Shown: positions 1 to 64,000 of the stretch, one piece after another
How positions within the stretch are numbered: position 1 is the first letter of the stretch
Layout of the letters: every line of letters starts with the position of its first letter
IMG/VR virus record: IMGVR_UViG_3300032038_000052
Span: 1-64,000 of that record
Direction: 5' to 3' (one strand)
Length of the DNA: 64,000 nucleotides
DNA from: a virus
Taxonomy: Duplodnaviria; Caudoviricetes
The notes under the pieces: generated by a model
Seen by the model: only the letters and a program-made list of their open reading frames with translations
The model's database searches: none
Told to the model about the DNA's origin: nothing
Translations under genes and position numbers: made by a program

Positions 1-85
1 CCACTCATGTGGTTCATCCTCTGGATAGTGGCAAGTTTCATAACCTAAATTCTCGTCATACCAACTATATCCACAATTGAAGCAC

Positions 86-415
86 TTATTCATCTTCGTT
101 TTCCTCCTCTTCATACCAATCTGCCTTAACGAACTGCTCTTTGTCGGGGTCATATTCTTCTCCACTACAACACCATTCTGCCTTGATTAGCTGAATGATT
201 TCATCCTGCGTGCATTCCCTCACCACCTCTCTAGCTGCACGGATAATTGCTCTGCAAAAACCTTCAGTCATCAATGCGTTTCCTTCGACCTCTGCAATCT
301 GTTCATCTGTGATTTCCTTTATCACACTCTGTCCTTTGTCAAGGATATAACTGATAATCATTACATACGGCACATTGAATGCTACACGATTACAGATATC
401 TTTTGCTTTTAACAT
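86..415 (-). CDS. hypothetical early protein (109 aa)
   Basis: ORF with SD-like AAGGAGG upstream, TAA stop, in a tightly packed minus-strand array. Confidence 0.75.
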   Translation of the reverse strand: MLKAKDICNRVAFNVPYVMIISYILDKGQSVIKEITDEQIAEVEGNALMTEGFCRAIIRAAREVVRECTQDEIIQLIKAEWCCSGEEYDPDKEQFVKADWYEEEENEDE

Positions 416-431
416 TGGTTTTCCTCCTTAT

Positions 432-809
432 TTATTCCCACGTTGATATGTAATTTTTAATCTCTGTGTTTAGGGCAGAGATATCTTTCCATACGGGTGT
501 CCCATACCACTGATACTCGTTTTTCGTTTTCCATATATGTTTACTGATTTTGTTCGGATGATACATATCTTGTGGGGATTCAAACACATCTGCGAACTTC
601 AAGATACATGTATCAATGATGCCATGCGTTTTGCTTACAACGCACAACTTAATGGCGTCATACTGTTCATGACACCATGTTTCACAAAGAGATACTTTTA
701 CTCTGCGATCATCATCAAGCCTAACGACAATCGTGTTTCCGTTTGTGGTTGAAGCAAAATCATCATAGTCAATGAAAATGGTCTTAAGTCTATCTAACAA
801 AGTCTTCAT
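432..809 (-). CDS. hypothetical early protein
   Basis: Start reassigned to MKTLLDRLK (ATG at 809, AAGGAGG upstream); TAA stop. Confidence 0.7.
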   Translation of the reverse strand: MKTLLDRLKTIFIDYDDFASTTNGNTIVVRLDDDRRVKVSLCETWCHEQYDAIKLCVVSKTHGIIDTCILKFADVFESPQDMYHPNKISKHIWKTKNEYQWYGTPVWKDISALNTEIKNYISTWE

Positions 810-831
810 GTCATTTCCTCCTTGGTTTTGA

Positions 832-1239
832 TTAGTACAAATCACAGAACAACCCACGTTCTCTTGTGTACCCGCTTGCCTGGATAATGGTGTTCTCGTC
901 TTCATTGACGATTACGTTGTTCACCCCCTCCCATTTAATTTCCTTTGCATTATCGATTGTATCTTTAAGTACAAATATGTACTCTGTGTAGTGTTTCCCT
1001 GTATGAGAAATCTCCCCATAGTTCCCTTGAGTGTGATATATTGTATCAACACCAATCCTTTTAGCATCCTCTGCGGAGATTTCTGTTAAGATACCATTGT
1101 TGTAGCTTTGACAAGCTTCAGTATAAACATTGATATCTTCATAATCGGCAAGATCCCCGCTTTCTTTAAGATTATTAAAATCCTTTTCAAGCTGTTCGCT
1201 TGTAACAAGCTCAAAATTATCTGTTTTGTAAAACTTCAT
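832..1239 (-). CDS. hypothetical early protein (135 aa)
   Basis: ORF in packed array, acidic composition, TAA stop. Confidence 0.75.
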   Translation of the reverse strand: MKFYKTDNFELVTSEQLEKDFNNLKESGDLADYEDINVYTEACQSYNNGILTEISAEDAKRIGVDTIYHTQGNYGEISHTGKHYTEYIFVLKDTIDNAKEIKWEGVNNVIVNEDENTIIQASGYTRERGLFCDLY

Positions 1240-1245
1240 ATTGAT

Positions 1246-1473
1246 TCACCTCATTAATTCAGCATAAAGTGCATCTCTACACTCTTCATCTGTGAGTTCC
1301 CTTATCTGATTTCTACCATATAAATAATCTCCAAAATGACTATGTACAGTGTAATCAGTTTCATAGGTTGCATGGTGCTCAATCTTGGTAACAACTCCAA
1401 TCTCGCCGAATGTGTTTTCTGTTGATCCATCTGGATGATCCACAATAACCATCACTATTGTTCCAATTAACAT
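1246..1473 (-). CDS. hypothetical early protein (75 aa)
   Basis: ORF in packed array, TGA stop. Confidence 0.7.
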   Translation of the reverse strand: MLIGTIVMVIVDHPDGSTENTFGEIGVVTKIEHHATYETDYTVHSHFGDYLYGRNQIRELTDEECRDALYAELMR

Positions 1474-1477
1474 TATT

Positions 1478-1669
1478 TTACCCCTTCTCTTCTAATTTCT
1501 TAGCAAGATACTTGATTGCGTCTGCGAGTTCTACAAAGTAATGTCCTTGCCCCCAACAACCATTGTCTTCGTTGTATGCCCAAGCTGCTACCCAAGGGGT
1601 TACTGAGTTCTCTTCCCAATGAACAAGTACATAGTCAATTTCTGGAAGCTTAATTACAATTTTTTTCAT
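1478..1669 (-). CDS. hypothetical early protein (63 aa)
   Basis: RBS AAAGGAG, TAA stop; Trp-rich WVAAWAY..WGQGHYF motif. Confidence 0.7.
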   Translation of the reverse strand: MKKIVIKLPEIDYVLVHWEENSVTPWVAAWAYNEDNGCWGQGHYFVELADAIKYLAKKLEEKG

Positions 1670-1686
1670 ACTATAATCTCCTTTAC

Positions 1687-1956
1687 TTAATAATTCATAA
1701 TAAGAGCACCAATTGGCTTGTGCCCTTTTACCTCGTATATTTCAATCATATCCATATATGAATTGTCCAACCTTACACGACGGCGGTCGGATGTAGTGAG
1801 AAATCCGATTTCCTTTAGGTAATTCAAGATATCTTTCTCTGTTGCGTCTTCTGTGATGTGAAGATCATTAAACTCTATACAAGAGTTATTGACTTCCCAT
1901 CCATCTTTTGCGTTCCCCCATACATCGAAGTAATTTCTAAGCGTATAAGTCATCAT
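1687..1956 (-). CDS. hypothetical early protein, paralog A (YFDVWGN..GWEVN family)
   Basis: Clear sequence similarity to 2899-3162. Confidence 0.8.
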   Translation of the reverse strand: MMTYTLRNYFDVWGNAKDGWEVNNSCIEFNDLHITEDATEKDILNYLKEIGFLTTSDRRRVRLDNSYMDMIEIYEVKGHKPIGALIMNY

Positions 1957-1969
1957 TTTAATTCCTCTC

Positions 1970-2185
1970 TTAGATATGACTACTAACTATCTCACCTGTC
2001 TTTTCATCATAATACTCAATCCGAAATGTGTTTGGGTTCATTCTTACTGCAATTCCAGGAGCATGTTCTCTTTCGGCACGCTTCATTGCCTCATGCTCCG
2101 ATTCAGTGATTTTTGTGGGATACATCAAGTGAAGATGCCCCATCTCCTGTTCTAATGCTTCACCAAGTGTTTTGGGTTTTCTCAT
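1970..2185 (-). CDS. hypothetical early protein (71 aa)
   Basis: ORF in packed array, TAA stop. Confidence 0.65.
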   Translation of the reverse strand: MRKPKTLGEALEQEMGHLHLMYPTKITESEHEAMKRAEREHAPGIAVRMNPNTFRIEYYDEKTGEIVSSHI

Positions 2186-2189
2186 ATAA

Positions 2190-2540
2190 TCACTCCATTT
2201 CTATATCGTATCCAAGCCTTTGGGTAATAACGTCAATAACCTCCGCATCAAAAATTGCGATGGCTTCCTGTTCTCTTTTCTTGCTTGCCCGATTAACTGG
2301 GAGAATGAGTTCATATGCGCTTGGGGACTTGTCACCCAAGCAGTAACAACACATGATGGCATCATCTAATCCATCACATTTCATCGTGTATTTCCCGGAT
2401 CTGTGGATGTTCCAGTAGTACCCTTTGCCTTTTTCGTAACCGAGACATGCAGTTACATAGTTGTCTGTTGTTATCTTGAACACCTCATCTTCCTTTGGTG
2501 TTCCTTTAATATGAAACTCTGCCTGCTTAATATATGCCAT
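2190..2540 (-). CDS. hypothetical early protein (116 aa)
   Basis: RBS AGGAGGTG, TGA stop. Confidence 0.75.
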   Translation of the reverse strand: MAYIKQAEFHIKGTPKEDEVFKITTDNYVTACLGYEKGKGYYWNIHRSGKYTMKCDGLDDAIMCCYCLGDKSPSAYELILPVNRASKKREQEAIAIFDAEVIDVITQRLGYDIEME

Positions 2541-2660
2541 TTAACCAATCACCTCCTGAATAAATTAGTATCCCATCTGATAAATCTAGCAGTTCATCTA
2601 TTTTCCGTTGCGGATGTGTCATTATAGTCACAGCATCCGCAACATGTTAATATTTAATTT

Positions 2661-2879
2661 TTATTTATACATCCCAAATTTCTGTTTCGTTTCTTCATCT
2701 CCGTACAGCTGGATGATGTTAAGAATTTTGGATTTTCGTTTTCCCTCACGGTAGTCCATTTTGGTAAGCCACCGTTTTTCTTTGGCTTGCTCGACTTTCC
2801 ATTCCTGATATGGTTTGCATTCAGCGTGGCAACCTACATATCTATTATTGCAATCCTTACAACAACTCACAACACACAT
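2661..2879 (-). CDS. small Cys-rich hypothetical protein
   Basis: CCKDC..RYVGCHAEC..Y..W motif, RBS AAAGGAG. Confidence 0.7.
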   Translation of the reverse strand: MCVVSCCKDCNNRYVGCHAECKPYQEWKVEQAKEKRWLTKMDYREGKRKSKILNIIQLYGDEETKQKFGMYK

Positions 2880-2898
2880 AAAGCAGTCTCCTTTCTAC

Positions 2899-3162
2899 TT
2901 AATAATTCATGTGTAACCCAAACAACGGACGACCAGATTTCCTTTCATTAATTTCAATTAAGTCTCCCCAATCAATCACCTCAAGTCTTCTCATATCAGA
3001 AGTAGCCAACATCTTAATCGATTTTAAGTACTCACAGATTTCCTTTGGTGTTGCATCATCTGCGATTACAATATCATCTGCCTCAATACACTGGTCATTC
3101 ACTTCCCATCCATCATCTTTGTTACCCCAAACATCAAAATAGTTAATCAATGTATACTTCAT
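2899..3162 (-). CDS. hypothetical early protein, paralog B
   Basis: MKYTLINYFDVWGNKDDGWEVND matches 1687-1956. Confidence 0.8.
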   Translation of the reverse strand: MKYTLINYFDVWGNKDDGWEVNDQCIEADDIVIADDATPKEICEYLKSIKMLATSDMRRLEVIDWGDLIEINERKSGRPLFGLHMNY

Positions 3163-3197
3163 TTTATCGCTCCTTTCATCATTAATCCTAGTTTCTA

Positions 3198-3863
3198 TTA
3201 AAGCTTAATCAGTTCCTCAAAGTTCCATTTCTTAGCTTTCCATTCATCGGCGCTTCTGTATAGCTTAGCACCAAGCTTTCTAGCAAATGCAAGCCCATCT
3301 GCTTTCTGCTGAAGTAATCCGTTCCAATCAATGGAGCAAACAGACTCTTCATTGCATCTGCATCCAGTTCCGTTTTCCCTTGAAGGAATGTACTCAATGC
3401 TGAAGTCCCATCCCCAAAAGTCTCCGTTCTGAATATACATGATTACATCTGGCAAAGGAAACACAAAGTTTCCCATGTATAACGCTTCGCTGAAAATCAT
3501 GTAACCGTAATCGTAACCGCTTTCGTGTTTGGTTATATAACACTCGCAGCCATTTGCTTTTGCCATCTGAAGAACTGCTGCAAGGTCGTGGCGACGCTGT
3601 TTATTGCGGATGTAGTAGGGATTTGCCTTCCCAAACATCCACTCAAGCGTTTCGCTTTCAGACGGGATGTAGTTGAAATATCCTGCCTTGTGTATTTCCG
3701 TTGCTACTTCTTGGAGATCCTGCTCTCCGTTGAGGTATCTATCAATGCATGCTTCTTTAACAGTACGAACTTTCATTTCCTTCTCCTTTCTGCCGTCACA
3801 CGGCATCTCCCTGTCAATGTCTCCACAAGCATCAAAATAAACACAGTTTTCACAGATTTTCAT
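3198..3863 (-). CDS. hypothetical early protein
   Basis: Start at MKICENC (AAGGAGG RBS); a second in-frame RBS+ATG at 3776. Confidence 0.7.
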   Translation of the reverse strand: MKICENCVYFDACGDIDREMPCDGRKEKEMKVRTVKEACIDRYLNGEQDLQEVATEIHKAGYFNYIPSESETLEWMFGKANPYYIRNKQRRHDLAAVLQMAKANGCECYITKHESGYDYGYMIFSEALYMGNFVFPLPDVIMYIQNGDFWGWDFSIEYIPSRENGTGCRCNEESVCSIDWNGLLQQKADGLAFARKLGAKLYRSADEWKAKKWNFEELIKL

Positions 3864-3877
3864 TTCGCTTCTCCTCC

Positions 3878-4111
3878 TTAAATTTTTTTCCATTTCGGTT
3901 TAATCCCGAACCGCTCAAACAACTCAGAATCCATTGCCAAGTCTTTGTTCAACCACTCGATGAAGCGGTATACAAGTTTGCTTTCTTTGTATTCAACTCC
4001 ATCAAGCTTGTCCAAGGAATATTCATGTGTATCAAAATTCTGATACACATATTTCCGTTTGCCCGACTTGCCCTGTTTGGACATATAAGCAAATACATTT
4101 ACACCATCCAT
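3878..4111 (-). CDS. hypothetical early protein (77 aa)
   Basis: RBS GGAGGGA, TAA stop. Confidence 0.65.
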   Translation of the reverse strand: MDGVNVFAYMSKQGKSGKRKYVYQNFDTHEYSLDKLDGVEYKESKLVYRFIEWLNKDLAMDSELFERFGIKPKWKKI

Positions 4112-4126
4112 ACTACTTTTCCCTCC

Positions 4127-4342
4127 TTAAACTACATATCCGCCACCCTGGCGCTCTGTAATTCCGTACTTGATGCAAGCAAAAAGGAATTCGCTTGCTG
4201 TTTCAACAGAGATTTCCATATGGTCGGCAATCAGTTCAGCCGACATAATCCCGTGAGTGCTCTTTGTGTCGGGGTCACCCCACAGAGTGCCCATGAGATC
4301 CCGCCAAAACTCCCTTGCTTTTGCTTCTGTCATAATTTTCAT
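4127..4342 (-). CDS. hypothetical early protein (71 aa), possible HTH
   Basis: SAELIADHMEISVETA helix-turn-helix-like pattern; RBS AGGAGG. Confidence 0.6.
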   Translation of the reverse strand: MKIMTEAKAREFWRDLMGTLWGDPDTKSTHGIMSAELIADHMEISVETASEFLFACIKYGITERQGGGYVV

Positions 4343-4423
4343 TTCCCTCCTTTTGCTTTGTTCATGGTTACATCCTCACCGCCAAAGTTTCCCTTGACGG
4401 CAAGGTCTAATCACAAATGTTTT

Positions 4424-4861
4424 TTACAAGATAATGTCAAACCTATCGCTAACATCATCAATCCATCTTGTAAATGGATTGTAGACACAATAGGTTACAA
4501 TTGTATCTCCTTTATGGACTTTTCCCTTGAGGCATTTGTAACTAATGTAACCACCATTGCTACTTACACCATCAAGACGGTTATTGATTACTCTGCCAAC
4601 AATTCGCTCAATATAGAGCGTTTTGTCTTTTCTTGACCACAGTTTTCTAGCGGTCAACTTTCCCTCGGAAACAATCCTTACTTCCCCTCTGAAATGGTGG
4701 TATTTGCGGTATGTCTTACCGCACCATTTTATTTTTGTTGCGTCCCCATGCTGTGTAATGCGGATTGTATACCCATTGATGGTTTCCGTTGCGACCGTTT
4801 TTGCATAGGTCGGCGATCCCAACATAAGGATAAAAACACAGATGGTTATTAATTTTTTCAT
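4424..4861 (-). CDS. secreted/membrane-anchored hypothetical protein
   Basis: N-terminal MKKLITICVFILMLGSPTYA signal-peptide pattern; RBS AAGGAGG. Confidence 0.7.
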   Translation of the reverse strand: MKKLITICVFILMLGSPTYAKTVATETINGYTIRITQHGDATKIKWCGKTYRKYHHFRGEVRIVSEGKLTARKLWSRKDKTLYIERIVGRVINNRLDGVSSNGGYISYKCLKGKVHKGDTIVTYCVYNPFTRWIDDVSDRFDIIL

Positions 4862-4873
4862 AGCTTTTCCTCC

Positions 4874-5068
4874 TTATCTAGCTTTCATGCACCTCATCGG
4901 TGCATTATCCGTGTAATCAGATCCTGCGCAAATCATATACATGCAGTTTGCGCAGTAACAGGAACTTTTACAGGTTTCCTTTGCCTTTTTACAAGAGGGA
5001 TATCCCTCCTTCTCAAGGTCTTCATCGCATCCAAAGTAGACATTGTTCATAATCGCATTCCTTTTCAT
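4874..5068 (-). CDS. small Cys-rich protein
   Basis: Multiple CxxC-like motifs in 64 aa, RBS AAAAGGAG. Confidence 0.6.
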   Translation of the reverse strand: MKRNAIMNNVYFGCDEDLEKEGYPSCKKAKETCKSSCYCANCMYMICAGSDYTDNAPMRCMKAR

Positions 5069-5146
5069 AGTTTTTTTCTCCTTTTGCTAGATATTCATGG
5101 TTACAAGAATGCCCACAAGCACACTTCCCTTGTAGGCACAATCTAA

Positions 5147-5410
5147 TCATGAATTCATCATTTCTGCGATGATGTTGCCGAGATTTTCAAGTTCCTCACC
5201 GCTGAGGGTGATTCCCTTGGCGCAGATTTCTTCGCCCTGGTCGTTTACCTTCCACGGGCGAAGGTCATAAACAGGGTCACGACCGTTCCACTGCATGTAA
5301 CGCAGTTTTAATGCATATCCGCCTTTCCGTTCCTGGATAGTACCGCACTCTTCGAGTACGGTGTAGTTGATTTCGTTTTCCTTTTTTGTAGCGTTCTTAA
5401 TAATAGCCAT
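5147..5410 (-). CDS. PC4/YdbC-family ssDNA-binding protein
   Basis: KLRYMQWNGRDPVYDLRPW...KGITLS.EEL..L matches the bacterial PC4 (YdbC) pattern; RBS AAGGAGGT. Confidence 0.8.
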   Translation of the reverse strand: MAIIKNATKKENEINYTVLEECGTIQERKGGYALKLRYMQWNGRDPVYDLRPWKVNDQGEEICAKGITLSGEELENLGNIIAEMMNS

Positions 5411-5554
5411 TCTAGCTACCTCCTTATTTAATATTTAGTTATTAGTTTACATACACATGATATCAAAATGTCCCGCTAGTCCCCATAGGACTATGAAACA
5501 TACAACCATTACGCAGAGATAAATCTTTTCCCTCATTTCGTTTCCTTTCTTATC

Positions 5555-5959
5555 TTATGAATGCATCATTGCAACCCACGCTGCGTCTGCGGAATAAAAT
5601 CCGAGCAGATGCGCTGCGGCCTCCTTATCCATTCCGTCTACTTTTCCGAGGGACTTGCATCCAATAATTTTTCCTTCTGAGTCACGGACGGACTCATTCG
5701 GGATGAACACATCATCCCTGTCAACACATCTCTGTGCGACAAGGGATGAAACAACATATACAGTTTCCTCCTGCGGTGCTGGAAGATCCACGACATCCGA
5801 ATATACGGATTTTGTTACAGGAATACCTGCGATTTCGCCGATTGTCTCGGTCTTTACCGAAACCCGTGCGATAGTTCCCGATGGCTCTACGGACATAAGC
5901 GGAGAACCATCAGCAGTACAAAAGTCAATTCTGTGCGGGGTAAGATTCACAATCTTCAT
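5555..5959 (-). CDS. NLTPH-motif protein, putative Crn4-like ring nuclease
   Basis: MKIVNLTPH..., PSG..AR, LP.P....YVVS, D...P....RD..G.IIGC pattern; family assignment recalled, not searched. Confidence 0.5.
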   Translation of the reverse strand: MKIVNLTPHRIDFCTADGSPLMSVEPSGTIARVSVKTETIGEIAGIPVTKSVYSDVVDLPAPQEETVYVVSSLVAQRCVDRDDVFIPNESVRDSEGKIIGCKSLGKVDGMDKEAAAHLLGFYSADAAWVAMMHS

Positions 5960-6096
5960 GTTTTTTCCTCCTAAATATATGTTTTAATATTTTGATTACA
6001 CCCCTATCCAACCACTGAAGAGCCACGTTCTCTGCAATGGTCGTAGCTTTGGGGCAGAAAGCATCATAATACTTAAGAATAGTATACTTGATGCAA

Positions 6097-6211
6097 TGAG
6101 AGCACAAGGACTCGAACCTTGCCACCAAATTTGGGATAGTTCCCCAAAACCAAATAAACCCAAAGATAATATCATCCTTGGGTTTATTGTGTGTACCAAA
6201 TATTTACTCTC
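6097..6211 (-). ncRNA. tRNA-like element with expanded central arms
   Basis: Minus strand: acceptor GAGAGTA/TGCTCTC + A73, T-arm CAAGG-TTCGAGT-CCTTG, D-like TATT-TGGTACACAC-AATA; no canonical 7-nt anticodon loop. Confidence 0.55.
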
Positions 6212-7460
6212 ATAAATGCTATGGTTATTTTACCCACTTATAGCCTTTGCTATTCCTCATCGGATTTATAGTCGGTTTGGTCGTTCTCATCTCTCATTCG
6301 ACTTTGTATAACCCAACCCCCACCATAGTAAGGGTGCTAGGTTAACGGACTTTCACTCGTCAGACTCCTAGATGGATTGCCTGGTTATCCCAATTACACC
6401 GCTGTCGGATTTGAAGAGAGTGGTATCCCACTAGCGACTCCACACAAACTAGCGTCCATGCTTCACAGTCTCCCACCTATTCTGTACATCATTCGCATCC
6501 TTGTGCCAATGAACTAGGCATAATATTGTCCTCTGCTAGACAACTTCTACATGTTGCGTGACATTATTCACCACAGGTTTTCACCACTGCGGAGTTGTTC
6601 CTATGCACAGCTTTATTCGCTTAAACGTCCCCTTATCCCATGAGTACGTATGCACGTATCTATACTTCTGTAACTTTACCGCCTTACGTCATCAACGAAA
6701 ACCAAGCATATACAAAGGTGGTTCTTCACAGCCTATCACCCCAAAATGCAGGGTTAATGAATGCTTGCTAGTTCTATGTGCTCATGCACATACAGAGCTA
6801 GTCAGTCTTAATGCTCGTACTTCTCCGACCGCATTTATCTCGTCACAGAATAATATTCCGCCACGCCTGTTATGTGCTGACCATACCTACCCCTCGGCAC
6901 AGTATGATCCCCTGTCATTCCTCGCAAAACCGCAGAGAGAAATCGGGAATAGACCCCCACACACCGTGGAGTTACCCACGTTGGATTTGATACGCATAGT
7001 CACGCTTGTGGGCATGAAAATACGCATGGTTCGTGTCACGGCTACTCTACACCGTCACGTTATAGACTACGCCCTATCCTGGCACACTGTGCACAAAGCT
7101 CTCACTCCGACCAAATGTCGTCACACAGTAGCCCCACCGCAACAGAATTACCCATACACGGCTGTGCCAATACCGCCTAAGCGCACGGTATTATACGGCT
7201 GCAGAAGCTTCCCCTTTTCGGACATAGCCACGCCTATGATTTTGTCAAGGTGCGATTTCACCCATCTTAACCGAATACATCCCCAAATCAGCGGTTTTGA
7301 AGCGCACGTTCACAAGTGACACCGCCAAATACATACAGGCTAATCCTGCTGACATTCGCAGACATGCCGACAAACACTTTTACAGATACTTGACCATGCT
7401 AAATCATGCAGACATCCTGTGTCCATCCTTATGCGCACAACCCCCATAAAATCGGGAAAC
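6212..7460 (-). ncRNA. large structured ncRNA (~1.25 kb; GOLLD-like candidate)
   Basis: No credible sense ORF, G-rich minus strand, many hairpins (e.g. 6768-6801, 7171-7190), preceded by a boxA-like site, followed by a tRNA-like element; boundaries approximate. Confidence 0.65.
6417..6489 (-). ncRNA. 23S rRNA L1-stalk (H76-H78) mimic embedded in the ncRNA
   Basis: Minus strand TGTACAGAATAGGTGGGAGACTGTGAAGCATGGACGCTAGTTTGTGTGGAGTCGCTAGTGGGATACCACTCT follows the conserved bacterial 23S GGATAGGTGGGAG..TGAAG..H78..TGGGATACCAC pattern; flanks are not rRNA. Confidence 0.8.
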
Positions 7461-7464
7461 GCAG

Positions 7465-7484
7465 TATTCGATTGTCAATGTGCG
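7465..7484 (-). promoter_or_regulatory. boxA-like antitermination element 2
   Basis: CGCACATTGACAATCGAATA, near-identical to 8444-8463; resembles Firmicutes rrn boxA. Confidence 0.55.
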
Positions 7485-7550
7485 ACCCCCTGCCAAAATG
7501 GGCAGGGACGCACCGAGCCTAACGCCTTTTTATACTCGCTCGGTCGAGTC

Positions 7551-7573
7551 TGAATAGTCGGGTGTGAGCATGG
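7551..7573 (-). repeat. 3' arm of long-range inverted repeat (pairs with 8427-8449)
   Basis: CCATG-CTCACACCCGA-C-TATTCA pairs with TGAATA-TCGGGTGTGAG-T-CATGG: 22 bp with two single-nt bulges. Confidence 0.75.
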
Positions 7574-7581
7574 CTTAATTA

Positions 7582-8253
7582 TTACTTATTCTGAGCCTTG
7601 AGAGCCTTTTTCTCGGCTTTGGTCAGAATGTGGATGAACTTGTACTTGGGCAGAATGTCGCCCATGAGGTCGCAAAGCTCGCCCATAAACACGGTTCTCC
7701 ACATGTTCTCAGTCATAGCCTTGTTGTGCTTGCCTGTTTCGGCTTTACTGCTACCTGTGCCCTTGCCCTTGCGGACGCAGTGGTAGAGCGTGTCAAGGGT
7801 ATCCCAAGCGGGAGTCAGCCCCTGTGCAGTAAGCAAGTCCGCAATCGCCTGCGTATAGGCGGATACTCTCCAAGCGCCGTTGTCATCTTCCATGGAAGCC
7901 ACGTAGGACTTATACAGGGTCTTCCCAAAGATAGCGGTAACCTTGGACACAGCCTTTTCCTGCTCTGCCTGCCAATCAGACAGACGTTTCTCAGACTCAC
8001 GGATATTCTGCTCCATCTGCGCAATCTGATCCTCATAGTACGCCTTGTCGTGGATACCGAAAGACTTCTTGTCAATCAGCTCAAGATTGGTCGCAATGAT
8101 ACCCTTGGCGTTGGCGACTTCCTGCGCTTTCTTCTTGCGCAAGTCAGCAAGTTCGAAGTCGAAGATATGCCAAATAGCCATAGTGTCACGGAATGCCTTG
8201 GCGGACTTAACGTTAAAGTTAACCTTGCCTGCGTTGATAGTTGTGTTAGTCAT
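7582..8253 (-). CDS. first early protein (223 aa), coiled-coil/basic, function unknown
   Basis: Start reassigned to MTNTT (ATG 8253, AGAAAGTGAGG RBS); GC-rich, strongly biased codons; TAA stop. Confidence 0.8.
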   Translation of the reverse strand: MTNTTINAGKVNFNVKSAKAFRDTMAIWHIFDFELADLRKKKAQEVANAKGIIATNLELIDKKSFGIHDKAYYEDQIAQMEQNIRESEKRLSDWQAEQEKAVSKVTAIFGKTLYKSYVASMEDDNGAWRVSAYTQAIADLLTAQGLTPAWDTLDTLYHCVRKGKGTGSSKAETGKHNKAMTENMWRTVFMGELCDLMGDILPKYKFIHILTKAEKKALKAQNK

Positions 8254-8426
8254 AGTAATCCTCACTTTCTGCCCACTTTTGGGGCTGTGTAAAATTTGTG
8301 TGATAATGCACTCAAAGCGCCGAGAAACAGTGTTACCCATAGTCACCTATGCACCGCAAGTCTTTCTCATACTTGTAACCTCGGACTTGCCATTCAGTTT
8401 CAGACAGTCCCTACTTTGAGTAAGTC

Positions 8427-8449
8427 CCATGACTCACACCCGATATTCA
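8427..8449 (-). repeat. 5' arm of long-range inverted repeat
   Basis: Complementary to 7551-7573; overlaps the boxA-like element, as rrn processing stems do. Confidence 0.75.
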
Positions 8450-8463
8450 ATTTTCAATGTGCG
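8444..8463 (-). promoter_or_regulatory. boxA-like antitermination element 1
   Basis: CGCACATTGAAAATTGAATA about 40 nt downstream of the predicted TSS. Confidence 0.6.
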
Positions 8464-8510
8464 CTGTCCGAACCGCTCGGCTTGTGTTCCGTTCGTTTCG
8501 AACTGTCATC

Positions 8511-8538
8511 ATTAAAGCACATTGCTGCAATCTGTCAA
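8511..8538 (-). promoter_or_regulatory. sigmaA-type early promoter
   Basis: TTGACA-N16-TTTAAT with extended TGn, pointing into the early operon. Confidence 0.65.
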
Positions 8539-9270
8539 ATCCCTTGTATTTTCGGGCTTTTTCGACAAATTACAGTTTATAGAAATTGTCGATTGGGGGG
8601 TGGTTTCAGCGGACTAACTCCTTAAATCCTGGACGTTCCTGGAAGCAGTTCTCTTAAAATACTCACTCCAAAACCCAAATATTGTCCACAAATTCAACGC
8701 TTCACCAACCAATTTATGGAATATCGAAAAGCCTATCGCATTTAATTAATGCAAAACCAAAACAAGCCATTTTCCGGGCAAGACTTTTTAAAGCCAAGGA
8801 ATCCACAAAATCGCCTTAAAACATAGGTGACATATAAAAAATAATCCATCGAAAAATCCCAGCCACAAAGGCGGCCACTAAATATCCATTGCGTGAGAAG
8901 TCCAGGTCGCCGCCGCACTCAAAATCCTGGTGCGTACTCCAACCCCCTCGCTAGCCAAAACCTTCTATTCAATAGTCACCACCACCACCTAGCTCTCTGC
9001 TACTGAATTTCTTTTCTCAATGCGTACATAAATATTGGATTTTCATGATCTATGTGCGTACAACCATTTATCTAGGAGTACAAAGTTATTGTGAACTGGC
9101 TGCAGAGCGTAGCGTCGCAGACAGTTCACCCTCAAGCCCCAAGAGTGGGGCGGCCCAGAGCGAAGCCTGGGTGAGGTTGGGGTTGACATATCTCAAACAT
9201 TCGAATATACTTTTGTCGAAAATATTGTCATTTAATATTTAGCTGTTAAAACTCGCAGAGGAGATTGTCT

Positions 9271-9852
9271 ATGCAGATAATTAGAGATGACTTGGCAATC
9301 GTATCTATGGAAACTGGCGAAATCCTAGATACACTAAAAACTGGGGATAACCTATCACTAGTACGTGCAGAACAGATTGAGTACACAAAGTCTCATATTC
9401 AGAACTTTAACTCAAACAAAACATTCGTTAAGATATATGATGATGTTGTTCCACTGCTAGAAAAATATTTAACCTTGCCGGAGTTTAAGTTCACTATATG
9501 TCTAACTCCACATGTATCATTTGAAGACTGCATTATCCGTAGGACTATGGATCGCAAATCTCAAATATTAAATATGCACGATTTGGCTGAATTACATGGT
9601 TACAAGTACGATTATGTTCGCAAGATAATGTCTTCACTAAAAAACAAGGGCGTTATTGGAAGACATGATACAGGGAGTATCCTTAAAGAGTATTCTGGAA
9701 ATAGTAACACTGTGTATACTGTTAACCCATATATATTCTTCCGTGGTGCAGATATACTAACCCCAGTCCATTCCTTCTACTCAAACAGTGGATGGAAAGA
9801 ATTGTTAGCAAGAGAAAATAAACCTATTAGTTCGGCTATAAAATGTAGCTGA
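9271..9852 (+). CDS. RepL-like winged-HTH DNA-binding/replication protein
   Basis: LAELHGYKYDYVRKIMSSLKNKGVI HTH and YTVNPYIFFRG motif typical of RepL-like proteins; RBS AGAGGAG. Confidence 0.6.
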   Translation: MQIIRDDLAIVSMETGEILDTLKTGDNLSLVRAEQIEYTKSHIQNFNSNKTFVKIYDDVVPLLEKYLTLPEFKFTICLTPHVSFEDCIIRRTMDRKSQILNMHDLAELHGYKYDYVRKIMSSLKNKGVIGRHDTGSILKEYSGNSNTVYTVNPYIFFRGADILTPVHSFYSNSGWKELLARENKPISSAIKCS

Positions 9853-9925
9853 TAAGAATATAGAAGGGTCGCCACCCCAAAAATCGCATTTTTTTCTAGG
9901 CAGTACCTGGATTTCCTTGAGATGA

Positions 9926-10066
9926 GGGGTGTGCACTCACAGTCACACCCTTTAAACGCACATTTTACGTTTACGCCCCTAGTTTATCAGCTTTAATGTG
10001 TGTAAAGATAATTATAGGGTGTGCACTCACAGTCACACTTTCTCCCCATGGGGTGTGCACTCAGAG
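9926..10066 (+). repeat. three direct repeats GGGTGTGCACTCA(CAGTCACAC), iteron/operator-like
   Basis: Copies at 9927, 10017 (22-bp identity) and 10051 (partial). Confidence 0.8.
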
Positions 10067-10088
10067 GGACAAATGTGAAAAATCTAGG

Positions 10089-10117
10089 TTGACAGAAAAT
10101 GGGATGTTTAGTATAAT
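10089..10117 (+). promoter_or_regulatory. consensus sigmaA promoter for the RNAP gene
   Basis: Perfect TTGACA-N17-TATAAT. Confidence 0.85.
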
Positions 10118-10157
10118 TTATACGTGGTTTAATATTTAAATTTAAGGCGGTGATTTT

Positions 10158-12902
10158 TTGGGCCAATTTGGTTGGAAGATTCGGAACTATAAAGCTGCGA
10201 CAGTATATGGGAAGAACCTGGGCATCCGTGATCGTTATGATTATACAGATGCTATGCTTCACCACTCTCTTTTTACGCGTTGGCTCCAGGCAAATGGAAT
10301 GAAGACAGACAAACGTGATGAGTCAACTAGAGATATTATCTGCATTGACTTTCAGTTTGGGCTGCGTAGCTATAAAGAAGAAATTAAACACTTAGATGAG
10401 ATGAAGAAGGCTGCTGGGGATGACCAGGAGAAGCTTCAGAAGATTAGTGAAATTGAAGAGCGAGTAAACAGCAAAAAAGATTTATATAAGAAAATCAGCA
10501 AGGATAAAATCCGCCAAACCTTTTATGAGAATGGAGTTCCTATTACATATAAGAAGCTAAACAAATCCACTGGTGAGTTTATAGAAGAAACCATCAGATA
10601 TAAGATGCTTTATAGGAATCCTTCCAAGGCTAAACAAGGTTCTTGTATGTTTATCAGAGAGGAACTGTACCAAAAAGCGTATGATTGGTTAACTATGGGG
10701 CTTGGTCCAAGGCTTCCAGAGAAGAATGCCAAGATTGTAGAAATATCCGCATACGCACCGCTCTCCACCTCCGCTATTGAAGGGACTATGGAAATGCCTG
10801 TTGAAGATGTCTTAATATTAAAAGACCAAGACAGTTTCTTCCATACAATTGCTGATATAGTTCGTGCCGAAGAATATGAGTTAGATGTTAAAGGCAAGAC
10901 TGAGACTCACACAAAATGCGTAGTACATCGTGAAGAAGCAGATGTAAAAAATACGCTTTGGGATGGTATGGCACTGATAGAAAGTTCTGTAGCCCCAGAA
11001 TGGTGCAATGGGATGGCACTGCTAAGAAACCATTTTTTTAAGGCATGTGCATTCAGAACTTATATTCAGAACTTCTTACAAGATTATGCCGCTGAACATG
11101 GAATTGATTTTGATACCTGGGAACTAGAGGATATGTTTGGTATGAAACACCTGGCAAGTTCCATAAAGATGATTACAACAGACAACGCTATTAAATGGAA
11201 GAAATTCGTTGAACTGATGGGTGATTCAATGGCAAATGCTTATGATTATTGGAAGAAAAAGCTGAATGCTGATGGATGTGTTTGGGGAATTGTCAAAACA
11301 GATCACAGGTCGAAGCTTGGGGATGTACAGCAAATGTCCTATCAGATGATTAATACTCTTCCATGCTCTGAGGAAGATATAGAACAGATAGCCAAGACAA
11401 GCGTTGAATATGTTGAACTACTAAAAAGGAATGATGATGAGTTTGAGAAGTTCCTTCGAAAGAACGCCACGGCTGTTAACCATTTTGAAATGCTTGCGGA
11501 TTTATACGTCTGGAACCATGAGTTTGCAAATAGCAAGATGTGGAAGGTTGATAAGTCTACAATTATTCGGCAATATGTGAATAAGCTCCGGCGTGGAAAG
11601 ATTACTGTGGAGGGGGATAATTTAACCGTTTGCGGTAACCCATACGCTCTATTGCTATATACAGTCGGAGAAGACTGGAACAATGACCCAACTCTTGTCC
11701 CAGAGGATGGTGTTATACAAGTATACACTACAAGATTTGAAGATGGCGAGTATCTTTGCGGTATTCGTAATCCACACAATTCTAGCAATAACCTTGGGTA
11801 CTTTAAGAATGTAAAGCATCCTCTTATGGCTAAGTACTTTGCATTCAGTAATAATATCATGGCTGTAAACTGTATTCACACTGATGTACAAGCTAGAATG
11901 AACGGCGAGGATTTTGATTCAGATTTCAACTTTGTTACTAATCAGCCGCAGATGGTTGAGGCGGCAAGAGTAGCATACAAAGAATTTCCAACAGTTGTTA
12001 ATGAAATCCCAGAGAGTGGAATATCATATGACAACAACTTAACTGAATATGCAAAGATGGACATAAAGATGCAAAGTGCGCAGAAAGCCATCGGCGGATC
12101 TAGTGATACTGCTCAGTTAGCGCAAAGCTATTATTGGTCAAATGTTAATCATGGAATAGCTGATGAGAACACTCAACAGTACTATGAGAACACTGTAATC
12201 CTAGCTGTGTGTGCGCAGCTGGCCATCGATGGATGTAAAAAGGTTTTTGCCGTGGATGTTAATGATGATATCAAGAGGATTCGTTCCCAAGAGTGTATGA
12301 AGAAAAGTAAGGACTACCCTGCTTTTATGAAATGGACTCATGATATTCCTATTACTAAAAATGGCAAGGAAAGAGCACAAGAAGAAATAAAGAGAGATAA
12401 AAATAGAATCAAACAGAGAATTGATAGCACTATCATTTGCCCCATGAATTGGCTACAAGATTGTTTGGACAAAATACAAGGTATTGATAAAGCGGAGTAT
12501 ATTCCAACATCTGATTATTTCATTAAAATGCCAGGGACAGCTGATAATAGGCAAATGTCAAAAATAAGAAAAATAATTGAGGACTATGATGGATATACAA
12601 AAAGAATCATGTTGCTATTACAAGATAATCCAGATGAGCAAGATTATTATGACTTACTCTTCTTAAAAACTAATGAAGTTCTTGAAAAGATTAGCAAAAT
12701 TAAACTATCTAGATTAACGATGAATAGATTACTTGGGTCTGTTTTGGGTGTAGACTGGGGAGTTAAAAATGCGTTTAAGTATAAACAAGCATCAAAATAT
12801 ATCAGAAAAACAATGAATATGCTCTATAGAATAAATAAAAAAACGTTTCTTAATAATTTCAAAAATGTTGAAGAGATAAATAACGATGAAATTTAGGACT
12901 AA
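10158..12902 (+). CDS. YonO-like single-subunit (RdRP-family double-psi-barrel) DNA-dependent RNA polymerase
   Basis: RNPH and GEDFDSD catalytic motifs, 912+ aa, SPbeta-like position upstream of HU; ends TAG-GAC-TAA (12896 in code 11, 12902 in code 15). Confidence 0.85.
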
Positions 12903-13119
12903 GTAATTACTCAATTTACATGACATTGCAAAAAAGTCTTATATGAGACAAGTGTTTTAATTTTTTATTTTTACATTTTATCCGCCGCTATTGCCGAGTG
13001 CGGCGTATATAAATATGGCTTCATGAAGAAAAGGATTTGTACCTTTGGAAGTGGTAAAGGTTAAACTTCTATCGAGATCTCTTAACAATGAGTAAAAAGG
13101 ATTAAAAGGAGAATTTAAT

Positions 13120-13395
13120 ATGAAGAAAACGGAATTTGTAAAAATGTGTGCAGAAAAGGCTGGACTTTCGCAGAGAGATATGCGTGAAGTTCTTGATATT
13201 GTTGGTGAGTGCATTAGCGTTGCTATGAAGGATGATGACGGGGTTTCTCCGTTTACTGGTATCAAGTTTTATACCGAATTTAAGGAAAGCCGTACAGCTA
13301 GAAATCCTAGAACTGGAGAACTCGTCCAGGTAGAAGCCAAGTATAGACCAAAGGCTAAATTTGGCATTGCAATTAAGGAAGCAATTAATTCCTAA
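13120..13395 (+). CDS. hup: histone-like DNA-binding protein HU
   Basis: MKKTEFV...RTARNPRTGELVQV...PKAKFGIAIKEAIN. Confidence 0.92.
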   Translation: MKKTEFVKMCAEKAGLSQRDMREVLDIVGECISVAMKDDDGVSPFTGIKFYTEFKESRTARNPRTGELVQVEAKYRPKAKFGIAIKEAINS

Positions 13396-13495
13396 ATAAA
13401 TAATGTAAGTTTCTACTTTATGATGTGATAGTATATTTTTTCATTTTTTCCTTTCACATTTGGGGAGGTATAATATATCTCCCCTTATGTATTAA

Positions 13496-14093
13496 ATGCT
13501 AAATTCTGTTCATAACTAGTAACTCAGTGCAGAGCGGTTAATCACCGTGCTGAGAGCGTCTGTATTTCGGAGTGGTTTTGTATGGGATACTTTATATTAC
13601 TACTCCCCCACTTGTCGTGAGGCAATAAAGGATACTGGCTAAAAGCCTAAAGAAAAGGATGTGTACTGAGATTATATGTAGTCAAAGGTTGTGTCTGGTC
13701 GTCCTCATAATAGCACCGTGAGGAGCGGGAAACCCTGATGCCTATGGGCTGGTAACCTATAGGAGGGCAAGTAGGGGAACACCAAATAAGAGGATTTGTC
13801 GTGAAACAGAGAAATCTGTGTATAAGATCAGTTCAACGAGTGAGTAGCCCAAGACAACGAATTTCAATGAAAATATTGGCATGTAGTGGAACATGCGTAT
13901 GTTATCATTCTGAATGATGGGTGAAAGTTACAGGTAACCAATCCTGTATGTGCGGAGGCTGGTGTATTCCAGTGTGGCAAGAAGTTTATAGGCGACGGCT
14001 TATAGGCTCAGACTTGTTATCACATTGACCGAATATGGGTGCGTATAATCGAGGCAAGGCGAAGGTCTACTTTTTGTGTACAGAATTTAGTGT
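13496..14093 (+). ncRNA. ~600-nt structured ncRNA, ROOL-like candidate
   Basis: Closing 14-bp stem 13496-13509/14080-14093; nested hairpins (TCCTCA..TGAGGA, CCTATGGG..CCTATAGG, CAGG-TAACCAAT-CCTG); no ORF; followed by a tRNA. Confidence 0.65.
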
Positions 14094-14191
14094 TTAATTC
14101 GTGGTTGATATTTTCGGCCCACCACCTGGTACGTCAAGCTGGGAAATTCTAGTGGGAGACCCGCTACAAGGAGAGGTTGTGCTCTCTACTT

Positions 14192-14262
14192 AGAGTATGT
14201 GGTGTAATGGTAGCACGCTTGGTTTGGGACCATGAGGAGGCGTTCAAGTCGCACATATTCTA
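14192..14262 (+). tRNA. tRNA-Pro(TGG), imperfect stems
   Basis: D-arm GTGT-AATGGTA-GCAC, anticodon loop TT-TGG-GA, T-loop TTCAAGT; mismatches in T and anticodon stems; no CCA. Confidence 0.7.
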
Positions 14263-14306
14263 TTTATCAGTAAGCATTTACTGAAATACATTGAAGGAGA
14301 ATATAA

Positions 14307-14498
14307 ATGGTAGAAATAACACAAGATGAGGCAAAGATGTTGCGAGATAATGGACGTTCTGAAGATGTGCATATGAGTAGCAGAACAAAAAAATCTCGTG
14401 GCAAAAGATATTTTATGACGGAATCATTTAAGAGCAAGAATATATTAAATGAATACCGAAATTTAAAGATTACTGAAACATATACAAAAAATGATTAA
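14307..14498 (+). CDS. hypothetical protein (63 aa)
   Basis: RBS GAAGGAG, TAA stop. Confidence 0.75.
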   Translation: MVEITQDEAKMLRDNGRSEDVHMSSRTKKSRGKRYFMTESFKSKNILNEYRNLKITETYTKND

Positions 14499-14512
14499 AA
14501 GGAGAATTTATC

Positions 14513-14854
14513 ATGATGATTAGGACATTAGAGAATGTATATACTAGTAAGGAAGACAATGAACTTGGGAAGGTAATCCGTAAGTACTCTATTGCAAGGA
14601 GACTGCTTGAAGTCGGTGGAGACAAGGTAAGGATTATCGATCTTAAGCCAGACAGAACAGACCCAGATCGCAAGCGGACAGTTTTTGTATTCAGAAACGA
14701 TGACGCATTTCAGGAGGTATTAACTAAGGTTCTTGCAGAAAAAGCACAGAGCAAAAGTGAGCATGAGCTGCAATCTGAGATTGATATCTTGAAGAAGAAA
14801 ATTGAAGCATTATCTAATATTGCCGAATTAAAGAAAACGTCTGTAGAGGAGTGA
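14513..14854 (+). CDS. hypothetical protein (113 aa)
   Basis: RBS AAAAGGAG; IIDLKPDR..R.RTVFVF motif. Confidence 0.75.
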   Translation: MMIRTLENVYTSKEDNELGKVIRKYSIARRLLEVGGDKVRIIDLKPDRTDPDRKRTVFVFRNDDAFQEVLTKVLAEKAQSKSEHELQSEIDILKKKIEALSNIAELKKTSVEE

Positions 14855-14860
14855 TTGCGA

Positions 14861-15490
14861 ATGGGCGAACTTGAAGAATTATTTGTACCATTTGTTGGTA
14901 ATACAAAGTCTAGTGAAATTCCTGCGCCAGAAGAATACAATTACTGGTGGCTTAGGAAAAATAGACATTTTTTTATAGATTATGAAATTATGGAAGACTA
15001 TTCTTTGATAGAACTTGGAAAAACAATTCTTCAAATGAACTTTGAAGAAAAGGACATCCCCAAAGATGAGTTGAAGCCTATATATATATGGGTGTTCTCA
15101 TATGGTGGAGATTTAGACCAGGCTTTCTGTTTTTGTGATATCTGCGAATCAAGTAGGATTCCTATTATTACAGTAAGTATGGGTATAGCAATGTCTGCTG
15201 GACTTCTTATTTTCTTGTCTGGCTCTAAGCGTTATGCACTAAAGCATTCTAGGATGCTTGTTCATTCTGGGCAAGCTGGTTTCCAGGGTACTGCGGAGCA
15301 GATTGAAGAAGCCCAGAAGGATTATAAGAAGCAGCTCAATTCTATGAAAGAATTTATCTTGGAGAGAACTGATATTGATGCTAAATTATTTGGAAGGAAT
15401 AAAGCCAAGGATTGGTATATTTCCGGCGATGATTTACTTAAGTATCATGTTGTTGACAAGCTAATTGATAATATTGAAGAAATATTCTGA
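14861..15490 (+). CDS. clpP: ClpP-family protease proteolytic subunit
   Basis: IYIWVFSYGGD, MGIAMSAGLLI, MLVH, DWYI motifs (Ser and His of the catalytic triad visible). Confidence 0.85.
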   Translation: MGELEELFVPFVGNTKSSEIPAPEEYNYWWLRKNRHFFIDYEIMEDYSLIELGKTILQMNFEEKDIPKDELKPIYIWVFSYGGDLDQAFCFCDICESSRIPIITVSMGIAMSAGLLIFLSGSKRYALKHSRMLVHSGQAGFQGTAEQIEEAQKDYKKQLNSMKEFILERTDIDAKLFGRNKAKDWYISGDDLLKYHVVDKLIDNIEEIF

Positions 15491-15513
15491 GGGCGATACT
15501 GCCCTCTTTTTTT
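15489..15513 (+). terminator. intrinsic terminator
   Basis: GAGGGC-GATACT-GCCCTC + T-run. Confidence 0.65.
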
Positions 15514-15531
15514 TATAAGGAGAAAAAGGAT

Positions 15532-15750
15532 ATGGCAAAGAACCCCAATTTTATTAGAAATATGGTAGATAAGTTTGCAATAAAAGGACATCTTTCAGAA
15601 GATGGTAAGGTGATTACATATATCAATGATGATAAGGAAGAGGCTCAAATAGATATTGAGAAATGTCTAAAGAGTTTTAGAAATGAAGAGATTGAACTTA
15701 CCATTGCTGTAAAGATGAGCCAGGATCTTAGCGGATCCGTGGAGGATTAA
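15532..15750 (+). CDS. YonK-like small protein
   Basis: Size, IKG...I.....L..F....I.L.I pattern and SPbeta-like synteny. Confidence 0.45.
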   Translation: MAKNPNFIRNMVDKFAIKGHLSEDGKVITYINDDKEEAQIDIEKCLKSFRNEEIELTIAVKMSQDLSGSVED

Positions 15751-15752
15751 TA

Positions 15753-16952
15753 ATGTCTGTTATAGACATCAGCAGGAAAAAAGGGGAGACTGAGTTAGGT
15801 TATATCAAAAGACTCGGCGAAGCAAAAGACGCTGGGCTACTTGATATGACATGGCAAGAACTTGCTGGTGTATTTAATAAGAACCTCCGTGAGCCTGGTG
15901 TTGAGTGGAATGAATCTACATATAGAAAGAAGTTCGCCGCATTACGTGATTACAGTGAAGAGTTTGGCACTGCTAATAAATCAGATGCAGACGAACTTAT
16001 TTCTATAAAACGTGAATTAGAAAAAGAAAAAGTAAAACTCCGTGATGAAAGAACCGAATACAAAAGATTGATTCGGGAGGAAGCACGGAAAGAGTCATAT
16101 CAAGAACAATTCATTCGTGCTATAGAAGAAGCTGCTGGCAAGCATCCTCTTGATTATGATGTAAGTGTGCATACTCAAATTAAAAGGGGAAGCTCCGTAG
16201 TTGTAGCTCCTTTAACTGATGTGCACATGGGAATTCAGATTAGCAACTATTGGAACGAATATAATGAAGATGTATTAAGGCAAATGATGAAGTATTACCT
16301 TGATTACATAGAAGATATTGCTGTTCGACATGATGCGGGAGATGTTGTAGTATTAGCATCTGAACTTGTTTCTGGGTTAATCCATCCGACAATCCGTTTA
16401 CAGAACAACCAAGATTTAATTGAACAATTTCTAAATGTAACCGATTATATATGTGATTTTCTTGCGGTTTTAAGTACACGTTTTAATACTGTTGAGTTTT
16501 ATGTAGCTCCTGGAAATCATGGGCGAATTAATCCCAAAAAGGATGACGGTCTTGCTCATGAAAACATGGATGAGCTAGTTGTGCCGTTTGTAAAATCAAG
16601 GCTTCAAAGCTATCCAAATTTATATTGTTATAGTAACGAAGTAGATTCTGGGATTGTAACTACTACTGTCTTGGGATCAAAACTTGTATTTGTCCATGGT
16701 GATAAAGATGACATGAGTAATGTTACAAGAAATATGACAAAGCTACTTGGCTATACTCCAGATATTATTGTTATGGGGCATAGACACTTTAACGCATATA
16801 CTACCGACAATACAACGAAAATTATACAATCTGGGTCTTTCATGGGGCCAGATGAATATTCTATTTCGAAGCGATTGGTCGGGAAACCAGAACAGACTGT
16901 TTTTGTTGTTAACAATAATGGTTTGGAATGTATATATGATATGAGATTATAA
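15753..16952 (+). CDS. calcineurin-like metallophosphoesterase (YonJ-like)
   Basis: LTDVHMG, PGNHGR, HGD and GHRH metal-binding motifs. Confidence 0.8.
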   Translation: MSVIDISRKKGETELGYIKRLGEAKDAGLLDMTWQELAGVFNKNLREPGVEWNESTYRKKFAALRDYSEEFGTANKSDADELISIKRELEKEKVKLRDERTEYKRLIREEARKESYQEQFIRAIEEAAGKHPLDYDVSVHTQIKRGSSVVVAPLTDVHMGIQISNYWNEYNEDVLRQMMKYYLDYIEDIAVRHDAGDVVVLASELVSGLIHPTIRLQNNQDLIEQFLNVTDYICDFLAVLSTRFNTVEFYVAPGNHGRINPKKDDGLAHENMDELVVPFVKSRLQSYPNLYCYSNEVDSGIVTTTVLGSKLVFVHGDKDDMSNVTRNMTKLLGYTPDIIVMGHRHFNAYTTDNTTKIIQSGSFMGPDEYSISKRLVGKPEQTVFVVNNNGLECIYDMRL

Positions 16953-16965
16953 GGAGTAAAAGGAT

Positions 16966-17505
16966 ATGAGAAAAATAGTGATTGATGATATCGCTCAAAT
17001 CTCAGCAGAAATGATTGCTTTTAATAACATCGAAGGGCATCATTCAGTAGTAGTTGGTAGCTATGAAGTAATTGTAGAAATATTAAATACAATTATTAAG
17101 AATACCAATGCTGTATTTGTAAATGGTGAACTGAATATGCCAGATTCAGATGGTTATGAAAATGCATACTATCTTGAATATGCAGAAGATGAGCTTTGGG
17201 TTGATAAGATGTATAATGAGATGCATAAGAGATATCTTACAATTGAGGCAGACAGGGTTTGGGTTGAAGATGAGTTTTCCAAGGATTATCTTGATGCTAA
17301 TGACGCTAAGAATGTGATTATATTTGAGTTTGATTCTGAAATTGAAGATTCATCTAAAGTCCCTTGTCTTTGTTTAGATGATGACGCACTTGGCTTTACT
17401 TGTTGCTACCATAGTGAATTGGGACATGGTAAATTCAAGTATCGTGGTTCAGAAAAGCTAACGGAAGAAAAAGCTTGGGATATTGTATATAATTATTGTG
17501 ATTGA
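16966..17505 (+). CDS. acidic hypothetical protein (179 aa)
   Basis: RBS AAGGAG, TGA stop. Confidence 0.75.
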   Translation: MRKIVIDDIAQISAEMIAFNNIEGHHSVVVGSYEVIVEILNTIIKNTNAVFVNGELNMPDSDGYENAYYLEYAEDELWVDKMYNEMHKRYLTIEADRVWVEDEFSKDYLDANDAKNVIIFEFDSEIEDSSKVPCLCLDDDALGFTCCYHSELGHGKFKYRGSEKLTEEKAWDIVYNYCD

Positions 17506-17552
17506 TATTAGTGAGGCTAGGTCATGTATTTATATGACTTAGCCATATTTGC

Positions 17553-17608
17553 TTCTGTGGCGCAATAGGTAGCGCAACTGATCTATGGTTCAAATCCATA
17601 CACAGAAA
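17553..17608 (+). pseudogene. tRNA lacking the anticodon arm (56 nt)
   Basis: TTCTGTG/CACAGAA stem, GCGC-AATAGGTA-GCGC D-arm, TATGG-TTCAAAT-CCATA T-arm; only AACTGATC between them. Confidence 0.6.
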
Positions 17609-17719
17609 TTTATTGAGCGGGTAGTATAAAGAAGTCATGAGCTTTATATTATGTACTATCCTATCCGGTGCATACCCGCTCTTATAATAAATAGGATAGG
17701 TGAAAGGATAGGAATAAAT

Positions 17720-18346
17720 ATGAATAAAACAAAATAGATTGGATTAATAACTGAATTATCGTGCTAGTTATATCTTTCTTAGCTTGGGTACAATATTTGT
17801 ACTCCATTATGCGAAGATTGTAGATATGACATGATTGCAGATTTTAATGGTATATTAAAAAAAATACAAGTTAAGACATGTCGTGAAAATAATAATAAGA
17901 CTGGAATAGAATTTTCAACCACTTCGACAAGAAGCAACTCTAGTGAAATTGTTAGGTAGAAATATTCAGAAAATGATGTTGATTATTTTGCGACATTCTA
18001 TAATAATAAGTGCTACTTAATTAAGAATATCTATAGTAGCACATGTATTACATTACTATATGATGGGAATATCACTGGAAATGAGTGTATTCCAAAACAT
18101 CTTTCTGATTATGAATGTGAAAAACAGATTAAAAAAATATTAAATAATAATGAAGACACATTACCAAAAAGAGTAATATGCCAATATGATAAAAATTGGC
18201 AATTAATTGCAACGTATAATTCCGTAAGGGGTGCTGCAAGAGCACTTGGAGACGAATTAAAAAATGCACATATTGCCGATGCAATTAATGGTAGACGCAA
18301 AATGGCATATGGATTTTATTGGAAAGAAAATATAGATATATAGTAA
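17720..18346 (+). CDS. PD-(D/E)XK endonuclease with C-terminal NUMOD1-type DNA-binding domain (TAG=Gln)
   Basis: KQIGLITELSCQLYLSQLGY..P...RYD...KIQVKT open only with TAG=Gln; ICQYD...AARAL...AYGFYW C-terminus; ends TAG-TAA. Confidence 0.75.
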
Positions 18347-18372
18347 TTTAATGATTAAAAGGAGGTGCTACG

Positions 18373-19569
18373 GTGGCCGTAGTAAAACAAGAAAAAAAAG
18401 TCCCCATAGCACAAGTTCGGGCAGAAAATGAAAAGATGAAAAAGTTACTCGAGGATGGAGTAAGATGCATTGTCTGTGGGGTAATGAAAGACAAAAGCAA
18501 ATTTTATGTGAATACGAACCCTCGTTGTAAATGTGAAGTTGGGTGTGTTTGTAAAGAATGTGCTAGGAAAGTGGCTTTACAAGTTGATGATGACGGAATC
18601 GAGCATGGCGTTACTAAAGAGTCTTGCATAGAGGCACTTAAACTTTTAAATAAACCGTTTGTTAATTCCGTATGGGATTCAAGTGTATAGGAATCTGATA
18701 ACCTTGTTGCTGGGAAAACAAAGTCAAATCCTTGGGTCGCCTATATTAAAAATATCGCAATGGTCCAATGGGTTGGCATGGACTTCTTCGATTCTGATAT
18801 GTTCAAGAAAGGTGTTGTTGGTGGTGGACAATATGTTGTTAAAGAGCCTACTACTGCTGAGGATTTGTCTGAAGATGTAAGAACTACTTATGAAATTAAT
18901 AAGAAGACTACTCTTCGTTTTCTTGGCTATGATCCATTTGAAAATGAACCGCTTGAAGAACAGCCAATCTTATATGCTAAATTGGTAAGTTACTTTGATG
19001 ATTCTGTAAGGGATGACGGCTTAAAGCTTGAAGCCGTTATAGAGATTGTTCAAAGTTTCAAAGATATAAAAACAATTAATGATGCTATCTCAAAATATAA
19101 GAAACAGCTTGGGGAAAATCCGGCTGTCATTGCGACAATTAAGTCTCTTGCTGATACTAAGCAAAAGATGATTAATTCTGCACTAGCTCTTGCAAAAGAC
19201 AATGGAATATCAGTCAACCATAATAACAGTAAGAGTAAGGGGGCTGGAACTCTCAGTGGTATTATTAAAGAGATGTCTGAGATGAATCTTGATGACATAG
19301 AAATTAATACATTTGATTATGAAACAAATGCTGCCATATCTCAGATTATGGAGGCAAATTTTAAAAATCAGATGGAACAGCTTAACCCAGACGAAAATGA
19401 TTGGGAACGAGAGGTGCAGCATCAAGCAAAATTGCTACATAAATTATAGAAAGAAAGGGACGACGCTGTCGAATATTGTAGGCTACTCAAAAAAGAAAAC
19501 AAAGACTTAAAGGATTTTCTTATTGAGAAAAAAATAATCGATGAAGCGTTAAATGTGATAGATGAGTGA
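18373..19569 (+). CDS. Zn-finger-containing packaging protein, probable terminase small subunit (TAG=Gln)
   Basis: Fragments 18373-18690 and 18760-19449 are in one frame, joined by TAG; immediately upstream of TerL. Confidence 0.65.
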
Positions 19570-21481
19570 AGAAATTGTTTTGTTGGGTGATAAAATAAAA
19601 GAATTTAACCCTAAGAATTTCACGTATTTTGTGAAGCCTACTTACTATGATATGTCTAATCTTAGGCTTGAAGGATTAAAGAAGACTGCTCAGATAGTTT
19701 AGTGGGGACGCAGAAACCCAGTAAAGTTTTGTGAGCGGTTTATGGGAATTGAATTCCTTGATTATTAGAAATATGTTTTTATGGAGAGCTGGATAACTCC
19801 GTATGTCGTTTGGTGTATGAGTAGATCTAGCGGTAAAACAACACTCGGCAGTCCTTTCTTAATGGCAAAGACTCTTCTACTTCCATACTTTGAGGGTTAT
19901 ATACTTTCTGGTACTGGCGCACAAAGTATTGGAATGATGAAAAAGATTGAGGCAATAACCAAGAAAGAGATTGCTAGTTTTACTGGACTTACCGATGTAT
20001 TTATGAATGAACTTGTAAAGAGTCAAGCGAATTCAAATGGTTTTTCTCATAACCCAAATTCGTGGAGTTATAAATTGTATTCTGGTTCAACTATAGCTAC
20101 GGTCAATTCAAACTTTGATGCTAGTCGTGGTAAACGCTCACGATTAAATTTCTATGATGAGGCATCTTATGTTCTTGAAGATATGTATACTGCTACCCTT
20201 CCATTCGTAACATAGAATTCAGACTTCGCACTTGGTGGAAATATTGATGTATCATTATTGCCGCCAAACTTCCCAAACCAAGTTATTTTTGCATCGTCTG
20301 CCGGATCTGTAGATGATTATTTTTACAGAATGTATAAAGAATATTCTTTGCATAGTATGGCTGGGGACAAGAGATATGCTTGTTTTGATATAGACTGTGA
20401 TTTAGTTATGAATGCTACATACAATGGAAAAGTATATCCTGTTCCGCTTCTTACGCAAGAGAAGATAGATTCTGAAATGAAGATTAATCCTCTTAAGGCA
20501 AATAGGGAGTATAGGAACAAATTTGATATCGATGGCGGCGACTAGATTATCGTTAAGAAATCACAGATTTTGAGGAATAGCGTTGTCAGAGCACCAGAAC
20601 TTGTAAATGCAGATGGTGACAGCTTATATGTTTTAGCATGGGACTTAGCTGCTAAAAAAGATAATAGTATCTTAAGTGTTGGCAAACTACTCCATTCTGA
20701 TAAACGTGGTTGGTATATGGAAATTGTTAACTGTATTAATCTTCTTGACAAAGAGACTAGGAAACCACTAACTACTCCAGAACAGGTTAAGCGTGTATAG
20801 GAAGAGTTAATAAATTACAACGGCGTTGGAGTACCAGATTATGCGAATATCAAATATCTAATGATGGATGCTGGATCTGGTGGTGGTGCTACTTAGGTAT
20901 TAGCTTATTTGTTTGATGATTTTTATGAAGAGCATCATAAAGGGGAAGAAGATTTTCATCACAAAGGATTGATGGATGAAACATATGAATTCTGCCAACC
21001 TTACATTAAGAGATATCCAGATAATATAGATTTAATAAGAATGATTGAACCAACAAAGTATAAAGTACAAATGTATACTGAATTGATAGAATTGATTGAG
21101 CAGGATTTAATATCATTTACTGCTGATTATGATTATCATGGTAATCTTACATTTCTCACAGAAGAAGATGGCGAGGAAAAGGAAGAGGTATACAAACTTA
21201 GTCTTGAGGAAGAGTAGGCATTAAAACAGATTGATGCTATGAAAGAGGAAGTGACTCATATGTATAGATATAAATCGTCGAACGGTAATATACGTTATGA
21301 TCTTGCTCCTGGTTTTTCAAATATAATTGGTGATGATAGAAGCTATACGCTTTGTCTTTTGGCTCATTGTTTAGCGATGATGAGATAGGAAGATTAGATT
21401 CGTCAAAGAAAAAAACCTAATAGTGATGATTTGGTTAATCGCTTATCAATCCGTCCAGCAAGACGATTTAGTTCATTTTAA
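19562..21481 (+). CDS. terL: terminase large subunit (639 aa, TAG=Gln)
   Basis: LDY(TAG=Q)K adenine-binding motif, SRSSGKT Walker A, FYDEA Walker B, AWDLA nuclease motif; about nine in-frame TAGs. Confidence 0.92.
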
Positions 21482-21495
21482 GGAGGTGTTTGCTG

Positions 21496-23004
21496 ATGGC
21501 AAATTCAACTGAGGTGTCTAAAGCGGCACCAGAAAAGATGAGTAAAGCAGAGTTTGTGAAACAATATTCGGATGAATATTTGAAACAACGTTTTGCTGAT
21601 TCACAAGATGCCTTTAAGAAGTTAAGAGATTTTACTAAAAATTCCACCCGAAATGTTGGTGTTTTTGATAAAGAAACTCTTCGTGGATATTTTCAAAATA
21701 TAGTTAGTAACGAAGCGAGACTAAGGAATTTATCTTGGTATTTATTCTATAGGTCGCAAGTATATGCTAGGCTTGTGCTGTTTTTCAGCAATATGTTTGT
21801 TCTTTATTGCAGATCAGTGATACCGAATCATGATTTGACAAAGACAAATAATCCAACAAAGACATTAAAGTCTTTCTAGGAAACTGTTGATGAACTTGAT
21901 AAGATGCGACTGCAACAGGAATTTTATCCAATATTTGTAACAAATTTTATATAGGATGTTAGTTATAATGTTTGGTTTGAGGATGATGATGGTGTTTTTG
22001 TTCTGCCATGGCCAGCGGATTCTGCGAGGATTATTGGTAAATATATGACTGGAGAATTTGCATATGCTGTTGATGCAACATACTTGCGTAGTCATCAAGA
22101 ACTGATTGAATATTTTCCAGAGCCATTTCAGCAGATATATAATGATTATCAATCTACTAGCGAGAAGTGGCAACCAATGCCTGAACAGTATTCTCTATGT
22201 ACAAAGTACAGATCAGAGGATACTGAGACAGCTCTTGGGCCACTCATGCCGATGGCTAATTCACTTATTAATTTGTTAGACCTTGAGGATATTCAAGCAG
22301 TAGCGGCGGAGCAGGAAATATATAAATTAATTTGGTATGAGTTGGAAACACTTGATGGCACTGATACTCCAGATGATTGGAAAGTAGATGTGGATTTGGC
22401 TGTTAACTATTTTAACAAAATGGTTGACGAAGCAATACCGCCGAATATGTCTGCTGCAATTGTCCCAGGTAAGTTGAATGAAATATCGTTCCCAGACAGT
22501 ACTGCTTCTGATACTACCAAAGTTATGAAAGCGACAGAAACAGTTCTTAATACGGCTGGTGGTGCTGAAGTACTTAATGGAAGTACTATAAATAACACAT
22601 ATGCATTCAAGCTTGCGACACAAGTAAATACTGAATATGCTATTTCCTCTCTTCTCCCACAGGTGCAGAGTTGGGTTAATCATAGATTGCAATTAGTACT
22701 AAGCGATCCTTGCAAAGTAAAATTCTTCCCAGTTAGTGTTTATACACTTCCAGATTATAAAGAACAATTACTGACTGCTGCGCAAAATGGTTTCCCAACT
22801 ATCTTTGCTTATGGTGCTTGCAATGGGTATTCAGAGAAAGATGTTATAGCACTAAATAATCTTGAAGTAGATATTCTTAGTTTGGCAGATAAATTCAGAC
22901 CGTTGAGCACATCTTATACGCAGTCGAATGTTGGTAGACCAACAACTCCAGACGATGAGTTATCAGAATCTGGTGATAGAAGCAGAGATACTGCGGCAGA
23001 ATGA
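21496..23004 (+). CDS. probable portal protein (502 aa, TAG=Gln)
   Basis: Position after TerL, size, C-terminal VGRPT motif; fragments joined by TAG. Confidence 0.75.
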
Positions 23005-23021
23005 TTAAAGGGATGGTATAA

Positions 23022-23201
23022 ATGAAAAATAAATTTATTAAGACAAATGATGAAAATACTGCAAAGTTGCTCCGAGATTCTGGGCTTGTTGAGCTTGCAA
23101 AAGAGGGCGATAAGTGGGTATTTGTTAATGAAAAAGATAAACTAAAATTTAGTACTGATGATTTGGAAGGATGTCATGTTTCAGACATCCTTCGTTTCTA
23201 A
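23022..23201 (+). CDS. small hypothetical protein (59 aa)
   Basis: ATG...TAA between portal and protease. Confidence 0.6.
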   Translation: MKNKFIKTNDENTAKLLRDSGLVELAKEGDKWVFVNEKDKLKFSTDDLEGCHVSDILRF

Positions 23202-23243
23202 TAATCTCCTCTCGGAGAAAATCTTGAGAAAGGAGTGAGTGTT

Positions 23244-24920
23244 TTGCATAGGAAACTGCTAACATTTGAAGACCTTGTGAAATTCTGCGATGAACATGAT
23301 TTTACAAGGTTTAGTTCAAAAGAATCTGGATATCAGATTTGTGTGCAAATTCCAGCCTAGTTTAGTTAGGAAAAGTCCGATGACCCAACTATGTTATATG
23401 CAAATGTATTAGCTTTTCATACTGGCATTAATAGAAACCGATCCAACTTGACAGAAGATGCGGCTAAGAAAGCAATTAAGAACTTAGCATACAAGCCAGT
23501 GCTGGCGAACTTCTGTGAAATTGATGGTGTAAAAGATTTTACTAGCCATGATTTTGATGTAGATGAAAATGGCGAATATGTTTATTTTGAAAAGTAGATT
23601 GGGTGCTTTACAGCTGATAGTGCTTATATGGAGCAAGACCCAGATCACGATGATAGAATGAATGTTTATGCAAAAGTTGCAATACCTCGTGAGTATACTG
23701 ATGCCGCTGAAATCATTGAGCGTAAAAATGGTACTCGTGTTAGTGTTGAACTTGCTGTCAATGAGCTTTCTTATTCCGCTAAAGACAAAGTGCTTATGCT
23801 GGAAGATGTCGATGTAATGGGACTTACATGCCTTGGCGTTGACCCAGATACTGGCGAAGAAGTCATGGAAGGTATGGAAGGTGCACATATTCAGATTGAG
23901 GATTTTAGCGTTGAGAATAATTCTCTTACTTTCAACGCTGAAATGATTAATTCGATTGCTGATGCCGTTGCAGAACGGCTTAGTAATAAAGCGGCAGATA
24001 CCGCACAACTATTAGAGGAAGGAGGAAAAAATCAAGTGAAATTTGATGAGTTATTAGAGAAATACGGCAAAACCGTAGAAGATATTGATTTCGATTATGA
24101 AGGACTAACGGATGAAGAACTTGAAGAGGCATTTGCAAAAGCATTTGGCGAGGAAGAACCTTCTGCCTCTGAACCCGAAGAGAATCCAGAAGAAGATGAG
24201 CCTGTGAAAGAGTTTGCTGATGACGATCCAGTAGAGCCAGAAGAGCCTAGTGAACCTGAAGAGCCTGAGGCAGTAATTGATGATGATACTCTGCCAAGCA
24301 AAAAGATTACTCATTCTGTAACATATGGTGAAATTACAAAGGATTTCTCTGTTAGTCTTCAAGACAAAATTTACGCTTTGAGTACGTTGGTTAATGACAC
24401 ATATTCTGAAACGGATAATGCCTGGTATGATGTTACTGTGTATGATGATGAGAAATATGTTGTTATGAAAGACTGGTGGAATGACAAGGCATACAAGCAG
24501 TCCTATAAAGTCAAGAAAGATGTTTATTCACTTGTTGGAGATAGAGTTGCAGTATATGCACAGTATCTCACAGAAGATGAGATAAAGAAACTTGATGATA
24601 TGAGGGCTAACTACTCTTCTATGTCTGACAAACTTGCTCAGTATGAGGCGGAGCCAGAAAAGATGCAGATTCTGAATTCTGATGAATATTCTCAGATTGC
24701 AGAGACTGAAGAATTTTCGGAGCTTAAGACTGTCGAAAAGCATTTTGATATGTCTGTAGAAGAAGTTAGAAAGGCTGCTGATGATTTACTTCTTGCGTTT
24801 GCAAAGAATAACAAGCTTGAGTTCAACTCACAGCAAGAAAAGAAACCTGTTGGCGTAAAACTGTTTGGTCAAAAGAAATCAAATAAGACTGGACGGTATG
24901 GAAGTTTATTCAAAAAGTAA
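23244..24920 (+). CDS. prohead protease/scaffold (558 aa, TAG=Gln)
   Basis: HTGINRN.S motif, SVE motif, acidic scaffold C-terminus; TTG start after AAGGAGTG; TAGs only in the N-terminal part. Confidence 0.75.
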
Positions 24921-24952
24921 AATAAATATTAAATAAGAAAGGAGATATTGTT

Positions 24953-25432
24953 ATGGCTTATGGAAAACCCAATATGACTAAGCATGCTGTTGCTTTCCCG
25001 TCCAAGGTTCTGGCTGGAAGCATGGGTGCTCATATTTATAACATCACGCTCACCACAGCTGCTGATAACGGTAACGTAATCGGTCGTGGCGATTGGAATT
25101 CTTTTGATAATTATGCTGAGGCGGCAGCTCCAAGTGGAATCACTGGTAAGATTGTCGATCAAGCAGCTAATGGCAACTGGTATGTAGAGATTACTGCTGT
25201 TCCAGCTGCTAAAGAGGCACTGGTTGTTTACAACTCCCCGATAATCCCTTATGAATCTCCGAGAGAACTCGCTGATCTCTCCAATTTCTTCAATGATGCA
25301 GATGAGGTTGTAAAGGCTTATGTTTGCACGGTTGGCGATATTTGGGAAGTATCCGAAGAAGGATTCTCTGGAACTCCAGCAAAGGGTAAAGCACTGACTG
25401 TTGCTTCTAAGAAGTGGGCTGTCGGAGCTTAA
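24953..25432 (+). CDS. head decoration/minor capsid protein
   Basis: Position between scaffold and MCP; strongly biased codons. Confidence 0.65.
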   Translation: MAYGKPNMTKHAVAFPSKVLAGSMGAHIYNITLTTAADNGNVIGRGDWNSFDNYAEAAAPSGITGKIVDQAANGNWYVEITAVPAAKEALVVYNSPIIPYESPRELADLSNFFNDADEVVKAYVCTVGDIWEVSEEGFSGTPAKGKALTVASKKWAVGA

Positions 25433-25463
25433 TTAAAATATTAAAGGAAGGAGGTAATAGAAT

Positions 25464-26594
25464 ATGAAGAAACTTAATTTTTCTGCTCATGTAATGAATG
25501 TATTCTCCGAGATGGAGACTAATTATGATGAAGTAAAGAATCTTATGTTCGATCTTGCTATGGGCAATGAGATTTATGATGAAGAGTCTGGCCGTGTTGT
25601 TCCAAAGGCTGAAGCTGAAGCAAAACTGCGTAGCATTTGCCAGAAGGTATTTGGCGTAAATGAAAACTCTTCCAAGAGAGAACTTAAACGTGCTTACAGA
25701 GAGCATGGTCGTGAGTTCTTTGATATCATTGAGGAAGTTATTGATGTTGTAATCAGCAATGGCTTCAAGGATAATGAATTCTTCAACAACTTTGTTGATT
25801 ATAGAAATATTGCACTTGGCGATGCTTATGAGTTCTATATGGAGAAAGATGTCATTCTTTCCATCGCTAAAGTTGGTGTAAGTCATCATGACTATATCCT
25901 TCAGAGACTTGGCAAGGGCGAGACTCTTACCATTCCTTATCAGAGATATGGTGCTGCAGTTGGTGCAGATATTAACATGTATATGATTGGTAGAGAAGAC
26001 TGGACAAAGCTTACCAATGCTATTGCAAAGGCATTTACTGTCCAGATTCAGCAAGAAATCTATGCAGAACTTCTGAATGCTGCAAATAAGATTCCGGCTG
26101 CAGTTAGAACTGGTTTTGTTGGAACTGGTGCACTTTCTGCTACCACAAAGGATGCTTTTGATGCAATCCTTGAGAATGTACAGACTGCAAATGAGTCTGC
26201 AATTGTAATTCTTGGTACTAAGACTGCTCTTAAGAAGCTGAATGCACTTTCCGATGTTAATTGGAGAGCACAGTCCCTTAAGGAAGATGTTTCTCATTCT
26301 GGAAGAATGGGTGACTATGAAGGTACTGTTCTGATGGAGATCCCGCAGAGATTTACTAGCCAGACAGATCTTACTCCGCTTATTGATAACACCAAGCTTT
26401 GGATTCTCCCGGCTGATTAGACTGATAAGTTTATCAAGATGGTCGATGTAGGCGAAACCGAAATTGATGAAATCACCGAGAAGGGCGAAGAGCATGGTCG
26501 CTGGGATGACATCATGAAGTATGAAGTACAGCGTTCCTATGGTATTGCTACACAGCTTGGACGCTATTTTGGTCAGTGGACTCTTACTGCATGA
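25464..26594 (+). CDS. major capsid protein (376 aa; one TAG=Gln at 26418)
   Basis: Reading frame continues past the TAG to TGA at 26592 with the same codon bias; SPbeta-like position. Confidence 0.82.
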
Positions 26595-26628
26595 TGACTA
26601 CTGATTTATGATTAAAAGGAGATAACAA

Positions 26629-27195
26629 ATGGCAGCTACTAGAAAAAGAACTACAACTGCTACTGAACAAGTAGTAGAAAAGCCAGAAGTAAAAGTTACG
26701 GCACAAAAGGAAAAGCCTGTCGTAAAAGAGAAAAAGAAATTCTCTGATTCAGATGGTATTGTTTGCCGTTCTATTATTCAAGGCGGACTTTATATGGAAG
26801 GGGCCAAAACTCATATGCTTTATGAATGGGTCGAATATGGAGACAAAACACAGGTTGAGTACGCTGATCTTGCGGCTGCTGTGAGAACGAGGTCTTCCTA
26901 TTTATTCGGGCCAATGCTTATTATTGAAGACGAGGACTTTATTGAGGAATTCCCCCAACTAAAGAAGTTCTATACTGAGAACTATACAGTAAGTGATCTT
27001 GAAATGGTCCTTGCGTATCCGTTAGAAAGAATGCTTGAAGAAATTTCGGCACTTCCCAAAAGTGCCGTAGAATCTTTAAAAGTTCTTGCGGCATCTTCGA
27101 TTAATGAAGGTACACTTGATAGTGTTAAAAAGATTAAAGCACTTGATGAGATTTTTGGAACGAACTTAAGTTTATTAGCTGAGTTCAAAAATTAA
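26629..27195 (+). CDS. hypothetical virion-module protein (188 aa)
   Basis: RBS AAAGGAG, TAA stop. Confidence 0.75.
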   Translation: MAATRKRTTTATEQVVEKPEVKVTAQKEKPVVKEKKKFSDSDGIVCRSIIQGGLYMEGAKTHMLYEWVEYGDKTQVEYADLAAAVRTRSSYLFGPMLIIEDEDFIEEFPQLKKFYTENYTVSDLEMVLAYPLERMLEEISALPKSAVESLKVLAASSINEGTLDSVKKIKALDEIFGTNLSLLAEFKN

Positions 27196-27215
27196 TTTAA
27201 CGGAGGTGGTATTAT

Positions 27216-27674
27216 ATGACCTCTGAATTTGAAGATATCTATTCACGGTTTTTTCTCCGTGTTGAAGATTACAATATTGTGGGCTTAGATACAAATCTAG
27301 TTAATGAAATGATGAATGGATGGATGAAGTCTGTGTTATCACAGCCGTATATTAGACGGCTGTTTGATACATTGACATTCGATGAAGATATTGAACAGAT
27401 TGAATATACAATGAAATACCCTATCTCCGAAGATGAGGACAAGGATTTTGTAGAGGAATTGATTGCTCTTGGCATGGTAGCCGAATGGGTTTCCCCAAAG
27501 TATCATTCTACTCTTCTAACTTCTTAGTTTTATTCTAATAGCGAATAGAAATACTATTCTTAGGCTAATCATATGACCGAATTAAAGGATATGTACCATA
27601 GGGCTAAGAATGATGTTCGCAAATTAATTAGAGACAGAGGGTATATAAATAACGTATATATAGGTGAGTCATGA
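27216..27674 (+). CDS. head-tail adaptor-like protein (TAG=Gln)
   Basis: Extends through three TAGs giving ...KYYSQANH...; stop overlaps the next ATG. Confidence 0.65.
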
Positions 27675-28003
27675 ATACTAAATATGGCTCATACTCTTCT
27701 GAGTAGATTAATTCTGTAAAATACAAGATTCGAAAATCCATCTATTTTTTACTTCTTTATGTTGACCCACAAACTAGGGATGATTATCCCAATGTAAATG
27801 TTGCAGATGCGTTTCGCAGTTTGTAGCGTAAGCTCAATGGATTAAATAGTATTTTGCTTGAACCACCAGAATTGGTTCAAACCATGAGTCTTCTTGAAGC
27901 GGCATTGGCTGAGTTTTAGAGTGATTCTTTCAATTACCATACTTATAGGAAGCTGATATTGGATGCTGGGTCTGAGATTATGCGTGTAAAGGAAGGTGAT
28001 TGA
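27671..28003 (+). CDS. hypothetical virion-module protein (TAG=Gln)
   Basis: 110-aa frame open only with TAG=Gln; ATGA overlap with the previous gene. Confidence 0.65.
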
Positions 28004-28004
28004 T

Positions 28005-29195
28005 ATGATTACCTTTGCTGATTTTCAAAAGATACATAAGACAGATATCCCAGGTCGTGCAAGGAAAATGCAATCTGATATGATCATGGATGCTACATTT
28101 AACCAAGATATACAATATTAGGTTGGATATTTTTTTGACTATTACCATACGACTCCAGAAAATCGGTTAAAGCTAGAAGGTTTTAATCCTAAAGATGATC
28201 CAAATCCTATTCCAATCGATGTGAAATTTATTGCGCATAGCAAAAAGACATATGAGAAGGATGAGGTAACAATGCATATTCAATTTCGTCCTGGACATGA
28301 ATGTGCAGTTGATTATTATGATGAAGTATTTGGCAAACGTTATAATGCTAGATACCCAATAGGTTTATATGTATGGTTATAGGGAGAAGATGGTATCTAT
28401 AGACGTTGGCTAGTGGTTGCTACTGCCGACAGGGATAAAAATCAATTCCCAACTTGGGAAGTATTGCGCTGTGATGAAATATATAGGTGGATAAAGAACG
28501 GGAAATATTATGAGTTTCCAGGTGTTAGCAGAAGCCAGAATTCATATAACTCTGGACTTTGGTTGGATTATAAATTTCAACAGCCAGAAGACCAGGTTAA
28601 GTTCTGCTTACCATTAAATCGTGATACGGAAATGCTTTATTATAATACCTACCTAGTGATTGATGCTCACGTACTTACTGAGCCAAGAGTTTGGCAAATC
28701 AGTAAGATAAATCGTTCGAATTCAAAAGGTGTTGTAGTGTTTACTTGCGCACAGGATCTTGCGAATTAGCATACTCTAAAAGCGGATTATGATGAAGATG
28801 GTAACGTGACCGCTTGGTGGGCGGATTGGAATGAAACCGAGGTCGCTCCAACTCCTGCTATTGTTGACAACAGCGAACACGATGAATTAGTCACAGCGAA
28901 AATAACATGTTCTGGGAAACCGCAATTTAAGGTTGGCGGTTCTTCAAAGACATTTACAATTTCGTATTATGACGATGATGTTATTATACAAGACCACGAG
29001 GTTGGCACTTGGTCATTTTCGATTGATGGCGAAAATGTCAATGATGAACTTTTGAGCATAATCAGTACAGATGATGCCAATAAGATTAAAGTTAAGTTCT
29101 TGGGTGATGACATGTATGTCGGCAAAATACTAACAGTTACAAACACATTTGAAGATGTCACTGCATCTATGCAAATTGAAATCATCGCATTATAA
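28005..29195 (+). CDS. head closure/neck protein with Ig-like C-terminus (TAG=Gln)
   Basis: Fragments 28413-28769 and 28806-29195 are in one frame from ATG 28005. Confidence 0.6.
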
Positions 29196-29206
29196 GGAGG
29201 GATAGC

Positions 29207-29776
29207 ATGGATTTGACGAATGAACAACTTCAAACTCTCCTTCAGTATAAAACTGTAATGGATGATGACAATGTGCGTTTTAAAGAAATTATTAAAAAAA
29301 GTTTGATAGATGATCCATTGATTATCTATTTGCTTAATAACAAGGAGTTGGAGAGCGTCGAGGCAGATCCTAGCGACTATCTCGGCGTTAACATACTCCC
29401 AGCTTTTTTAATTCATCCTACATAGCACAATGTCTAGAACTTTATTTGTTATGAGACATCATGGAAAGAAATGCCAAGATATAATGGGAATGCTACAAAG
29501 TTACAACAGATTATTTTTTATGTTTTGTGTGAAGAAAAGACAAACATAGAAAAACGTACTGGTATAGCACGCCATGATTTAATTGGTGCGAGGATTAAAG
29601 ATATATTTAATTGGACCAACAAATTTGGTACACAATGCCATGTTGTATCTGATGTCCCATCTGTAACAGATAATGATTACGCAACAAGAACTATAACGTT
29701 TGAATTGCTTAGTGTTAATGATATCGTCAAGACGAGAAATGGTTCTTCTTTGGTGGTGAATAAGATTGGCGGATAA
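29207..29776 (+). CDS. tail terminator/completion-like protein (TAG=Gln)
   Basis: Two fragments joined by TAGs; RHDLI motif; position before the tail tube. Confidence 0.55.
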
Positions 29777-30572
29777 ACAGAATCAGCCTAAATTTGACCG
29801 TCTAAAGATGTATTTCGGAGAACCATTTGAAGTTGGAAATGGTATGACAGTATTGATACCAACTGTTGGGGATATACTGAGATTAGATAATTCCGACATA
29901 ACATTTTATCAGACGTTATATATTTGGATTGCGAATCCTACAACTTATAGATTAATGCTATGGGACAATGGTATTGATTGGAATAAAATTTCTGATTATG
30001 AATTGTTTTTGATGTTATATAAAACCGAAAATCCAGATGTCAGCAAAATGATGTTTGGTAACGTGGACTTTCAGTAGTTTGGACTATTCCATAAAACTGT
30101 CTAGGAAAAGAATGAAGACGGAGAAATGGTTGATGTATAGAAAGTTACTTTATATAGTCCCGAATAGGATATAGAAATATCTGAGTAGGATTATACTCTT
30201 ATTTCTTAGTATTTAAAAGCTGCTTTCAATATATATCCAAAAGTAGAAAAGGCGAAGGGACGGATTACAAAAGAATCAATTATTGAAGAAGAGCGCATGA
30301 ACCTTATAGCTAAGGAGCGCAAAGGAGAAGATATACCTACATCTTCTCTTCTTCCATTGATATCTTCTTGTATTAACCATCCTGGATTTAAGTATAACCT
30401 TAATGAACTCCGTGAAGTTAATTTTGTTCAATTTATGGATAGCGTACAGAGACTACAAATCTATGAGTCTACTTCTGCTCTTTTGAAGGGAGCATATTCT
30501 GGTTTCTGTGATACATCAAAAATTGATAAGGATGAATTCAATTTTATGAGGGATATAGTTCCCGCAAAATAA
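29766..30572 (+). CDS. hypothetical tail-module protein (TAG=Gln)
   Basis: 29766-30077 and 30297-30572 are in frame, bridged only by TAGs. Confidence 0.65.
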
Positions 30573-30617
30573 CTATGTTTATAACAAATTAATATTATAG
30601 AAAAGGAGGATATGATT

Positions 30618-31412
30618 ATGGCCTTTAAGTTAGATGACCTTATTATTGACCGCATATAGGTGGCTACTGCTGAGGATTCTCATGGTAATGTTCTTTATAC
30701 TCTGACTCAGCTTTAGGAAGCAACTATCAATATCTCCGCAGAGTCTAACGATGTTACCGACAAAGACGGCAACCTTGTGAAGAGATTCTGGAGAGCAAAG
30801 ACTGGTGAGTTCACTGCAACTAACGCATTCATCAATCTGAACATCCTTGGTGAGGAAGCTGGTTCTGGTAAGATGGAAGCAAATGCAACTCGCAAGATCA
30901 CCGCTCCTGGTATCATTGTTGCAAAAGCTTCTAATGGAGCTACTGTTACCCTTGCTAATGTAACTGGCACTCCAAAGGTTTATGGCATGGAGACCAATGG
31001 CACTCTTGGCACTGAGTTCCAGACAGGTGGAACAGCTACTGCTACTACTTTTGTATATGATGACCAAACTGGCGTTGTAACTCTGCCTCTGAGCGGTGAT
31101 TATGTTCAGTATCTCATCCGTTATGACCGTGAGCTTACTTCTGGTGCGGTTGAGATGACCAACATGGCAGATAAGTTCCCTGGCACAATCCGTCTTGTGC
31201 TTAAGGTTCTGTGCGTAGACCCATGCGAAGCTGATACTTTACGTGCAGCATATATTGATATCCCGTCCTTCCAGGTTAGCCCTGAGAGTGAAGTTTCTCT
31301 GAGTTCTGATAATCAGACTATTGATTTCAGCGGATCTCTCCAGGTTGACTATTGTGATGCCGACAAGCGCCTTTACAGCATCTATGTTGTAGAAGATGAC
31401 GAGGAAGAGTAA
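30618..31412 (+). CDS. major tail (tube) protein (264 aa; two N-terminal TAG=Gln)
   Basis: Strong RBS AAAAGGAGG, highly biased codons, followed by a terminator. Confidence 0.75.
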
Positions 31413-31431
31413 TTGTAAATTTGACTTAATT

Positions 31432-31461
31432 AGAGTAGCTAGTGTAAAAGCTAGCTACTCT
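31432..31461 (+). terminator. intrinsic terminator
   Basis: AGAGTAGCTAG-loop-CTAGCTACTCT. Confidence 0.65.
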
Positions 31462-31561
31462 TCTATAATTTTTGCTCTATTTCAATCCCTCAGAATGAGG
31501 CAATATCATATGGGGCAAAGAATTAGACAATAAGGAATTGATATAGAGGAGGAATTATATT

Positions 31562-42900: not shown

Positions 42901-45900
42901 CGTATCGCCGGAACCGAAGATGCGAAAGCTGAACTTGAAGAACTCGGAGAAGATACTTCTGACTTTATTGTACAAACGCAATCTAAAGTAGATGCGAAAG
43001 TAAGAAAATATACTGCTACCGCTGATAATCCAAATGGTATAAGCGTATTGGATGACAATGGCCGTCTAAGAAGTACTTATGATATCTTATTGGATATTTC
43101 AAAGGTTTACGATTAGATTGTCGAAAAAGATAATCAGTTCGGTACAAACACTAGTAATGCATTACTTGAATTACTTGCTGGTAAGACAAGAAGTAATATT
43201 CTTGCTTCTATATTATAGAATCCAACTGTACTTGAAGAAGCTTATACACAATCATAGAATTCAAAGGGCATTGGTCAAAAAGAGCTTGATATCTATCTTG
43301 ATTCTATTCAAGCTAAGATGACCAAGTTACAAAATGCTTTACAAAAACTTGCGTCTGTTACTATTAACAGTGATTGGCTTAAAGTGTTTGTAGACCTCGG
43401 CGCTGGCGCAGTTAAGATATTCTCTACATTAACGGAGAAGCTTGGAAGTTTCAGTACAGTTATAGCTCCTATAATAAGCATGTTCCTTCAGCGCAAAGGT
43501 TTTGGAATGCTAGGGTCTAAGAACGGAGCTGGAATTATCTCTATGCTGTTGGGCAATGTAAGTGATTCTGCCATCAAAAAGGAACTTAGCCCATTATAGA
43601 AATAGATGCAAAATGTCTTTTCTGGCATGAAATTTAACGATGATGATAATTTCTTTACAACAATGGCTAAACGTGGATTGACTCCAGAGACCATGAAGAC
43701 ATCTGAGTTATTTGGACCAATGCTTAAGGATATGGATGGTGCTGAAGCCGCTTCTCTTAGTATGGGAACTGCTGTTGCGACATTGAACGAACGGCTTGGT
43801 ATGACTGGGGAGGTTGCAGTTTAGACTGGTGGCACGCTATCTAGTCTTGCGGGTGGTTTAGCTACTGTAGGAAAATCGTTTTTGTCTGTAGGATTAACAA
43901 CCATAGCTATCACAGTGGCTACAAAAGTTATAGAAGGGCTTGTAAAAGCCGTTTACAACTGGGTTACTGCTGACGAGCGTGCTATTGAAGCTGGGAAAAA
44001 AGCTCGTGAAGAAGCAGAACAATTAGCGAAGTCATATGCAGACACAGAAAAAAAGACCAATGAGCTTGGGAAAAGATATAATGAATTAAGGCAAGGAGTT
44101 TTTTATGATGAGCGAAAGGGATATTCAAACAAATCTCTTTCTGAAGATGAATTTGAGGAATTCTTAAAAGTTAATGAAGATATAGTGGCATTATATCCTA
44201 GACTTAAAGAAGGTACTGACGCTCAAGGTAATGCTTATGTAAATCTTGGGGATAATGCTACACAGGCCACAGAAAAATTAAAGGAATATCTTAGGATTTA
44301 GGAACAAATATCCAATGAAGGTATAGGTAAGACATTTGATGACCAATTGGCTGGAGCTGTTGCAAAAGAAGCAGAATTACGTGGTATAATACAAAATGCT
44401 AACTTAGATAGCACTACGTTAGATATATTAGATAATGGAATTGATGATTATATATAGCGTATAGATGATAATTATAACTATTATACCCTCAAATTAGAAG
44501 AACTTGGAACGGTAAATCAAAATACAGTTGATTCAATACAACAAGTACTGAATGAAAATGATTCTCTGTTATAGTTTGATACTTCCGCAGAAGGTTTTAA
44601 GTAGATAGTTACATTTACTTTCGAAATGGATGAAGATTCAGAAGCTAAAATAAGAGAGCAATTGTCATAGGCTATAAATGGTGGGGCTGATTATTCTACT
44701 ACTGATACTGTTGCAGGACTTAGAGAGTAGGTAGAAAGTTATGAAGAAGAAATTGTAGATGCTTATGATTCTACTAGACCAGCTCTTTTGGCTAAGATAA
44801 AAGAGACTAAGACATATAAAGATTTGCCATAGGAACTGCAAGAAGGTATTAGTAATATATATGATAATATAGATATATATCAATCATATAAGAATTATGA
44901 GAACTACAAAAAACAGCATTCTGAATATTCAAAAGACTTCTATGCGTATATTAAAGAATAGTATCTATATGCAATAAATAAGGCGATTAACCAATCTGAT
45001 GATTCTATGCAACGAAAAGAAAAGGCGGACTTGGTCGGAAAATTATTCTCTTTTGACGCATCAGATCTAAACTCAGCGCAAGCTATTAATCAAATAGACA
45101 CTATTCTCTCTTCTATATTCGGCGAAAATACAGAAGTAAAGTAGTCTATTAAAGTTGCACTTGGTATAGACTTTGTAGATCCAGAAACTGGAGAGGTAAT
45201 AAGTGATAAATATAAAAAGCAGAACCAGGAATTATATGATATCCTCAAAGATTATGGTTTATCTAGAGGGGATGTCGGTAAAGGGCTTACAATTGGTGAA
45301 AAGGATACAATACAATCTGCTATATCATCTGGTGAATTTAATTTCATTGGTAGTGGGCTTGATAAGTTAAAGGAATGGCTTAAAAAAGAATATTAGCCAT
45401 CACTTGATGGTAGCTTGTCAGATATATTCAACGATGCGTCATACAAGGAGAACACGGAAGAAATTTCTTCCAATATCTCTACTATCTCCTCTTCTCTTGA
45501 AACACTTAGGAATAATGGTAAACTCACAGCAGAAGAGATGATGAAACTTCAAGAGTCGTTCCCAGATATGACTGAGTTTTCTGAAGAAGCCTTATCTTCA
45601 AGAGGTGTTGAGCTGCTTTCAAAATGGATTGAAGAGCTTAGAAAAGATTATGATACGTTTTCAGATGAAGGTAAAGAACAAGTAGATACATATATCAATA
45701 ATCTTATGACTTCTTTCAGTGATGCCATTGCGACTGAAGAAGATGCGGTAAAAGTCCTTTATGATTCATTTATTAATCCTACCGACACAGAACGGGAAGA
45801 ACAATTACATATGAACCGTGCCGAGTCTGTTATTAAGGGATTAAAAGAAAAATATGGTGATGAGCTTGACTGGAATATTGTATGGCAATTAGCTGTTAAT

Positions 45901-48900
45901 GATTAGCTGTCTGGAGAAATGGAAGACATCTATGCTCAATATGATGAACGTGTTCTTAACTGGGACATTAATGTTAATATTCCTAAAGAGGTTGAACAGT
46001 TAGAAAGGAACATCGCAGGACGAAATGCTAGAATATCAGCTATTGAAGCCGAAAAAGGTTATTACGATGCTACTGGAGAATACTTGCCGGACATAAGTGA
46101 AAATTGGTTTGATGAGATGCTCCGTTTAAGTGGGCAAAATGTTGCAGATAAAACAGTTGAGTATACAAATGCGCAAAAAACATATGCAGCCTATACAAAT
46201 GGATTGTTTGGAAAAATGCTTAGTAATGCTTCTCCAGAGTTATCTTCTGGAGCGTATAAGGCTATGGCAGAAGCAAGAGCTGCTATGGTTTAGGCAATGA
46301 CGGAGTAGACGGATATTCAAAAATAGTATTATGAATTCTAGGCGAATATGTATACCAAAGAAATTGAAGAAGCACAAACAAATGCAGCAAAAGTATAGGC
46401 TAGAATTGATTAGGCGAAATTTGAAGGTGTAATGCCAGCCGAAACCGATTATGCCGAATTACGTGATGCATACAAGACGTAGGCAGAAATGCAAGAAGGA
46501 TTGGCAAATTTCTGGGATACAGTTGCTAATAGTGGTAAAGTAAATTCAGTTATGCGTGCAATTGCAAATCAGAATGCAGCAACTGCTCGTGCAAATGCAA
46601 TTAGTGCTAATGAATCTGCCAATGAGGCTGACCGTGGTTATTTAACTGATGAACTTCTAGAGAAACAGAATACTTATAATGATCTTCAAACTGAAGCATC
46701 TCAAATTGAGCAACAGATTACTGATGATGAAACCAAACATCGTAAGATATCCAACAAGCGTTATGATGAGTTAATTAAGAATGGCGACAAACAAATCGCT
46801 AATCTTGAAGACTAGCGCAAGACGTTAGTTGACCTTCGTAGCAAGACGATTCAAGGCACAGAAAAATGGCGTGAATATTAGTCGCAAATTGATGATGTTG
46901 ACTCTTCTATCTCATCCATGGAGAACAGCCAGGTTGGTTGGTTTGAGTCAATGACTACTGCCGTCTCGTCCAATGCATAGACTCTCGCTTCTGCTCTTGA
47001 TTCAGCTTTCTCAGAGATTAATTCTGAAACTGGATTAACTCGTGACACGATGAATACGCTTGTCGAGCAGTTCAGCGACCTTGAGAATTATGATGTATCT
47101 AAGATTTTCTACTCTACTGCTGATGGTATGAAATTTAATACCGATGCAACTAGAGAATTGATAGATGCTGAGTATGATTTATAGGTTAATAATCTTCGTG
47201 ATGCTATTGCTGAAGAAACTTCAATAATCGAGGCAAACAAGGATTCAAAGGACGCTAACTCATATGCTACTATTCAGAATGCATAGGCTAATATAAATGC
47301 TTATAATGCAGAACTTGCATCACTCTAGGCATTATATGATCAATAGCAAGAATCTCTTTCTAGATACTCTGCTTGGGAGACTGCAAAGTCTACTGCCAAT
47401 GCTGGTGATAAATACACAAATCTCCAAGGTAGTTGGAAAGATATCAAAGAGATGTTCCAAAACGGTTTGACAGGCACTGATGATTTCAAATCTTTCGTTG
47501 CGTATTTTGACGAATGGGGAATGGGAACTGTCGATGCCTACAAACGCAATAAAGATATGATTGCTCGTTATCTTACTGAAGATGGCAAGGGCATGAAGAA
47601 TTTTTATGATGACCTTGTATCCAAAGGTTTTGGAACAAGAACTGGTAATATCTATTCAATTGGAATTGAGGATACCGAAGCTGCCGCTCATGCAATGGGA
47701 ATGTCAGAAGAAGCATTGAAGATGTTCCTTGACCGTGGCGAGGATTATGGTTTCAGAAATACATGGGTTGAAACAGTTCTTGACGGAGAATTAAAATTAT
47801 AGGATACTACTGAACAATTAATCGAAGAACAAGAACGTCTGCAGCATATGAGAGCAAACGGTGCTACAGAAGACGAAATTAAGAATCAAGAAACGCTAGT
47901 TAGCCAGCTCAAAGATAATATGAAAAATTATATTGAGAATACGGCTGATGTAGCTGGAGAAGATAATACAAAAACATATGCAAAAACAATTGAACAGCTT
48001 AAAGCTATAAATGAACTTCGTGGCGAGACATTTGGCGCAAAAGTCAAAATGACTGATAGAGAATTGTCTGCGTACAATCAGCAACTTGATAATGCTATGC
48101 AACAGACTCTTGGGGGCTATACTTCAGATCAGCTGCAAGAGTTTAAGATTCAATATGAAGCTGAACTAGATGATGACTCAAAGAGAATTATTGACTAGAT
48201 GACCGAATTAGCCAAGCAGCGTGAGATTATACAGAAGTACACAGCAGAAGTTGAGATAAAGGATGAATCTGGACAGCCTATTACTCCAGAAGAATTCTTA
48301 TCTTTAACAGAAGAACAGTAGAAAGAGACTCTAGAAGCAACATATGGTGTTACTATAGATGAGACGAATTTTGATTTGTGGAAAGAACATTTCCAATCTC
48401 AGACGTTAACTGCGAAAGTTCAAACTGTAGTAGACTCTGGTACTACATCGTATAAAGACCTTCTTAATATGGATGCCGAAGAGTTGACTCAGACTATTGG
48501 ATTTAACGTTGATGAAAGTAATATTGATGAAGTTAAAGCAAAAATTGAAGAAATGTCTGCTGTTAAGGTATCTCTTGATGAGACATCTCTTACTTCTTTG
48601 ACTAGTGCATTGAGCGAAGCTTTTGTCTTGGCTATTAACACTATTTAGGCTGGAGAATAGGTTGATGAGTTTGTTGAAGAAACAGATGATAAGACTGGTA
48701 CTGTACAAGTAGATGCGGATACGAAAGAAGGAGAGAATGCTGTAACTAGATTTGTCAATAGCATTATGGCAAAACATCCAGCGATGCGTGTGCTTGCAGA
48801 TCCTACTGTGCTAATTGATAGTATTCAAGAAGTACTTAACAATCGTGAATTCAATGTCAATGTTAAAGCAAACGTGAATGCTCCAGCTGCTGTTGTTAAA

Positions 48901-51900
48901 CCAGGTGTAGCTAAGAAAGTTGGCAATGTCGCTGTTAACGGCAGAAACAATGGTCACGCTTATGCTAATGGTAAGCCAGGAGATCTTGTTGGTGAGCTTG
49001 GGCGAGAAATGGTCGTCGATCCGCATACTGGCAGATATTACACGGTTGGCGACAATGGACCTGAGTTTACAAACATCCCAGATGATGCAATTGTATTTAA
49101 CGCCGACTAGACAGATGACTTATTAAAACATGGTCACACTTCTACTCGTGGTCGTGCTCTTGTAACAGGTAACGCTTTTGATAGTACAGATTCTACCAAT
49201 GAATTTGTCTATAATGATCCAAAGAATACATTTGGAAATGGTGCAAAAGCAACTAAAGATAATACTAAAGCTACGAAAGATAACACCAAAGCGTCCAAAG
49301 AACAAAAGACTGCTCTTGATAAGTTCAATGATTGGCTCGGTAAATGGGTTGACTGGATTGATAATCGTATTGATTCTCTAACAAAACGTATTGAACGATT
49401 TGAAAAGAAAGCAGATGAATTAATCGGTTATTCCAAAAAGAACTAGACAATCCAAAATGCGATGAATACTCTTTCTACTATTCCGTAGTATCAAAATGCG
49501 CAGTTGAAAACCAAGAAAGTTAAAGGCACCAATGGTGTTGTAACAGAAATTGCAACTGGAACAAGTGGTGTTAAGAAGGGAACTCTTCTTGGCGATACCA
49601 TGCGTGGTGCTGTTAGATATCAGCAACAGGCCGACAAAGTGATGAAGAAGGCCGTTAAGAGCGGGCTTCTTTCTCAAAAGAAAGCTAACGAAATCGCTAA
49701 ACTCATCTAGACTGGTGAGATTGATATTCGTAAGTACAATGAGAAAGTTCGTGCGGTAATTTAGGCATACGAGGACTGGTTTGGCAAGTCACAAGATTTG
49801 ATTGATTCTACTTATGAACTCAAGCAACAGTTCAAAGATCTCGAACAAACGAAGCTTGATAATATTACTGAGAGATTTGAAACATTAGTAGGATTATTTG
49901 AAGCGGCAAATACTTTATCTGAAGCGGCTGTAGATTATTATTCTGAGCGAGGTCGTGCTGTTAACACTGTAGATAAAACAGAGATGGGCTTCCAGCTTGA
50001 ACGGCAAGGTCGTATAACTCAAGAGCTAGAAAACGAGAGAACTGCATATGAAACTGAGATGAAGCAAGCCAAGGCTATTTTTGGCGAAAGCTCCAATGAA
50101 TATCGTTAGGCACGAACATAGTTCTATCAAATACAAGAAGAGTTAAAGAAATCTTAGACATCAGAGCTTAGTTTAAGACACACAATTGAAGAACTCACAT
50201 TTACTGTACGTGGATTTGTGATTGACAGGATTCAATCTTTTGTAAGCAAACTTGGCAACATTGCTTCTTTGGCTGAAAAGCGTGGCACAAATAAAGCATT
50301 GGGTTATGAAGTAACCGAAGATGTATTTAATGAATAGATAGGGTATAATAACGATTTGATCCTTAAATATGCTGAAGATTTACAAGCTCGTAAAGACGAA
50401 ATCGCTCGTCGTACTATTGAAGAAGGACTTGAAATCAATTCTGATGCATATTAGGAGCTTTATAACAAGATTGTTGCGGATGAAGATGCAATGTATAAGC
50501 TTTATTCTGCAAATGAAGATCTCAAGATGTCTATTCGTAATCTTAGATGGAAACCGTTCAAGGAATTTTAGGAAACTCTTGATAAGATTGAAAGCGACTT
50601 TAATCACATCTAGAGCTTTATTCGTGAAGGTGAATTGCTTGATGATGACGGACAGTTTACTGCTCGTGGATTTGCTCAGATAGCTCTTGTTGGCGAGAAT
50701 ATGGATGTCGCAGAAAAGAAGATCGCAAACGCTCGTGCTGCTATTGAGAAGCTGAACGATGAACTTGAAGTTGGCACAATTAATGAAGAGACTTTCGGCG
50801 AAGAGTTCGAGGCTCAGATGAAGATTATCCAAGATTCTGCTTCTAGTGCGTATGACAGCATGCAGAAGCTTGCTGATTTGTACATCAAGCAGATTACCGA
50901 GGAGAATTCGATTCTTCAGGATTTGATTAAGAAGAGACAAGACGCATTAAATAAAAAGAAAGCGTACTATGATTATGACAAACAGATTCGTTAGAAAAAT
51001 AAAGATGTAAATGCACTTAGGGCTTAGATAAATGCCTTGACTGGAGTATCGACCGATGCGGCCAAGGCCCGTCGTGCACAACTCCAGGCACAGCTTAAAG
51101 AATCTGAACAGGATTTAGAAGATACTCGTTATGAACACCAGATTGAAATGCAACAGCAAGGCTATGAGCAACTCTCCGAGGATATGCAGAAAGCCTTGGA
51201 TGATGCAGTCAAGCTGATTAACGGCGATCAACAAGCCCTGAAAGATACTGCCGCAACGATGCTCTCTCAGCTTGAAACAAATTATATTGACGAGAAAGCT
51301 GTTATAAGCGGCATTGTAGCGGGGACTGGTACTAAAATTCATACTGCAACCGAGGACATGATTGACCAGACCTTGACTGCGCAATCCGTATTGTCAGATG
51401 ACGCACAGGGGATTGCAAGTGCTGTTTCTGCAATTGCTAAAATTCTTGGACAGAATCCTCAAAAGATGGCGGAATCTTTGGGCGGTATTCTTACTCAGCT
51501 CGGCAGTACTGGAACGCTTTATCAGGCGATTGCTAAGTTTGCTGATGAGAATGGCATTAAGATTAATGAACTTGGATTGGATGGAGTAATATCCGCTATT
51601 GCTGCCCCGTATGATGGACAGGGCCAAGCCGCTAAATTATTCGCGGAAATCAATTCTGCGATTACTGGAGATAATACAAGAAATTCTGTATTCTCACAGA
51701 CGGCAGCTATCAAATCTGTTATTGATACCATTGCCGAGAAACTCGGTTTAGACAAAGAGGCCGCTTACAACGAGGCTCAGGAAATTGCTAAACAACTTGG
51801 AGGAGACGCAACAATCTCCGATGTTGTAGACCAGTTCCTTGACAACCGCGGCATTGAAGTCGATTCTGAGTTGCAGGATTTCATTGATAACATAACAAAT

Positions 51901-53067
51901 CCATTTGACGACGTGTCAGCGAATGATTTGTTTGAAGGTTATAATGACTTGATATCTTAGTATAACAATTAGCTTCAACTCCTTGATGACCTCGGTGTTA
52001 AGGATAATCCAGATGGAAGTTCTCCCGCCACGATGGAGCCAGCCGAAGCTATTGATATGCAACCTGTTGTTGAGGCTATTGAAAAAATAGACCCAGTTGT
52101 TAATATTACTACCAATTCCGATGGCGAAGATATCAGCGATGTACTTGAACAGATTGAAGACGATTATTTGAAGTTGGATTCAGATAAAGGTACAACTGGC
52201 GGGACAACAAAAGATGATAATGTAGCGGGTCCTGAAAATATTGACAAGGCGCAAAAAGAAAAAGAAGCAATGGAACGCGCCGAGGAAATGGACAAATTAG
52301 CAAAACAAATCGTAACCGCTTAGAATAGTTTAACCAAATTAGAGAAGAATCTTGATTATTATGCCACTCAATATTATAACTATAACAGTAAGATAGCCGA
52401 CAAAAAAAAAAGGCTGGCAGAGGCCAAGGCAAATAAAGAAGGCAGCGCAAAGTACGCTAAAATTAAAGAAAAAATTAAATCACTAAAAAAGAAAAGAGAT
52501 GAAGCAGCAGAAAACAAAAAGGCTTTTGAATACCAAATCAAGAATGCAAAAGATGATTTGCAAGTACTTGAGGATAGGCTTGCTTTGATGCACCTTGAGG
52601 ATGAATTTGATTCTTACGCTTCTGGCACAAAACGTGTCGGAAAAGATATGAATGCGTGGACGAATGAGGATTGGGAGAATCTCGGAGCCGAGATGATTGT
52701 TCGTAAATCAGACGGTGCTATTCTCACACCTCTGAAAGCGAATGATTCTGTAATTCCAGCAAACCTTGCAGATAATCTGTTTAAGTGGGGAGCAATCAGT
52801 CCAGACAAATTCCTGTCGAATCCATTCTTGGGCAAGATGGGTGATATGCCGAGCAATGCGAACGTTACTAACTAGGTTGATCAGAAGGTTGAGATGCATT
52901 TCGACTCGTTGTTCACAATTCAAGGCGATGTTAATGCTGATGTTATGGATAGACTTGAAGAGTTTGGTAAGGCTCTTACGAGTGACCGTAACTTCTAGTA
53001 GAATGTTGTCAAATTTGTAACCAAAGATTTTGTGCGTGAATCCAAGAAACAAGGTGGATTCCGTTAA
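36988..53067 (+). CDS. giant tail tape measure protein (5,359 aa, TAG=Gln)
   Basis: 22 supplied fragments from 37603 to 52558 share one frame; GTG start after AAAGGCGGTG, TAA at 53065; TP901-type TMP core ~42.2-43.3 kb (LDTALMEVRKVS, GDNFSSST, SLALLTAANDITQD). Confidence 0.9.
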
Positions 53068-53069
53068 TT

Positions 53070-53107
53070 AGGAAGGGTGGGTGTCACAGCCCACTCTTCT
53101 ATTTTTT
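53070..53107 (+). terminator. intrinsic terminator
   Basis: AGGAAGGGTGGG-TGTCACAG-CCCACTCTTCT + T-run. Confidence 0.65.
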
Positions 53108-53132
53108 GTGGAAAGGAGGTACGACAAGAAAA

Positions 53133-54329
53133 ATGTATGGTAAATATTTTACTTATGACAATGAGGCTTCCACCGATTACAACCTTATGATTGGTGGATT
53201 TCAGCGAGATGATGTTCCACTCGCAATGAACAGAGAGCTATTAAAAGGAACGCTGAACCGCTACCGTAACCGTGTCAATCACATGGGCACTTAGTGGAGC
53301 GATGTGTTGGAATTTACTATCTCGTTTATGAAAGATCCGTGCAACAAGAGTTACCAATCGGATATGATATTTACAGAAGATGAGGTCGATGCTATTAACA
53401 CCTGGCTGACTTCGCCGGACTATCCCATCCTGTTCCACATGTATGATTATGACTTTGAAAAAGATGGTTCGGACAATATGGTGTTGATTGATAACACAAA
53501 GACAACTGTTAATGTCGAGATTTAGGCTAATGATTATAGCTATGTAATATATAGAATTTCAGATGGCGAATTGGTATCCACTAACATTACGATAGTCGGG
53601 AACAAGACTCCGCCAGAACCTGAATCTATTGTTTAGTATGATAATTACTTATCAATAGCTTTCGATGAAGACTATATCCGTTCAATTACAAAGATATACG
53701 TTGGCGGTGTGGAATACGAAGAAAGTGATACAAGAAGTTGGCTGTCCACGTACGCCGCTGGGGACACCTGTGAAAACTAGTATGTCAAGGTGATAAATAA
53801 ATCTCTCATTCTTAACAAGAAGTATAACTATTTTGGGTTGTTTTCGAATGTTGAGGCTGAGACATATCACGGCGACATCATTGGGCTAACAGCTACGTTT
53901 ACTACTGACTCGCCGTTCGCATGGACGGATACAATCACAAAAACTTTTGAAGTGTCTGATGGTGATACGATTACTTTCGACGTGTAGACTTCTGAGAAGT
54001 ACCGTGAAATATACCCGGTAATAAAGATAAAGCCTGTTTACACTGGCGGGGCAGGACGGTCTGACATTATATTGCATAATAATCGTGACGGGTACGAAAT
54101 CCAGATGGAATTACAACAGGCGATTAACGTTGCTACTACCACACTAGATTGTGAACACTCGAAGATTTATAGTGCGTCCGGCAGCCTGTCATTCGAAGAT
54201 CTCGGTATTACTGATACGGATTACATTTATTGGCCTAGACTTTATAACGGCACAAACTCATTTACTGTCAGTGGAGATTGTGTATTGACATTTGAGTACC
54301 GTGAGCCGAGGAAGGTTGGTGCTTATTAA
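53133..54329 (+). CDS. distal tail protein (Dit-like, 398 aa, TAG=Gln)
   Basis: Follows the TMP; FTYD..S.DYNL.I N-terminus, WL.SP motif, WPRL..G.N.F.V.G C-terminus; fragments in frame. Confidence 0.75.
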
Positions 54330-57300
54330 TGAAAACTGTAGTTGATGCATATAAGCATGGTGAATACTTTTTTGACACTGCGGTGATTACCCAAAGCTCC
54401 ACGTAGCTGCCTCGTTCTACTGACATTTAGTACCGTGACATCCCGACCCAGATTATCTACACATGGGATGGGCAGCATTACAGGGATAGGTCGTTTCATT
54501 AGGCTTATACTTATTATGATGTCGGGCAGGGGGACAGGATAGACACAAACAAAATATATCTTGCCCGCCCAGGTCAACGTATTCTCGGTGTATTAAACGG
54601 AGTTGATGAGGAGACTTGTTCTCTCACTAAGAATTTAAATAATACCAGCGAGTTAACTTTCGTGGTTGACCGCATTATCCATACAGAAAATGGCGCTGAG
54701 GTAAGTTCGTTCTATGACCTTATTTCTCGCCATTATGAAATATATCTCCCCCATCACGGGTGGTTTAAAATAAATGAAGAGCCGGAGTTAGATAACAACG
54801 GCAACCTTGAGACTAAGTCGGTTCGAGCCGAGTCGCTTGAAATCGAATTATAGCAGTATGACCTTGTGAATTTCCGCATTAACATGGCGACTGAGGATTC
54901 CAAGGAAATGCTTGCGACGGATAACACATATGACATAGATGGATTTACCATGTTCCGGGATAACATTTTGTTTTACCGGGATGTTAGTAAATATATTACA
55001 TACCTTCAGGAGTTCGAGGAAACCAGCCAGGAGTTATCTGACCTTCAAGACATGCTTTTGGAGGATCAGTTACTCCTCTCGTCTCCTCGAATACAGTATA
55101 GTACTGATGGCATTGATAGTGCTTTGACTAGTGCTGCGGCCGAATACAGGGCTGCGGGCGATGACGCTTCGGCAGATGACCTTGAAGCACTGGTCGGAAA
55201 GATAACAGAGGAAACTCCTGAAGAACCAAAAAAGATAGGGAAAGACTATCCTTTGTTGCTTAAATACATGACATTGGTTGTTGACCAGACAGGCGAGGAC
55301 GGAGTAACTCCTACATACTCTCTCGCTGATGTACTCCAGCGGGAAATTGATAGACAGAATGAATTATCATTGATGTATCTAATCCTTCATGAACACGGCT
55401 GGGAAATCGGCTATGTCGATCCAACAGTTGTGCCGGATTCGGATATTGAAGATGATAGAATTCCGCTGGCTGAAAAAGTTGGGTACTTCGAAAAGGACAG
55501 TCAGGATATTTACTCGTTCCTTACGCAGGATGTGTCGTCTTATTACAGATGTATCTTTGTGTTTGACACTGAGAATTATCTGGTCAACTGCTATAACATT
55601 AATAATATCGGGTATGATACGAATATCTTCCTGAGTTTTCATAATATATAGAATGAGGTCGCTCGGTCATCTGATCGTGAGCTTTATACGGTTTTTCACG
55701 TACAAGGTGCAGAAGAATTGGATTTCACCGAAGCGAACCTCGGAGAGGACTGGATATCCGACATATCATATTTCTTAAATGAGGAGCATTTCACCCCTGA
55801 GTTTATTGAGAAATATAATAGTTGGGCAGAAACTCGTGAGCAGAAGAGACTCGAATACATCTAGGCTTCGAAGGATTACAGGAACGCTAATGATATCGCT
55901 ACAGAGATATACGACCGTGTTCCGATTGATAACGCTGACGGCGGGCAGTACAACACCATGACAGAGGATGAATTACTCGCCGAGAAAGCGAACATGGAAG
56001 CCGAAAAGCGTGGCTATGAGTCGCTATATGTTGATGACAATGGAGATTTTGACCAAGCGGCGCTTGAAGCTTCAGACGACTGGAAGAGATACAAGGTATT
56101 AACAGGAATCGTACTCTCCTCCCCGCTCGATGCGTTGGATTACGTAGTGTTTATTCAGCACGAGGAGTCTGATGATTACGAGTACGGATTTGACAGTGAA
56201 CACTCTGACTACAGGCTTGGTAACATTGATATTGCGTTGTTTAATCTTCGTGTTATTGATGGGTATTACACAAGTGACGAGATGTCGGACACAGATAAGC
56301 TAAAGCGTACGAATGTAAAAAATCAGAAAGATTATCTTGATGACTATTAGTATGATTTTGCTACTTATGGCGATGCGTACGGTGTTGCGGAGCTGGAGAA
56401 TCAGGCTACAATTCTGCGTAATAAACTAACGACGCTTGATAGCACAGGGTATAACGAGTCAGATGGCACTATCTATGATACAAATACGTATGCTAAGTAT
56501 ACAAAATATACTAATGCGTTGGCATCCTGTGTTGAAGCTCTTGCGGTCAGGCAGCAGGAATATGACGACGCTATGCTGGATGTTGAATATGCTGTTCGAA
56601 ATCTAAATTAGTTAAAAGCGGATGCTGATATCACAAGGCCAGCTTTTGGGTTTACAACGAAAGAATTATGGCTGTTGGATAAATACTATCTTCATACTGA
56701 TTACGTGAATGAAAATATCCTGATTACATCCTAGTCTACGAATGAATAGATAGTGGACACTGAGAATCAATTGTATCTCGATGCTATGGAATAGCTTTAT
56801 GTAGAATCGCATCCTCAATACACTTGGAGTACGACTCAGGATAATCTGTTATTAATGCCGGAATTTCAGGATTGGCATGGGGATATGCACGTTGGCAATT
56901 TCATTCGTGTTGCTATGCGGGATGATTACCAGGTAAGGCTGCGTATATCTTCCATCACACTCAATCCGTTAATGACAGAACCGACTATTCAGATTGATTT
57001 TACGACGATGACTGAGTATCGTTCGAAGCGTAACGATTACACCGATTTGATGGCCTCGGCGAATGCGTCTACAAAGAATCAGATTGGCTCGACTCTGAGC
57101 AAAAGTTCCGGCGACGGTTCTATCAGTGTTGACTCTGCGCTTATTCTGAAACTGCTTAATAACTCGACCTTTGCGTCTTATATGGGCAACCAGAGTGCGA
57201 ATGTTTCGGGTAATGCGATTAGTGCGGTGAGCGGAAGCATTGATAACTTAGTGTCATAGTCTATCAGCGCTATCACGATTAATGTTGATTAGATTACTGG

Positions 57301-64000: not shown

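What the first reader, a model, noticed from the sequence alone, without database searches (positions are those of the whole stretch)
6417..6489. A 23S rRNA L1-stalk copy built into a phage non-coding RNA
The minus strand reads GATGTACAGAATAGGTGGGAGACTGTGAAGCATGGACGCTAGTTTGTGTGGAGTCGCTAGTGGGATACCACTCT. This is the conserved bacterial 23S H76-H78 pattern (GATAGGTGGGAG...TGAAG...H78 hairpin...TGGGATACCAC), with GGTGG/CCACT and the H78 stem still pairable. The flanks are not rRNA but can form their own closing helix (GGATGCGAATGA / TCTTCAAATCC), so it looks like a grafted domain rather than a stray rRNA fragment. Established: this domain binds ribosomal protein uL1 and uses an interdigitated double T-loop to grip the tRNA elbow, as T-box stem I and RNase P do. 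Inference: the phage RNA could titrate uL1 (altering rplK-rplA feedback or E-site function), capture tRNAs, or carry them as cargo. That would be notable in a phage that rewires decoding. I know of no described phage RNA with this module.
Basis: partly seen in the sequence, partly recalled or inferred. Interest (0 to 1): 0.93.

Follow-up and report, generated by a model that had tools for sequence, protein, structure and literature searches.

The report
Free-standing ribosomal L1-stalk domain in phage RNA
A rumen phage carries, inside a 1.3-kb non-coding RNA that begins with a self-cleaving ribozyme, a complete stand-alone copy of the ribosome's L1 stalk (the part that binds protein uL1 and grips tRNA elbows). 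I found the same kind of module in at least nine other large-phage lineages, and no paper describing it.

Summary
Window 6417-6488 (minus strand) passes Rfam's bacterial 23S threshold as a local match to the L1 stalk only (50.7 bits, model 2135-2206). It is the only rRNA-like piece in the 78.6-kb phage record.

It is not an assembly chimera. Contigs from other studies bridge the module and both non-rRNA flanks.

The module keeps H77, H78, both T-loops and a natural tRNA-elbow platform (Firmicutes-type A:G). It sits on its own imperfect closing helix in an ORF-poor stretch of about 1.3 kb. A strong pistol ribozyme lies at the 5' end of that stretch and a tRNA-like element at the 3' end.

L1-stalk modules with non-rRNA flanks occur in at least nine other phage lineages in IMG/VR:
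- There is one copy in each of the five records searched whole.
- In four lineages they lie inside or within 2 kb of co-oriented tRNA genes.
- In two lineages they lie in a homologous ~1.1-kb RNA behind a twister-like ribozyme. There, 7 of 18 pairs have changed on both sides and still pair.

Phages related to the window phage, including two complete genomes, lack the module, so it is accessory.

Function is untested. The likeliest role is a free L1-stalk RNA that binds host uL1 and/or docks tRNA elbows.

This scan has noted the same class on other DNA (e1-5789241, e1-5774110, e1-1010105).

The parts
7481..7549 (-). Pistol self-cleaving ribozyme at the 5' end of the ORF-poor stretch. Predicted cleavage is at the G-U step 7509/7508 (the site position is recalled from the family description, not tested).
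   Evidence: Rfam RF02679, 72.1 bits against a gathering score of 34.5, full length 1-68; coordinates checked.
6220..7508 (-). Body of a large (~1.29 kb) non-coding RNA. G-rich and C-poor on the sense strand, with no match to GOLLD, ROOL or any other Rfam family.
   Evidence: There are 21-30 stops per sense frame, and 14-20 even if TAG is read through. The only long ORF is antisense (6558-7319 +); it has no Pfam family and no homologue other than itself among 5.8 billion proteins. No Rfam match beyond pistol and LSU at E<=1. The fold z-score is only -0.38.
6487..6500 (-). 5' strand of the module's own H76-like closing helix.
   Evidence: Constrained fold. Analogous lineage-specific closing helices appear in other phage modules.
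6417..6488 (-). L1-stalk module. H77 is 6473-6477 with 6419-6423. H78 is 6436-6470. T-loop 1 is 6478-6483. Loop B is 6424-6435 and contains T-loop 2 at 6426-6430. The elbow-platform residues are 6485 (equivalent to 2112, A) and 6428 (equivalent to 2169, G).
   Evidence: Rfam RF02541 local match; column mapping; motif definitions from PMC3664808.
6407..6418 (-). 3' strand of the closing helix.
6097..6219 (-). tRNA-like element about 200 nt downstream. It has a 7-8 bp acceptor-like stem and a T-arm with a 7-nt loop, and two hairpins replace the D and anticodon arms. It may define the 3' end of the RNA. Its long hairpin also scores as terminator-like.
   Evidence: Fold z = -4.21, 0 of 200 shuffles as stable; terminator-like site 6188-6153. 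No tRNA model match, so tRNA-likeness is structural only.

Best explanation
The segment is a functional, stand-alone L1-stalk domain (top of H76, H77, H78 and the interdigitated double T-loop) built into a ~1.3-kb phage non-coding RNA. A pistol ribozyme probably cuts the 5' end of that RNA, and processing or termination at a tRNA-like element probably sets the 3' end. Because every RNA element that uL1 contacts in the ribosome is present in bacterial-consensus form, the transcript most likely binds host uL1. That would make a free L1-stalk RNP on the tip of a long arm, exposing the same purine platform that stacks on the tRNA elbow. The phage would use it to hold uL1 and/or tRNAs on the large RNA. 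Shown here: the sequence, the conserved fold, the non-rRNA context, the recurrence in other phages, and compensatory evolution. Inferred: binding of uL1 and tRNA, the processing sites, and any effect on translation.
For: 1. The local LSU match covers only the L1 stalk.
2. Independent assemblies bridge the module and its flanks. A 528-nt contig of run X2 covers 6383-6910 with 0 differences. A 5.5-kb contig of run X6 covers 5977-7365 with 38 differences and 15 gaps, of which only one listed difference lies in the module (some differences are not shown). The stretch is held in 20 runs of 14 studies.
3. The T-loop 1 residues (AG.AUA) and the UG of T-loop 2 are invariant in all 11 phage modules aligned, although the search patterns did not require them. 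These residues belong to the six-residue invariant core of the double T-loop module (PMC3664808).
4. The uL1 contact elements are the H77 duplex, J1-2, the base of H78 and loop B (PMC5689012). All are present and fully paired.
5. H78 is kept in every phage lineage, although elbow docking in T-box leaders does not need it.
6. The module recurs in at least 9 other lineages with non-rRNA flanks. In the five records searched whole there is one copy each, including one complete and one 95% complete genome. Four lineages were assembled twice from different samples, which argues against chimeras.
7. Across the phage modules 95.9% of cells are paired and 13 of 18 pairs have changes on both sides.
8. 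L005 and L012 carry the module at collinear positions of a homologous ~1.1-kb RNA. Between them, 7 of 18 pairs changed on both sides and 94.4% of cells stay paired.
9. The module is co-oriented with tRNA genes in L003, L009, L010, L023 and L028.
Against: There are no binding or expression data. The only RNA-library evidence is one 151-nt metatranscriptome contig at 7071-7221, which may derive from DNA. The large RNA body folds no better than shuffles (z = -0.38) and has no detectable homologue, so its structure is unsupported by covariation. Nine relatives by RNA polymerase (52-77% aa identity) show no module; five were searched as whole records, including two complete genomes, and four only in the stretches fetched. 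It is therefore dispensable for the clade. Covariation among phage modules could partly be inherited from different bacterial 23S sources rather than arise in phages; only the L005/L012 pair escapes this objection. No uL1 gene or conserved neighbouring protein points to a partner.
Confidence: 0.5

Rival explanations
1. RNA-only tRNA-elbow dock. The double T-loop platform is the functional part, as in T-box stem I and RNase P. The large RNA uses it to capture or position tRNAs (phage or host), or its own tRNA-like 3' element, without any need for uL1.
For: The six-residue T-loop core is intact and the A:G platform is a natural type. Modules lie inside or beside co-oriented tRNA arrays in four lineages. 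A tRNA-like element lies 200 nt downstream in the window. GOLLD and ROOL, also phage RNAs found near tRNAs, have been proposed to enclose tRNAs (bioRxiv 10.1101/2024.12.08.627333).
Against: Elbow docking alone does not need H78. H77 and the base of H78 are the uL1 surface, yet every phage lineage keeps both at full length and paired. About half of the lineages show no tRNA gene in the DNA held.
Confidence: 0.25
2. Decoy for another factor that recognises the L1 stalk, such as an E-site ABCF ATPase, EF-P, or a host defence or toxin enzyme that attacks this rRNA region. The phage would protect or reprogram ribosomes by offering a free copy.
For: Only the general fact that the complete stalk head, not a minimal protein site, is copied, and that other rRNA-domain mimics were noted in phages by this scan (unchecked notes).
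Against: I know of no toxin or defence system aimed at H76-78. The factors named bind the stalk together with the ribosome and P/E-site tRNA, which a free module cannot reproduce (established knowledge, not tested here).
Confidence: 0.08
3. Passenger fragment. A piece of host 23S rRNA was captured by illegitimate recombination and is carried without function.
For: The module is 89-91% identical to sampled bacterial 23S sequences and closer to them than to any other phage module, which are at most 76% identical. Relatives of the phage lack it.
Against: The same domain boundaries with a private closing helix recur in at least 10 lineages. There is one copy in each of the five records searched whole and no other rRNA piece in the window's record. 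Compensatory evolution occurs inside a homologous phage RNA. The module is retained with one change across variants from many studies.
Confidence: 0.08
4. Cis-acting uL1 sensor. Like the L11-operon leader, the module would let free uL1 control expression of the downstream 134-aa gene (5555-5959).
For: uL1 is a known translational repressor that acts through rRNA-like mRNA sites. The module is upstream of a co-oriented gene.
Against: The module is about 450 nt from the start codon, and a stable tRNA-like element and a terminator-like hairpin lie between. In other lineages the module sits between tRNAs, not before genes.
Confidence: 0.05
5. Assembly chimera between phage DNA and host rRNA.
For: rRNA contigs of other organisms pile up on 6436-6488 in the same samples.
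Against: Those contigs differ at 6 or more positions and diverge at the module edges. Phage contigs from independent studies cross both junctions without a difference.
Confidence: 0.01

Closest known systems
L1 stalk of bacterial 23S rRNA (H76-H78, E. coli about 2093-2196; Rfam RF02541 positions 2135-2206)
   Same: Same helices, same junction lengths (9-nt and 12-nt T-loop strands), same invariant T-loop core, a natural platform pair, and a consensus uL1 site. It is 89-91% identical to the nearest sampled 23S sequences.
   Different: It is not part of an rRNA. It is 72-78 nt closed by a private helix inside a phage non-coding RNA, and there is no other rRNA sequence in the record.
[quoted passage not shown]
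   Same: Same AG..A / UG..A core and stacking platform for the tRNA elbow.
   Different: Those modules lack H78 and the uL1 site and share no sequence ancestry with the stalk. The window shows no T-box or RNase P match.
uL1 autoregulatory site in L11/L1 operon mRNA leaders
   Same: An rRNA-mimicking RNA outside the ribosome that binds uL1.
   Different: The leader site is a reduced mimic with a short J2-1 and no T-loop module, and it lies before rplK/rplA. Here the full stalk head is present and no uL1 gene was found in the 78.6 kb held, which is 46% complete.
GOLLD and ROOL large phage RNAs
   Same: Large, ORF-free and phage-encoded, near tRNA or tRNA-like elements. This phage also has a true ROOL at 13499-14087.
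   Different: There is no sequence or covariance-model match to either family. Neither family is reported to contain an rRNA domain or a 5' self-cleaving ribozyme (and my own knowledge).
Stand-alone L1-stalk RNAs noted earlier in this scan (e1-5789241 peat phage, e1-5774110, e1-1010105)
   Same: The same module as a free element, often beside tRNA genes (AI notes, unchecked apart from my own census).
   Different: Here the module is a domain of a 1.3-kb ribozyme-headed RNA. A second, unrelated large-RNA family (L005/L012) shows the same design.

Membership tests
L1-stalk fold of bacterial LSU rRNA | Covariance-model match to H76(top)-H77-H78 above the curated threshold | tested here: met
   50.7 bits against 50, model 2135-2206, posterior 1.00.
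L1-stalk fold of bacterial LSU rRNA | Six invariant double T-loop core residues (AG..A in 2114-2119, UG..A in 2167-2171) and a platform pair 2112:2169 | tested here: met
   T-loop 1 is 6478-6483, T-loop 2 is 6426-6430, and the platform is A:G, which occurs in 13 of 91 natural sequences sampled.
L1-stalk fold of bacterial LSU rRNA | uL1 contact elements: 5-bp H77, 2-nt J1-2, paired base of H78, 12-nt loop B | tested here: met
   All are present with standard pairs. Binding itself cannot be tested with these tools.
23S ribosomal RNA gene | Module embedded in a contiguous, full-length LSU rRNA | tested here: not met
   Only 72 nt match in the 78.6-kb record, and the flanks are unrelated to 23S.
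GOLLD / ROOL | Match to RF01998 or RF03087 | tested here: not met
   No match in 4500-9500 at E<=1. ROOL matches elsewhere in the window, at 13499-14087.
Pistol ribozyme (5' element of the RNA) | Full-length match above the curated threshold | tested here: met
   72.1 bits against 34.5, model 1-68. Cleavage was not tested.
r-protein L1 mRNA leader | Located in the 5' UTR of rplK/rplA | tested here: not met
   No Ribosomal_L1 (PF00687) match in the record. The next gene is an unannotated 134-aa ORF.
T-box leader / RNase P RNA | Covariance-model match and family-specific elements (specifier and antiterminator; catalytic core) | tested here: not met
   No such match at E<=1.

The most novel reading that the evidence does not exclude
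Large phages have repeatedly taken the L1-stalk head from bacterial 23S rRNA and used it as a docking domain, either as a small RNA in tRNA arrays or as an arm of ribozyme-processed giant RNAs. These RNAs would form free L1-stalk RNPs that hold uL1 and tRNAs off the ribosome. That would be a previously unrecognised way for viruses to act on the host translation machinery, and it would give a first concrete ligand for a giant phage RNA.
Probability: 0.3. Interest if true: 0.9.

Novelty: new variant of a known kind. Interest (0 to 1): 0.8.

Why it matters
Giant phage RNAs such as GOLLD and ROOL have solved structures but no known ligand or function. This large phage RNA contains a domain whose partners are known from the ribosome (uL1 and the tRNA elbow), so its function can be tested directly by binding assays and cryo-EM. 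The module recurs in unrelated large phages, apparently derived from different bacterial 23S types. That points to repeated selection for a free copy of a ribosomal functional centre. It would extend RNA mimicry of the ribosome from cellular mRNA leaders to viruses.

Tried and rejected
1. Mosaic idea. An exact 39-nt match of H77-H78 occurs only in Rothia 23S among 185,579 species genomes, and all 8 differences from Rothia fall in the two T-loop strands. I first read this as directed change of the T-loops. I rejected it because Bacillota 23S sequences are equally close (8 of 72 differences) and already carry the window's T-loop type. The phage has 38% G+C and its RNA-polymerase relatives are Clostridia and gut phages, so Rothia is unlikely as host.
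2. A at positions 2116 and 2165 as a phage-specific signature. Rejected: A:A occurs in 16 of 91 natural 23S sequences.
3. Metagenome scans. The window-specific pattern found nothing. The looser pattern returned 80 loci, all true 23S, so no new phage copies came from there.
4. Relatives by the 223-aa neighbour gene: none found. Relatives by RNA polymerase: nine loci, none with the module or the large RNA.
5. Homology between the window RNA and the L005/L012 RNA: only the module is shared. A pattern scan for further members of the L005/L012 family returned only the four known copies.
6. Cultured phages (INPHARED): module-like hits are all contaminating or true 23S records, including Paenibacillus phage Pd_22F.
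7. A second rRNA mimic (the uL11 GTPase-centre motif) in the window: none.
8. Shared neighbouring proteins among module loci: none at E<=1e-4.
9. A phage uL1 gene: none in the DNA held.
10. Thermodynamic support for the large RNA or the module: none.
11. Other pattern hits in IMG/VR (L011, L013-15, L017, L018, L021, L022, L024-27, L029-31, L033, L034) are chance matches in G+C-rich coding DNA, because the covariance model does not score them.

Full report
OBSERVATION. A scan of the whole window against Rfam 15 gives five matches above curated thresholds. One is LSU_rRNA_bacteria at 6417-6488 (-): 50.7 bits against a gathering score of 50, E 3.7e-12, model positions 2135-2206. The alignment shows that every predicted pair of H77 and H78 is standard and the posterior probability is 1.00. 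It is the only rRNA-like match in the whole 78.6-kb IMG/VR record, which CheckV rates 46% complete. BLAST against a true 23S aligns only the module. The alignment to the nearest 23S sequences breaks down on both sides of it.

NOT AN ARTEFACT. The stretch 5900-7700 is held in 20 public runs from 14 studies, almost all bovine or sheep gut. When contigs were laid on it, a 528-nt contig of run X2 covers 6383-6910 without a difference, so it crosses both junctions. A 5.5-kb contig of run X6 covers 5977-7365 with 38 differences and 15 gaps, and only one listed difference lies in the module (6434; some differences are not shown). rRNA contigs of other organisms pile up on 6436-6488. They differ at 6 or more positions and run off as loose ends at the module edges.

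ANATOMY IN THE WINDOW.
- The module lies in an ORF-poor stretch between two minus-strand genes.
- The 5' end of that stretch carries a pistol ribozyme at 7549-7481 (72.1 bits against 34.5).
- From the predicted cleavage step (7509/7508, site position recalled from the family description) to about 6220 is 1,289 nt.
- The sense strand has 21-30 stops per frame.
- The only long ORF is antisense. It has no Pfam family and no homologue other than itself among 5.8 billion proteins.
A further outer helix follows, so the module sits at the tip of a long imperfect arm.
- About 200 nt downstream is a stable tRNA-shaped element at 6097-6219 (z = -4.2). No tRNA model matches it, and its long hairpin also scores as a terminator.
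- The RNA body is not more stable than shuffles (z = -0.38).
- It matches no Rfam family.

THE MODULE AGAINST WHAT DEFINES AN L1 STALK. Lehmann et al. (PMC3664808) define three features:
- T-loop 1 is 2114-2119 (AG..A with an extra U).
- T-loop 2 is 2167-2171 (UG..A).
- The tRNA-elbow platform is the pair 2112:2169.

In window coordinates these are 6478-6483, 6426-6430, and 6485 with 6428. All six core residues are present. The platform is A:G, the type found in the Bacillota sampled here and in 13 of 91 natural sequences. uL1 contacts the H77 duplex, J1-2, the base of H78 and loop B (PMC5689012). All of these are present with consensus lengths.

SOURCE. An exact 39-nt match occurs only in Rothia 23S among one genome each of 185,579 species. 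However, Bacillota 23S sequences are just as close overall (8 of 72 differences). The phage has 38% G+C, and its RNA polymerase resembles those of gut and Clostridia phages. The source rRNA is therefore unknown. The nearest sampled 23S sequence is 89-91% identical.

RECURRENCE. Three pattern scans of IMG/VR, followed by a flank test against a true 23S and by my covariance model R1, give genuine modules with non-rRNA flanks in L003/L004, L005/L006, L009/L010, L012/L032, L016/L020, L019, L023, L028 and probably L007.
- Most lie on contigs of 100-205 kb.
- Four lineages were assembled twice from different samples.
- The five records searched whole each hold exactly one copy, including one complete genome and one 95% complete genome.
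- None of those five has the window's RNA polymerase, so they are unrelated phages.
- In L009/L010 the module sits inside a tRNA array. In L003, L023 and L028 it lies 0.5-1.6 kb from co-oriented tRNAs.
- In L005/L006 and L012/L032 it lies 0.8-0.9 kb behind a twister-P1-like ribozyme (42-44 bits, below the curated 67), within a homologous ~1.1-kb ORF-poor RNA.
- The ribozyme, then large RNA, then L1 module near the 3' end is the same layout as in the window. Apart from the module, the two RNAs share no sequence.

SELECTION. Across the 11 phage modules, 95.9% of cells form standard pairs and 13 of 18 pairs show changes on both sides. No shuffle reaches this, and slid registers give 38-47%. Part of this could be inherited from different bacterial sources, because the modules are 58-83% identical to each other and each is nearer to some natural 23S. 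The L005/L012 pair avoids that objection. In collinear positions of a homologous RNA, 7 of 18 pairs changed on both sides and 94.4% of cells stay paired. The T-loop 1 residues and the UG of T-loop 2 are invariant in all phage modules, although the search patterns did not demand them.

DISTRIBUTION IN THE WINDOW'S OWN CLADE. Nine phage loci with 52-77% identical RNA polymerase show neither the module nor the large RNA. Five were searched as whole records, including two complete genomes, and four only in the stretches fetched; one search is the positive control for the model. One relative has an HDV-like ribozyme at the corresponding place. The element is therefore an accessory cassette, not a clade feature.

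MECHANISM. Isolated H76-78 fragments are known to bind L1, and that binding is conserved across species (established knowledge). An exposed transcript with this domain should therefore bind host uL1. I take this as the most secure inference (about 0.5 for a uL1-containing free stalk). The platform could then dock tRNA elbows, with or without uL1 (RNA-only docking about 0.25). This would fit the tRNA-array context and proposals that giant phage RNAs hold tRNAs. Weaker rivals are a decoy for another stalk-binding factor, a cis-acting uL1 sensor, and a neutral passenger. An assembly chimera is excluded.

NOVELTY. Searches of 8.4 million papers and preprints for L1 stalk or double T-loop together with phage terms returned no description of such an RNA. 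The nearest item is a cyanophage that encodes the uL1 protein (PMC13157829). Rfam 15 has no family for it. This scan had already noted stand-alone L1-stalk RNAs on other DNA. My census is independent of those notes and agrees with them. What this window adds is the module as a domain of ribozyme-headed giant RNAs.

Noticed in passing
window 13499-14087 (+), with tRNA-Pro at 14191-14263: A full-length ROOL RNA (307 bits) lies directly upstream of a tRNA. This phage therefore carries two giant RNAs of different kinds.
   Followed up: no
window 33887-33959 (+): A tRNA with anticodon CUA (called tRNA-Pyl by ARAGORN), that is, an amber suppressor. This fits TAG recoding of late genes.
   Followed up: no
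L005 8350-9800 (-), L006 1270-2920 (-), L012 245-1750 (+), L032 12100-13800 (+): An undescribed ~1.1-kb ORF-poor RNA family in 157-170-kb phages. It has a twister-P1-like ribozyme, a conserved core of about 200 nt, and an L1-stalk module. The flanking proteins of L005 and L012 share no similarity, so the RNA appears to move as a cassette.
   Followed up: partly
L068 5067-5137 (-): An HDV-like ribozyme (F. prausnitzii type, 46.4 bits against 44) lies in a complete 161-kb relative of the window phage, at the place that corresponds to the window's pistol ribozyme. Several relatives have 1.0-1.7-kb ORF-poor gaps there.
   Followed up: partly
window 7257-7319: A hypervariable patch of the large RNA. 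The X6 variant differs here by about 20 substitutions and six single-base indels, while 6290-7250 is almost unchanged.
   Followed up: no
L009 7838-7956 (-), L010 5499-5619 and 7976-8077 (-): Weak YrlA (Y RNA-like) matches (33-40 bits against 69) lie inside the same tRNA arrays that hold the L1-stalk module.
   Followed up: no
L055 1017-3389 (Paenibacillus phage Pd_22F, MZ092003.1): The deposited 'complete genome' contains about 2.4 kb that aligns to 23S rRNA, partly annotated as hypothetical proteins. This is probably host DNA or a misassembly, not a module.
   Followed up: partly
L037, L039, L042 (genome contigs): MAG bins labelled Saccharibacteria, Nanosynbacter and Streptococcus carry Rothia-type 23S contigs. 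This is probably binning contamination.
   Followed up: no

What the first reader, a model, noticed from the sequence alone, without database searches (positions are those of the whole stretch)
6212..7460. About 1.25-kb ornate ncRNA in the early transcript (GOLLD-like candidate)
The region has no credible sense ORF, a strong G skew on the transcribed strand and dense hairpins. It shares short motifs with the second large RNA at 13.5-14.1 kb (ATGGGTGAAA, CCTGTATGT, CGTATAAT, GAGTAGCC), though in a different order. Established: GOLLD and ROOL are large phage-associated RNAs often adjacent to tRNAs, recently shown to form multimeric RNA-only assemblies. This one is longer than typical GOLLD. If it is GOLLD-like, the L1 stalk could be a functional insert in a variable region; if not, it is a new class.
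Basis: partly seen in the sequence, partly recalled or inferred. Interest (0 to 1): 0.78.

Follow-up and report, generated by a model that had tools for sequence, protein, structure and literature searches.

The report
New giant phage RNA with ribosome-stalk graft
This stretch of a cattle-rumen phage encodes a previously undescribed, roughly 1.27-kb folded non-coding RNA that is cut out of an early transcript by a self-cleaving ribozyme on one side and a tRNA-shaped signal on the other, and that carries a near-exact copy of a moving arm of the ribosome, which hints that the phage uses it to engage the host's translation machinery.

Summary
Window 6212-7485 (minus strand) has no ORF, shows no codon periodicity, and is conserved and heavily base-paired.

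It is not GOLLD or ROOL. Rfam finds neither, even at E<=1. It finds only a Pistol ribozyme directly upstream (7549-7481) and a 72-nt 23S L1-stalk copy inside (6488-6417).

I found ten relatives in metagenome or MAG contigs, all behind the same 223-aa gene.
- Covariation is strong. Full length, 5 sequences: 115 of 338 pairs are compensatory, against 22-28 in slid controls. 3' core, 8 sequences: 24 of 42, with 0 of 500 shuffles reaching this.
- Every full-length member ends in a tRNA-like cloverleaf (window 6211-6097) whose acceptor and T stems covary.
- In one relative a second tRNA-like element replaces Pistol.

My reading is that the RNA is excised as a discrete molecule, by Pistol at the 5' end and RNase P/Z at the 3' end.

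The L1-stalk head occurs in only one clade. It looks like a grafted module that probably binds uL1 and/or tRNA elbows. Function is otherwise unknown.

The parts
7582..8346 (-). Conserved upstream gene, always linked to the RNA. The ORF as listed is 254 aa. The homologues are about 223 aa and conservation starts at M32, so the real start is probably 8253.
   Evidence: ORF list. 33 homologous protein clusters. Alignment A1. No Pfam or PHROG family. AF2 model is all-helical with pLDDT 83 and residues 1-33 disordered; no PDB fold match.
7481..7549 (-). Pistol self-cleaving ribozyme, 32 nt after the gene's stop codon. The cleavage in the GG^U linker is predicted to leave the downstream RNA starting at U7485 with a 5'-OH.
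   Evidence: RF02679, 72.1 bits against a gathering score of 34.5, full length 1-68. The same element sits at the same place in L012-L020 with 44-77 bits. The cleavage position comes from established pistol biochemistry and structures (PMC4604425 and my own knowledge). It was not assayed here.
6212..7485 (-). Body of the large structured RNA (1274 nt).
   Evidence: Homologues at about 70% identity over about 900 nt. RNAalifold gives 338 pairs, 89.5% canonical, 115 with compensatory change against 22-28 in slid controls. A single-sequence MFE carried over to the relatives keeps 66-78% of pairs against 36-44% when slid. No codon periodicity.
7258..7485 (-). 5' domain, closed by long-range helices (7485-7477/7266-7258, 7472-7464/7278-7270, 7460-7452/7286-7279). 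It contains a duplicated ~30-nt ...GUCUGUA motif.
   Evidence: Helices with 3-4 compensatory pairs each and a 15-bp hairpin with 7. The domain is recognisable right after Pistol in L018 and right after a tRNA-like element in L022.
6383..6530 (-). Long protruding arm that carries the L1-stalk head.
   Evidence: An 18-bp basal helix plus further helices in the consensus fold. In L013 the arm has a different tip.
6417..6488 (-). Copy of the 23S rRNA L1 stalk (H76-H78, with both T-loops).
   Evidence: RF02541 positions 2135-2206, 50.7 bits (gathering 50), E 2e-13, posterior 1.00. All but one upper-case consensus positions are identical. The exception, UGAaA to UGGGA, still fits UGNNA (PMC3664808). 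L015's copy scores 51.7 bits. H78 shows compensatory changes between phage copies.
6220..6396 (-). Most conserved 3' core (GGGAUAAC ... GUGAAAGUC loop ... AAAGUCGAAUGA / CCGACUAUAAAUCCGAUGAGG ... CUAUAAGUGGG ... AAUAAC).
   Evidence: Model R1 finds it full length in distant members: L016 41 bits, L017 34, L019 29, L022 19. On 8 sequences, 24 of 42 pairs have changes on both sides; 0 of 500 shuffles reach that and slid controls give 6-9.
6097..6211 (-). 3' tRNA-like structure. Acceptor stem: G6211-A6205 pairs with U6104-C6098. A long hairpin sits in the D-arm position. Anticodon-like hairpin: 6148-6130. A 7-nt linker follows. T arm: 6121-6105 (CAAGG-UUCGAGU-CCUUG). Discriminator: A6097.
   Evidence: MFE folds give a cloverleaf independently in the window, L013, L024, L019 and L022. 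A unique perfect 7/7 acceptor match lies at the homologous place in 5 copies and 6/7 in the rest. Acceptor and T stems covary across 10 copies. ARAGORN calls the L019 and L022 copies aberrant tRNAs. The window's copy is not called and there is no Rfam tRNA hit.
6153..6188 (-). 16-bp hairpin followed by a U-rich run. It looks like an intrinsic terminator but lies inside the tRNA-like structure, at the D-arm position.
   Evidence: Terminator scan. Equivalent hairpins exist in L014 and L015, a weaker one in L020, and none in L013.

Best explanation
This is a member of a previously undescribed family of 1.0-1.3-kb highly structured phage RNAs. It is made as part of the leftward early transcript and then released as a discrete molecule.

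Steps of the model:
1. The Pistol ribozyme just downstream of the conserved 223-aa gene cuts itself. The mRNA keeps the ribozyme at its 3' end, and the big RNA starts at U7485.
2. At the other end, a tRNA-like cloverleaf (6211-6097) is recognised by the host's tRNA-processing enzymes. RNase P cuts before G6211 and RNase Z cuts after A6097. This separates the RNA body (7485-6212) from the downstream early mRNAs, in the way MALAT1 is separated from mascRNA.
3. The body folds into a 5' domain, a central region and a very conserved 3' core.
4. In one clade, which includes this phage, a long arm has acquired a near-exact copy of the 23S rRNA L1-stalk head. That head most likely recruits ribosomal protein uL1. 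As in the ribosome, T-box leaders and RNase P, it may also dock the elbow of a tRNA or of the RNA's own tRNA-like tail.
5. On this model the RNA would work as an early-expressed RNA or RNP scaffold or decoy that touches the translation apparatus.

Shown here: non-coding status, conservation, covarying structure, the Pistol match, the L1-stalk match, the covarying tRNA-like fold, and the swap of Pistol for a tRNA-like element in one relative.

Inferred: actual cleavage at both ends, uL1 or tRNA binding, and any downstream effect.
For: - Not GOLLD or ROOL, and no other Rfam family, at E<=1.
- Non-coding.
- Family of 10 relatives with gene, processing element, RNA and tRNA-like element in the same order.
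- Covariation over the full length and in the 3' core with distant members.
- Pistol at 66-77 bits in eight relatives and 44 in truncated L012.
- L022 has no Pistol even at E<=0.5. Instead it has a T-arm/acceptor element ending 8 nt before the RNA's conserved 5' block. So a ribozyme and a tRNA-like signal are interchangeable at that position, which only makes sense if the job is to cut there.
- tRNA-like cloverleaf with covarying acceptor and T stems and a canonical UUCGAGU T-loop.
- L1-stalk head at Rfam gathering score in two members, conserved with compensatory H78 changes in five, and absent from the other clade.
- Published precedents. The double T-loop of the L1 stalk, RNase P and T-box docks tRNA elbows (PMC3664808, PMC4810234). 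L1 binds the same motif on rRNA and on its own mRNA (PMC2175363). Ribozymes process tRNA ends in recoded gut phages (PMC10879173). GOLLD and ROOL lie near tRNAs, and GOLLD pulls down ribosomes (10.1101/2024.12.08.627333).
Against: - There are no expression or end-mapping data of any kind.
- The alignment is shallow: 5 well-aligned full-length sequences plus 4-5 distant ones. No formal R-scape test was possible.
- The consensus fold came from the same alignment it was scored on. This is mitigated by the slid controls, the single-sequence transfer and the distant members.
- The window's tRNA-like element is not recognised by ARAGORN or the Rfam tRNA model. It carries a terminator-like hairpin in its middle. 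If transcription stops there, the cloverleaf is never completed and the 3' end is made by termination instead.
- RNase P could equally leave the tRNA-like part attached if the acceptor stem is occluded.
- The L1-stalk module is missing from half of the family, so it cannot be the family's core function.
- The LSU match sits only just at the gathering score (50.7 against 50). L014, L020 and L024 were not reported by cmscan, although their sequences align.
- I could not confirm an E. coli-type boxA near the operon start.
Confidence: 0.6

Rival explanations
1. It is a divergent GOLLD or ROOL RNA, that is, a homologue of a known cage-forming phage RNA.
For: It is phage-borne, very large, ornate and next to a tRNA-like element, as GOLLD and ROOL often are (10.1101/2024.12.08.627333). 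There is a modest excess of shared 8-10-mers with the phage's own ROOL.
Against: No GOLLD or ROOL covariance-model hit exists even at E<=1, while ROOL at 13499-14087 scores 307 bits in the same scan. None of the relatives hits either. The shared words are scattered and in a different order. The length is about twice that of ROOL.
Confidence: 0.04
2. It is not a stand-alone RNA but a long cis-acting spacer or leader of the early operon. In this reading it is a folded stretch that insulates, stabilises or times the expression of the flanking mRNAs, with the ribozyme and tRNA-like element serving only mRNA processing.
For: It sits inside a polycistronic early transcript between two protein genes. 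Cleavage at both ends would also give the flanking mRNAs defined, structured ends.
Against: More than 1 kb of sequence with about 340 conserved pairs, invariant loops and a grafted rRNA module is far more than a spacer needs. Conservation is highest in the interior, not at the junctions. The RNA is kept while the 5' processing device is swapped.
Confidence: 0.15
3. The 3' end is made by intrinsic termination at the 6188-6153 hairpin. The tRNA-like remainder downstream would be a decayed tRNA gene, or an attachment or homing remnant, with no role in maturing the RNA.
For: A 16-bp hairpin plus U run is detected as terminator-like. Similar hairpins occur in L014 and L015. This phage has other tRNA stumps linked to homing nucleases (earlier notes; T-arm at 17584).
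Against: The acceptor 5' strand lies upstream of the hairpin and its partner lies downstream, and they covary across the family. That is not expected of a dead remnant. L013 has no such hairpin and L020 has no U run. Downstream early genes must be transcribed through this point.
Confidence: 0.15
4. The region is protein-coding after all (antisense 253-aa ORF, or a sense ORF read with TAG=Gln).
For: A 253-aa ORF is open on the plus strand. With TAG=Q, sense ORFs of 73-85 aa appear.
Against: It has no homologues. The ORF is not preserved in relatives. There is no codon periodicity of substitutions. Indels are not multiples of three, and compensatory base-pair changes run throughout.
Confidence: 0.02
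5. It is a captured, decaying piece of host rRNA or a degenerate intron or mobile element without function.
For: It contains 72 nt that are 77% identical to Firmicute 23S rRNA.
Against: Only the L1-stalk head is rRNA-like; nothing else matches LSU or SSU, and no group I or II intron model matches at E<=1. The module keeps its pairing through compensatory changes between phages. The surrounding 1.2 kb is conserved and covaries in phages that lack the module.
Confidence: 0.03

Closest known systems
GOLLD (RF01998) and ROOL (RF03087), giant ornate phage/prophage RNAs
   Same: Phage-encoded, very large, elaborately folded, function unknown, next to tRNA(-like) genes. This very phage also carries a true ROOL followed by tRNA-Pro.
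   Different: No sequence or structure homology by covariance model. It is about 1.27 kb, against about 0.6 kb for ROOL and more than 0.8 kb for GOLLD. It sits inside an early operon behind a self-cleaving ribozyme and carries an rRNA module. Multimeric cage formation is untested.
MALAT1/MEN-beta with mascRNA, and tRNA punctuation of polycistronic transcripts
   Same: A long non-coding RNA whose 3' end abuts a tRNA-like cloverleaf that RNase P/Z can cut. The acceptor plus T-arm minihelix is intact and covaries.
   Different: Those systems are eukaryotic or organellar. Cleavage here is only predicted. The cloverleaf has a 5-nt 'anticodon' loop and a long hairpin in place of the D arm.
Theta (HDV-like) ribozymes next to tRNAs in TAG-recoded gut phages (PMC10879173)
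   Same: Small self-cleaving ribozymes used by recoded gut or rumen phages to set RNA ends instead of protein nucleases. The host-phage setting is the same.
   Different: A different ribozyme class (Pistol). It frees a 1.3-kb ncRNA's 5' end rather than trimming a tRNA 3' trailer.
23S rRNA L1 stalk (H76-H78) and its relatives: the double T-loop modules of T-box Stem I and RNase P, and the L1-binding site on L11-operon mRNA
   Same: The head matches the LSU model at gathering score, with the AG..A / UG..A T-loop cores intact (PMC3664808). It sits on the tip of a long helix, as in the ribosome.
   Different: It is outside a ribosome, in a phage ncRNA, and present in only one clade of the family. 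Binding of uL1 or tRNA is untested.
OLE RNA (proposed to sequester ribosomal protein bS21)
   Same: A large structured bacterial RNA proposed to hold a ribosomal protein (10.1101/2024.12.08.627333).
   Different: No homology. OLE is chromosomal and membrane-associated. Here the protein site is a literal rRNA copy.

Membership tests
GOLLD RNA (RF01998) | Match to the family covariance model at or near gathering score | tested here: not met
   No hit in the whole window at gathering score, nor in 5400-9000 at E<=1. None in relatives.
ROOL RNA (RF03087) | Match to the family covariance model | tested here: not met
   No hit in the region at E<=1. The positive control in the same window, 13499-14087, scores 307 bits.
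GOLLD/ROOL kind | Phage-borne and adjacent to tRNA genes | tested here: met
   The record is a virus record. A tRNA-like cloverleaf directly follows the RNA in all full-length members.
GOLLD/ROOL kind | Self-assembly into a symmetric RNA-only multimer | not testable with these tools
   Needs cryo-EM, SEC-MALS or native gels.
Pistol ribozyme (RF02679) | Covariance-model match with the conserved core and pseudoknot | tested here: met
   72.1 bits against 34.5, model positions 1-68. 44-77 bits in nine relatives.
Pistol ribozyme (RF02679) | Self-cleavage at the G-U junction | not testable with these tools
   Requires an in vitro transcription and cleavage assay.
23S rRNA L1 stalk (H76-H78) | Local match to the bacterial LSU model over H76-H78 | tested here: met
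   50.7 bits (gathering 50), E 2e-13, positions 2135-2206. L015 scores 51.7 bits. This is marginal relative to the cut-off.
23S rRNA L1 stalk (H76-H78) | [quoted passage not shown] UGNNA) | tested here: met
   GGGAGACUGUGAA and UGGGAUACC are read directly from the cmscan alignment. The criterion is from PMC3664808. L014 has one change in the conserved GGAG.
23S rRNA L1 stalk (H76-H78) | Binds ribosomal protein uL1 or docks a tRNA elbow | not testable with these tools
   Needs binding assays.
tRNA | Recognised by the tRNA covariance model or ARAGORN, with a 7-nt anticodon loop and a D arm | tested here: not met
   No RF00005 hit at E<=1. ARAGORN finds nothing in the window copy even when relaxed. 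The loop is 5-7 nt and non-canonical. The copies in L019 and L022 are called, with odd arms.
tRNA-like structure (RNase P/Z substrate) | 7-bp acceptor stem stacked on a 5-bp T stem with a UUCRANY T-loop, conserved by covariation | tested here: met
   Acceptor pairs vary through GC/AU/UA/CG types across 10 copies. T-stem positions 49-51/63-65 show 3-5 pair types.
Group I / group II introns, RNase P RNA, tmRNA, OLE, HEARO, raiA | Match to the Rfam model | tested here: not met
   Only Pistol and the LSU fragment are reported at E<=1 in 5400-9000.

The most novel reading that the evidence does not exclude
A third, unrelated class of giant phage RNA that works as a ribosome-part mimic. On this reading the excised 1.27-kb RNA displays a functional L1-stalk head that captures uL1 and/or the elbows of tRNAs, possibly including its own tRNA-like tail, which would allow head-to-tail multimers. 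In that way it would reprogramme or protect translation early in infection of a phage that later switches TAG from stop to glutamine. It would also give Pistol ribozymes their first defined biological job.
Probability: 0.3. Interest if true: 0.92.

Novelty: new variant of a known kind. Interest (0 to 1): 0.8.

Why it matters
Very few classes of bacterial or phage RNA longer than 500 nt are known (GOLLD, ROOL, OLE, HEARO, raiA), and the functions of most remain unresolved. This family adds one with unusually informative handles.
- It has defined ends, set by a ribozyme and a tRNA-like signal.
- It has an obligatory protein-gene partner.
- In one clade it carries a module whose binding partners in the ribosome are known (uL1, tRNA elbow).

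That turns 'what do giant phage RNAs do?' into direct binding and structure experiments. It also offers a concrete role for Pistol ribozymes, whose biology is unknown. It would be a bacterial-virus example of MALAT1-style tRNA-like 3' end formation, and an example of an rRNA domain being grafted into another RNA as a portable module.

At the level of RNA families it is new: there is no Rfam match, and I found no paper describing it. I rate it 'new variant of a known kind' only because large ornate phage RNAs beside tRNAs already exist as a phenomenon.

Tried and rejected
- GenBank phage hits to the region (Staphylococcus 'SA 1298 Kay', Paenibacillus Pd_22F) turned out to be complete 23S rRNA genes inside those records. 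They are not phage L1-stalk mimics.
- Phages related through the RNA polymerase gene (L003-L011) have no Pistol, no ROOL and no homologue of this RNA. The neighbour-gene relative L002 has no non-coding gap.
- Two pattern scans of IMG/VR with conserved motifs found nothing.
- The genome-collection scan gave one true homologue (L024) and three chance hits, which is about the number expected by chance.
The ~30 Logan/ENA contigs that carry the linked gene could therefore not be fetched, which limits alignment depth.
- The genome search 'relatives' is not available for virus records. ROOL co-occurrence in the relatives could not be tested because three loci are not held.
- The upstream protein gave no family and no fold match.
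- RNAalifold's long-range helix 7254-7249/6197-6192 (UGUACC/GGUACA) was rejected. It has 5 of 30 non-pairs, only 4 of 6 pairs in the window, and it crosses the well-supported acceptor stem. The invariant GGUAC more likely plays the part of a D-loop GG.
- RNAalifold's local hairpin inside the L1 head conflicts with the canonical H76 pairing given by cmscan, and I disregarded it.
- I considered an RNase P-like P4 or a hammerhead core, because of GUGAAAGUCC and CGAUGAG. I dropped this: those segments lie in covarying local hairpins or junctions, and no model hits.
- An E. coli-consensus boxA is not found near the operon start.
- No leader-to-RNA long inverted repeat involves 7380-7485.
Full report
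**What is at the coordinates**

The window is the first 64 kb of a 78.6-kb IMG/VR virus record. An Rfam scan of the whole window gives five hits:
- ROOL at 13499-14087 (+), 307 bits;
- two tRNAs;
- on the minus strand inside or beside the finding, a Pistol ribozyme at 7549-7481 (72.1 bits, gathering 34.5);
- a fragment of bacterial 23S rRNA, model positions 2135-2206, at 6488-6417 (50.7 bits, gathering 50).

A permissive rescan of 5400-9000 at E<=1 adds nothing. There is no GOLLD, ROOL, intron, RNase P, tmRNA or tRNA model hit.

**Non-coding status**

The RNA strand of 6214-7485 has 77 stops in three frames, and the longest open run is 55 codons. The antisense 253-aa ORF finds only itself among 5.8 billion proteins and is not kept open in homologous loci. 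Substitutions among four homologues are spread evenly over the three phases (193/178/177, p=0.64). The upstream gene, treated the same way, gives 175/87/115 (p=1e-7). The G excess is real (+0.23), but the whole leftward early region shares it.

**Relatives**

Phages related through the RNA polymerase gene do not carry the element.
- Nine of them have a Pistol ribozyme directly after the gene.
- blastn and nhmmer show the big RNA itself at ~70% identity over ~900 nt in L014, L015 and L020.
- L013 carries a shorter, more diverged version.
- L016, L017, L018, L019 and L022 carry collinear conserved blocks.
- A motif scan of GTDB genomes added L024, a contig of a 'Saccharibacteria' MAG that starts inside the RNA.
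- IMG/VR holds no other copy. The scan's own index has no look-alike on other DNA.

Body lengths, from ribozyme cut to tRNA-like +1, are 1274 nt here, ~1215-1243 in L014, L015 and L020, ~1091 in L013 and ~1015-1053 in L016, L019 and L022 (coordinates).

**Structure**

RNAalifold on five full-length sequences predicts 261 pairs, 93 with compensatory change. With ribosum scoring it predicts 338 pairs. Of these, 89.5% of cells are canonical and 115 pairs are compensatory, against 35-45% and 22-28 when the 3' partners are slid by 1-3 columns.

That fold was derived from the same alignment, so I also folded each sequence alone and carried its pairs over to the others. This kept 66-78% of pairs for the four close sequences (54% for L013), against 34-45% when slid.

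A covariance model of the 3' core (R1) found full-length matches in distant members that were not used to build it: L016 41 bits, L017 34, L019 29, L022 19. On the resulting 8-sequence alignment, 24 of 42 pairs change on both sides. The shuffle mean is 13.4, 0 of 500 shuffles reach 24, and slid controls give 6-9.

The RNA is therefore a genuine, conserved, highly structured molecule. It has a 5' domain closed by long-range helices, a large central region and a very conserved 3' core.

**The 5' end**

Pistol lies 32 nt after the gene's stop codon. From established pistol biochemistry, cleavage falls in the G-U of the linker between P3 and the 3' strand of P2 (PMC4604425; the position is from my knowledge of the crystal structures). 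That places the first nucleotide of the downstream RNA at U7485. It leaves the ribozyme on the mRNA.

**The 3' end**

Every member whose 3' side is on the contig has a GGUUCGAnUCC T-arm about 100 nt past the conserved core. Folding each region alone gives a cloverleaf in the window, L013, L024, L019 and L022. Its parts in the window are:
- a 7-9-bp acceptor stem whose 5' strand (G6211-A6205) lies just after the core's AAUAAC block;
- a variable hairpin in the D-arm position;
- an anticodon-like hairpin (loop AGUAC in four members, GAACUAU in the window, GAUUAAA-type in the distant clade);
- a 7-nt linker;
- the T arm;
- the acceptor 3' strand (U6104-C6098).

An automated search finds a unique perfect 7/7 complement at the homologous place in five copies and 6/7 in the others. 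Both stems covary, for example GAGAGUA/UGCUCUC, GAGGGUA/UGCCCUC, GAGAGUG/CACUCUU, AGGUAU/AUACCU and UAUGCUG/CAGCAUA. ARAGORN calls the L019 and L022 copies as odd tRNAs. It does not call the window's copy, and the Rfam tRNA model does not hit it. It is therefore tRNA-like rather than a tRNA.

**The swap in L022**

The most telling observation comes from L022. It has no Pistol even at E<=0.5. In exactly that place it carries a second small acceptor/T-arm element, which ends 8 nt before the RNA's conserved 5' block. A ribozyme and a tRNA-like element are thus interchangeable there, which fits a shared job of cutting the transcript.

I infer RNase P cleavage before G6211 and RNase Z cleavage after A6097. 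No CCA is encoded, and the trailers are U-rich in L014 and L015.

One caveat applies. In the window, L014 and L015 the D-position hairpin looks like an intrinsic terminator. Termination at ~6150 is therefore a live alternative for a fraction of transcripts.

**The L1-stalk copy**

The cmscan alignment has posterior 1.00 throughout. Every upper-case consensus position but one is identical, and the exception (UGAaA to UGGGA) still fits the UGNNA T-loop pattern (PMC3664808). The module sits on the tip of a long arm (6530-6383). It is present in the window, L014, L015, L020 and L024 and absent from L013, L016, L017, L019 and L022. Its H78 helix differs between phages through compensatory changes.

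It is thus a maintained, clade-specific graft on an older scaffold.

The module is the natural binding site of uL1 (PMC2175363). [quoted passage not shown] The most economical inference is therefore uL1 recruitment and/or docking of a tRNA elbow, possibly that of the RNA's own tail, whose T-loop is canonical. This is inference only.

**Relation to ROOL**

The number of shared 8-, 9- and 10-mers is about twice the expectation. The shared words are scattered, several map to one ROOL segment (13912-13933), and their order differs. I read this as similar composition and loop vocabulary, not homology.

**Context**

- Divergent promoter-like sites lie at ~9183-9249.
- The RNA is inside the leftward early operon.
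- The linked 223-aa protein is all-helical, with no family or fold match.
- Earlier notes of this scan say the phage reads TAG as Gln in late genes and that its early genes are code-neutral. I did not retest that.
- An earlier follow-up described rRNA-operon-like signals upstream. I confirmed the Pistol and the family, but found no E. coli-type boxA.

**Literature**

Full-text searches found no paper that links Pistol to GOLLD/ROOL-type RNAs, none on an L1-stalk mimic in a phage ncRNA, and none describing this family. The closest precedents are theta ribozymes at phage tRNAs (PMC10879173), GOLLD/ROOL (10.1101/2024.12.08.627333) and tRNA-like 3' processing of MALAT1 (my knowledge).

**Verdict**

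'GOLLD-like' is rejected as membership. The element is a new family of giant structured phage RNA, with ribozyme and tRNA-like punctuation and, in this clade, a grafted ribosomal L1-stalk head.

My confidence by claim:
- that it is a real structured ncRNA: ~0.9;
- in the excision model: ~0.6;
- in uL1 or tRNA-elbow binding: ~0.35.

Noticed in passing
L022:1853-1912 and L022:2965-3057: In this 104-kb metagenome contig the big RNA is flanked on both sides by tRNA-like elements and has no Pistol. ARAGORN calls the 3' one a 93-nt 'tRNA-Pyl (cta)', an aberrant amber-suppressor-like tRNA.
   Followed up: partly
L005:5067-5137 (minus strand): A related phage (RNA polymerase 69% identical) lacks this RNA. 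It has an HDV-like ribozyme (RF02682, 46.4 bits) between small genes of its leftward early operon, so it uses a different ribozyme in a comparable place.
   Followed up: no
L024:1-1331 and L024:2870-2906: A 54-kb contig binned into a 'Candidatus Saccharibacteria' MAG starts inside a near-identical copy of L020's RNA, so it is probably a mis-binned phage contig. It also has an abiF RNA motif hit (44.5 bits).
   Followed up: no
window 8253-9200 (minus strand): Between the promoter-like sites (~9204-9231) and the probable start of the conserved gene (M32, 8253) lie ~900 nt with only short ORFs and the same G-rich strand bias. This may be a long structured leader.
   Followed up: no
window 13499-14263: The phage's ROOL RNA is followed ~100 nt later by tRNA-Pro (14191-14263). 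This parallels the big RNA plus tRNA-like arrangement at 6-7.5 kb.
   Followed up: partly
L027 (MZ092003.1 80403-85474) and L028 (OR850160.1): Two GenBank 'phage' records contain complete 23S (and 5S) rRNA genes. In Pd_22F they are annotated over with small hypothetical proteins. This is probably host contamination or mis-assembly.
   Followed up: partly
window 7350-7430 and homologous L014:1030-1130: The 5' domain contains two tandem copies of a ~30-nt unit (…AUGUCnGC…UGAG…GUCUGUA) conserved across the family. Its role is unknown.
   Followed up: no
window 6192-6196, and the AGUAC loops of the tRNA-like hairpin in L013, L014, L015 and L020: An invariant GGUAC lies after the acceptor 5' strand, and an AGUAC hairpin loop both contain the self-complementary GUAC. 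This could be an intramolecular or an intermolecular kissing contact.
   Followed up: no
L022:4704-4803: Weak, sub-threshold match to the ribosomal protein L20 leader (33 bits against a gathering score of 58.7, E 0.007) downstream of the RNA in a distant family member.
   Followed up: no

What the first reader, a model, noticed from the sequence alone, without database searches (positions are those of the whole stretch)
7465..8538. Early operon built like a ribosomal RNA operon (promoter, boxA, processing stem, second boxA)
The order on the minus strand is: sigmaA promoter (8538-8511); CGCACATTGAAAATTGAATA (8463-8444); a 22-bp two-bulge long-range stem (8427-8449 with 7551-7573) enclosing exactly one 223-aa gene; a second near-identical element CGCACATTGACAATCGAATA (7484-7465); the large ncRNA; a tRNA-like element. 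Established: Firmicutes rrn operons have boxA overlapping long stems that flank 16S and 23S and are cut by RNase III. Inference: the phage recruits host NusB/NusE rRNA antitermination for an untranslated 1.4-kb RNA and excises a stabilised mRNA cassette where 16S would sit. The enclosed, highly codon-biased first early protein is then a prime host-takeover candidate.
Basis: partly seen in the sequence, partly recalled or inferred. Interest (0 to 1): 0.85.

Follow-up and report, generated by a model that had tools for sequence, protein, structure and literature searches.

The report
Phage operon mimicking rRNA operon
A family of large gut or rumen phages starts an early transcript with the signals bacteria use for ribosomal RNA (hairpin, three boxA sites, long flanking helices) and uses a self-cleaving pistol ribozyme to cut a messenger RNA away from a 1.3-kb non-coding RNA.

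Summary
On the minus strand there is a sigmaA promoter with an extended -10. Then come a 5' hairpin, boxA1 (8463-8444) and a long-range helix (8449-8427 with 7573-7551) around one 223-aa gene. The "second 20-mer" follows at 7484-7465.

- An Rfam pistol ribozyme lies at 7549-7481 (72 bits; cut-off 34.5). Its predicted cut, G7486|U7485, is one base before boxA2, and its P3 helix uses boxA2 bases 1-3.
- A third boxA lies at 7254-7235.
- A second helix ties boxA2 to the stretch just before boxA3.

The whole layout recurs in 17 or more related metagenomic loci (protein identity 46-87%). The stem changes sequence but keeps pairing: 0 of 20,000 arm permutations fit as well.

The 12-nt core matches genuine boxA of Clostridia rRNA leaders and spacers. 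One genome shares 17 identical bases with boxA2, and its 23S is 89% identical to the L1-stalk copy in the ncRNA.

NusB/S10 loading and RNase III cutting remain inference. The 223-aa protein is helical and has no known relatives. I found no paper describing this. Two earlier scan notes report rRNA-style cassettes in other phages.

The parts
8511..8538 (-). SigmaA-type promoter: -35 TTGACA, 16-nt spacer, extended -10 (TG-n-TTTAAT)
   Evidence: Read. A promoter with TTGACA or TTGCAC and TGnTAttAT sits at the same place in the related loci. Clostridia genome G121 has the same promoter type before its rrn leader.
8469..8495 (-). 5'-terminal hairpin (5-bp stem, 17-nt loop with the conserved motif GGAACACAAGCC), in the boxB-like position just before boxA1. 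An alternative small hairpin at 8503-8491 shares one strand.
   Evidence: the stem sequence differs between loci but stays paired, and the loop motif is conserved. B. subtilis and G121 rrn leaders have a small hairpin immediately before boxA (PMC13753749).
8444..8463 (-). boxA1 20-mer. The boxA core is 8462-8451. Its last 5-6 bases already belong to helix LT1.
   Evidence: A run of 21 nt is identical to a Streptococcus 16S-23S spacer boxA region (L085).
8427..8449 (-). 5' strand of the long-range helix LT1 (leader strand)
7582..8253 (-). 223-aa ORF with stop codon, SD GAGG 8 nt upstream. A confident all-helical model with no known relatives.
   Evidence: 27 homologues at 37-87% identity. No Pfam or PHROG hit. 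AF2 pLDDT 89. No fold match.
7551..7573 (-). 3' strand of LT1 (trailer strand). It starts 4-9 nt after the stop codon and ends 1 nt before the ribozyme.
7481..7549 (-). Pistol self-cleaving ribozyme. Predicted scissile bond between G7486 and U7485.
   Evidence: Rfam RF02679, 72.1 bits against a gathering score of 34.5, full length 1-68. Nine related loci score 39-74 bits at the same place. P3 covaries. The cut position follows from the family's G-U site in the model alignment and from knowledge of pistol structure.
7465..7484 (-). boxA2 20-mer, the first bases of the 3' cleavage product. Bases 1-3 form the pistol P3 3' strand, bases 2-13 are the boxA core, and bases 12-21 are the 5' strand of helix LT2.
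   Evidence: A run of 17 nt is identical to the spacer boxA of Clostridia genome G121.
7269..7278 (-). 3' strand of LT2 (GTATTCGGTT), pairing with 7473-7464. LT2 closes a structured module of about 200 nt.
   Evidence: in most of the 15 loci a helix of this kind ends about 13-18 nt before boxA3, and the paired bases change on both sides between loci; 24 of 39 RNAalifold pairs in the pistol-to-boxA3 stretch, which includes the module's interior, carry compensatory changes.
7235..7254 (-). boxA3, a third boxA-like element
   Evidence: Present 199-253 nt after boxA2 in 15 of 15 loci with enough sequence, and some copies are canonical TGTTCTTTGAAAA.
6212..7234 (-). Main body of the large non-coding RNA. 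It has no credible ORF and contains a 72-nt copy of the 23S L1 stalk at 6488-6417.
   Evidence: Rfam LSU model positions 2135-2206, 50.7 bits. 89% identical to the four 23S genes of G121 and 78-81% to other Clostridia. The gene-free gap is conserved in relatives.
6097..6211 (-). tRNA-like element at the 3' end of the ncRNA (7-bp acceptor, T arm, oversized inner hairpins, no encoded CCA). The terminator-like hairpin 6188-6153 lies inside it.
   Evidence: The T-arm motif lies 1245-1476 nt after boxA2 in all 7 loci that reach that far, and the acceptor covaries. ARAGORN calls no tRNA.

Best explanation
This is an early, host-RNA-polymerase transcription unit built on the plan of a Clostridia rRNA operon.

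Shown by sequence and comparison:
- A sigmaA promoter with an extended -10.
- A 5'-terminal hairpin.
- Three boxA elements of the host-class type.
- Two long-range helices whose 5' strands begin inside boxA1 and boxA2.
- A pistol ribozyme between the mRNA and boxA2.
- A 1.3-kb structured RNA carrying a 23S L1-stalk copy.
- A terminal tRNA-like element.

Inferred mechanism:
1. Each boxA loads host NusB:S10, with NusG and NusA, onto the elongating host polymerase, as on rrn operons.
2. The modified polymerase then runs without pausing or terminating through about 1.4 kb of untranslated, hairpin-rich RNA, including a terminator-like hairpin. It may continue into the downstream early genes on the same strand.
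3. Because boxA stays bound at the polymerase, the adjacent leader strand is held near the RNA exit. It pairs with the trailer strand as that emerges, forming LT1 around the mRNA and LT2 around the 200-nt module.
4. The pistol ribozyme cuts co-transcriptionally one base before boxA2. The mRNA is left with a folded ribozyme and a 2',3'-cyclic phosphate at its 3' end, next to LT1. The ncRNA gets a 5'-hydroxyl end that starts with boxA2.
5. The cut severs the tether made by boxA1, so boxA2 (and later boxA3) reloads the complex. This is the same logic as the spacer boxA that follows 16S excision in rrn operons.
6. LT1 (20-29 bp) either serves as an RNase III site or simply protects both mRNA ends.
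7. RNase P and RNase Z acting on the tRNA-like element set the 3' end of the ncRNA.
For: boxA identity:
- The motif scan of bacterial genomes put 27 of 84 hits 60-275 nt before the 16S 5' end or 110-185 nt before 23S. Further hits lay after promoters, after tRNA-Ala or at contig ends.
- In a sample of Clostridia chosen only by a 23S landmark, every spacer with enough sequence had a boxA-like 12-mer upstream of 23S. The variants were the ones the phages use: ACATTGACAA, ACCTTGAAAA, ACAATGACAA.
- G121 shares 17 identical bases with boxA2. Its 16S leader reads promoter, small hairpin, boxA.
- Across 49 distinct phage copies, G2, T8, A12 and A13 are invariant. A4, C5, T7, G9 and A10 are nearly so. 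Positions 14-20 differ between boxA1/2 and boxA3. The shared part is therefore a 12-nt core.
- Three of the four core matches in 64 kb lie in this 1.2 kb on one strand.

Literature:
- B. subtilis NusB binds the rrn boxA-like sequence that follows a small 5' hairpin (PMC13753749).
- G2 and C5 are key NusB contacts (PMC3177189).
- boxA anchoring is proposed to help the leader-trailer helix form (PMC10250234).
- boxA raises expression of a long untranslated CRISPR array about tenfold (PMC7862264).

LT1: present in 16 of 16 loci at dG -25 to -40. Cognate arms average -32.4 against -21.8 kcal/mol for non-cognate arms, and 0 of 20,000 permutations do as well. Ten or more positions show two-sided changes.

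Pistol.

Architecture is conserved down to 46% protein identity and in IMG/VR loci L164 and L221.
Against: - No binding, antitermination or end-mapping data exist for this system. Everything about Nus factors, RNase III and RNase P/Z is inference.
- Position 6 of the core is often A or C, where transversions of U6 impair lambda boxA in E. coli (PMC3177189). Genuine Clostridia and Streptococcus spacers carry the same bases.
- Rho is less important in many Gram-positive bacteria, and rrn antitermination has not been reconstituted there (PMC13753749).
- No long-range partner was found for boxA3. No terminal helix was found around the whole ncRNA.
- LT2 is short (8-10 bp), and its duplex z-scores are modest.
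- The host is unknown.
Confidence: 0.6

Rival explanations
1. rRNA-precursor decoy. The point of the boxA copies is not to help transcription. It is to give the abundant, ribozyme-released ncRNA (boxA2 at its very 5' end, boxA3 inside, an L1-stalk copy, a tRNA-like end) the ability to soak up NusB:S10, ribosomal protein L1 and processing enzymes. That would depress host rRNA synthesis or ribosome assembly.
For: boxA2 and boxA3 stay on the mature RNA after the pistol cut. The L1-stalk copy is 89% identical to a Clostridia 23S. A 5'-OH end is expected to slow 5'-dependent decay in Firmicutes (established knowledge of RNase J, not tested here).
Against: boxA1 precedes an mRNA and would be lost from the ncRNA. 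The tight coupling of each boxA to the 5' strand of a long-range helix fits a co-transcriptional role better. No expression or abundance data exist.
Confidence: 0.15
2. The 20-mers are recognition sites for a phage-encoded RNA- or DNA-binding protein (for example the 223-aa protein regulating its own operon) or internal promoters (TTGACA). Their likeness to boxA is coincidental.
For: Copies 2 and 3 in the window contain TTGACA. The 223-aa protein has no assigned function.
Against: Many relatives lack TTGACA at these sites, and no -10 partner is conserved. The conserved core follows class-specific variants of genuine rrn boxA, with a 17-nt identity to G121. Its position after a 5' hairpin and before a leader-trailer helix copies rrn leaders.
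Confidence: 0.1
3. Passive relic. The phage lineage once captured pieces of a host rrn operon (leader, spacer, 23S fragment). The elements persist without a Nus-related function, and only the ribozyme and the helices matter for RNA processing and stability.
For: The boxA and L1-stalk pieces are both closest to the same Clostridia genome. That is compatible with capture from a host.
Against: Three copies keep the same 12-nt core across lineages whose flanking helices and protein have diverged to 46% identity. Beyond the 72-nt piece and the boxA cores, no other similarity to rrn DNA is left. That pattern is what selection on those elements would give.
Confidence: 0.1

Closest known systems
Bacterial rRNA operon leader and spacer (boxB-boxA-boxC, rrn antitermination complex, leader-trailer helices cut by RNase III)
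   Same: A strong sigmaA promoter, a small hairpin, boxA of the host-class sequence, and immediately afterwards the 5' strand of a long-range helix whose partner lies after the enclosed unit. A new boxA stands before the next structured RNA, and a tRNA-type element sits in the operon (PMC10250234; PMC13753749).
   Different: The first enclosed unit is a protein-coding mRNA, not 16S. The following RNAs are not rRNA, apart from a 72-nt L1-stalk copy. A self-cleaving ribozyme does one of the cuts. There are three boxA copies. The unit is phage-encoded.
Phage lambda nut sites (boxA plus boxB with protein N and host Nus factors)
   Same: A phage transcript carries boxA early in an early operon, presumably to convert host polymerase into a termination-resistant form.
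   Different: The hairpin lies before boxA, as in rrn, not after it. Its loop is 12-17 nt, not a boxB pentaloop. No N-like protein was identified. The host class is Gram-positive. Each boxA is fused to a long-range helix.
boxA upstream of CRISPR arrays and suhB (Stringer et al. 2020, as cited in PMC7862264 and PMC13753749)
   Same: boxA is placed before a long untranslated transcript to keep polymerase going.
   Different: Those cases have a single boxA, no leader-trailer helix, no ribozyme and are cellular genes.
Pistol ribozyme, Rfam RF02679
   Same: A full-length, high-scoring member. Pistol ribozymes are known to be frequent in Firmicutes phages (PMC4604425).
   Different: In many of the 80 other phage pistols sampled, the ribozyme sits just upstream of a ribosome-binding site and start codon (by eye). 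Here, and in only 2 of those 80 (both members of the same family), the 3' product starts with boxA and a giant ncRNA, and P3 overlaps boxA.
Phage T7 early mRNA processing by RNase III; ROOL/GOLLD large phage RNAs next to tRNAs
   Same: Phage early transcripts are cut at long helices into stable units (established knowledge). Large structured phage RNAs lie beside tRNA-type elements, and ROOL is present in this same window.
   Different: No boxA or ribozyme coupling is described for those. The ncRNA here matches no Rfam family.

Membership tests
Pistol ribozyme (RF02679) | Covariance-model score above the curated gathering score over the full model | tested here: met
   72.1 bits against 34.5, model positions 1-68. 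Nine relatives score 38.8-73.6 bits.
Pistol ribozyme (RF02679) | Helices supported by compensatory change | tested here: met
   The last P3 pair is G-C, A-U or U-A in 16 of 18 loci. The pseudoknot and P2 pairs covary in RNAalifold.
Pistol ribozyme (RF02679) | Self-cleavage at the G-U linkage, giving 2',3'-cyclic phosphate and 5'-OH ends | not testable with these tools
   Needs in vitro transcription or end mapping.
rrn-type boxA (NusB:S10 site) | Sequence matches genuine boxA of rRNA leaders and spacers of the host class | tested here: met
   17-21 nt identities to Clostridia and Streptococcus spacer boxA. G2 is invariant and C5 is nearly invariant (PMC3177189).
rrn-type boxA (NusB:S10 site) | Promoter-proximal, on the transcribed strand, unpaired, after a small hairpin and before a long-range helix | tested here: met
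   PMC13753749; PMC10250234.
rrn-type boxA (NusB:S10 site) | Binds NusB:S10 and confers antitermination | not testable with these tools
   A biochemical or genetic assay is needed.
rRNA leader-trailer helix / RNase III processing stalk | Long-range complementarity flanking a unit, kept by compensatory changes, about two helical turns long | tested here: met
   LT1 in 16 of 16 loci. 0 of 20,000 permutations match the cognate fit. Helices of 17-29 bp.
rRNA leader-trailer helix / RNase III processing stalk | Cleaved by RNase III | not testable with these tools
   No end data are available.
Genuine rRNA operon | Encodes 16S, 23S and 5S rRNA | tested here: not met
   Only a 72-nt 23S L1-stalk piece matches. 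A protein gene sits in the first helix.
Lambda-type nut site | boxA followed by a boxB hairpin that binds an N protein | tested here: not met
   The hairpin precedes boxA and has a 12-17-nt loop. The seven neighbouring proteins scanned gave no N-like family hit in Pfam or PHROGs.

The most novel reading that the evidence does not exclude
The operon is a phage-made imitation of a pre-rRNA. Its ribozyme-released product carries boxA at its 5' end, a second boxA, an L1-stalk copy and a tRNA-like tail. It engages host ribosome-biogenesis and transcription factors (NusB:S10, L1, RNase P/Z) either to redirect them to phage transcription or to starve host rRNA synthesis. The pistol-boxA overlap acts as a switch that exposes boxA only after cleavage.
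Probability: 0.15. Interest if true: 0.9.

Novelty: new variant of a known kind. Interest (0 to 1): 0.72.

Why it matters
- It gives a concrete, testable biological setting for a pistol ribozyme, a class whose biological roles are still largely unsettled. Here the ribozyme separates an mRNA from a giant non-coding RNA and creates that RNA's 5' end.
- It suggests that Gram-positive phages borrow the host rRNA antitermination and RNA-chaperone machinery without an N-type protein. They would do so by copying the host's own leader grammar three times in a row.
- It offers a natural system to test the model that boxA anchoring promotes long-range helix formation, with an mRNA rather than 16S as cargo.
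- It provides a host-class clue. boxA and the L1-stalk copy both point to one Clostridia lineage.
- It provides a portable design (boxA + helix + ribozyme) for expressing long structured RNAs in Firmicutes.

Tried and rejected
- No DNA match in the INPHARED phage collection.
- Peptide-pattern searches of IMG/VR with the protein or its alignment found nothing. Two IMG/VR members (L164, L221) surfaced only through a pistol DNA pattern.
- The seven IMG/VR contigs with the exact 20-mer carry no Rfam family and have other contexts.
- The idea that pistol ribozymes in general are followed by boxA was rejected. Only 2 of 80 other phage pistols have boxA, and both belong to this family.
- Only 1 of 151 sampled Clostridia genomes has a pistol.
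- A leader-trailer partner for boxA3 was not found. A terminal helix closing the whole ncRNA was not found either, since the duplex energies were no better than shuffles.
- Foldseek against PDB and BFVD, and VIA-align against 48,161 chains, gave only generic helical-hairpin matches for the protein.
- BLAST of 60 kb of the window against five Clostridia genomes gave no prophage or spacer-type match. It found only the 23S piece and weak hits at 12.6-13.2 kb of the second segment.
- The Rfam LSU hit was not relisted in the permissive sub-window scan. BLAST to real 23S genes confirmed it.
- A formal count of structure pairs on LT1 was not made, because the two arms lie about 900 nt apart in a long alignment. 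Equivalent counts and permutation controls were scripted instead.

Full report
**What the window is.** The window lies in a 78.6-kb IMG/VR virus record estimated to be about 46% complete. The record also carries a ROOL RNA, a tRNA-Pro and a suppressor-type tRNA. Genes left of about 9 kb run on the minus strand, and the GC skew flips there.

**Checking the observation.**
- The minus strand reads -35 TTGACA (8538-8533), a 16-nt spacer, TG, then -10 TTTAAT (8516-8511).
- The two 20-mers are exactly where stated. There are 2 matches in 64 kb with up to 3 mismatches, against 0.06 expected.
- The inverted repeat has an 11-nt perfect core. It extends to a duplex of -35.9 kcal/mol, against -19.3 +/- 3.2 for shuffled partners.
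- It encloses one ORF, 8253-7582, of 223 aa.

- Rfam finds a full-length pistol ribozyme at 7549-7481 (72.1 bits; gathering score 34.5). It starts one base after the 3' arm of the stem.
- The family's G-U scissile site falls between G7486 and U7485. The 3' product therefore begins one base before the second 20-mer.
- Bases 1-3 of that 20-mer are the 3' strand of pistol helix P3.
- A third, weaker copy of the 20-mer lies at 7254-7235.

**Relatives.**
- The 223-aa protein has 26 homologues in metagenome assemblies, at 37-87% identity.
- I fetched 11 contigs through them, six more from JGI metagenomes, and two IMG/VR contigs through a pistol DNA pattern.
- Every locus that reaches far enough has the same order: promoter with extended -10, hairpin, boxA1, 5' arm, leader of 90-350 nt, the gene, 3' arm, pistol, boxA2, boxA3 about 200-250 nt later, about 1 kb of gene-free RNA, and a tRNA-like element.
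- Pistol scores above the Rfam cut-off in 9 of the 11 Logan and ENA loci scanned. The other two contigs end about 4 and 208 nt after the gene.
- boxA3 is present in 15 of 15 loci with enough sequence.

**The stem is real.**
- In 16 loci the 5' arm starts inside the last bases of boxA1 and pairs with a stretch 1-35 nt after the stop codon (dG -25 to -40 kcal/mol).
- The helix exists in at least six different sequence versions, with two-sided changes at ten or more positions.
- Each 5' arm was paired with every 3' arm. Cognate pairs average -32.4 kcal/mol and non-cognate pairs -21.8. All six divergent lineages prefer their own partner. None of 20,000 permutations reaches the cognate sum.

**A second helix.** Bases 12-21 of boxA2 pair with a short stretch just before boxA3. 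In most of the 15 loci the helix ends about 13-18 nt before boxA3, and the paired bases change on both sides between loci. The helix is short, so I call it probable. RNAalifold was run on the stretch from pistol to boxA3, which includes the enclosed module of about 200 nt. It finds 39 pairs, 24 of them with compensatory changes.

**Are the 20-mers boxA? Three tests.**
Of 84 hits read, 27 lie 60-275 nt before the 16S 5' end or 110-185 nt before 23S. Others follow promoters or tRNA-Ala, or sit at contig ends, as rRNA operons do in draft genomes. A Streptococcus spacer shares 21 identical bases with copy 1.
2. A sample chosen without the motif: 201 Clostridia genomes were searched with a 23S landmark only. 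Each spacer with enough sequence has a boxA-like 12-mer upstream of 23S, and the variants are the ones seen in the phages. Genome G121 shares 17 identical bases with boxA2. Its 16S leader reads TTGACA, extended -10, small hairpin, boxA, the same order as in the phage.
3. Among 49 distinct phage copies, G2, T8, A12 and A13 never vary, and A4, C5, T7, G9 and A10 rarely do. Bases 14-20 differ between boxA1/2 and boxA3 and take part in helices. What the three sites share is therefore a 12-nt core, the size and content of boxA.

Three of the four core matches in the window are in this 1.2 kb on one strand.

**Published work that frames this.**
- NusB contacts G2 and C5 of boxA (PMC3177189).
- B. 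subtilis rrn leaders have a small 5' hairpin followed by a boxA-like sequence that binds B. subtilis NusB (PMC13753749).
- rrn leaders have boxB-boxA-boxC and leader-trailer helices, and boxA anchoring is proposed to hold the leader strand at the polymerase until the trailer emerges (PMC10250234).
- Adding boxA raised expression of a long untranslated CRISPR array about tenfold (PMC7862264).

**An rrn link beyond boxA.** The 72-nt 23S-like piece inside the ncRNA is 89% identical to all four 23S genes of G121 and 78-81% identical to those of other Clostridia. G121 is the genome with the closest boxA.

**Pistol context.** In many of the 80 other phage pistols found with a core pattern, the ribozyme sits just upstream of a ribosome-binding site and start codon (judged by eye). 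Only two are followed by boxA, and both are members of this family. The pistol-boxA junction is therefore special to this operon type. The first base of boxA2 covaries with its P3 partner as G-C, A-U or U-A.

**The protein.** It has no Pfam or PHROG family. The AlphaFold model is confident (pLDDT 89) and helical, with a long helical hairpin. Foldseek and VIA-align give only generic helical matches. Its function is open.

**Interpretation.** The best reading is an rRNA-operon mimic, with these steps:
- Host polymerase is modified at each boxA by NusB:S10 and partners.
- The modified polymerase reads through the structured untranslated RNA.
- boxA anchoring helps each long-range helix to form.
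- The pistol ribozyme separates the mRNA from the ncRNA.
- boxA2 reloads the complex after the cut.
- tRNA-type processing sets the 3' end.

The sequence grammar, conservation and covariation are shown. Factor binding, antitermination, RNase III cutting and RNase P/Z cutting are inferred.

Rivals are a decoy role for the released RNA, a phage-protein site, and a functionless relic of captured rrn DNA.

**Novelty.** My searches found no paper on boxA-and-ribozyme cassettes in phages. The searches cover only the held library. Two earlier notes of this scan describe rRNA-style cassettes in other phages, and I did not test them.

Noticed in passing
window 7254-7235 (-): A third boxA-like element, conserved 199-253 nt after boxA2 in 15 of 15 related loci. 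Some copies are canonical TGTTCTTTGAAAA. A conserved small hairpin follows it directly.
   Followed up: yes
window 7464-7279 (-): A structured module of about 200 nt between boxA2 and boxA3. It has an internal duplication (two similar hairpin units) and a closing helix GCGCAU/GUGCGC that covaries.
   Followed up: partly
window 8283-8268 (-): A conserved hairpin (GCCC-loop-GGGC) immediately upstream of the Shine-Dalgarno of the 223-aa gene, present in most relatives. It may be a stabiliser or a translational element.
   Followed up: no
window 8490-8479 (-): The loop of the 5' hairpin carries a motif (GGAACACAAGCC) conserved across many loci while the stem changes. This suggests a specific ligand.
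   Followed up: partly
window 6488-6417 (-): The 23S L1-stalk copy is 89% identical to the four 23S genes of Clostridia genome G121 and 78-81% to four others. G121 also has the closest boxA, which makes it a candidate host lineage.
   Followed up: partly
window 6211-6097 (-): The tRNA-like element has a covarying 7-bp acceptor and a T arm, conserved in 7 loci, but ARAGORN calls no tRNA. The terminator-like hairpin 6188-6153 is one of its inner arms, not a free-standing terminator.
   Followed up: partly
L143:1-70: In one divergent relative, the 3' part of a tRNA (T arm and acceptor) lies just upstream of the hairpin and boxA1, as in an rrn spacer.
   Followed up: no
L038, L056, L074, L083: Four Streptococcus genomes share an identical 40-nt boxA-containing stretch with no rRNA landmark in the fetched 8 kb. 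This may be a boxA in front of another operon.
   Followed up: no
L005:623-642, L006:10664-10683: Unrelated IMG/VR phages carry the exact 20-mer a few bases upstream of a ribosome-binding site and start codon. boxA-like leaders may be more widespread in phages.
   Followed up: no
L147-L226: In many of the 80 phage pistol ribozymes sampled, the ribozyme lies directly upstream of an SD and ATG, so the cut would trim the 5' UTR of the next gene.
   Followed up: partly
window 51834-51845 (+): The only other match to the 12-nt boxA core in the window. It lies inside a 307-aa ORF and is probably chance.
   Followed up: no
window 32600-33200 (+): This stretch gives 65-75% DNA matches to three Clostridia genomes. 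It is probably a shared conserved gene.
   Followed up: no
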